This document shows positions 1-37,996 of a DNA stretch of 37,996 bases, piece by piece. Under the pieces are notes generated by a model. The model saw only the letters and a program-made list of their open reading frames with translations. It was not told the origin of the DNA and made no database searches. Origin of the DNA: an uncultured virus (IMG/VR IMGVR_UViG_3300021960_000038) (taxonomy: Duplodnaviria; Heunggongvirae; Uroviricota; Caudoviricetes). Position 1 is the stretch's first letter. Each line of letters begins with the position of its first letter. Location: IMG/VR virus record IMGVR_UViG_3300021960_000038, one strand, 5' to 3'. A program made the translations under genes and the position numbers.

Positions 1-216
1 TTCTTCACTTGTATAATCGTTCCAATCTAGCAATGACATAGATTCATCTTTCTTATTAGTTGATGGAGATGGATCGTATTCTGATCGCATTCTAGTTTGA
101 CCAGCATCTTTACTAAAGTGAAATTGACTGATTAAAGAATCACACTGTTCTAGTGTTAAGGCATTCTCATAGATACCTATGTGATCTCTATATTCTATTT
201 TACAATTTGGGTTCAT
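1..216 (-). CDS. Putative 2OG-Fe(II) oxygenase, N-terminal part (runs off the window)
   Basis: Hand translation MNPNCKIEYRDHIGIYENALTLEQCDSLISQF...; ATGA overlap with the upstream ORF; IGIYENAL..E.CD.LI resembles prolyl-hydroxylase-like phage oxygenase N-termini. Catalytic motifs lie outside the window. Confidence 0.55.
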   Translation of the reverse strand, partial: MNPNCKIEYRDHIGIYENALTLEQCDSLISQFHFSKDAGQTRMRSEYDPSPSTNKKDESMSLLDWNDYTSEE

Positions 217-929
217 GTCATTAACTCTGCGAATTCTGCCAATGCTATCTTCTCTTCTGTTGATATTTCAAAGTGTTTAGATTTTTTAGTTAGTGGCATA
301 TATGATATTGGTTCCTCTAATTCTATATCAAGTAATTGTAAAGCAGAAGGAACATCATCTTTAAAGTCCTCATGATTTAACACTACATGATTAGGAAACT
401 TTGCTCTTATAGATTTATCTCTATCATGGAAAACAAGAACTATGTTTACAATTTCTTTTAGTCTTTCTAGTCTTTCATCTATACTCCAAGAAAAGAATTC
501 TTCTTTCCTTGATCCTGTAACAGGAGGAGTGGCAAAGTTTCTTTGCTTATTAATACCATAATCATGAAAGTATGTGAGACTGGATATGTAAAAACTTGTT
601 AACAACTCGAGTTTATCTCTATCTATAAAGATTGGTATGTAATTGTTATTGTGAACAAATGTTTCTAGGAAAGGCATATGCTCGGAAAGCACATTACATG
701 CTTCAATTTTAAAAGGTGGGAAATCTTCAGGGCAATCTTCAAAGAATGTGCCTATGCCTGTTCTGTATAATGACACACCTCTGCCATTACACCACATCAT
801 CTCATCTATATCTAGTTTTCTATACTTAGATTCCCAAACTGATTTAAGCAGTTCTTGTAGAACTACTGATGATGTTCTTGGTTTAGCAAAAACTGCGTAT
901 CTAGGCAACTTGATATTCTTTGTCGGCAT
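213..929 (-). CDS. Sulfotransferase-like protein
   Basis: FAKPRTSS (5'-PSB-like loop) and IFIDRDKLELLTS (3'-PB-like R..S); GAGG SD before ATG 929 (track start 941). Confidence 0.55.
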   Translation of the reverse strand: MPTKNIKLPRYAVFAKPRTSSVVLQELLKSVWESKYRKLDIDEMMWCNGRGVSLYRTGIGTFFEDCPEDFPPFKIEACNVLSEHMPFLETFVHNNNYIPIFIDRDKLELLTSFYISSLTYFHDYGINKQRNFATPPVTGSRKEEFFSWSIDERLERLKEIVNIVLVFHDRDKSIRAKFPNHVVLNHEDFKDDVPSALQLLDIELEEPISYMPLTKKSKHFEISTEEKIALAEFAELMT

Positions 930-991
930 ATCTTTCCTCATCCCCTGTTTGTTGACACTCTATACATGTGTCATTATTCAAAGGACTAGTA

Positions 992-999
992 TATTTATA
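992..999 (-). promoter_or_regulatory. T4-type late promoter TATAAATA
   Basis: Exact consensus in the intergenic gap upstream of the sulfotransferase-like gene. Confidence 0.65.
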
Positions 1000-1006
1000 T
1001 CCGCAA

Positions 1007-1246
1007 TCAAGACATTCGTTTTCGTTTCTCTTTTCGGTCATGATAATCTCTCACAGCATATACTCGCAACCATGCGAATACAGTCATCATTAATGTAGTG
1101 TATGTGCCTATCCAGAAAGCACTTGTTATGTCCCAATGGTCAATAATAACCCATAAGCACAAAAGTTGCAAAGGATAATTAATAACAGTGCCAGAAAAAA
1201 CAATCCATGATGTTTCTCTGGCAACTGACCTTTCACGTGTATTCAA
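1007..1246 (-). CDS. Small membrane protein (two hydrophobic segments)
   Basis: 79 aa; start overlaps the stop of the HAD gene. Confidence 0.7.
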   Translation of the reverse strand: MNTRERSVARETSWIVFSGTVINYPLQLLCLWVIIDHWDITSAFWIGTYTTLMMTVFAWLRVYAVRDYHDRKEKRKRMS

Positions 1247-1779
1247 AAAAGTTCCTTTTGATTAGGATCATAATCAGGATCAAGCATAGACTTGATTTGA
1301 TCAATGGTGGATTTAGAATCTCCCGAGATATGTAAGATTCCTAACCCACCGACATCGGTAAATGATTTGATGTTTGATTTCCTGTCATCAACTAACAGAT
1401 ATCCAGGTTGAGCAAATCCTCTTTTAGATCCACCCTTTTCTACGCAGTTAACAATCATGTTCGGATCAACCCATTCGTCAATCCATTCTCTTTTGTCTTT
1501 AACCACGATCTCTCTATTGATAGAACCTGTTGCTGTTAATATCTCAGTTCGGATACCATGACTATCTTTAAGTGATCTGCAGAACTGCACCAATTCAAAC
1601 ATATCTGGATAAACATCCAAATGTCTGAATAATCTATGAGAAGTCAGTTTTTCTTTTTGAGCATCATATGCCAAATGACCTTGATGGTCATTTTCTATTA
1701 CTACTGAAAGCATGTTCTCGACTCCAGATTTGAAGTCAGCGAGTACTCCATCCATATCTAAGTAGATAACTTTAATCAT
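1243..1779 (-). CDS. HAD-family 5'(3')-deoxyribonucleotidase-like hydrolase
   Basis: YLDMDGVLADF motif I, LTAT motif II, LLVDD motif IV. Confidence 0.85.
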   Translation of the reverse strand: MIKVIYLDMDGVLADFKSGVENMLSVVIENDHQGHLAYDAQKEKLTSHRLFRHLDVYPDMFELVQFCRSLKDSHGIRTEILTATGSINREIVVKDKREWIDEWVDPNMIVNCVEKGGSKRGFAQPGYLLVDDRKSNIKSFTDVGGLGILHISGDSKSTIDQIKSMLDPDYDPNQKELF

Positions 1780-1964
1780 AAGACCATGATACCTAAGTCA
1801 AACATAATGACTGCTAGTAAGAAACCTGATGCAAACAAGTAAATGCCAAAGGCAATTTGTAGCATCTTATTGGTTTTATTGATCTCACTATCAATCGCTC
1901 TCAACTTTTTGATAGTCTTATCAAAGTAGTCTTGGTTTAATTTTGTTATTTCAATTTCTTTCAT
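1776..1964 (-). CDS. Hypothetical protein with C-terminal TM helix
   Basis: AGGAG SD before ATG 1964 (MKEIEI...); ATGA coupling to the HAD gene. Confidence 0.65.
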   Translation of the reverse strand: MKEIEITKLNQDYFDKTIKKLRAIDSEINKTNKMLQIAFGIYLFASGFLLAVIMFDLGIMVL

Positions 1965-2115
1965 TTTCACTCCTACATAATAAATTAAAAAAGGGTGTGA
2001 GGTTAACAGTGGCATTTTGCCCTAGTCCGAAGACGCCAGAAACCTCACTTTTGATTCTTGATTGATCCCGATCCCATAGCAGACTAGCAATTTCCGTTAT
2101 CAGTTTATCAATCAT
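1951..2115 (-). CDS. Putative leaderless 54-aa ORF overlapping a structured RNA
   Basis: MIDKLITEIASLLWDRDQ...; ATG 7 nt downstream of -10 TATGAT; stop overlaps the next gene. Confidence 0.35.
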   Translation of the reverse strand: MIDKLITEIASLLWDRDQSRIKSEVSGVFGLGQNATVNLTPFFNLLCRSENERN

Positions 2116-2122
2116 CAAGTTA

Positions 2123-2158
2123 ATCATACTAAAAAAGTACCAGTGTGGTAAACCCTTT
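2123..2158 (-). promoter_or_regulatory. Sigma70-like early promoter, class B
   Basis: TTTACC-N18-TATGAT, with TTTTTTAG before the -10 and an A-tract upstream; matches copies at 2413-2442 and 22421-22450. Confidence 0.7.
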
Positions 2159-2162
2159 TTTA

Positions 2163-2378
2163 TTAAAAGGGACCATCAGGTAATTCTTCAAATCTTTTGT
2201 TAACGAGTAGATCAATAACTTTATTTCTATCAGTCATTGCTACTCTCATATCGAAAGATTCACACAATCCAGGTCTGCTAACACCACCATCTAATTCTCT
2301 TAGAATGTTTCCAGTGTTCATTTCTGAGACCTCGTCGAAGATTCTTTCGAGGGTTGTTTCATTTGCTAAGTTTGACAT
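2163..2378 (-). CDS. Hypothetical protein
   Basis: AAGGAG SD before ATG 2378 (MSNLANETT...); has its own promoter. Confidence 0.75.
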   Translation of the reverse strand: MSNLANETTLERIFDEVSEMNTGNILRELDGGVSRPGLCESFDMRVAMTDRNKVIDLLVNKRFEELPDGPF

Positions 2379-2412
2379 ATTCACTCCTTTAATGTTTTTT
2401 CCTAGTATTATA

Positions 2413-2449
2413 ATCATACTAAAAAACGAGGGGTGTCGTAAAGTCTTTT
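2413..2449 (-). promoter_or_regulatory. Sigma70-like early promoter, class B
   Basis: TTTACG-N18-TATGAT with TTTTTTAG before the -10. Confidence 0.7.
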
Positions 2450-3030
2450 TACAAATTATTTTTGTAGTGTTCTACGATTGATCTAAAATTACCAAAGAAT
2501 CTGAGGGATATGAACTTGGCTGGATTTTGTTTGTCTAATGGTACTGTATGCTGCAGAGAACCATCGAATATAAAGGGTTTGTATTTCTCAACTTTGAGTG
2601 AATGTATTTTGCCAGATTTGCTTTTAACTTGAAAAGTCCAATCTGAACTTAATGGTAAGATTAATGGATCAGTGAATTCATCTATACCATTAGGATGATA
2701 ATCGGAATGCCATTGAACTTGATTTCTCCAACCATATTCAGACCAAGCAAAATCGGTATCTAGATTAAAGTATTTCTTAAGAAAGGAAGATACATCATTT
2801 GAATGAAGCATAGGAAAAGCATCGATGTTTGCCTTCACCATGAAAGGAGGTTCAATGGGAAAGTTATCTGATGCTGTAAGAAAGTAATTTGTAGAATAAT
2901 AAGCATCAGGTTGGAATTTTAACTCAGGCACACTTCTACCTGCATAAGCATCATAGAAATCTGTCAATGATGAAGTTCCTTCTGATATGAGAGTATCTAC
3001 TTCTTCGTCACTTGGCGAGATTGTTTTCAT
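2449..3030 (-). CDS. Putative 2OG-Fe(II)/cupin-fold oxygenase
   Basis: WHSD (HxD), distal FDGSLQHTV His and terminal ISLRF; start taken at MKTISP, which overlaps the resolvase end. Confidence 0.5.
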   Translation of the reverse strand: MKTISPSDEEVDTLISEGTSSLTDFYDAYAGRSVPELKFQPDAYYSTNYFLTASDNFPIEPPFMVKANIDAFPMLHSNDVSSFLKKYFNLDTDFAWSEYGWRNQVQWHSDYHPNGIDEFTDPLILPLSSDWTFQVKSKSGKIHSLKVEKYKPFIFDGSLQHTVPLDKQNPAKFISLRFFGNFRSIVEHYKNNL

Positions 3031-3589
3031 CACGCATAGACAGTTCGCTTTGTCTAATAAGTTCGCTATATCCATATTTTGCTAAGTAAAATGAGTCAAC
3101 GATATCAGAAATAGGATGTTCTACTTCTGTATCTAATAGTTTTTTGAGATCTATGCCTTCTAGTTCTGTAAACTTTTCATACATTAGATCTTTGTTTGCA
3201 TTCCCTTTGTTAGTAGCAAATTTCTTTATCTTTGTAGGTGCTACTACTATAAAGGGAATATTCGTCTTAAACAGTTTGTGTTTTAGCAGTCCAGTGTTTT
3301 CAGCAATGTGAAACACTCGTCCTTTACTTCCGAAACTGTAGTCCTCTAGCACAACTAGATCAGGATTATAACAAAGCACTTGAGATAGTGCCCATGTTGA
3401 TATCCAATCGAATCGCTCCTCTTGTGAGACATAATCAGGTTTTGTATCCCCAATAATGTTATTCGCGAATGGTGGGTTTTTTTTATCTATAAGATAATGG
3501 AAGGTGCAGTTTTCAAAATTAAACTCACCACCTGTATAACCACAGATTGCTGGACAACCCATGGCATAGTCTATGCCAACAATATTCAT
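3008..3589 (-). CDS. ruvC: RuvC-like Holliday junction resolvase
   Basis: IVGIDY, VLEDYSF, PTKIKKFATNKGNANK, DIVDSF: RNase H-fold acidic residues. Confidence 0.8.
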   Translation of the reverse strand: MNIVGIDYAMGCPAICGYTGGEFNFENCTFHYLIDKKNPPFANNIIGDTKPDYVSQEERFDWISTWALSQVLCYNPDLVVLEDYSFGSKGRVFHIAENTGLLKHKLFKTNIPFIVVAPTKIKKFATNKGNANKDLMYEKFTELEGIDLKKLLDTEVEHPISDIVDSFYLAKYGYSELIRQSELSMRDENNLAK

Positions 3590-3769
3590 CTACTCGTCGT
3601 AATAACTTTCGTTCTCGTCGACTCCGTCCTCCAGATCTAGTTGGCTGCCACAGAATGGGCAAAAATGTAATTGATAAGGTAATCTAAGATTGTGTTCAAT
3701 AGAACAATCAGCATCACATTCATCACAATGTATAAGATATCGCGAATATGTGTCTGTTAATGATACCAT
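3590..3769 (-). CDS. Small zinc-ribbon protein (59 aa, absent from track)
   Basis: MVSLTDTYSRYLIHCDECDADC...FCPFCGSQLDLEDGVDENESYYDE; CxxC + CPFC; TAATG coupling; fills the gap exactly. Confidence 0.8.
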   Translation of the reverse strand: MVSLTDTYSRYLIHCDECDADCSIEHNLRLPYQLHFCPFCGSQLDLEDGVDENESYYDE

Positions 3770-4023
3770 TAAGTTCTTTGCGTTTTATTGATTTGACCGA
3801 TTAAAGCATCATAACCACCTATCTTTTCACCTTTGAAAATAATTTGTGGGAATGTTCTTGCTTCTGGAAACTCTTCAAAGAGTTGCTCTCTGGTAAAGTC
3901 CTCGTCCAGTTTCTTAACTTCTATGGTAAATCCTTGTGATCTTGCAGCATCTTCTGCTCTTACACAATAAGGGCAGTTGTCTTTACTATAGATCACAACT
4001 TCTGCTTGTTTTTTCTTAGGCAT
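3769..4023 (-). CDS. nrdC: Glutaredoxin
   Basis: CPYC active site, TFPQI, IGGY; next to nrdAB. Confidence 0.92.
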   Translation of the reverse strand: MPKKKQAEVVIYSKDNCPYCVRAEDAARSQGFTIEVKKLDEDFTREQLFEEFPEARTFPQIIFKGEKIGGYDALIGQINKTQRT

Positions 4024-4246
4024 TTTTGACCTCTACTATTCTTCTAATCGTTGTCACATCATTGTAGTCACCAAATGCAGTATAGTCTCTTACAACTTTT
4101 TCTTCAGTTAGATAACCATCAACCACTCTTGTGGTAATAATCTCTCTGCGTAAAACATCTTTTGTATCTTCAATACCATTAGGGAATGCCACACTAGTCA
4201 TTGGTCCTTCTTGAATGTTTACTACCTTGTCATATTCTCTGCTCAT
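4016..4246 (-). CDS. Hypothetical protein
   Basis: 76-aa ORF overlapping both neighbours. Confidence 0.7.
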   Translation of the reverse strand: MSREYDKVVNIQEGPMTSVAFPNGIEDTKDVLRREIITTRVVDGYLTEEKVVRDYTAFGDYNDVTTIRRIVEVKNA

Positions 4247-5340
4247 AATTTAAATCCTTTAAAAGTTTCATTTGTTACATCTTGTTTAATACCACCCATT
4301 ACATAAGACTCTATCTCAGTTTCCTGTGGAGCATTTTGTAATCCTCTACTAGATAACCAATGTTGTGTCCATGGTAATGGATTGTTGTTTTGTGGTATGT
4401 TGTATATAGCATCCATACCCAATGCTCTTAATCGCTTGTTAGCAATAAACTCTACATATGATCCAAGAAGGGAAGCACTCAGTCCTATCATACTTCCCTT
4501 TTGGAACAAAAATTCTGCCCATTCTTTTTCCTGATCTACTGCTTCCTCATACATTTTGTATACAGTATCTTGTTGATCTTTAATAACTTTTAACATAAGT
4601 TTGTCATTCTCAGACTTCATGTAGTTCTTAATGATATGCTGTGATACTGCCAGATGTTGAGATTCATCTCTGGCGATCAATGATATAATCTTCGCTGATC
4701 CTTCCATGAGTCGCAGTTCCCCAAATCCAAAAGTACAGGCAAAAGAAACAAAAAATCTAATTCCTTCTAAAATGTTTATACTTATGAGTGTTAGATATAA
4801 CTTGGTGTACAACTCTTCTTTATCTATCTTATGTCCAATATCAAATCTTTTTGCTGTGTCTATAAAATCATCGTATGCTTTTGTTACACTTTTTGCTCGT
4901 TTGAGTATTGCTTCCTCTTCTAGTATGGTATCAAATACATCACTAGGATTAGGATATAGATTCTTTATCATATATGTATACGATCTAGAATGTATAGTTT
5001 CCATAAAGTCCCAAGCAATAATACATGCTTCTAATTCAGGCAGTGTAGTGTAAGGCAACAATGCTATTGCTGGACCTCTACCTTGTACACTGTCTAACAA
5101 TGTTTGGTATTTAAGATTAGAAGTGAAGATGTGCTTTTGAGCATCATTCAGTTGCTGATAATCATTTCTATCTTTTTGTAATGATACTTCTTCTGGTCTC
5201 CAAAAGTATCCTAATTGTGTTTGCGTGAGTTTATCAAAGATTGGATATTTGAATTCATCGAACCTCTGAGTATTAAGTGCTTCGCCAAAGAACATCGGTT
5301 CTTTTAGGAAGTTGACTTTTTTTCTGTTAAATATCGTCAT
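4243..5340 (-). CDS. nrdB: Ribonucleotide reductase class Ia beta subunit
   Basis: FWRPEEV, LLDSVQGR, ETIHSRSY (tyrosyl radical), EGIRF, RDESQH, APQETE. Confidence 0.97.
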   Translation of the reverse strand: MTIFNRKKVNFLKEPMFFGEALNTQRFDEFKYPIFDKLTQTQLGYFWRPEEVSLQKDRNDYQQLNDAQKHIFTSNLKYQTLLDSVQGRGPAIALLPYTTLPELEACIIAWDFMETIHSRSYTYMIKNLYPNPSDVFDTILEEEAILKRAKSVTKAYDDFIDTAKRFDIGHKIDKEELYTKLYLTLISINILEGIRFFVSFACTFGFGELRLMEGSAKIISLIARDESQHLAVSQHIIKNYMKSENDKLMLKVIKDQQDTVYKMYEEAVDQEKEWAEFLFQKGSMIGLSASLLGSYVEFIANKRLRALGMDAIYNIPQNNNPLPWTQHWLSSRGLQNAPQETEIESYVMGGIKQDVTNETFKGFKL

Positions 5341-6205
5341 GTAATATTGCTTCGTTAGTATGAGGATCTGTTATGTTTGCACATGCACGCATAGCAACCT
5401 CACCTCTTTTATTCAGTTCTGCTCCATATTTGTTTTTTCTTTGTTCTGCTATCGTAGAATGGTCATGATCATCATAGATACTTCGTCTACCATCAAATGC
5501 TAATTCATTGCAACCATTAAATAGAGGACCATTCTTATCAACATAGTGAGTAAAAATATGTCTAGAATATTTGCCGACAAGTTTATCTCTCCAGTGTATA
5601 GCATTACATCCTTGATATGCTAATACATCTCCAGGTTCAAGATAGACTCTCGCAGCACCCATCTTAAATCTTTCTTCAAAGTTTTTACCTTGTACTGTAT
5701 CCCATGCTTCTTGGTAATCAACACCCACATAATTTTGATCTGCTAATACCCATATTGACCATGGTTTCTTGTCATCTGTTTCATATTCTATGGGGAATGT
5801 CATAGACACTTCACAACTTGGTCTATCTGTATGCCCAAATAATTTAGCATCTCTAAAGTATGTTCTAGCAAAACTGTAAGTTGGTACTAGTTCTAATTCT
5901 AATGCATCTTGTAAAGGTTCTTTCAACATTAGCAACATTGCTTCGCCAAAAGGAACATTTGCCATATGCTCTGATACATATTCTATTTGTTTACCAGCAC
6001 CATCAGGTGTATCTACAACTGATCGTTCTTGTTGCTTAGAACTACCCCATTCTTGGGAATTTTCAGTTCTCAACCAACAGTGCCTTGCGAATTCTATCAT
6101 TCCCTGAGGAATAAAGTTTCTAAGAACTACAAATCTATTGCGTCTAAAGGTTTCGGCAGTAGGTGTTATTCCTTCTTTGTTCAATACTCTAGATATTGCA
6201 CGCAT
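5327..6205 (-). CDS. 2OG-Fe(II) oxygenase family protein between nrdA and nrdB
   Basis: PTYSFARTY, HTDRPSCEVS (HxD), PGDVLAYQG, HWRD. Confidence 0.8.
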   Translation of the reverse strand: MRAISRVLNKEGITPTAETFRRNRFVVLRNFIPQGMIEFARHCWLRTENSQEWGSSKQQERSVVDTPDGAGKQIEYVSEHMANVPFGEAMLLMLKEPLQDALELELVPTYSFARTYFRDAKLFGHTDRPSCEVSMTFPIEYETDDKKPWSIWVLADQNYVGVDYQEAWDTVQGKNFEERFKMGAARVYLEPGDVLAYQGCNAIHWRDKLVGKYSRHIFTHYVDKNGPLFNGCNELAFDGRRSIYDDHDHSTIAEQRKNKYGAELNKRGEVAMRACANITDPHTNEAILHDDI

Positions 6206-8495
6206 CACATTCTTCCTGTTCAAATGGGTCTTCAGAAGCAGGTGTATTTATAACCTCTACTTCTTCAACCACACTATCATCTGTCTTCATATCATAAGTG
6301 TTTTGATAATATGAAGTTTTCCATCCATACTTATATGTATTGAGTAAGTCAGTTGCCATACTAGAAATAGGTACTTCGTTGTTATCATAGTTCTCAGGAT
6401 TGTATGACCAATTACCTGAAATTGCTTGATCAAAGAACTTCTGCATTACTGCCACCACTTTAATGTACCCATCATTGTTAGGCATATCCCATAGCAAAGT
6501 GTAATAAGACATTAACTTTTTATATCCAGGAACGATTTGTTTCAATGGTCCTTTCTTTGACTTCTTAACAGATAAGAAATCTCTTGGTGGTTCAATACCA
6601 TTTGTCTCATTAGATACTACAGATGATGACTCACTAGGCATTTGTGCTGTAAGTGTAGAATGTCTTAGTCCGTGTTCTTTAATATCTTTTCTTAAAGCAT
6701 TCCAATCACAATTGTACTTGGGTGCTACAAGATCATCAACTTCTTTCTTATAATGATCTATAGGAAGTAATCCCTGACTGTATTTTGTTCTTTCGTATCC
6801 TTCGCATGTACCCTTTTCTTTTGCTAATTCATTAGATGCTTTAAGTAAATGATACTGGAATGATTCGGTAAGATCGTGAACAATTTTCCATGCTTGTGGA
6901 TCATCATACTTAACTTTATGTCTTGCTAAGTAATGAGCAAGACCAATGTATCCTATTCCTAATGATCTTCTAGACTTAGTAGATCGTTCAGCAGCAACGA
7001 CAGGATATCTTTGGTAATCTATAACTTCTTCTAATCCTCGTACTGCCAATTCACATAGATTAGGTAATTCGGAAAGATCATCTTTAAGTGTACCCACATT
7101 AATTGCTGAGAGAATACATAAAGCAATTTCACCCTCTCCATCAATATGTTCTAATGGAACTGTGGGTAAAGTGATCTCTTGACATAGATTACTCATATTG
7201 ACTTTATCTAAGAAAGAACTATGACTGTTAGAGTGATCGATATTCATAATATAGATACGACCTGTTTCTGCTCTTTCTTTGAGCAAATCAGTAATCAGTT
7301 CTCTAGCACTTACTTTCTTTTTGGGTACTGAAGTTGCTCTCTCATACTTCTCATACATCTCGTCAAACTCAGGTGTACCAAAGGCATCGTACAATCCTGG
7401 AACATCATGAGGTGAGAATAGAGTTATCTCACCATCACTTAAGAATCTTTCGTAGAAGAGTTTACTGAGTTGGATACTGTAGTCGAGTTTTCTGACTCGG
7501 TTGTCTTCTGATCCTTTGTTGTTTTTAAGAACGAGGATATCTTCGATTTCAGAATGCCATATAGGGAAATGCACTGTTGCTGAACCACCTCGAACTCCAT
7601 TCTGAGTGCAGCACCGAACTGTTGCTTCAAACTTTTTAAGGAATGGGATAACCCCTGTATGTTGAACCTCTCCTCCTCGAATTTTCGAACCGATCCCACG
7701 GATCCGACCAGCATTGATACCAATTCCTGCCCTTTGAGCCACATAACGACCAACAGCCATATCACTACTAAAGATAGAACCCAAAGTATCGTCAGAATCA
7801 ACAAGAACACATGACGCAAACTGTCTAAGAGGAGTTCGTACCCCTGCCATAATCGGTGTCGGAATATTGATTTTAAATGTGCTAATTGCATCGTAGTACC
7901 TCTTTATGTATGACAACCTCTTTTCTTTAGGATAGTTCTTAAACAATACACAGGCAATACCCATGTACATAAATTGAGGTGTCTCAAAAACTGTGTTATC
8001 TGATCTGTCTTGTACTAGATACTTATCTACCACTTGTCTCAAACCAGCATATGTAAATTCTAGGTCTCTATCATGACGAATGAATGAATCTATTTTTTTC
8101 CATTCTTCATCATCAAAGTAAGTTACTAATGTTGAATCGTAAACACCTTTCTCGATGTTTCTTTCCACTAATTCTTTCATGGGTGGATAGATATCTTGAT
8201 CTTTCCACTTTGTATTAAAGACTTGTTTTCTTATAAGGAATAAGAGTAGTCTGGCAGCAACATACTGATAGTTTGGATTCTCTAATGAGATCAAGTCTGA
8301 TGCTGATTTGATAAGAATGTTTTGAATATCGGTAGATGTAATTCCGTCATAAAACTGAAGACCACTGTTCATCTCTACTTGAGATTCTGATACACCTGTT
8401 ATATCTTTACAGGCAGCAGTTACCATTTTATGTATCTTATCTAGATTAAGTTCCTCTTTCGCTCCGTCTCTTTTAACAATTGAAATCCCTTCCAT
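6189..8495 (-). CDS. nrdA: Ribonucleotide reductase class Ia alpha subunit with ATP cone
   Basis: VKRDG ATP cone, PTPIMAG, SCVL, SNLCQEI, C-terminal CDAC. Confidence 0.98.
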   Translation of the reverse strand: MEGISIVKRDGAKEELNLDKIHKMVTAACKDITGVSESQVEMNSGLQFYDGITSTDIQNILIKSASDLISLENPNYQYVAARLLLFLIRKQVFNTKWKDQDIYPPMKELVERNIEKGVYDSTLVTYFDDEEWKKIDSFIRHDRDLEFTYAGLRQVVDKYLVQDRSDNTVFETPQFMYMGIACVLFKNYPKEKRLSYIKRYYDAISTFKINIPTPIMAGVRTPLRQFASCVLVDSDDTLGSIFSSDMAVGRYVAQRAGIGINAGRIRGIGSKIRGGEVQHTGVIPFLKKFEATVRCCTQNGVRGGSATVHFPIWHSEIEDILVLKNNKGSEDNRVRKLDYSIQLSKLFYERFLSDGEITLFSPHDVPGLYDAFGTPEFDEMYEKYERATSVPKKKVSARELITDLLKERAETGRIYIMNIDHSNSHSSFLDKVNMSNLCQEITLPTVPLEHIDGEGEIALCILSAINVGTLKDDLSELPNLCELAVRGLEEVIDYQRYPVVAAERSTKSRRSLGIGYIGLAHYLARHKVKYDDPQAWKIVHDLTESFQYHLLKASNELAKEKGTCEGYERTKYSQGLLPIDHYKKEVDDLVAPKYNCDWNALRKDIKEHGLRHSTLTAQMPSESSSVVSNETNGIEPPRDFLSVKKSKKGPLKQIVPGYKKLMSYYTLLWDMPNNDGYIKVVAVMQKFFDQAISGNWSYNPENYDNNEVPISSMATDLLNTYKYGWKTSYYQNTYDMKTDDSVVEEVEVINTPASEDPFEQEECDACNI

Positions 8496-9490
8496 TATGT
8501 CCTCTTATATTGCTTTAGTTTTAATTTTGCTGATAGTCCTGAAAAGACATTGTTATTTATAATCTCCATGACTGTATCTATACCAATCGCATTAACCATT
8601 TCATTAATGTCTTTGTAATCGCTGATTCTTTTGTCATCCCATATGACTACCTGCCATCCATTATCGATGACATGCGAAAGTTTATTTAGAATTTCTTTGG
8701 ATCTGGACTCATTATCATAAATGATGATTGCTTGTTCTTTAAGTTCTTCATCTAGTTTTCCAAAGTCAGATCCTGCTACAGCGATGCTGTTAGGCAGGAA
8801 TAAACTATCTATTGGTCCTTCTGTCACATAGATAGTGTTAGATCGATCAATCTTATTTTGATTATAGATAAGTGCTTCGTCATCATCAAACTTCATAGTT
8901 AGATACCTGAGACGACTGTCACCTATAGCACGACCTGTGATGCCTATAAGAGTACCATTAAGAGAGTAGAAAGGCAAGATGATTCTCGCATCATTGCCTA
9001 AGATTCTCTCACGATACTTATCGCATATACTACTTAGTTCTTGAGCATTTCTAATGAACCAAATGTCATCCCACTTGTCTTTAGGAATGTTTCGACTTTC
9101 TAAATAGATTCTTGCTTCATCCACATCCTTCGCTTTTTGGCATATCTTTGACAAAGGGTGTTTGGGTTTGAACTTTGGTTTAAAGGCATGAGATGGTGGT
9201 AGTTTCTGTTCTCTCTTTCCACCATATGCTTCTTTAACAAACTCTTTATAGAGTATCTTGTCTTGTTCTTTTAAGAAGTTTTTAAATCCTGTAGAGTATC
9301 CACAGTTATGACATTTATAAACATAACTATTTTTGTACAAGAAGTGATAACCTCTTGCTTTGTAATCATTCTTATCACTATCGCCACAATATGGGCAACT
9401 ATGGTTAAATAAATCTTCTGTCTTCCATTTAGCATTTTGAAATCTAGTGCTTACCAGACGCAAATACTTTTTCTCTAACCATAATGTCAT
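8495..9490 (-). CDS. gp61: DNA primase (T4 gp61-like)
   Basis: CPYCGDS...CHNC zinc finger, TOPRIM YVTEGPIDSLF, KDINEM. Confidence 0.95.
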   Translation of the reverse strand: MTLWLEKKYLRLVSTRFQNAKWKTEDLFNHSCPYCGDSDKNDYKARGYHFLYKNSYVYKCHNCGYSTGFKNFLKEQDKILYKEFVKEAYGGKREQKLPPSHAFKPKFKPKHPLSKICQKAKDVDEARIYLESRNIPKDKWDDIWFIRNAQELSSICDKYRERILGNDARIILPFYSLNGTLIGITGRAIGDSRLRYLTMKFDDDEALIYNQNKIDRSNTIYVTEGPIDSLFLPNSIAVAGSDFGKLDEELKEQAIIIYDNESRSKEILNKLSHVIDNGWQVVIWDDKRISDYKDINEMVNAIGIDTVMEIINNNVFSGLSAKLKLKQYKRT

Positions 9491-9496
9491 AGATAT

Positions 9497-9535
9497 ATTG
9501 TACTGTATTTTGGGGGTCTTGTAAAGGTGGTTTTA
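9497..9535 (-). promoter_or_regulatory. Sigma70-like promoter, class A (primase)
   Basis: TAAAACCACC-TTTACA-N17-TACAAT; ATG 6 nt downstream. Confidence 0.75.
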
Positions 9536-9910
9536 GTCGTTGAGTTGTTCGATTTCTTTTTCTAGATCTCTATAGTATTCAACAATTGAAATCACTTTGA
9601 TGATGTATGCTCTCATCTCTGCAGTGTTATAACTCAGAGTCTTATAATCATCAGGACTTAAAGCATAATATGCTAATTCAGGTGCTTTGCCTTCCTCAAC
9701 TAGTTCTAGATACTCTTTCATAATCGTAGGAGTTAGAACTTTCCACTTGATATCCTGCATGGTAACACCATCTGGCATAGGAGGGTGATACATAGGTATC
9801 TGCATCGATACTCGATTGACTTCTACAGGGGATATCTGTGGAGTATAACCACCCAGAATGGAGCAGCCACTAATCGTTGTCAGGAGTATTATTGGTATTA
9901 TCTTTTTCAT
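9533..9910 (-). CDS. Lipoprotein, putative o-spanin (Rz1-like)
   Basis: MKKIIPIILLTTISG-C lipobox, Pro-rich N-terminal region; overlaps the 3' end of the coiled-coil gene. Confidence 0.65.
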   Translation of the reverse strand: MKKIIPIILLTTISGCSILGGYTPQISPVEVNRVSMQIPMYHPPMPDGVTMQDIKWKVLTPTIMKEYLELVEEGKAPELAYYALSPDDYKTLSYNTAEMRAYIIKVISIVEYYRDLEKEIEQLND

Positions 9911-10298
9911 AATTATCGGGATCAGTCAAATCACTTATTTCTTTGAACACGTCTTTCGTGCCTTTATTAATAATCTTTTCAATGAGTCCAGGTTTGCCTA
10001 AAGTAAGTCTATCCATATCGTGCCCAGCATACTTATTAGAGAGGTCTTTGATTGCTTTATCAGCATCCCTTGCCTTTTGAGTCAACTCTGAATTTGCCTT
10101 CTGCATTTGCTCAAAATTGCCCTTAATTTGTTCCAAATTCGCATTTAAACCTGCGATTTCGTCTCTAAATTTCGCTTCATTTGCAACTGCCCTACTTATA
10201 TCACCCATAAGTGCATCAATCTTGCTAGAAGTGTAATTGTAGTATAAAAAGAATGAAAGGCAAACCATTGCCAATGCACCCATTAAGATTTTAGACAT
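9870..10298 (-). CDS. Putative i-spanin (Rz-like)
   Basis: Single N-terminal TM followed by a long coiled coil; directly upstream of the lipoprotein. Confidence 0.65.
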   Translation of the reverse strand: MSKILMGALAMVCLSFFLYYNYTSSKIDALMGDISRAVANEAKFRDEIAGLNANLEQIKGNFEQMQKANSELTQKARDADKAIKDLSNKYAGHDMDRLTLGKPGLIEKIINKGTKDVFKEISDLTDPDNYEKDNTNNTPDND

Positions 10299-10591
10299 AA
10301 CTCTTTAATCTCACCTGTTTGTTTATTTTCAAGGAATACTGTGTATCCCCTTTTAAGATCAAACTCTAAAAGTTTGTACTCACCTTTAATTATACTGTCA
10401 AACTCCTCACCTGTAAACTGAGTTCTGGTAAAAAGTTTAAAATCTTTATCATCTATAGAATGCTTCTTTTTCTTCTTTTTTCGCCAAGTTGCTATATCGT
10501 CACCTGTACCTGCTACAGATGCACCTGTTGTGTTCACAGGTGCTTCTTCTTTCATCTTTTGAAATATGGTCTGTAGTTCTAACCAATTCAT
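10283..10591 (-). CDS. Hypothetical protein
   Basis: Coupled ORF with EEAPVN...AGTGDD and a poly-Lys stretch. Confidence 0.7.
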   Translation of the reverse strand: MNWLELQTIFQKMKEEAPVNTTGASVAGTGDDIATWRKKKKKKHSIDDKDFKLFTRTQFTGEEFDSIIKGEYKLLEFDLKRGYTVFLENKQTGEIKELCLKS

Positions 10592-11151
10592 TTAACATCA
10601 TCCCCTGTAATATAGAGAATGTCACCATATTCGTGTAATGCTGTATATACAGATACACCAAATACTTTTCCTTTCTGTTCTAATATGCTTACTTGTGTGC
10701 GGTGATCATAGAACTTATCGTTTTGTTCGATTCTTCTGCGAATAAAGTATTTGCCACCAAGTACAAGTTCGTCCAGATAGATGCCCTCATTTATCTCTTC
10801 TGCTGTGAGGGATCCCTCTTCCTTGATGTGATGATATACTTTCTCGCACAAATCTTCCATCGACTCTCTTGTGAGGTTTGCTTCTTCTTTAAGCAAAGCG
10901 AGTGCGACAGCATAAGATGCCAATCTGGTTTTACCAAATGGAACTTTCTCTATGATCTTTTTGAGATTGAATACTAGTCTGTGTAGTAATGTATAAGCAT
11001 TACGATCTTCGGTTGACAATATCTCTCGCTCTTTAATACGATTGCCTTTCTCGTCTATGATTCCGAGTTCGAATGCTTTTTGTTTTTTGAATGGTATGGT
11101 TAGAAGTCGAAGTACTCTAAAAACAATTAATGTATCTATAACTTTTGCCAT
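10588..11151 (-). CDS. Conserved T4-like phage hypothetical protein
   Basis: AFELGIIDEKG...YTLLHRLVFNLK...LASYAVALALLKE, recalled from marine T4-like phages. Confidence 0.75.
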   Translation of the reverse strand: MAKVIDTLIVFRVLRLLTIPFKKQKAFELGIIDEKGNRIKEREILSTEDRNAYTLLHRLVFNLKKIIEKVPFGKTRLASYAVALALLKEEANLTRESMEDLCEKVYHHIKEEGSLTAEEINEGIYLDELVLGGKYFIRRRIEQNDKFYDHRTQVSILEQKGKVFGVSVYTALHEYGDILYITGDDVK

Positions 11152-11528
11152 TATAACTTTCTTAACTTTTCAGCCATGTTGTTGTCAACAGGAATGTCTG
11201 TTTTGTAATCTTCTTTGACATATCCTAAAAATAACAACATCGTCTTAATTGTTCCCCAATACTTCGTTTTCTTAAGAGGTATTTTGTATTCTAACATTCG
11301 ATGCCCAGCATCAAATCCGAATACATTGAACAGTACGATGAGGTGATTAAGAACCAATCGTTCTTTTAATTCACCTTGCTCGTGATAACGATACAATAAT
11401 CTTTTCAGATATCTAAATCTACGCAAGTCATCATAAAACTCATCAATGCTTTCGCACTGTGGGTTATCGTAATACTTGATAGCGAATAATGTAAAGTTAT
11501 CGCTGTTTAATTTCTCAAACAATTCCAT
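11151..11528 (-). CDS. Conserved T4-like phage hypothetical protein
   Basis: AIKYYDNPQC...EFYDDLRRFRYLKRL...LNHLIVLFNVFG; ACTAAATA late-like element at 11540-11547. Confidence 0.8.
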   Translation of the reverse strand: MELFEKLNSDNFTLFAIKYYDNPQCESIDEFYDDLRRFRYLKRLLYRYHEQGELKERLVLNHLIVLFNVFGFDAGHRMLEYKIPLKKTKYWGTIKTMLLFLGYVKEDYKTDIPVDNNMAEKLRKL

Positions 11529-11552
11529 AATGTAAAATATATTTAGTCTGTT

Positions 11553-11996
11553 TTAGACTAATGAACCAAATACTTTATATGATCCAGTTTGTTCGTGCCT
11601 TTCCCAAGCAATCTTGAGAGATCTTCCAGCACCTCTTTGCCCATCATCAACTGTGATTTCTTCAGGACCCTCTTCGCCAGTCTTTCCAAAAGTACCACCA
11701 AATTGAGTGATTGGCATTGAGACCTCACCACTAGTGGTAAGGTCTTGTTCATTGATTGCCAATAGATCGAAATCTACACCAATAGTTTGCAACTTTTGGT
11801 ATAGTTGATGAACAGCAGATTCTACATTTAGAAATTCTCTTTCAGCCATTGAACCCAACCATGAGTTAACTCTGTTGACTACTTGGTCATCTTCAATGTA
11901 ATGTGCTCCTGGAGATACATGTGACATATCTGCAGATGCTTGATTAAATGCTCCGAGTGTTTCACTCTCATTTATAAACTGTCTAAATTTTTTCAT
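11553..11996 (-). CDS. Hypothetical protein with capsid-targeting-like N-terminus
   Basis: Starts MKKFRQFINE (T4 CTS is MKTYQEFIAE). Confidence 0.7.
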   Translation of the reverse strand: MKKFRQFINESETLGAFNQASADMSHVSPGAHYIEDDQVVNRVNSWLGSMAEREFLNVESAVHQLYQKLQTIGVDFDLLAINEQDLTTSGEVSMPITQFGGTFGKTGEEGPEEITVDDGQRGAGRSLKIAWERHEQTGSYKVFGSLV

Positions 11997-12014
11997 ACTG
12001 TTCTACCTAATTAA

Positions 12015-12554
12015 TTATGCTACACTGATGTCAGCATATGTTCCTGTACCTGTAGCACCGATTCTGTCTCCAGTGACGAATGCTTTGTCAGATACTGTAG
12101 ATGTACCATCATCTACGATAGTACCACTGATTGTTTGTGCACCGATTGATAGATCTTGTGTTGTTCCAGGAACAGTGAATGTAAATTCTGCTTTGTTGCT
12201 ATCTGTAACAGCAGTAGATGTAGCAGTAATTGCTCCATCAACAGAACCTGTAACACTTAGTGTAGCACCATTTGTTACATCAACTCTTTCGTTCCATACA
12301 ACAACGACTGTACCTGTATCACCTTGGTCATAAGATGCATCTTTAAAGTAGACAGAAGTGATTGTTGCCTCTGCTATCGCTGTAGCAAGATTATTGCCAC
12401 CAGATACAGCAACTAGTAATTCTGTTTGTACTCTAGAACCTACAGTCTTGTCGATTTTCCAACCAGTCGCATCAGCATATGTTCTTGTTTTTTCTTCGGT
12501 TGTAAGATATTTTGGTTTATCTTCAGCACCGTCTGTTATACCCCATAATGGCAT
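12015..12554 (-). CDS. Putative virion structural protein (beta-rich, Ig-like)
   Basis: MPLWG start; Thr/Gly/Val-rich; AGGAG SD. Confidence 0.6.
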   Translation of the reverse strand: MPLWGITDGAEDKPKYLTTEEKTRTYADATGWKIDKTVGSRVQTELLVAVSGGNNLATAIAEATITSVYFKDASYDQGDTGTVVVVWNERVDVTNGATLSVTGSVDGAITATSTAVTDSNKAEFTFTVPGTTQDLSIGAQTISGTIVDDGTSTVSDKAFVTGDRIGATGTGTYADISVA

Positions 12555-12563
12555 GATTTTCTC

Positions 12564-12815
12564 CTAGTCTCTAAATGCTACACTTGTAGCATGTACACTT
12601 GCGGATGCTACCAGAGTATCTGTAGGATTTTTCTCTATAAAGATTGATCCAGATGCTGGTATATACGCAGTCCCTATTGTTGAAGCACCACTAGTAGCAA
12701 GAGTCACCTCTACAGCACTAGTAGTAGTATTTACGACGAAACAAAGTGATGCTGAATCTACATTATCTGCAGATCCTAAAGCAGTTGCACTTCCTAATAA
12801 TTTTAAAATTTTCAT
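12564..12815 (-). CDS. Small beta-rich hypothetical protein, possibly structural
   Basis: 83 aa, Ala/Ser/Thr-rich, in the late operon. Confidence 0.65.
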   Translation of the reverse strand: MKILKLLGSATALGSADNVDSASLCFVVNTTTSAVEVTLATSGASTIGTAYIPASGSIFIEKNPTDTLVASASVHATSVAFRD

Positions 12816-13595
12816 CTATCGTCCTAATCTTTGTGCTACAGCAAGAATTTTCTTTACAGTATTTTGAAAAGATCTTTTATCTTTCTGCAGCAATTGTATG
12901 TATGTTGATCTTAATTGTGGTTTAACCTTATTTAGCATGGAATAAACTTTTCTAGCATCATCTGCCTTAAATTGAAACTTCTTCAAATCATCAGTAGTCA
13001 CAGTGTATGGTCTCGTACCATCTGCTGCTTTTTTGATTTGATTAAAGATGTTTCTATCTGCCTGATCCTGCTGACCACCTTTAGAATTCTTCTTATTCTT
13101 AAAGGCATCCATCGCAGTATCTATGACATCGTCATCTCCTGCTTCGGCATACTTACCACCTGCCATCCTCGAAATCTTGGATAGTCTATTCTTAAGATCT
13201 ACTGGATTCTTTGCTTGAGCAATTGCTCTAGCAATTTTTTTATTTCCTGCATCACTCTGCATACCAAAGTCGCCGAGTGCTGCTTCCATAATTTGTTTAG
13301 TAATTACGATGTTTTCTTGTACATTCTTCATGTATCCAAGTCTTCGTAATTTCTCTTTAAAGTTTTTCAATCTTCCATCCAGTTTAGAAAATTCTTCATC
13401 TGTTGCTTGTATTACTTTATTAGTAATTTTGTGAAACACATGTCCATGCATTTTCACTGCCTCTTTCTTTCTTTCGGCAAACTCATCTGCATTTAAAGGT
13501 TTATCCAACCCATGCATTTTAATTGCTTTCATTGCCTTTACCCAATCAGGGTGAGTCTCATCCTTGGCAAGAGGAATAAGATAATATTGCTTCAT
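12816..13595 (-). CDS. Hypothetical protein
   Basis: 259-aa charged ORF, tightly packed. Confidence 0.7.
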   Translation of the reverse strand: MKQYYLIPLAKDETHPDWVKAMKAIKMHGLDKPLNADEFAERKKEAVKMHGHVFHKITNKVIQATDEEFSKLDGRLKNFKEKLRRLGYMKNVQENIVITKQIMEAALGDFGMQSDAGNKKIARAIAQAKNPVDLKNRLSKISRMAGGKYAEAGDDDVIDTAMDAFKNKKNSKGGQQDQADRNIFNQIKKAADGTRPYTVTTDDLKKFQFKADDARKVYSMLNKVKPQLRSTYIQLLQKDKRSFQNTVKKILAVAQRLGR

Positions 13596-13599
13596 AACT

Positions 13600-14133
13600 T
13601 TATGCTGGGTTTGCTTTACCGATTTTACCTTTTACAACTCCTTTCTTCTTAGCAGGAGTAAATAATTGCTTAGATGCATGCATATGTGCTTCAGATTTTG
13701 TTACCTTTAGTTCTTCGATAGGCATTGCTCTTTTGAGTCCTACTCTTTCGAATACAACATCATAATGAGATACTGTACCATCTTCTGCTAAAGTATGTTC
13801 TGTAGATACACATTCACCTAAACCAAACTCTTCATGAGCAACATGGGTTGCGCAATCATGAGCGATACCACCATTTGCTTTTGATGGTTCATTTGCTTCT
13901 TCAACTTCGTCTTTACCTTTGACATTTTTTGTTATTGCTTTGCGTCTTTTGGTAAGATACTTGTCAGTTGAATCATGGTCACCATCGTTATCGATATCTT
14001 TGTCACCATGACCTACAGGATCCATTCCTTCGCCATCGTCATCTTTATCAGTGACAGGTGCTTTTTTAGATTTTTCTAATAATGCCCTTACTGCTTCTTG
14101 CATTGGGTCTGTTTTTAAGTCTCGGTATTCCAT
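13600..14133 (-). CDS. Hypothetical protein with Dx[DN]xDG Ca-binding-like motif
   Basis: DKDIDNDGDHDSTDKYL; His/Cys-rich C-terminal half. Confidence 0.7.
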   Translation of the reverse strand: MEYRDLKTDPMQEAVRALLEKSKKAPVTDKDDDGEGMDPVGHGDKDIDNDGDHDSTDKYLTKRRKAITKNVKGKDEVEEANEPSKANGGIAHDCATHVAHEEFGLGECVSTEHTLAEDGTVSHYDVVFERVGLKRAMPIEELKVTKSEAHMHASKQLFTPAKKKGVVKGKIGKANPA

Positions 14134-14141
14134 TGTTCTTC

Positions 14142-14651
14142 CTATTTTACTAGATTTAAGTTAAGTCTCTTCGCATGTTTGTTGAAGATATCTCTAACAG
14201 TTTTGTTTTTGTTTTCGGGTCTCATGAAATCATCTGCTAATTCATCATCAGATAAGTATTTCATTTCTAAATCCCTGATCAATTTAACTCCTTTTGGCGA
14301 ACCTACTTTGGTGTTGCCTGGAACACTCTTCATTAACTTTTGAAACCCTTTGATTGCATTCCCTCTAATTCGTGGATTGTGATCAAAGATACCAAATGCC
14401 ATGGTTCCTTCTGTGACTTCAAATTGACTAATTCGTTTTTTAAGTTTGAGATAATCTAATGCGAGTTGCTCAGGATTTTCTATCAGTTGCTGTACTCTTT
14501 CCTGAAGATCTACTTCCGTTGTGACTTCTTCTAATAGTGCATCAATTTCAGCAAATGCTTCTTGCTTCTGTGCATTTTCTTCGAGCACAGGAGCCATTTG
14601 CCCTCTGACACTATCAAGTTGGTCTTTCCAAGATTGTCTATAATTTGCCAT
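14142..14651 (-). CDS. Hypothetical protein
   Basis: 169 aa, downstream of a late promoter. Confidence 0.7.
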   Translation of the reverse strand: MANYRQSWKDQLDSVRGQMAPVLEENAQKQEAFAEIDALLEEVTTEVDLQERVQQLIENPEQLALDYLKLKKRISQFEVTEGTMAFGIFDHNPRIRGNAIKGFQKLMKSVPGNTKVGSPKGVKLIRDLEMKYLSDDELADDFMRPENKNKTVRDIFNKHAKRLNLNLVK

Positions 14652-14672
14652 AGTAGTCTCTCGCTTTCATAT

Positions 14673-14680
14673 TATTTATA
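14673..14680 (-). promoter_or_regulatory. T4-type late promoter TATAAATA
   Basis: Exact consensus, intergenic. Confidence 0.7.
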
Positions 14681-14686
14681 TATTTT

Positions 14687-14962
14687 TTATTCCTGTTTCT
14701 GGATTTTTACTAATAAATCGCCCTTTCCAGGAATAACTCGGTGATACATATTTTTTGGTATATCATACTCATCACCTATTATCAATTCAACTGGCAACTC
14801 TCCATTGTATTGTAGTTGCCAACCCTCTCCTTCAATGACTTCAATTCTTCTATCTTCAGCATCTCTATGCCATTCATACTCATTAACTTCAATATCTTCA
14901 ATAATCTTTCGGATATCTCCATCATCAGTGTAAGGTTTACCAATAGAAGTTTCCGCCACCAC
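14687..14962 (-). CDS. Small cupin-like protein
   Basis: WHRDAEDR...EGEGWQ...IPKNMYHRVI. Confidence 0.65.
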   Translation of the reverse strand: MVAETSIGKPYTDDGDIRKIIEDIEVNEYEWHRDAEDRRIEVIEGEGWQLQYNGELPVELIIGDEYDIPKNMYHRVIPGKGDLLVKIQKQE

Positions 14963-15338
14963 TCAATCCTAACTGCCCAGCATATCTTGGTAAGTTACAT
15001 GCCCAATATGCAGCACTTGTTTTGTCTTTTTGCTGTGCACATTTATGTCTTGCTGCGAATGATTTTCTTGCTGCTGGGTCATTCAACTTAACTTTAAGAC
15101 CTGTTGTATCGCCCCATGTGACTTTTTTAATGTTGCCTGTAGATGGGTCTTTTACATACACATAGTATTTCTTTGGTCCACCTGCTTTGGGTTTGTTTAG
15201 TTCCACATCTTTCCCATCAACCTTTGCTTCGATCATGGGTCTTTCTAAAGGAACTGCTCTGCCTTCGTATAGAGCAAACTCTGGTTTACCAGAAAAGTCA
15301 TGATCACATTCGCACCGATGTTCCTTAAAAGTTTTCAC
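14937..15338 (-). CDS. Conserved phage protein (DUF6321-like)
   Basis: GGPKKYYVYVK...KKVTWGD...RKSFAARHKC...AAYWAC; MKTFKEH start. Family name from memory. Confidence 0.7.
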   Translation of the reverse strand: MKTFKEHRCECDHDFSGKPEFALYEGRAVPLERPMIEAKVDGKDVELNKPKAGGPKKYYVYVKDPSTGNIKKVTWGDTTGLKVKLNDPAARKSFAARHKCAQQKDKTSAAYWACNLPRYAGQLGLSGGGNFYW

Positions 15339-15586
15339 TAAACTGCTCCTTTACCATTCCATTGGACGATGCCATTCATCTTCCATTTGTTTTTCTTAGC
15401 AACTGAATTAGGCACAATTGCTTTATCTTTCATGTTGCCAGATTTAACCCATATTGATTTCTTTGCTTGTTGTGCTTCTTTTTTATCTGGCACACCTTTA
15501 ACTATTTTCCACATGTCACCATTGACTCTAGTCATAACGATAAATGCTTCTTCTAGTTCTTGTTTATGTTCTAAAAATGTTTTCAA
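15338..15586 (-). CDS. Hypothetical protein with capsid-targeting-like N-terminus
   Basis: Starts MKTFLEHKQELEE. Confidence 0.7.
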   Translation of the reverse strand: MKTFLEHKQELEEAFIVMTRVNGDMWKIVKGVPDKKEAQQAKKSIWVKSGNMKDKAIVPNSVAKKNKWKMNGIVQWNGKGAV

Positions 15587-16761
15587 TCTTCAAATCCTTT
15601 GAAATTAAAAAATGCATTGGACTTACCCTGCGCACTCTCTCCACCTGTGTCGGTGAATGTTAAGTTACCAGAAAAGAAGGGACTTCCGTCTGGTGATAAA
15701 AATATAATATTCGCATTATTAGTTCCTTCGTTGTGCTTAACTGTAAGCAAGAAGTCTCCCTTTACATTATTAATCAATTCTTTCATCTTTGCACTAGTCC
15801 TTGAACTAATGACTGTTTGTTTCTTGTCGTCTTTACCTATCGCAGCATAGAAGTCATCACTTCCATCTAACCCAAGTAAGAAAAGCATTCTATTGTTGAT
15901 CTCTTTCTTATGACTCATATAGTATGTATCAAAGATTTCAACTATGAGTTTAATAACTGATCGATGTGATGCTTTTGCTACTGCTCTTGCTTCTTCTTTA
16001 CTCTTACCTTGTTTCATGTAATTAGGTATGATGTTTTGCAAGTCAGTTAGTTGCTGTATCTGTGAACGAGAACCAAAGTCTTTCGCAAATTGTTCTATAA
16101 AATCTGGTGTACTGCGTGCTGCTTTACCTGTATCATAGAACAAAGTTTTTAAGAACGATATGTAAGTTGAATTTGCCAAATTGATGTTGCTGGTTTTATA
16201 TGACTTTAGAGATGCGTGTATCTCGTCTACAACTTGTTTCTCATTCTTCTTAGTGACTGTGATCACCAAATCTGCTTTAGTTGTTCCTTTACCACTGTCA
16301 CCTGTTAATTCTATTTCAAACTCTAAGAATTTGTAATCTAATGCTGTTTGTACATCAGCAAAGATAGCATCAGCCATTGCTTTACCTGCTGCCTTTTGTC
16401 TTTTGATATCTTTGGCATCTTTAGCATTTAGTTCTCGTTTGAGTTCTGCTTCATTGTCTTTCTGTTGCTTTTCTAATGCACCTAGTTTAGTTCTCATGCC
16501 TAAAGATGCTGGCGAGTTCTCAATGTTCTTTGCTAACTCGACTGCTGTAACGATCTCAGAGAAATACCCCAGTCTAGACTTAGCATCTACACCTTCTGAC
16601 ATTATCTTAGGTAATGTGACAGGAATACGAACTCTTTGACCAAACTGAATTTTAGAGAATACTTTTTTAAAAATAGATTTGACTTTCTTTAGTCCTCGTT
16701 GTATAAGACCTCGTATATTGAGTTCTTCTATTTGAGTAGTATGTTCTAAAAAACTTTTCAT
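15583..16761 (-). CDS. Putative PD-(D/E)xK restriction-endonuclease-like protein
   Basis: GYFSE helix, KADLVI, ASLKSY; starts MKSFLEHTTQIEE. Confidence 0.45.
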   Translation of the reverse strand: MKSFLEHTTQIEELNIRGLIQRGLKKVKSIFKKVFSKIQFGQRVRIPVTLPKIMSEGVDAKSRLGYFSEIVTAVELAKNIENSPASLGMRTKLGALEKQQKDNEAELKRELNAKDAKDIKRQKAAGKAMADAIFADVQTALDYKFLEFEIELTGDSGKGTTKADLVITVTKKNEKQVVDEIHASLKSYKTSNINLANSTYISFLKTLFYDTGKAARSTPDFIEQFAKDFGSRSQIQQLTDLQNIIPNYMKQGKSKEEARAVAKASHRSVIKLIVEIFDTYYMSHKKEINNRMLFLLGLDGSDDFYAAIGKDDKKQTVISSRTSAKMKELINNVKGDFLLTVKHNEGTNNANIIFLSPDGSPFFSGNLTFTDTGGESAQGKSNAFFNFKGFED

Positions 16762-16765
16762 TATA

Positions 16766-16990
16766 TTATGATTGCCTTACAAACACGTTTCCAGATGAGT
16801 TAAAATAAAAATCTCCGACTCCTACACCACCTGATGCAGCAGCAGAGTCATTAGAAAAAGGACCAGGAATGTTAAAGTTTTGTCCCTCTATAATTTGAGT
16901 AATTGTAGTGGAGTTATCTATTGTTTGTTCAATCGTTTTCTTATCTGTTTGATCCAATCTACCTGTAAAAATGTTAAAAGTCCAAGACAT
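16766..16990 (-). CDS. Hypothetical protein
   Basis: 74 aa with FSNDSAAASGGVGVGDFY motif; TAATG coupling. Confidence 0.7.
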   Translation of the reverse strand: MSWTFNIFTGRLDQTDKKTIEQTIDNSTTITQIIEGQNFNIPGPFSNDSAAASGGVGVGDFYFNSSGNVFVRQS

Positions 16991-17202
16991 TATACTGTTC
17001 TCTCAACTGTCAATAGATTGTTAGACCCATCATAAGTCATCACTATTGTGGCAACGATAGTACCACTTGAACCACCCAATCTGTAAACAACCTGTGTTAG
17101 GTTATCACTTACATCATAGGTGTTTGAGATATAGTCATATGCTGGTATCCCCATCGGATTGGCGATATAGTTTTCTTCTCCGAATTTTTTTGTTCCTGCC
17201 AT
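16990..17202 (-). CDS. Hypothetical protein with YD-like motifs
   Basis: YDYISNTYD...TYDGSNNLLTV. Confidence 0.7.
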   Translation of the reverse strand: MAGTKKFGEENYIANPMGIPAYDYISNTYDVSDNLTQVVYRLGGSSGTIVATIVMTYDGSNNLLTVERTV

Positions 17203-17205
17203 GTT

Positions 17206-18717
17206 TTAAATACTTTTTAGTACTCCTCTGTTGTTATTATAAACTGTATATTGGCCACCATCTTTATCCACTTTGTTTGCTTTATTAGCATAGTTGATAG
17301 CATCTTTTTGCATATTGGCACCAAACACTAACTTCTCTTTTTCCTTTCTCTTTTTGTTTTGATAAGATACAACAAAGTTATTTTTTGAAAATTGTTTAGG
17401 ATCCATGCTTTCGTTTGCTTGTCCTGGAGTATCTTTAGAATATACCTTTCTGATTTTATCAGTACCAAGTTCTAGATAAGAGTTATTACAATTACCATCA
17501 CCAAGATTGTATTTGGGTTCTTCGTTCTTTTGTTTTTTCTTTTTAGCAATAGCAATTGCTGCCTGTTGTGCAGCATTTGCTGCTTCTGACCACCAATCTT
17601 TGAATAGTGATATAGACTCATTTTGTTGTGCTTGTCTAAACTTTTTAAGTCTTTGCATTTCTTGCTTTCTTACAGCAGGAAGTAATCTCTTAGAAAGTTT
17701 TTTGATTGCACCTTTCTTCTTTTCTAGTTTCTTGGCAAGATTAACTTTTTGTGATATTGAAAGATCAGCCATATTTAAACTACCCAGCATTCTTTTTGCT
17801 AGTCTAGTTCTTGCTGCTCTCATTGCTTTTTGCTGCAACTCACCAGCATTCTTCATTCTTCTTGCTTTAAGTTTTCTCATACGAGATCTTTTCTTAGCAG
17901 TTCTTCTAGCAATCATACCTCTCTTTATTCGTTGCTGAATAGAGAGTGCTTCGTCTATGGTGTTAAAGGGTTCAAAATCTTCGCCCATAGTAAGACCAGA
18001 TAATTGCTGAACAATTACATGTAATTGAGGTGTTGGGATTGATGCCAAAACCTCAAGTTGCTTTTTTGAAAGACCTTTGACCCTAGCAAACATCTTTTTG
18101 ATGTCTACTTTTTTTTGTTCTGGTAGATTATCATCTACTATGCCATAAGTTTCACAGGGTGTTTTACCACAACCACAGTTCTTTTCCTCAGTCTGTGGTC
18201 GATTTTCCCTTTCTGCTCTTTGTCTAGCAGTTTCTTTGTCTTTAAGCATATCCAGTCTTTTCTTAGAATCTGCTCTTGCCTTTGCTATCTTATCTTTTTG
18301 CATTTCTGCAGATTTTCTCATATTAGCAAGGTTGCGTTCTCTTTCTCTTTTGACTCGTTCTTTATGTGCTTTTTCTTTTGGATCTTCTTCTGCTTCTTCT
18401 GGTACACAGTTGGGAACCATCTTGTCCCCTTTCTTTTTCATACCTTCTTTTTTGTATCCATTCCAGCAATCTTCATTGAACTGAGAGAAAGTCTTTTTGG
18501 GTTCGACATGATCTCTTAAATCTTTATCTGCTGTGTTGTATGTTTTACCTTTAGTGATGTAAGAATTTACTCTAGCAAATGCCCATTGTTGTGGTGTAGT
18601 TCCAGGTCTATGCCCTGTTTTCCATGCTGCCATACCTCTATCATACACTTTCTTCAATGTACCATAAGATATTCCAGACTCTTGTGCTTTCTTAACTAAT
18701 CCTGCTATCTTTGCCAT
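17206..18717 (-). CDS. Lys/Arg-rich modular protein with DUF5824-like N-terminus, probably virion-internal
   Basis: SGISYGTLKKVYDRGMAAWKTGHRPGTTPQQWAFARVNS; CWNGYKKEGMKKKGDKMVPNCVPE; KNCGCGKTPCETYG. Confidence 0.7.
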   Translation of the reverse strand: MAKIAGLVKKAQESGISYGTLKKVYDRGMAAWKTGHRPGTTPQQWAFARVNSYITKGKTYNTADKDLRDHVEPKKTFSQFNEDCWNGYKKEGMKKKGDKMVPNCVPEEAEEDPKEKAHKERVKRERERNLANMRKSAEMQKDKIAKARADSKKRLDMLKDKETARQRAERENRPQTEEKNCGCGKTPCETYGIVDDNLPEQKKVDIKKMFARVKGLSKKQLEVLASIPTPQLHVIVQQLSGLTMGEDFEPFNTIDEALSIQQRIKRGMIARRTAKKRSRMRKLKARRMKNAGELQQKAMRAARTRLAKRMLGSLNMADLSISQKVNLAKKLEKKKGAIKKLSKRLLPAVRKQEMQRLKKFRQAQQNESISLFKDWWSEAANAAQQAAIAIAKKKKQKNEEPKYNLGDGNCNNSYLELGTDKIRKVYSKDTPGQANESMDPKQFSKNNFVVSYQNKKRKEKEKLVFGANMQKDAINYANKANKVDKDGGQYTVYNNNRGVLKSI

Positions 18718-18719
18718 AA

Positions 18720-20003
18720 TTAATCCCTCTGCTCTTTATCTTTTAAACGATCAATCTGATCTCTATATCTAGATCGCATTCTTTGTAATTGATCTTTATT
18801 ACGATCTCTTTGTGCTTTAATTCTTGCTCTCTCAGCATCATCTAACACTTCACCAAACATTTGCTTGAACTTTTTAGTGTATTTTGATGGTTTAGTTTTT
18901 GCGTCTTTATCTCCAGGTGCTGGTGTATATGATTTTGGATCATCATCGGGTTTATCTGCACCTTTCGCAAAATGCTTTGCTCTTGATTCTTTTTCTTTCT
19001 TATCTTTAATACCTGAATAGTATTTTGCTGGTTGGTCACCTTTGACAGAGGGTACTGCGTCTTCAACTATTTCTCCAAGTGCTTTAGTTGTTAACCAAAC
19101 TCTGGCACCTTCTAATTTGGTGACTGCTTTGAGTAAGTTTTCTTTGCTGTCTATGGCAACAACTTTTCTATCTTGGATAATAGCATAATGAGGGTTCTTA
19201 GATCCTACTGCATCTTCACCCACTTTGATAGTCTTAACTTCTTGTACTTCTTCGGATACTTTCTTATATCCCATTTGAGTATAGGTTCTTAATTCATAGG
19301 AGTTGATATATCTCACTGTCCCTTTCTTATTCATAACTTTGATCTTTTTTCCACCTTCGTAAAGATCTTTGTAGATGTAGTCTGGTAAATCCATTCCTTC
19401 CTCTCTTATGCCCATTTTAGATCGGACACTGTAGTATAATTTTTTGATGTCTGCTTCTTTTGCAGTACTTGGTACTGCTTTTTTGAATTCCTCATAGTCC
19501 CCATCGCTGGCAATTTGTCTTGCTTTACTTGCTGACATACCAGATGCACCTTCTGCGTCTGGATCTCTTTCACCTGCACTGATCACATTAATACTTTCAA
19601 AATCATATCTGCCATGTCTTGCTGTTTTACCATTGTACATGTTTAGAAGTTTTTTGAATTCAGCGACTCTATCGCTTCCTACAATCATTGAGATGTCAGT
19701 GTATCCTTGATCATTTAACTGTACAAGAATGTCAAACACATTTCTAACTGGATTGGTTGGAAATTTAACTTGGCGTCCAAAGAACTTCTTAAGATACATC
19801 ATCTTAATCTTGTAATCTAAAGGGTTCTTTTTGGAGTCTTGTGACTTGGATGAATAGACTAGAGGGTCTGCTCCAAGTGTTCTTGCTTTGGCTGATATTT
19901 TTTGTATGAGTTTCTCGTGCCCACTCGTAGGAGGGTTAAACCTACCAAAAGTGAATACTGCACTCTTGGATTTTGCTTCCGTAATATCGCCAATAGTCTT
20001 CAT
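18720..20003 (-). CDS. Cytidyltransferase-like (HIGH-class nucleotidyltransferase) protein with C-terminal extensions
   Basis: FTFGRFNPPTSGH, IVGSDR, SAGERDPDAEG..GMSASKAR. Confidence 0.85.
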   Translation of the reverse strand: MKTIGDITEAKSKSAVFTFGRFNPPTSGHEKLIQKISAKARTLGADPLVYSSKSQDSKKNPLDYKIKMMYLKKFFGRQVKFPTNPVRNVFDILVQLNDQGYTDISMIVGSDRVAEFKKLLNMYNGKTARHGRYDFESINVISAGERDPDAEGASGMSASKARQIASDGDYEEFKKAVPSTAKEADIKKLYYSVRSKMGIREEGMDLPDYIYKDLYEGGKKIKVMNKKGTVRYINSYELRTYTQMGYKKVSEEVQEVKTIKVGEDAVGSKNPHYAIIQDRKVVAIDSKENLLKAVTKLEGARVWLTTKALGEIVEDAVPSVKGDQPAKYYSGIKDKKEKESRAKHFAKGADKPDDDPKSYTPAPGDKDAKTKPSKYTKKFKQMFGEVLDDAERARIKAQRDRNKDQLQRMRSRYRDQIDRLKDKEQRD

Positions 20004-20011
20004 GGTAAGAC

Positions 20012-20019
20012 TATTTATA
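20012..20019 (-). promoter_or_regulatory. T4-type late promoter TATAAATA
   Basis: Exact consensus 8 nt before the ATG at 20003. Confidence 0.75.
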
Positions 20020-20031
20020 TCTTTTTGAGGT

Positions 20032-21030
20032 CTATTCTGAGGATTTATTTTGACTTGCGGATAATGGGTCTAAAAGGACTTTTTCTCTACGAGTTAAATT
20101 GGTATGCTTTTCTTCTTCTACTTCTTCGTCAGATTCAGTTTCATCAAGATCGTTCATATTATTCATTAGGTGTAAAAGAGGTGTTGGTGCTGGTTGTCCT
20201 AAGAACTTCCACTCATTACATTTAATGTGCACACACTCTTCCCATAATATGCCCTCAACATCTTCTAAGAAATCAGGTAAATTGTTTATTGCTTCAAAGA
20301 ATCCATTGTAGATCATATTCTCTGTAGGGTTCTCAGAAAAATCTCTCTTAGCATCTATGTCATCAACGATACCTAATTCTCTTAATTGTTTAGTGTTTTC
20401 TATCATTACTGATGATTTTAATTCTGCATCATTGGTAGTGTCAAAACTTACTAAGTTATGTACATAGTCATATATAGATTTACCTTCATAGAGGTCTCTA
20501 CTTAATAACCAACAATGTGAAGATTGCTGACCATGTTGTACAGGTAATATCAATCTATCTAAAAATCCATTCCAGAAATGCTGTATCAATGCAGAGAACA
20601 TGTTTGTAATTCTATGTGTTCTTTCTACAAGATCAACTTTTTCATCAGCACATATGTTGTGCATCATTGTAACAGCAGAATTATCTAATTCAGTAAAAAG
20701 ACCTGAGAAAAAGCGACTCACAGGATGTCTAACAAAAAGATACGATGTATAATCTTCGTATCCTAGTATTTCAACTAGTGGTTTCTGTATATTATCATGC
20801 CAAGATACAGGTTTGTCACCCCATATTCTGTCATAGTAAGGGCATACAGAGTAATCTTCACCTGCTGGGTGATCTCCCTCTATATCATCCTTACTTATTC
20901 GTTCAAATCCATTATCTAACAATATATTGTAAATTGTTGAATGTCCACTCTTAACTGGAGTGTAACATACAATTTCCTTTTCATGGTTAACCCATGTTGG
21001 GATATCTTCCCATATCACTTTATTCTTCAT
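20032..21030 (-). CDS. Sulfotransferase family 2-like protein
   Basis: YTPVKSGHSTI (PSB-like loop) and LFVRHPVSRFFSG (VRxPxxRxxS). Confidence 0.65.
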   Translation of the reverse strand: MKNKVIWEDIPTWVNHEKEIVCYTPVKSGHSTIYNILLDNGFERISKDDIEGDHPAGEDYSVCPYYDRIWGDKPVSWHDNIQKPLVEILGYEDYTSYLFVRHPVSRFFSGLFTELDNSAVTMMHNICADEKVDLVERTHRITNMFSALIQHFWNGFLDRLILPVQHGQQSSHCWLLSRDLYEGKSIYDYVHNLVSFDTTNDAELKSSVMIENTKQLRELGIVDDIDAKRDFSENPTENMIYNGFFEAINNLPDFLEDVEGILWEECVHIKCNEWKFLGQPAPTPLLHLMNNMNDLDETESDEEVEEEKHTNLTRREKVLLDPLSASQNKSSE

Positions 21031-22235
21031 TATTTGTCCCAGTCCTTCCTTGCTGTAAAATTGTTAAATGAAAATTCTAAACGATCAACAAGTTTGACCG
21101 CAGATCCTTTTCTATCTATAGCAACATATCCTTCAGGTTCTGTGACCTTATAACCATTTGGTGTTCTAAGGAATGTTCCAATAGATTTCAATTTATTTAG
21201 GTGCTTTATTATAGCATCCTTTCCGTCTACCATATGCTTTTGAAATACTGCTATGGCATCTATAGTTCCTCTTAGGTATTTAAGATCTCTAATCAAATCT
21301 TTACCTATCTGTTCTTTGATTGCTCTGGTCTTTTCAGTTTTAAGTGGAGCCACTACCTTTTCTGCCCAATATTTCTCCACATAGTTTATGTATTCTTGAG
21401 CAGTTGGATTGAATCGTCTTTCTCTAACGATGCTATTGACATAGGTTTTATATGATCCACCACTCGCACCTTTTGCTGTAACAGTGTTTTGTATTTTTAA
21501 GAAGTTGTTAATGTCTTTTGCTTTGATTTTCTTAAATGCTTTACCAGCATTAGATAGAGCATTACGAACTTGTAATGATAGTTTGGCAGGCATAGTTGAA
21601 CTACCACTCACATCTTTGTAAGTAGCATCTTGTGCCCATACATATTTTGATTTTTTGAATTGAGTTATGTTCACTCCAAAACTAGCAGACATATTCTCTA
21701 ACTCACTGCCTGTGTATTTGGTATGCCATACGATACCTACTTTTGCTGCTTTGATTTCTCTACCTACATCAGAATCGACTGGTACAGAATATGTGATCGT
21801 ATTAGGAGTGAATGTGAAAGATTTAACACCATCCATATTCTGCACACTTATGTCGTCGGTGAACAATAAGTCACCTTGATAGATAGCACCTTTAGGCATA
21901 GTATCTTTGAGATACATAAAAGATGCTACAAACTTTTTCTTTAATCCGTCTGATAAGTCAGTTGCTGAGTTTATCTCGGGAACACTTCTGTAGAATTTAG
22001 GATTAGCATTAAATAAACTTTTCTTTGCTATGATGAACTCACCTGTTTCAGGATGTGTTCCTGCAAAGATAGCAGGTGCTCCATCCCATTTAACAGTCAT
22101 GTTGTATGATCCTTTAGTATGACCATTCAACATTTTATGTAGTTCGATCAGGAACAATATAGAACCTCTGGCACCTACAAAACCAGTGTTCAGTATTTCA
22201 TCTTCTAGATGTTCAAGGTGGAGATTCTTTGCCAT
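21030..22235 (-). CDS. DUF6267-like protein with ligase/capping-type nucleotidyltransferase motifs
   Basis: KNLHLEHLED, TVKWDGAPA (KxDG), QGDLLF, PEGYVA, VKLVDRLEFS. Confidence 0.75.
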   Translation of the reverse strand: MAKNLHLEHLEDEILNTGFVGARGSILFLIELHKMLNGHTKGSYNMTVKWDGAPAIFAGTHPETGEFIIAKKSLFNANPKFYRSVPEINSATDLSDGLKKKFVASFMYLKDTMPKGAIYQGDLLFTDDISVQNMDGVKSFTFTPNTITYSVPVDSDVGREIKAAKVGIVWHTKYTGSELENMSASFGVNITQFKKSKYVWAQDATYKDVSGSSTMPAKLSLQVRNALSNAGKAFKKIKAKDINNFLKIQNTVTAKGASGGSYKTYVNSIVRERRFNPTAQEYINYVEKYWAEKVVAPLKTEKTRAIKEQIGKDLIRDLKYLRGTIDAIAVFQKHMVDGKDAIIKHLNKLKSIGTFLRTPNGYKVTEPEGYVAIDRKGSAVKLVDRLEFSFNNFTARKDWDK

Positions 22236-22240
22236 AAGAC

Positions 22241-22248
22241 TATTTATT
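22241..22248 (-). promoter_or_regulatory. Late promoter variant AATAAATA
   Basis: 5 nt before ATG 22235; followed by GTCTTA, like the copy at 20012. Confidence 0.6.
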
Positions 22249-22414
22249 TCCTTATGGTGTTTGAACTTAGTTGTTTCTCAATCTTAGTTATCTGAGCAAC
22301 TAGTTTCTTAGTCTCCTTTGTATCACCTGTTTTCTTAAGCAGAATGAGTTGCTTCTTGAGGGCAACTTTCTCTTGTAACAATTCTAAAAGTTTTTTCGGT
22401 CGTATTGTACCCAT
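22244..22414 (-). CDS. Small basic coiled-coil protein (56 aa, absent from track)
   Basis: MGTIRPKKLLELLQEKVALKKQLILLKK...; ATG 6 nt after the -10. Confidence 0.65.
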   Translation of the reverse strand: MGTIRPKKLLELLQEKVALKKQLILLKKTGDTKETKKLVAQITKIEKQLSSNTIRK

Positions 22415-22420
22415 TATCAT

Positions 22421-22459
22421 ATAATACTAAAAATTAGATAGTGTCGTAAAGTGGTTTTT
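22421..22459 (-). promoter_or_regulatory. Sigma70-like promoter, class B
   Basis: TTTACG-N18-TATTAT; TTTACGACAC identical to the 2413-2442 copy. Confidence 0.7.
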
Positions 22460-23156
22460 CTAAAAGTTTTGCTTTGTATTCATATTGCTGTGGGCAACTG
22501 AACTTTAGATAATCAATCACTCCTATTTCTTTAAAGACTTCCATTGTAGTTTCTTGTATCATCTTATCAGTTTCATTAGCAACTTTATCAGGAACCTCTA
22601 TATCCCTATCTGTAAAGAATTTTGCTAATTGATTTATGGGTATAGTGTAATCAACTTCCTCAATGATACTGTTAGCAACATCAGGAAATACATGAGCATA
22701 AAAGACTGACATAAAGGTGCCATTACTTCGAATCATTTTGTTCATCCATCTATCTATCATTTGCTTTGGTCCACCTGCTAATTCCACAAACCCTTTTAAC
22801 ATTTCGCTGTATTCAGATTTGGTTTGAGTCTCATCTACTATGAAACTAGAAAGTCCTGTTCTCATTTCATAACAGAAACCAGATACAAAACTTTTTTCCA
22901 CATCTCTCGTTGTTATGAATTTAGTGTAGTCTTTATATCTAGAATGAAACACCTGCAGTTTCTTAAATGCTAATGTCTCGTCTACACCTTTAGCATTTAT
23001 TTCTCTTCTACCATAAATCCAGGTCCCTTGATCTTTTAAAACATTAGTAACATAAGATGTACCATGCTTGAAATGAATTATGAGTATTTCTTTTCTGAAA
23101 TGATTGATATAATAATCAATCATGATATCTGATCCTGGAATGGTAATATTACCCAT
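22434..23156 (-). CDS. Divergent sulfotransferase-like protein
   Basis: IHFKHGTSY and ITTRDVEKSFVSG; start MGNITIPG overlaps the helicase stop. Confidence 0.45.
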   Translation of the reverse strand: MGNITIPGSDIMIDYYINHFRKEILIIHFKHGTSYVTNVLKDQGTWIYGRREINAKGVDETLAFKKLQVFHSRYKDYTKFITTRDVEKSFVSGFCYEMRTGLSSFIVDETQTKSEYSEMLKGFVELAGGPKQMIDRWMNKMIRSNGTFMSVFYAHVFPDVANSIIEEVDYTIPINQLAKFFTDRDIEVPDKVANETDKMIQETTMEVFKEIGVIDYLKFSCPQQYEYKAKLLEKPLYDTI

Positions 23157-24540
23157 TACTGTAATCAAACTCCTGGAATTTACTAAAGTTCTTGCCACCT
23201 GCTCTGGTTTGATCAAAGACTGGTCCATTGTCAATTAGTTCTTCTTGTGCTTGTTGTTCACAATCATAAAGTTTCATTCTACTTCTATCCACACCTACTA
23301 CAAATCTTTTGTTCATGGTTGGATCATTGTATCTGTTCTTCAATTGTTTTATTAACATTTGATCTAACTGCTCTAATTCTTCACTACTAATTAAAGCAAA
23401 CATGAAGTCAGCAGTTGCTGGTAACCCAAAGGACTCAGAAGTATCTGTAAGATCAATATCTGTATTAGCATAACCACCTCTTGTAGTTTGAGTAGCACTT
23501 AACACAGGCACATCAAACTCTACTGCCAATCCTCTAAGTTCTTCAGCAATACTCTTCACCAGAGTGTAAGAGTTAACATTAGATCCTGGTCTTACTCTAA
23601 AAGAAGTACATATGTTCAAATAGTCAATTACTATAAGATCTGGTTTGTAATCCTTCTTAAGATTAAGTTCCTGAAGCAAATGTCTGAAGTGACCAACATG
23701 AGCACCTGCTGTAGGATATTCTTTGATGATAAGTTTTCCTTTGGTTTTTTCTCTCAACCTTTCAATCTTCTTATCATACATTGTTTTAGGCAACTCTGTA
23801 AGTTCTCTAATAGGAATGTTCAATAGATTAGCATCTATTCTTTCAGCAATCCTTTCTTCTGCCATCTCCATAGTAATGTACAAAACATTCTTACCCATCA
23901 TCAAGCAGTTTGCTGCGACATGTCCCATAAACAAAGTTTTACCAACACCTGTACCTGCCAATGCTATATTTAAAGTCTTGTTTGGCAGACCACCTTTGGT
24001 AATCTTGTTGAAGTAATCTAAATCAAATGGAAGTTTGGTTTCTTCAGTATGATAGAATTCATATCTCCTATCACTGTCCATCAAAAAGTCATGACCAATG
24101 TTGGTGTCAAAAGATACAGACAATGCTTCTTTGAGTAAGTCTGGTATTTCTCCTTGCGATCTTTTACCTTTCTCATCTAAGATTTCAATACTGTCCATAA
24201 CAGCATTGTAGATAGCACGATCTTTACACCATTTCTCAGTTTGTTCAACTAACCATTCGAGAGGTGTATCATCGTTGTCTTTGTAAAGTTTGTCAAGAAT
24301 GACTTTGGTTAATTTGAAATCTGCATCATTCATGGATGCACTATCAAGTTCTATGCCCAATGCTTCTACTGTAGGAATGGTATTGTACTTGGTGAAGTAC
24401 TCTTTGATTTGCTCGTAGACATACCTTTCGTCTCTTTCTGCGAAGTATTCATCTTGAATGAATGGTAAAACTTTACGAGCAAAGACATCCTCTTTGACTA
24501 AGTTTTTTAGTATTACAAACTCTAATCTTTTATCTGACAT
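23149..24540 (-). CDS. gp41: Replicative DNA helicase (T4 gp41, DnaB-like)
   Basis: AGTGVGKT Walker A, YITMEMAEE, IDYLNIC, SATQTTR, SESFGLPATAD, QLKNRY. Confidence 0.97.
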   Translation of the reverse strand: MSDKRLEFVILKNLVKEDVFARKVLPFIQDEYFAERDERYVYEQIKEYFTKYNTIPTVEALGIELDSASMNDADFKLTKVILDKLYKDNDDTPLEWLVEQTEKWCKDRAIYNAVMDSIEILDEKGKRSQGEIPDLLKEALSVSFDTNIGHDFLMDSDRRYEFYHTEETKLPFDLDYFNKITKGGLPNKTLNIALAGTGVGKTLFMGHVAANCLMMGKNVLYITMEMAEERIAERIDANLLNIPIRELTELPKTMYDKKIERLREKTKGKLIIKEYPTAGAHVGHFRHLLQELNLKKDYKPDLIVIDYLNICTSFRVRPGSNVNSYTLVKSIAEELRGLAVEFDVPVLSATQTTRGGYANTDIDLTDTSESFGLPATADFMFALISSEELEQLDQMLIKQLKNRYNDPTMNKRFVVGVDRSRMKLYDCEQQAQEELIDNGPVFDQTRAGGKNFSKFQEFDYSNG

Positions 24541-24702
24541 TTATTTTTTATTGGCGACTGTTTTCTTTCTGATTGTATATGCTTCATTCGTGTACTTGGT
24601 ACGAGGATCATCAGCGATGTATCTGCCCTTGCTATCTCTAGCACGGATTCTCTCATAACCAGACATGAAGAAGTTTTTAAGACTTGTCAGTATATTCTTC
24701 AT
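24541..24702 (-). CDS. Small basic protein (53 aa, absent from track)
   Basis: [42 protein letters not shown]...; fills the uvsX-gp41 gap. Confidence 0.7.
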
Positions 24703-25750
24703 CAGTTATTTCTCCTGTTTCTTTATCAAATTCAACTGCTCCACCATACTTAAACTCTTTGCCAGCAGCATCTTCTAGTTGCTGCATGATCTCTGGAGTA
24801 AAGTATTTCTCAGGGTTGTTGTTAATTGTTTTACCAAATTGTGTAGTACCATCTGGCAATTCTATTCTGGTGGATTTCTGTTTAAACACACCATACTTCA
24901 ATCCTAATTCAAGTAAACCATAGTATCTATCTAGACCACTATCATACATTAGTTTAGTATCTACGATTTTGTTTTCAATAGTCAACCTCGACTTAGCATT
25001 CTTACAATGGATGATATTACCAATAACATCTTTACCATCTTTTTCTTTTCTCTTTGATAAGAATATTATAGAACTCGCAGCATACTTAAGACCTGATCCA
25101 CCACCCATCTCTTTAGTTGGGAACAATGAACCAATACTGTCATATGTATGGTTTGTCACTATCATAGGAACTTTTGCTCGACCTAGTTTCAAAGTAAGAA
25201 CTCTGAAAGTACCTTTGAGTATTTGTGCTCTGGTCATATCTCTTGTTTCTTTACCCTCAGCAGTATCTTCAATCTCTTTAGTTGTAGATAACATACCAAG
25301 TGAATCCAAGACAAACATCATCTTGGGTCTTTTACTTTCATCTGTTTCTAGATAACGATCAATGACTTTGATCGTTTGAGTTCGGAACTCTTGTGCTGTT
25401 ACAACTGGAACGATAACGATACGATTGGGATCAATACCTCGTTCTTCAATCATTTGAGTAGTAATCGCTGACTCTGACTCAAAGTACATAACTGCTGCAT
25501 CTGGATTATCCTCTAGGAATCTTTTACAAATACCTAAAGCAAAGAAAGTCTTACCTGTAGCAGACTCACCAGCAATCGCAGTTATTTTATTTTCGGGAAG
25601 TCCACCATACAGTGAACCTGATAAAAGGGCATTAAAAATGTAAGAACCAGTGTCGACAAATCCGTCAACATCACCTGCTTCTATGCCATCTGATACAACA
25701 TTGGCATACTCATTCCCTGTCGCCTTTACTAGATCTTTTAGAAAACTCAT
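24677..25750 (-). CDS. uvsX: RecA-like recombinase UvsX
   Basis: [34 protein letters not shown]. Confidence 0.96.
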
Positions 25751-25901
25751 TCACTTCTCCATTACATAAATTTTGATCATACTTAATATGCTCTTCCATC
25801 ATAGTTTTGATCTGAGATATCTGATGCTCCATATATAGAAGTAATGCAGTTATCGCTGAACAGAACCCAAAAAAGATTATATCTATTAAGTTATGATCCA
25901 T
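25710..25901 (-). CDS. Small single-TM hypothetical protein
   Basis: 63 aa with hydrophobic N-terminus. Confidence 0.6.
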
Positions 25902-25910
25902 AGTTATATT

Positions 25911-26345
25911 CTAATCTATAATACCCTTTTCGTAAAGGTACTTTCGATTAGTTTCATGTAAATCTTTTATGTCGTCTTTTGACTGTCCATGATATGGTAC
26001 TGCCATACGATTTTCAATCAATAATTGACATACTGATTTCCATGTTTTGTTAGTTTCATTAAAGATATGAATGTCACCTATGATACGACCAAACTTACCT
26101 TTGGAATCGTATTTCTCAGTGACCAACTTGTATGTTTTTCCTTTTGCAAGTCTCTCTTTAAGAAATTGTTTTGATAGTAATCCGAACTTCTTTTCTTCAA
26201 GATCGCGTGTTCTACTCTCAGGTGTATCTATACCTGCAAGTCTAACCCTTTCGTCTTTTAAAAGGATGTCGAATCCTAAATCGATGTCAATATCTACTGT
26301 ATCACCATCAACCACTTTTAAAATTTTAGCATTATATTCGTACAT
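25911..26345 (-). CDS. Thermonuclease (SNase) family nuclease
   Basis: VVDGDTVD, RVRLAGIDTPE, GKFGRIIG. Confidence 0.9.
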   Translation of the reverse strand: MYEYNAKILKVVDGDTVDIDIDLGFDILLKDERVRLAGIDTPESRTRDLEEKKFGLLSKQFLKERLAKGKTYKLVTEKYDSKGKFGRIIGDIHIFNETNKTWKSVCQLLIENRMAVPYHGQSKDDIKDLHETNRKYLYEKGIID

Positions 26346-26367
26346 AATTATTCCTCAATACAATTAT

Positions 26368-28863
26368 TTAGGCAAAGAAACTATCTAAACTAGCAGTTGG
26401 TTCTACATTCCAATCTATAGTGTCTAGTATTGCCTGTAGAGGTTCTACAAAAGACTTTTGAAACTGTATTTCATAATCAACATACTTGTGTAAATCAAAT
26501 TCTTTGGGCAAGAAATCAATGAAAGCAATTACATTTTCATTAATAGTGTTAGGAAGTTTTAGATAACAGAACTTGATCTTCTCACCATTTTTTATCAAAC
26601 TGTATCTCATATCTAATCCTTTTTTGTTTAGATAATGATTGTACAACAAAGAACCTCTTACATGAATCGGTGTACTCTTTGTGTAAATGTTAGCATTGTC
26701 TTTATACTGCATCAATCCCTTAACACCTCTTGGGAATGCTACTTCTTCAGGTGGTAACTCTCTAAACAATGTTCTACTTTCTTCTACAAAGTTATGTATT
26801 GCCATTTCGTCACCTTGCATGACCACCTTCAATCCTTGTTCCAATCTTCTTCTTACCCATAATGGTGTTGACGACTTTGCTGTTTCTATACCCATCATCT
26901 TCAACTTAGGTTGAGCAAGTCGAACTCCTTCGTCATCAAGTACATTCAGAATGTATCTTTTCTTTGCAGTCCAGATACCTTTGTCTGCTATCACTTCTCT
27001 TGCCATCTGCATCTTTTGATCATAAGCATTTACATAGTCAGCAAGTTCTTGATAAGACTGATCAATAAAAGGTTCTATCTTTTCTTTAGCAATCTGATCT
27101 AAAAATTGTAATGGGTTCTTAGGATTCACTTTCTGTATCAATTCATCAAACCTTACATACACTGAATCCGTATCCATTGCGATAACATAATCGTCATCAG
27201 TTTTAAGTAGATTGTTCAACCATTCGTTAATCTTCTTCTCAATCCATTGTATAGATAACTGCCCTGCTGTAGTAATACCCTCTGCGATTCTAAGGTTAAA
27301 GAAAGCAAAGTATTGATTTGCGAGAGCACCATATGCTGAGTTAAGAGAAATCTTTCTCACCATCTGATTGTTATGACATATTGTTATAATGGATTGCAGT
27401 TCTTCTTTCTTCTTAGGATCAGTTTCTACTTGTAGTTTCTTTGATGCTTCAATCATCCTACCTTTCCATAACTTCCTTTCATCGTAGAACTGTTCCATTA
27501 ACTCTGGTAAGAATCCTTGTTTCTTCTTACTAAACACTGCACCATTAGGTACAACTGTCACATCTTTGCGTTTAATATATGTGGAATCATATTGCTCATT
27601 AAGTAGTTTCTTAACAGTTACATCTTCATGATTATCGGTAAGAGTCTCTGGTGACATATTGTACTGCATAATCAAATGAGGATACAGTGAGTTTAAGTCA
27701 AAGGAAAGTACCCAATTGTGCCCACCTACTTGTGGGTCTTTAACATACGCACCAATGATTGGTCCTTTCTTATCGTTGCCAGTCTTTAAAGCAGGTGGTG
27801 GTGTTTGTATATTCCTATCTCTTAGGAAGTTATAAATGATTGTTTCCCAGTATCTAACTTGACCAAAGGTATCGCCATAATTACACTTGGCAGTATAAGT
27901 CATAGCAAAGATTAGATTAATAAGACCAAGTTTCTTATCAAGTCTTTCTACCAAGTCAACATCTTTAATGTTATACTCTAGGAACTTGATGTAGTCTTGC
28001 TTGTATAGTAAGTGTAGGGATGATTGTTCATAATCTAATTTACCCTCACCAAGTTCTACCTGAGCAATGTTATCTAAACGATAAGATTCTTGATTAGTGT
28101 AGGTGAACTTCTTATAGATTTGTAGATAATCTAGAATTGTGATACCATGTAGTTTCCAAGATTGCTGAACATTAGTACCACCCATGAAGTTCCACTCTCT
28201 GGTATTAGATAATCCCCATGGTGATAGTTTCCTATGTTCACCCTCACCAAACAGTTTGTCAATACGATTACATAGATAGGCAATGTCAAAGGTTTCAACA
28301 TTCCAACCTGTAATACAATCAGGTGATAGTTCTCGCCAAACTTTGATGAACTTAGTTAGAAGTTCTTTTTCAGATTGGCAGGGATAGTAGTGTATGTTTC
28401 TTTGATGATCCCATTCGCCAAATCCAAATACATGAGCAGGTTTACCAAATGGTTTCAATGTGATAGCATTGACTCTTTCGTTTGCTAGTGTTGGTTCAGG
28501 GAATCCCTCTTCACACTCACACTCAATGTCAAGAGTACAAACTCGAATGTGATTGGGGTCGTACTCTATGTCACCTTTGAATGTGTCAGCGATATAGGTA
28601 TATGCCCAACGATCAAATCCGTGTACTTCAAATGAATCTACACCAGAGTATTTTTCACGGAATCTTCGAGCACCTCCCATACTATCGAGGTGTATTGGTT
28701 CGAGATTTCTTCCGTCTAGTGTTTTGTAAGGTGAGTCGTCTTTTTTAGATAAGACATATAGAGTGGGTTTGTAAGGGAGTTTTGCCTTTACTTGCTTTCC
28801 TCCCTTATAACCTCTAACAAGAATTAAGTCACGAGTGGTATGTACATGCGTATAAAAATCCAT
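26368..28863 (-). CDS. gp43: Family B DNA polymerase (T4 gp43)
   Basis: LDIE, TGWNVETFDIAY, YNIKDV exonuclease motifs; SFDLNSLYP, KISLNSAYG, MDTDS, KKRY. Confidence 0.98.
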   Translation of the reverse strand: MDFYTHVHTTRDLILVRGYKGGKQVKAKLPYKPTLYVLSKKDDSPYKTLDGRNLEPIHLDSMGGARRFREKYSGVDSFEVHGFDRWAYTYIADTFKGDIEYDPNHIRVCTLDIECECEEGFPEPTLANERVNAITLKPFGKPAHVFGFGEWDHQRNIHYYPCQSEKELLTKFIKVWRELSPDCITGWNVETFDIAYLCNRIDKLFGEGEHRKLSPWGLSNTREWNFMGGTNVQQSWKLHGITILDYLQIYKKFTYTNQESYRLDNIAQVELGEGKLDYEQSSLHLLYKQDYIKFLEYNIKDVDLVERLDKKLGLINLIFAMTYTAKCNYGDTFGQVRYWETIIYNFLRDRNIQTPPPALKTGNDKKGPIIGAYVKDPQVGGHNWVLSFDLNSLYPHLIMQYNMSPETLTDNHEDVTVKKLLNEQYDSTYIKRKDVTVVPNGAVFSKKKQGFLPELMEQFYDERKLWKGRMIEASKKLQVETDPKKKEELQSIITICHNNQMVRKISLNSAYGALANQYFAFFNLRIAEGITTAGQLSIQWIEKKINEWLNNLLKTDDDYVIAMDTDSVYVRFDELIQKVNPKNPLQFLDQIAKEKIEPFIDQSYQELADYVNAYDQKMQMAREVIADKGIWTAKKRYILNVLDDEGVRLAQPKLKMMGIETAKSSTPLWVRRRLEQGLKVVMQGDEMAIHNFVEESRTLFRELPPEEVAFPRGVKGLMQYKDNANIYTKSTPIHVRGSLLYNHYLNKKGLDMRYSLIKNGEKIKFCYLKLPNTINENVIAFIDFLPKEFDLHKYVDYEIQFQKSFVEPLQAILDTIDWNVEPTASLDSFFA

Positions 28864-28870
28864 CAAGTAT

Positions 28871-28909
28871 ATTGTACTACAATAACCTCCTGTTGTAAAG
28901 GGGGTTTTA
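28871..28909 (-). promoter_or_regulatory. Sigma70-like promoter, class A (polymerase)
   Basis: TAAAACCCCC-TTTACA-N17-TACAAT; ATG 7 nt downstream. Confidence 0.75.
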
Positions 28910-29113
28910 GAACCTTTCTATCTCTTCGAGCAAATCCCTGTAATGGGCAATCTGCGCAAGTTCTTTTTCGATAGTTTCCATCAGATCAGGATGTTCTGCC
29001 ACCCCAACTGAGTTATGTAAAAGATTCTCTACATTTACTTGATGTTTTTTAATGTGTCCTTCAAAATGCAGTTTACCTGCTTCTATTATCGCATCTTTCA
29101 TACTTATCGGCAT
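28907..29113 (-). CDS. Conserved hypothetical protein
   Basis: 68 aa with VGVAEHPDLMETIEKEL. Confidence 0.75.
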   Translation of the reverse strand: MPISMKDAIIEAGKLHFEGHIKKHQVNVENLLHNSVGVAEHPDLMETIEKELAQIAHYRDLLEEIERF

Positions 29114-29117
29114 AATA

Positions 29118-29711
29118 TTATAATCCTAGTTCTTTTCTTTTTTCTTCAGGGATTTCGTCTGGCGATTTCTCAACAAATACAGGATTTCTTGGGTCGCTTT
29201 CGAGAAAGTCTAAGAAACCTGTACTAGCAAAGTACTCGTCTCCTTCTTCGATTGCTTTACCAACTGCAACAACTCTATCTCTGAGTCTGGTTGCTCTTGG
29301 TCCAACTTGAGTTGCCCATTTAGAATCCATCATTTGAACTGCCATTTCTGCATAGTCACCTTTCTCTAATGCTGCTAACATTTTTTTGAAACCAGATAAT
29401 CTAGTTTGTCCCATGTTAAACATCATGTTGAGTAGTATATGTTGGATTTCTCCTGGGAATGCATGGAAGACTTCTTCGCCCCACATGTGCTTACATTCTT
29501 CATGATGCTCATGTAAGTCGACAAGTAGTAACTCTTCAACTTGTTCATCAGTGATTGTATCACCAACTTCAAGTTTTTCTAATCCACCATCAACTTCCTT
29601 GATCAAGTGACCAACACCAACAGTTTTAAGTCCTAAAGAATCTAGATATACATCGTTCTTGACACCTTCGTCAAATTTAATTTGTTCAACAAATTGTTCG
29701 TCTCTTCTCAT
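29118..29711 (-). CDS. T4-type lysozyme (GH24), putative endolysin
   Basis: E-x8-D-x5-T triad in DEGVKNDVYLDSLGLKTVGVGHL; NMMFNMG; DSKWATQVGPRA; ATGA-coupled start at 29711. Confidence 0.9.
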   Translation of the reverse strand: MRRDEQFVEQIKFDEGVKNDVYLDSLGLKTVGVGHLIKEVDGGLEKLEVGDTITDEQVEELLLVDLHEHHEECKHMWGEEVFHAFPGEIQHILLNMMFNMGQTRLSGFKKMLAALEKGDYAEMAVQMMDSKWATQVGPRATRLRDRVVAVGKAIEEGDEYFASTGFLDFLESDPRNPVFVEKSPDEIPEEKRKELGL

Positions 29712-30367
29712 TTTAATAGTTCTCCAGAAAAGTATTTTTTTAGCATGTCTGTAAAAGACAGCCATGGTTCGTATAACAGTACAACTTCGCATCCCTTATC
29801 TTCCCTCATAGTCTTAACTCCATGTGGTAGCATAAAGTTGCATATATGTGCTGTACTACTATTTATTGTAATTGTATTTTCATAACTTCTTAAATTTTTA
29901 AGAGGTATGATCCCTAAATGCTCACCATATATATCCCATTGTGGTATTGAAACTTCATAACACAAATCCAAAGGATAGTCTGGATCAGTAGCATATGTGA
30001 TTGCTGATGCTCTCATAGGCATATCAAGATGTAACAGATAAGGTGTATTTGCTTTCATCTTTAGATATGAGAGTATGGGTCTATGTAGATTAAAGTTATC
30101 TAAGACCCATGGATGATCTACTATTCTAGTATGTAGAATATCAGCAGAGTCACCATCTGGCACTTTATTCCTAAGATCTTGTACCACATGTTCAGGCAGA
30201 GTTCTAAACTCTGGTTCTTCTATGGGAGTTGCCATCCCACCTATGGTTAGAGGTAATTGCTGATCCTCTATACCATATTCTTTTATCAGTTGCTGTTGTA
30301 CATCGATGATGACATTTTGATATACATCTTCACTTGTCACCTTCGTTGGTTTGATTTTGTTGTTCAT
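29708..30367 (-). CDS. Hypothetical protein, possible 2OG-Fe(II)/cupin fold
   Basis: LHLD (HxD) plus distal LPHGV; weak match. Confidence 0.45.
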   Translation of the reverse strand: MNNKIKPTKVTSEDVYQNVIIDVQQQLIKEYGIEDQQLPLTIGGMATPIEEPEFRTLPEHVVQDLRNKVPDGDSADILHTRIVDHPWVLDNFNLHRPILSYLKMKANTPYLLHLDMPMRASAITYATDPDYPLDLCYEVSIPQWDIYGEHLGIIPLKNLRSYENTITINSSTAHICNFMLPHGVKTMREDKGCEVVLLYEPWLSFTDMLKKYFSGELLK

Positions 30368-30692
30368 TTTTAACTTGATTAAGTATGATTTCTACGAGTA
30401 TGTCACCCATTAATGCTTGGAGTTCCATGTTTTTATACAACTCTTCAATATCATGATCAGCAGGATGTCTTATAGTTCTTTCAAATTGTAGTTCTCGTTC
30501 TCCTTCTACAAATGAAACTCTGCCATATTGATATACGATTCCTTTGTATTTATCAATATTGATTCTTATGGCAGCATCATCTTCATTTGGATTTTCTACA
30601 ATAGTATAGACACCATCATCAAATAAAGGATTCTCACCTTTCTTATAAAATAGTTTATTGTGATTTAGCATCACATCTTTAGTTTCGCTCAT
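30330..30692 (-). CDS. Hypothetical protein
   Basis: 120 aa; GIVYQYGRVSF; overlaps both neighbours. Confidence 0.7.
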   Translation of the reverse strand: MSETKDVMLNHNKLFYKKGENPLFDDGVYTIVENPNEDDAAIRINIDKYKGIVYQYGRVSFVEGERELQFERTIRHPADHDIEELYKNMELQALMGDILVEIILNQVKNEQQNQTNEGDK

Positions 30693-31488
30693 AATATTCC
30701 CTTACTAAGTTATCATCAAAACTTGCTCTCCAGCAAATTCTTCTTTTATCACCCTTTCTATTTATCACCCTATGATTTGTCATTAATTGATTCCATATAA
30801 CAACATCACCTGTTTGATAAACATGCTTATAATCTATCATAGGATTCGATGCTTCGTTGCGTAATTTTTGACATACCTCTAACACTGTTGGATCCTCTTG
30901 TCTATCAATGTATCCTGGATTGAATGAATAATACTTCATTCCACAGAACTCTTGTACTAAAGGATGATCATGTTTGTCTGTTGCTCGTACAACATGATCT
31001 TGTCCATCGGTAGCATTAACGACCATCTTGAAATAAGTAAACATTTTACCCTCTGCCTCTTCTTTATAAGAACTGTATTTATAAAGAGCAGCAAGATTTT
31101 TGAATTCAGTATTAGGATGTGGGTTACCATCCACTCTTTCACAAGTTATGATACTGAATCTGGGTGGATCTGCATAACAAAGATTATCGTTATGCCATGC
31201 TGAAATGTAAGGTCCATTGTGGAGGTAATCTTTATCTTCATTATCTAAAGGGAATACATTGAACTTGGAGAAGTTATCTTTCTTCTTGCTCTGTCCTAAT
31301 CCAATTTGCAAATCATCATTACGAAATCTTCCCAGTTTCTGTACAAATTCAAATGTCCATTCTCTTGTTACAGTTTCTTTATGACCTCTAATGATCACAA
31401 TGGGTGCTTTTGTTAAACCAAACCATATGTCTTTTAAATCTAAAGAATTAGTTTCAAAGTAATGGTTGGGAAAATGTAAAGGTATCAT
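30679..31488 (-). CDS. TauD/TfdA-family 2OG-dependent dioxygenase
   Basis: WHND, TEF.NL...Y, HPLV, GDVVIWNQLMTNHR, RICWR. Confidence 0.8.
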   Translation of the reverse strand: MIPLHFPNHYFETNSLDLKDIWFGLTKAPIVIIRGHKETVTREWTFEFVQKLGRFRNDDLQIGLGQSKKKDNFSKFNVFPLDNEDKDYLHNGPYISAWHNDNLCYADPPRFSIITCERVDGNPHPNTEFKNLAALYKYSSYKEEAEGKMFTYFKMVVNATDGQDHVVRATDKHDHPLVQEFCGMKYYSFNPGYIDRQEDPTVLEVCQKLRNEASNPMIDYKHVYQTGDVVIWNQLMTNHRVINRKGDKRRICWRASFDDNLVREYYERN

Positions 31489-31622
31489 CCAAACAAGTCA
31501 TAGTATGCAAGATACACAAAGTATCCTAAGAACACTAATACTCCCAGAAGGAAAAGGTGTAATACTATTGTAAAGACACCCATCACTATGTTGTCTAGTA
31601 TTTCACCTAAAAATTTAAACAT
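31485..31622 (-). CDS. 45-aa membrane peptide (absent from track)
   Basis: MFKFLGEILDNIVMGVFTIVLHLFLLGVLVFLGYFVYLAYYDLFG; overlaps both neighbours. Confidence 0.65.
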   Translation of the reverse strand: MFKFLGEILDNIVMGVFTIVLHLFLLGVLVFLGYFVYLAYYDLFG

Positions 31623-32175
31623 CTTCTTGTTTGCCTGTTAAGGATCTATATGCATTGTCCTTCCATTCTTGGAGCCAATCATCAAATTCTTCATCGTCAG
31701 AGGTATTGTATTCTGTATCGCCATTGTTTCTTATTTCACAAACCTCATCCCAAGACATTTCATCGTAATCCACGATGTCGTCTCTTTCTGTAACCATAAC
31801 ACCTGTGAAATTATAAAACTCATCATCATAATAATTGACGATCTTTATGTCTTCGTCAAACTTCTGCAAATGTTTAGCAATAAAATTGCAAAACACATCA
31901 CATACTGACCATGCTGAAGTCACACAAATATAAGATTCTTCTAGATCAGTAATGTGTGCCCATTTAGCACCTATGTTGTCGATGTACCAATCATAAGACT
32001 TATCTTCATCGTATTCTGGCATGTTTAATTCTTTAGCAAAATGCTCTGGATAATGTTCTAACCATCTATCAGTTATAGGATAAGATTCTTTTATTGAATC
32101 GACGATTCTTACCCACTCATTTATAGCAGAATCATTACCCTCAATGCTTATATATTGATAGACATGATTTGCCAT
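31615..32175 (-). CDS. Acidic protein, DUF1281/YubB ferredoxin-like
   Basis: MANHV...YDWYIDNIGAKW...SAWS pattern. Confidence 0.55.
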   Translation of the reverse strand: MANHVYQYISIEGNDSAINEWVRIVDSIKESYPITDRWLEHYPEHFAKELNMPEYDEDKSYDWYIDNIGAKWAHITDLEESYICVTSAWSVCDVFCNFIAKHLQKFDEDIKIVNYYDDEFYNFTGVMVTERDDIVDYDEMSWDEVCEIRNNGDTEYNTSDDEEFDDWLQEWKDNAYRSLTGKQEDV

Positions 32176-32693
32176 TAGGAATTAGTTCCTTCTACATAAT
32201 TGAGTACAGTGATAGGATCTGATACAACATAAGAATCATCATCAGCATTGTCTCTTTGATTAGGTTCTATGAAAGATTTTTCAACGACCATATCATTAAT
32301 GACCATAGCATATCTCCAAGATCTCATACCAAAACCAATGTTTGACTTATCAACTAAAGCACCCATCAATCTAGTAAATTGACCTGTGCCATCTGGTAAT
32401 GCTTTGACTTTTTCCACACCTTGTGCATCAAACCAAGCATTCATAACAAATGCATCGTTAACACTTAAGCAATAGATTTCGTCAATACCATTCTCAATGA
32501 ACTTGGAATAGTTTTCTTCATATCCTGGAAGTTGCTTTGATGAACATGTAGGAGTAAATGCTCCTGGAAGTGAGAATAGAAGTACTCTCTTACCACCAAA
32601 CATTTCAACTGTTTCTCGTTTTACAAACTCACCCAATTCTCTAAATGTAAATTTAACATTGGGTACAAAATTCTTTAATTCAAATTCTGACAT
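32175..32693 (-). CDS. Peroxiredoxin (Prx5/Redoxin type)
   Basis: SLPGAFTPTCS, SVNDAFVMNAW, GMRSWRY. Confidence 0.93.
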   Translation of the reverse strand: MSEFELKNFVPNVKFTFRELGEFVKRETVEMFGGKRVLLFSLPGAFTPTCSSKQLPGYEENYSKFIENGIDEIYCLSVNDAFVMNAWFDAQGVEKVKALPDGTGQFTRLMGALVDKSNIGFGMRSWRYAMVINDMVVEKSFIEPNQRDNADDDSYVVSDPITVLNYVEGTNS

Positions 32694-32854
32694 TAGTCTG
32701 TCCTCATAATAACACTTGGATCTTTAGCAGAGAATACCTCTTTTAAAAATCTCATCACTTTAGTTTGTCTATCGAATACAAAGTTTCTAAACTCATCCAT
32801 GTATTCAACCTGTACTATAAATCCATTTTGGACTTGTTCTACTTCAATTTTCAT
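32693..32854 (-). CDS. Small hypothetical protein
   Basis: MKIEVEQVQNGFIV...; GGAGG SD upstream; TAATG coupling. Confidence 0.7.
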   Translation of the reverse strand: MKIEVEQVQNGFIVQVEYMDEFRNFVFDRQTKVMRFLKEVFSAKDPSVIMRTD

Positions 32855-32881
32855 AATATATATATTTCCTCCAATTATGAT

Positions 32882-32956
32882 TGGCACCCTGTAGGAGAAT
32901 CGAACTCCTGTTGCATGGATGAAAACCATGTGTCCTAACCACTAGACGAACAGGGC
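32882..32956 (-). tRNA. tRNA-Glu (TTC)
   Basis: Cloverleaf with CATGG-TTTTCAT-CCATG anticodon arm, GTTCGATT, encoded CCA. Confidence 0.93.
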
Positions 32957-32957
32957 A

Positions 32958-33034
32958 TGGCGATCCAGAAGGGACTCGAACCCTCAACTTCTGCCGTGAC
33001 AGGGCAGTGCTCTAACCAATTGAACTACTGGACC
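32958..33034 (-). tRNA. tRNA-Asp (GTC)
   Basis: CTGCC-CTGTCAC-GGCAG anticodon arm, GTTCGAGT, CCA. Confidence 0.95.
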
Positions 33035-33038
33035 AAAG

Positions 33039-33114
33039 TGGTGGAGTGAGAGGGACTCGAACCCTCGACCTCTTCCGTGCAAGGGAAGCATTCTCCCAAC
33101 TGAACTACCACCCC
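33039..33114 (-). tRNA. tRNA-Ala (TGC)
   Basis: CTTCC-CTTGCAC-GGAAG anticodon arm, G3:U70 pair, CCA. Confidence 0.95.
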
Positions 33115-33118
33115 ACAT

Positions 33119-33194
<76 letters not shown>

Positions 33195-33196
33195 AT

Positions 33197-33289
33197 TCAT
33201 TTGAATTTCCGATACTTAAACAAAATGATGCGTGCCCTCCACATGTAGTAGAGTGCTCGCATCTTTTGAATTAACTTCCGAATCATCAT
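33197..33289 (-). other. tRNA-operon leader: long hairpin and possible 30-aa basic peptide
   Basis: GATGCG/CGCATC and CTCTAC/GTGGAG stems; ORF MMIRKLIQKMRALYYMWRARIILFKYRKFK. Confidence 0.4.
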
Positions 33290-33298
33290 ACAGTATAT

Positions 33299-33337
33299 AT
33301 TGTACTGTATTTAGTCGGTGCTGTAAAGGTGATTTTA
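33299..33337 (-). promoter_or_regulatory. Class A sigma70-like promoter with embedded late-like ACTAAATA (tRNA operon)
   Basis: TAAAATCACC-TTTACA-N17-TACAAT; ACTAAATA at 33308-33315. Confidence 0.7.
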
Positions 33338-33787
33338 CTCAGAAAGTAAAGTTTTTTTCGCTTTCTTTGCGATTTTCCCACCAATATCAAAGATTTTTGG
33401 TTTCTTTTCTTCTGGTATAATGCGTTCTAGATCAATGAGTAAGATACCATTGACCAAGTCAACATTAACTACTTCCACATCTTCAGCAAGGGCAAATGAT
33501 CTTTTAAAGAAACGAGTTGCTATTCCTTTATGTAGGAATGACTCATCGTCTTCTTTATCTCTGCTTCCTTCAATGAACAGAGTCTGTTCTTTGAGTTCTA
33601 CTTTGAGATCATCCTTACCAAAACCAGCGACTGCTATTTCAATTGTGAAATGTTCATCATCTGTTTTGCGGATGTTGTAGGGTGGGTATGATGTAGAGGA
33701 ATTTGCTTGAGATGCAATCTCTAATCTGTTGAATAAGGAATCTAGACCGATTCCGTACATAAGGTTTGATGTATTAAATGTTACCAT
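33335..33787 (-). CDS. hsp20: Small heat-shock protein Hsp20 (IbpA-like)
   Basis: YPPYNI, IAVAGF, LHKGIATRFFKRSF, NGILLIDLERIIPEEKKPK; AGGAG SD. Confidence 0.95.
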   Translation of the reverse strand: MVTFNTSNLMYGIGLDSLFNRLEIASQANSSTSYPPYNIRKTDDEHFTIEIAVAGFGKDDLKVELKEQTLFIEGSRDKEDDESFLHKGIATRFFKRSFALAEDVEVVNVDLVNGILLIDLERIIPEEKKPKIFDIGGKIAKKAKKTLLSE

Positions 33788-33866
33788 CGTTTTTCTCCTT
33801 TTTAGCAAGTTTTAATTTGGCACCCATAATGGCATGCCACCAAGTTGAGAATCTACTGATCCTCAA
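33785..33866 (-). promoter_or_regulatory. ROSE-like RNA thermometer in hsp20 5' UTR
   Basis: Two hairpins, then CUUGCU pairing with the AGGAG SD; late-like ACTAAATA at 33870-33877. Confidence 0.6.
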
Positions 33867-33868
33867 AA

Positions 33869-34036
33869 CTATTTAGTCGCTTTCTCTCTTGAAAGTTCTA
33901 ATTGTCTTAACTTTATTTCCCAAAGATTTTTAAATTCTATATCTGTTGCTTTTTCGATTGCTCTGGTCAATGCTTCTTTTCTTTGCATAAAATTGTACTC
34001 TCTTACAACAGCATTCATAATAGAATTATTGATCAT
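33869..34036 (-). CDS. Small hypothetical protein (55 aa, absent from track)
   Basis: MINNSIMNAVVREYNFMQRKEALTRAIEKA...; ATGA coupling. Confidence 0.6.
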   Translation of the reverse strand: MINNSIMNAVVREYNFMQRKEALTRAIEKATDIEFKNLWEIKLRQLELSREKATK

Positions 34037-34191
34037 CGTCCTTGACCTCTATATCTGCCCTGTGCTCTTTTCTTATGCTTATTCAAAGTAGATGTTGCTT
34101 GTCGCACTTGTCTACCTCTGCCTGGAGTTCCTTGACTTGTTTTCTTACGAGTCACAGGAGTATGTTTAGTCAATCTAAATTTTGCTGCCAT
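34033..34191 (-). CDS. Small basic conserved phage protein
   Basis: KKTSQG...NKHKKRAQGRYRGQGR; AGGA SD before ATG 34191. Confidence 0.75.
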   Translation of the reverse strand: MAAKFRLTKHTPVTRKKTSQGTPGRGRQVRQATSTLNKHKKRAQGRYRGQGR

Positions 34192-34199
34192 AATAATTC

Positions 34200-36245
34200 C
34201 TATTTTGTAGTTGCTTCCCAGATGCCTTCCCAATCGCTTGGGTTAGATTGTTTCATCTTTTTACATCTTGATACCATTATTTTACTATAATCTTCAAGTG
34301 GTGAAAAGGTGATTTTAGAATATATGTTGATAGATTTATCCCACTCTCCTTTTACATAAGCATCCCAAGCATCTTCTATATCCCTAACAGTATGGTTGTA
34401 CACAGGAATATCAAATACAGTGTAGATGTTAACAGGTTCTTTCTTACCCTTAACAATCAATTTGTCAAGCAGAATCCAAGTTAGATGATCATCATCTATG
34501 CCTTGCTTGGTGTTTTCTGATACAACCAATTCTACACCATAACTTTTTGATTGTCCTTCTAATCTTGCTCCCAAGTTTACAGGATCTCCAAGTACTGAGT
34601 AATCAAATCTTTGATCAGAACCCATGTTTCCTACAACTGCCTCTCCTGTGTTAATCCCTATACCTATGTTGATGGGCAGTAATCCTTCTTCAGTAAGTTC
34701 TTTATTCAAATCTTTCAAATCGTTTAGCATATAAAGTGCAGAGTACACTGCTTTATGTTCTTGGTTCTCTATATCTAAGGGTGCATTCCAAACTGCCATT
34801 ATACAGTCACCCATGTATTTGTCGATCATACCATCTTTCTTTATAATGATATCCGTCATGGGTGTAAGGAATCTATTTATAAGTTTCGTTAATCCTTGTG
34901 GGTCGGTTTTATATTGTTCACTTATGGGAGTAAATCCTCTAATGTCACAGAACAGATAAGTCATTTGTTTGGTCTCACCACCCAACTGTAGCATCTCAGG
35001 ATTCTTTTGTAGTTGTTTAACTAACTTGGGTGATAAATATGTACTGAACTGCTTTGAAATCTGTTGTCTTAATCTAAACTGACGATAGAAGTTATTAAAT
35101 GATGCTTGAGTAAATATAACCCATAACGACAAGAGAGGAAAACTTGCGTCGATCAAAACTTTATAAGAATCATAACTATAAACAGATAAAGCATAACTCC
35201 CGAGAGTTAAAGAAGCAACCAAAGGTATTTGAACAACCAGAGGACTTCGATATACTATCAATACCAACAATAGACCAAGCACCAGACTGGAAATTATTTC
35301 TGCGAGCAGTACTAGCGATGGACGACTAATTACAGTCCCATCTAGCATTGTTTGTAATATGTTTGCTTGAATCTCGTGAGGGAGTTTTGCTCCATATGGA
35401 GTATTCACTTGAGGCACGATGCCTTCTGCGGATACACCCATGATCACTGCTTTGCCTGATAAATCGGGCAGGGTATCTTTACCCAATTCATAACTGTCAA
35501 AGTGATACTTGTAATCTACATACAATCTACCATTTTGATCAGTAACTATTTTATCGTATGGTGGTATTCTAAATGCTTCTATGCCTAACTCATTTACAAA
35601 GACCTGATAGGATTGTTCTCCTGTTAAATTACGCACCATCTCTAAAGCAAACGATGGATAGATCTTATCATTTACATTGATAGAAACTGGAACTTGCCTT
35701 ACTTTACCATCCACATCATTTGGTGCTACTGCTACTCCCACACCAAAAGCAACATCTTCTAGTATGTCTATGTTGGTTACAATTCCTGGATAGTTGTATA
35801 GATAAGGTAAAGCATCACCACCGATAGTACCTGTACCTACATGAGGTGCTTTACTGTCTAAACCTTTGATAGATGGTAGTTGTGAAAGTACGACTCCACC
35901 ATATGGGAGTACTTGAGATAGAAACTCATCATCGGAAGCATTTGATGGATTAGCAAATGTAGTATTAATTCCTAGTACGAACCCACCCTGATTGAATACA
36001 TCTATAATGTAATTACCCAAAATAGATCTATTGATAGGATAACCTGTATTCTGAAGAGTTGTTTCACCAAGTTCTATGAGAACCACCTGATCACTATGTA
36101 CAGGTTCAGTTTTCATAATCCAATCAAACCAATTAAGTCTGAGAGTTTCTACTGGAACAGGATCAGATATTCTTAGAGATGTTAATCCTGCTATAACTAC
36201 TAAGCACATCCACCAAGATGTTAAGAACTTGGCAAATTTACTCAT
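34200..36245 (-). CDS. CHASE2-domain membrane adenylate cyclase (class III)
   Basis: N-terminal TM, extracytoplasmic domain (DVDGKVRQVP, YPSFALE, HEIQANIL), 3 TMs, LFCDIRGFT, DKYMGDCIM, GNMGSDQRFDYSVLGDPVNLGARLE. Confidence 0.93.
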   Translation of the reverse strand: MSKFAKFLTSWWMCLVVIAGLTSLRISDPVPVETLRLNWFDWIMKTEPVHSDQVVLIELGETTLQNTGYPINRSILGNYIIDVFNQGGFVLGINTTFANPSNASDDEFLSQVLPYGGVVLSQLPSIKGLDSKAPHVGTGTIGGDALPYLYNYPGIVTNIDILEDVAFGVGVAVAPNDVDGKVRQVPVSINVNDKIYPSFALEMVRNLTGEQSYQVFVNELGIEAFRIPPYDKIVTDQNGRLYVDYKYHFDSYELGKDTLPDLSGKAVIMGVSAEGIVPQVNTPYGAKLPHEIQANILQTMLDGTVISRPSLVLLAEIISSLVLGLLLVLIVYRSPLVVQIPLVASLTLGSYALSVYSYDSYKVLIDASFPLLSLWVIFTQASFNNFYRQFRLRQQISKQFSTYLSPKLVKQLQKNPEMLQLGGETKQMTYLFCDIRGFTPISEQYKTDPQGLTKLINRFLTPMTDIIIKKDGMIDKYMGDCIMAVWNAPLDIENQEHKAVYSALYMLNDLKDLNKELTEEGLLPINIGIGINTGEAVVGNMGSDQRFDYSVLGDPVNLGARLEGQSKSYGVELVVSENTKQGIDDDHLTWILLDKLIVKGKKEPVNIYTVFDIPVYNHTVRDIEDAWDAYVKGEWDKSINIYSKITFSPLEDYSKIMVSRCKKMKQSNPSDWEGIWEATTK

Positions 36246-36250
36246 ATCAG

Positions 36251-36258
36251 TATTTATT
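36251..36258 (-). promoter_or_regulatory. Late promoter variant AATAAATA (cyclase)
   Basis: 5 nt before ATG 36245; no SD. Confidence 0.6.
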
Positions 36259-36283
36259 AGAATTAGATCTCTTATATATATTA

Positions 36284-36324
36284 TTACGACTTCGTTACGA
36301 TTAAGTTACGATTTCGTTACGAAA
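36284..36324. repeat. 4x TTACGA direct repeat with 11-bp period
   Basis: Copies at 36284, 36295, 36306, 36317; contains palindrome TTTCGT-T-ACGAAA. Confidence 0.85.
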
Positions 36325-36334
36325 GGGGGGAAGC

Positions 36335-36448
36335 ATGAAAAGAAATTTTATATTGTATGGTGCCCTCAAAGCATATAAGAAAATCGATAAGGTTTTAAAG
36401 CAACAACGACTCCATAAAGTATGGAATCGAATATTGAAAGAATCTTAG
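36335..36448 (+). CDS. Putative 37-aa basic peptide (only plus-strand gene candidate)
   Basis: G-rich SD (AAAGGGGGG) then MKRNFILYGALKAYKKIDKVLKQQRLHKVWNRILKES; stop overlaps the convergent stop. Confidence 0.5.
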   Translation: MKRNFILYGALKAYKKIDKVLKQQRLHKVWNRILKES

Positions 36449-36951
36449 AACTTGTATTTGAGTTCTACACCATATTGGTCACGAAGGTGGTGATCGTTCC
36501 AGATTACCACTGACCATTGAAATCTATTTATCCATCTTAATGTGCTAGTTCTATCAACAGTATCTAAATTATTCACCATCAAGAATAGTACAGGAAGCAT
36601 AGTTCCTTTGAGTAAATAGATCTTTTCTTCGCTTGGTCTTTTCCCTATTAAGGGATTCATTTCAAATACCTCACATTCATCATACTCCTGACAATTAGTC
36701 ATTTGTACAGTTTGGTATACATCTACAGCATTCGCAAGTAAGTATGAAGTTGCTAATTTTTTTTGTTTTTTAGTCCATTCTTTATTCTCCACATAGTAGT
36801 TATCTAGATAACCATCTTCTATGGGCATTTTGTAAGAAAGAATGACTTGTTCAATATCAGATAGATGATATTGTTCTGAGATAAGTATCTCTTGGGAATA
36901 TAGGATTGATGGGACTAAGGCAAGGCAAAGCATTGCCAGTGCCCTAGTCAT
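36445..36951 (-). CDS. Secreted/membrane hypothetical protein
   Basis: Signal-peptide-like N-terminus; ANAVDVYQT...EMNPLIG motif. Confidence 0.7.
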   Translation of the reverse strand: MTRALAMLCLALVPSILYSQEILISEQYHLSDIEQVILSYKMPIEDGYLDNYYVENKEWTKKQKKLATSYLLANAVDVYQTVQMTNCQEYDECEVFEMNPLIGKRPSEEKIYLLKGTMLPVLFLMVNNLDTVDRTSTLRWINRFQWSVVIWNDHHLRDQYGVELKYKF

Positions 36952-37081
36952 CACAATCCTCTGGATTTTGGGAACAATAAAGTTTAACTGCTCTAATCAT
37001 AAAGAACATTTCACCTTGAGTTAAATCTCCATCACCTTTGCCTGAATTAGACTTTTGTGGTGAGGAGGACTTTACTTTCCC
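36944..37081 (-). other. Predicted programmed -1 frameshift site and 43-aa extension
   Basis: G GGA AAG directly before TAA; downstream CTCCTCACC/GGTGATGGAG stem; -1 frame open to TAG 36944. Confidence 0.7.
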
Positions 37082-37356
37082 TCTTCTTTTTTAGGGTTTT
37101 GTAGTTCGTCAGTTTGTCTATCAACTTCTTCTACTACTGTATCAACAACTCCGCCAACTGCGTCAGATGCTGTTTTGGTTATATCAGAAGCATCTTTTAA
37201 TACTGCTTGTGATACACCACCCACTGTTTTGACTGATGCGTCAACTACGCCAGTCGTTAACATTTTTCCTCCGTCAATCACAGCACCAACTGATGCACAA
37301 GATTGAACGAAAAGAGCAAACATTATTATGCTTAATGTAGTTTTTAACATTTTCAT
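37072..37356 (-). CDS. Small lipoprotein
   Basis: MLKTTLSIIMFALFVQS-C lipobox; Gly/Val/Ala amphipathic repeats. Confidence 0.75.
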   Translation of the reverse strand: MKMLKTTLSIIMFALFVQSCASVGAVIDGGKMLTTGVVDASVKTVGGVSQAVLKDASDITKTASDAVGGVVDTVVEEVDRQTDELQNPKKEEGK

Positions 37357-37393
37357 TTTCCTATAATTCGGGCATATGCCCATTAACATAAAG

Positions 37394-37401
37394 TATTTAT
37401 A
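37394..37401 (-). promoter_or_regulatory. T4-type late promoter TATAAATA
   Basis: Exact consensus, intergenic, upstream of the lipoprotein. Confidence 0.7.
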
Positions 37402-37407
37402 CTTATT

Positions 37408-37995
37408 TTAGTTGCCTTGCGTCACAGAAACAGAGCAACCCCCAACTGTTTGACAATCTTGCGTAAGAGAATAAGTTTGTGCTGTAGTTCCTTGTTGAAG
37501 CATATATAAGTCTGTAGCATACAAACCATTGATTGATACTGTAGCACTATGAGTTGCACTTCCCTTTTGTATCATATCAATATCATTGTTGCTGTTATTA
37601 ATTGTTAATGTGAGTGTTTTGTTTTGGTTGCTTTCTTGTCTTGTGTACACATCGTTGTAATCACCATAGATATAGGTGATGTTTGAATGTTCGTGTCCTG
37701 AGTTATTTGCTCGTTGACTTCCTAAAAACTTATTGTTAGAACCATGAATATCTAATTGTGTAAAATGTCCACCATATTCATAATCATCTATAGCATGTAA
37801 AGAACCATCGGCATCAACTCTGTATCCTTGGTAAAAATCAACATCATTGCTATCACCCTGTATATGAAACTCAAACCTATCACCCCCACAGGATGATCCT
37901 TGATTACATGTTTGTATAATTTTTAAATTATTGTAATCGCCATCTAAATCTCCACCCCAACTTAAACCTGAACCCCATAATGTAGTGAAACCAAC
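37408..37995 (-). CDS. Curlin-like repeat protein, C-terminal part (starts beyond the window)
   Basis: Frame open to the window edge; repeats GDYNNLKIIQ, GDSNDVDFYQ, GSNNKFLGSQ, GDYNDVYTRQ, NSNNDIDMIQ; ends CQTVGGCSVSVTQGN. Confidence 0.7.
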   Translation of the reverse strand, partial: VGFTTLWGSGLSWGGDLDGDYNNLKIIQTCNQGSSCGGDRFEFHIQGDSNDVDFYQGYRVDADGSLHAIDDYEYGGHFTQLDIHGSNNKFLGSQRANNSGHEHSNITYIYGDYNDVYTRQESNQNKTLTLTINNSNNDIDMIQKGSATHSATVSINGLYATDLYMLQQGTTAQTYSLTQDCQTVGGCSVSVTQGN

Positions 37996-37996
37996 A

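Follow-up and report, generated by a model that had tools for sequence, protein, structure and literature searches.

The window analysed here is a stretch of 37,996 nucleotides from an uncultured virus (IMG/VR IMGVR_UViG_3300021960_000038). The phage is T4-like, its family B polymerase being nearest to those of marine cyanomyoviruses (about 50-52%), and other genes of the window encode RecA-like and DnaB-like proteins, hsp20, a redoxin, ribonucleotide reductase and a primase. The public runs containing the stretch are mostly labelled as estuary, marine or freshwater metagenomes. Towards the end of the window, on the minus strand, a small gene for a predicted lipoprotein sits between a curlin-like gene and a gene for a CHASE2 cyclase (Table 1). 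The curlin-like protein clusters with a PF07012 protein, although its own Pfam search gave no match. Downstream, a 10-pair terminator-like hairpin (36407-36429) closes the unit formed by the lipoprotein gene and the next gene, and a TAAATA core (36256) precedes the cyclase, so that this two-gene insert looks like a late transcription unit of its own. A scan for sigma-70 promoters gave fewer sites than shuffled sequence did.

Table 1. Features of the lipoprotein locus and its neighbours (window coordinates)
Feature	Position	Strand	Remarks
End of curlin-repeat-like gene	37408..37996	-	CsgG-curlin-FecR-curlin module, cut by the window end
TATAAATA, which we take to be the T4-type late promoter consensus	37394..37401	-	One of eight TATAAATA in the window, all on the minus strand
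Lipoprotein ORF, short zero-frame product	37072..37356	-	94 aa (92 aa if the start is 37350)
Signal peptide and lipobox-like VQS-C	37297..37356	-	Cys20 (37299-37297), predicted lipidated residue
Mature body, predicted long amphipathic helix, 11/3-type periodicity	37096..37296	-	Hydrophobic moment; AlphaFold2
Slippery heptamer G GGA AAG (Gly-Lys)	37075..37081	-	In phase, directly 5' of the stop
Spacer TAAAGT, including the zero-frame stop TAA	37069..37074	-	Relatives also have a 6-nt spacer
Putative stimulatory stem-loop, C(C)UCCUCACC / GGUGA-U-GGAG, with inner GUCU/AGGC hairpin (37052-37040)	37027..37068	-	RNAfold
-1 frame tail, 43 new residues	36944..37075	-	Predicted long form 137 aa (135 from the second start); homolog dN/dS 0.24
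Tail end, predicted amphipathic helix closed by Y-C-x3-P-x2-C	36953..37018	-	Cys codons 36976-36974 and 36955-36953
Next gene, 168 aa	36445..36951	-	No Pfam or PHROG match
CHASE2-adenylate/guanylate cyclase	34200..36245	-	Homologous to the cyclase of phages Melnitz and HTVC008M

The zero-frame product carries the features of a bacterial-type lipoprotein, namely a basic N-terminus, a hydrophobic stretch and a lipobox whose cysteine is invariant in 61 aligned homologs. The box of the window is atypical in sequence (relatives have AQGC, LPSC, ATSC, ITSC or LASC), and the residue at +2 is Ala or Ser. In E. coli, Asp at this position retains a lipoprotein in the inner membrane; by that rule, the signal peptide, the invariant Cys and the adjoining Ala or Ser suggest a lipoprotein that would not be held there. 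The start given by the initial annotation, 37356, may stand, but 37350 is a possible alternative with better AGGA spacing, and the Atlas record begins at residue 3. Further upstream, one base of the window (37390), just before a far ATG at 37389, is absent in the contigs of all four public runs searched, and may be an extra base or a variant. Across 125 homologs the hydrophobic moment of the body peaks at 98 degrees. AlphaFold2, with body and tail modelled separately, returned an all-helix body of low confidence (pLDDT 55), too poor for a structure search. The 99 protein homologs measure 82-110 aa. Pfam and PHROG hold no family for the lipoprotein at default limits, and relaxing Pfam to E up to 1 brought up only sub-threshold helical families; in the Atlas, the neighbours of the body are unnamed viral clusters, with a DUF6726 lead at 0.88, and there is nothing for the tail.

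The gene ends CCT AAA AAA GAA GAG GGA AAG TAA, with the stop at 37074-37072, and its last codons form the heptamer that we take to be the slippery site of lambda G/GT. Among the 43 minus-strand ORFs of at least 80 aa in the window, the lipoprotein gene is the only one with an X XXY YYZ heptamer at its end. In the RNAfold model, CUCCUCACC (37067-37059) and GGUGA-U-GGAG (37036-37027) form an outer stem that encloses the GUCU/AGGC hairpin, and the spacer is given as 6-7 nt because in an alternative register the stem starts at 37068. With -14.1 kcal/mol and a z of -3.1 for a 50-nt piece and of -1.1 to -2.1 for three longer pieces, the hairpin of the window itself is modest. From the heptamer the -1 frame is open to a TAG at 36946-36944, adding VKSSS...PEDCDD, and its stop overlaps the next gene, which shares the last 8 nt of the tail frame from its ATG at 36951 on. 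These readings bear out the initial annotation, which had described the phased heptamer, a stem about 7 nt downstream around GTCT/AGGC, an open -1 frame of 43 residues (reproduced exactly on translation) and an overlap with the following start. Contigs from four of four public runs (two DNA, two RNA) cross the slip site with no indel among the matches listed, and the early stop is therefore not an assembly slip; together with the homologs, this rules out assembly error as its source. RNA-library contigs do not establish transcription.

Relatives were collected in two ways. Three alignment scans of viral contigs found 272, 231 and 267 relatives, of which the best 80 of each were taken, so that part of the family was sampled. 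Of 207 sequences in all, 204 were parsed and 125 were distinct; one was dropped because it met a contig end (L001), one as unparsed (L182), and one (L003) as a single spurious GC-rich match from a single-protein metagenome scan. Among these 125 loci, a heptamer lies within the last three codons in 55 of the 56 that have a -1 tail bearing [YF]C-x3-P-x2-C, versus 1 of the 69 others. A scan that started from the motif and was blind to the slip site found 72 viral loci, 51 of them distinct, and 47 of these lie behind the stop of this same lipoprotein (43 in the -1 frame and 4 in the +1 frame; the other four are two contig edges and two apparently unrelated sequences). The merged set holds 139 distinct loci, 67 with a -1 tail, 4 with a +1/-2 tail and 68 without a tail, and in it A AAA AAG or G GGA AAG stands at the gene end in 66 of the 67 -1 tailed loci versus 1 of the 68 tail-less ones (L138). 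In -1 tailed homologs a slippery heptamer is thus kept in place of synonymous non-slippery codons, and the -1 frame is not broken by stops, being open from the heptamer on in all 67. The initial annotation had proposed to look for a conserved GGGAAAG; a slip site is indeed kept, but in the family majority it is A AAA AAG (58 of 67; in 31 the stop follows directly and in 27 after one further codon), while G GGA AAG before the stop is seen in 8 and G GAA AAG in 1. In 187 neighbouring ORFs of related loci, such heptamers make up about 1.5% of the corresponding codon pairs (G GGA AAG, 4 of 271 Gly-Lys pairs; A AAA AAG, 3 of 197 Lys-Lys pairs).

The counts of heptamer against tail are not independent, because the loci are kin: on a tree of 99 rows and 67 columns, a weak one, the tail-less state needs just 3 changes, G GGA AAG 4, and the two A AAA AAG classes 6 each, the site classes (two heptamers, two stop distances) being interleaved. 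More telling are losses between sister sequences at the same site. Behind gp23, heptamer and tail are lost together (L004 and L014 versus L006 and L007, with 206 of 240 body bases identical between L004 and L006), and the same occurs behind gp32 (L129 versus L070, L111, L149 and L163). Since 68 of the 139 sampled loci are tail-less, the tail is dispensable in some lineages. The one tail with an imperfect heptamer, G GAA AAG (L078:313-432), has a stem of 5 bp at a distance of 6 nt and an overlapping TAATG; a single-tRNA slip on A AAG and re-initiation are both possible there.

In the -1 frame the tail behaves as coding sequence under purifying selection. Over 26 disjoint homolog pairs its dN/dS is 0.24, below 1 as the initial annotation had expected, versus 1.30 and 1.59 in the other two frames; over the helix and Cys motif it falls to 0.11, and the values of the other frames lie at 1.30-1.79 throughout; substitutions are distributed 137/73/244 over the three codon positions, and both other frames are closed by stops in 71 of 71 tailed loci. 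The frame stays open over 31-74 new residues. At the tail end, the C-x6-C pair noticed at the outset is real as a Cys pair, but the fuller motif is C-x3-P-x2-C, and Cys, Pro and Cys are invariant in 37 aligned tails; a disulfide would presumably join the two cysteines. AlphaFold2 places a helix at tail residues 15-31 (pLDDT 88-95), ending at the Cys motif. It is amphipathic and charged in most homologs, and the tail has no transmembrane segment. Foldseek returned no match with the tail model, and a predicted three-copy tail complex scored 0.06, which amounts to no answer from the model. In four loci (L057, L089, L097, L113) inserts of about 4-16 residues lengthen the helix with a coiled-coil-like Leu/Ile repeat. 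Stop readthrough was rejected, the tail never being in frame 0.

The RNA downstream of the heptamer is organised at a fixed distance. In the three site classes, mean pairing of the 5' arm rises between positions 6 and 7 after the heptamer from 0.17 to 0.66, from 0.15 to 0.84 and from 0.56 to 0.92, whereas in tail-less loci it is flat across the same positions (0.57, 0.51); the rise occurs at position 7 whether the stop occupies positions 1-3 or 4-6, and hairpins of different clades, unrelated in sequence, stand at the same distance of about 6 nt from the heptamer. The mean fold z is -2.8 in the 71 tailed loci (45 at or below -2, 26 above) versus -0.8 in the 68 tail-less ones (16 at or below -2). 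Stem covariation, foreseen as a check by the initial annotation, is seen: in the KKD-type stem (17 loci) 8 of 11 pairs carry two-sided changes, with 79% of cells paired and 21% not, and the KK-type stem (22 loci) is paired throughout (100%), with 1 of 10 pairs two-sided and 6 that never vary, kinship being ignored in both counts. In L002 the outer stem is kept and the inner hairpin is enlarged by an in-frame 24-nt insert. A Shine-Dalgarno-like stimulator on the 5' side was rejected: such a motif (GGAG, GAGG or AGGA within 20 nt upstream) is present in 9 of the 67 tailed loci, compared with 30 of the 68 that lack a tail.

An in-phase X XXY YYZ heptamer, a 3' structure 5-9 nt further on and a selected frame without a conserved start are thus found together, and because of this site, this open and selected frame, this positioned hairpin and the lack of a conserved separate start, we consider it very probable that a programmed -1 frameshift at the last two codons yields two isoforms of the lipoprotein. 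Ribosomes could in principle reach the tail without shifting if it were a separate small gene with its own start, or one served by re-initiation after the lipoprotein stop; in the window, ATG codons stand 10 and 7 codons ahead of the tail motif, the TAATG of L078 would suit such an arrangement, and the 3' part of the L089 tail is predicted as a protein by a gene caller. This reading is nevertheless very improbable: no ATG precedes the motif in 17 of 56 tails, 5 of the 56 have no ATG, GTG or TTG at all, 32 have no start 12 or more codons before the motif, and the GTG behind the stem varies (GTG, GTT, GTA, GAT, TAT). A separate gene would also leave unexplained the heptamer, the 6-nt spacing of the hairpin and the frame open from the heptamer in all 67 loci, and a peptide without a signal sequence would leave its Cys pair in the cytoplasm.

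Access to the tail by transcriptional rather than ribosomal slippage is scarcely credible. A run of 6-7 consecutive A at 58 of 67 sites would permit it, but the window site and 7 others have just 3; the sites retain the G of AAG despite a preference for AAA as Lys codon (2704 to 841), the 3' hairpin is not yet transcribed as the polymerase crosses the run, and the contigs of the RNA runs have no indel at the site, a weak point in that rare variants are lost from contigs. We give next to no weight, finally, to the view that the shift serves mainly to supply the next gene with ribosomes and that the tail peptide is a by-product. Such coupling would fit the overlap of the tail stop with the next ATG in the window and in L002, and a next start within -14 to +8 nt in 14 of the 54 measurable loci; yet the other 40 gaps measure 13 to 513 nt, the next gene differs among loci, and selection on the amino acids is strongest on the helix and Cys motif.

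Under the frameshift reading, most ribosomes on the late transcript would terminate at UAA, and the 94-aa prolipoprotein so made would measure 75 aa once cleaved at Cys20, while a minority, slowed by a hairpin 6-7 nt downstream, would slip one base back on G GGA AAG. Both tRNAs would move in tandem, the Gly tRNA from GGA to GGG and the Lys tRNA from AAG to AAA, and GUA would be read in place of the stop. The 43 residues so added would consist of a variable linker, written mostly by the sequence that encodes the hairpin, and of the amphipathic helix capped by C-x3-P-x2-C and closed by a putative disulfide; both forms would be exported and lipidated. We infer the slippage itself and its rate, export, lipidation at Cys20 and the disulfide from these sequence features, as we infer the existence of the long protein and a fixed ratio of the two forms.

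As a mechanism this would be classical, and it is the type of gene that is unusual for frameshifting. The system resembles others, but also differs from each of them: (i) As in lambda G/GT, where the two products are made at about 30:1 and a partner is bound by the added domain (PMC5009743), a -1 shift near the 3' end of a late gene would yield a short protein together with smaller amounts of one extended at its C-terminus. G_GGA_AAG is given for g-t of halovirus HCTV-5 (PMC5009743). However, the protein here is a predicted exported lipoprotein and not a cytoplasmic chaperone, the tail has only 31-74 residues, and the phages are T4-like, which PMC5009743 names as the exception to G/GT frameshifting; nor is the gene placed between major tail and tape-measure genes, its neighbours being curlin-like, FecR, cyclase, gp23 or gp32 genes, and in Pfam and PHROG the lipoprotein matched no tail-chaperone family. 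(ii) A AAA AAG with a close 3' stem-loop is shared with E. coli dnaX (tau/gamma) and with the IS3 family (PMC6787027, PMC6815119), and in the KK-type clade a three-way junction like that of IS911 is possible (PMC5009743). Unlike in dnaX, there is no upstream Shine-Dalgarno-like stimulator, and the shift lengthens the product instead of shortening it. (iii) Gene 10 of T7 and T3, Lactobacillus phage A2 and Listeria phages A118, A500 and PSA also gain an optional C-terminal module by frameshifting, with relatives that differ in direction (PMC5009743). Those are virion proteins with mostly Ig-like additions, whereas here a short Cys-capped helix would be added to an envelope lipoprotein, and the switch of direction described below occurs on a homologous signal with the same hairpin.

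That switch concerns four loci (L082, which is one contig with L235, L210, L243 and L272) that end GAA AAG AAG TAR and carry the homologous tail in the +1/-2 frame. These are not pseudogenes, a reading rejected on a tail dN/dS of 0.11-0.19 in all six pairs, and their tails have four Cys instead of two. From the last Lys codon to the hairpin arm GCUCA the distance is 5 nt in four of four, against 6 nt in all 29 of the -1 relatives that have this arm; the -1 frame reaches a stop after 8 codons, at one common place in the four loci, and L210 has no start codon able to serve the tail. A scan dedicated to frame-switched members found none beyond the four. We regard it as an even question whether this subgroup uses a -2 slip, in which the Lys tRNAs would re-pair on AAA (well) and on AGA (with a second-position mismatch) and the residue register of the -1 clade would be kept. 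A -2 slip would have parallels in phage Mu and the arteriviruses, and at the HIV U6A site a -2 shift was optimal with a spacer 1-2 nt shorter than that for -1 (PMC3458567). That work, however, used a eukaryotic system in vitro and another heptamer, and a -2 shift here needs the Lys tRNA to accept the AGA mismatch. Against a clean -2 slip stand that mismatch, a conceivable +1 route and the efficient -1 slipping of A AAG AAG on E. coli ribosomes (PMC6787027), which in this subgroup would end after 8 codons. If the switch took place, AAA AAG became AAG AAG and the loss of one spacer base moved the tail into the -2 frame with the unchanged GCUCA/UGAGC hairpin one base closer. The spacer-tension model would then have a natural test in bacteria, possibly with three products: one ending at the stop, an 8-codon -1 dead end (KEVxAHSL) and a -2 long form with a second Cys pair.

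A curli-FecR-cyclase module is known from pelagiphages (PMC9599517, PMC7029224), where the curli genes are of the T8SS type, and the window gene is inserted between the second curlin-like gene and the cyclase of such a module; the close relatives L001 and L002 have CsgG-like, curlin-like, FecR and curlin-like genes upstream. The available main texts of these two papers contain neither 'frameshift' nor 'lipoprotein', and in the modules of the cultured phages HTVC008M and Melnitz the curlin and cyclase genes are direct neighbours, without the insert. With enough flank to judge, a cyclase lies within 3 kb in 41 of 50 tailed versus 0 of 53 tail-less loci; CHASE2 was matched in 10 of 32 records, most being fragments. 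A strict linkage of lipoprotein and cyclase is rejected in view of an 80-kb tailed contig without a CHASE2 match, two tail-less contigs with a more distant cyclase, and the insert-less cultured phages; the link is therefore one of habit or ancestry and not of necessity. The envelope module of the initial annotation is accordingly common but not obligatory, and tailed copies also lie behind the major capsid gene and gp32. Tail-less loci (L046, L079 and L080, for example) are found mostly in small-genome, podovirus-like contexts, several just upstream of CsgF/CsgG. Judged from sequence, the lipoprotein gene moves between phage groups and loci.

By analogy, and tentatively, the likeliest role of the pair is that of a ratio device of the lambda G/GT kind placed in the host envelope: both forms, sharing a lipid anchor and an amphipathic body, would co-assemble late in infection, and the minority long form would supply a sparse docking helix, a handle linking the assembly to a partner. 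Spanins and the Llp/Cor-type lipoproteins are the models for the main rival role that accepts the frameshift, namely lysis or late masking of the host receptor instead of a structural partnership with the curli/cyclase module. We hold this to be unlikely, though to be taken seriously. In its favour, the late-promoter core [ACT]TAAATA precedes 64 of the 66 tailed homologs, compared with 17 of 55 genes that lack the tail and 167 of 1624 background windows, the product is a lipoprotein with terminal cysteines, 9 of 50 tailed loci have no cyclase within 3 kb and the 80-kb contig has no CHASE2 match, and tblastn found no lipoprotein match in HTVC008M or Melnitz, which have the module. But Pfam and PHROG gave no match to a spanin or other family, and, unlike in o-spanin or u-spanin systems, there is no C-terminal transmembrane segment and no adjacent i-spanin, the upstream gene being curlin-like and no overlapping i-spanin-like partner being seen; the association with the cyclase also speaks against this role, although ancestry may explain it. 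A wider reading, that a widespread family of marine-phage lipoproteins tunes a two-isoform envelope assembly and that one lineage switched its signal from -1 to -2, seems to us about as probable as its opposite.

Annotated frameshifts of phages are nearly all in genes for tail chaperones or virion proteins. The available text of PMC5009743 describes cases in tail chaperones and in capsid and tail proteins, and that of PMC10885494 adds lysins, polymerases and others; 'lipoprotein' occurs in neither, and a literature search largely without subscription journals found no published description of this lipoprotein family. A conserved shift on a predicted exported lipoprotein in abundant marine T4-like phages would mean a selected domain that is invisible to gene callers. 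The family also offers a natural series for the mechanics of recoding: the heptamer is of two kinds and the stop stands at either of two positions, hairpins of unrelated sequence keep to one spacing, losses are clean, and one subgroup combines a shorter spacer with a different frame.

Cultured phage records gave no match to the lipoprotein, and HTVC008M gp012 is unrelated. A genome scan by alignment gave 0 of 78 candidates, and of 12 motif matches in genomes only one is a true locus: L288 (JALRDI010000311.1), whose gene, heptamer and tail stand on a contig of 9.6 kb in a MAG labelled as Ilumatobacteraceae. This contig is probably phage DNA binned in error and not evidence for a host. No natural full-length fusion was found among 99 and 64 homologs; the long fused form was absent from 99 matches of 51-165 aa, and from sets of 8000 and 7997 candidates, two weak searches of which the second began at 194 aa. 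P0113, one of the 64 representatives (88 aa), joins the first two thirds of the lipoprotein in frame to an L210-type tail end; it is internally deleted and was taken as a probable assembly chimera or deletion. The single heptamer-bearing locus counted as tail-less, L138 (515-650), is a distant homolog that ends G GGA AAG TAA and has a hairpin; its -1 frame of 43 codons is a different one, but again has two Cys six residues apart, perhaps an independently evolved tail or a diverged one.
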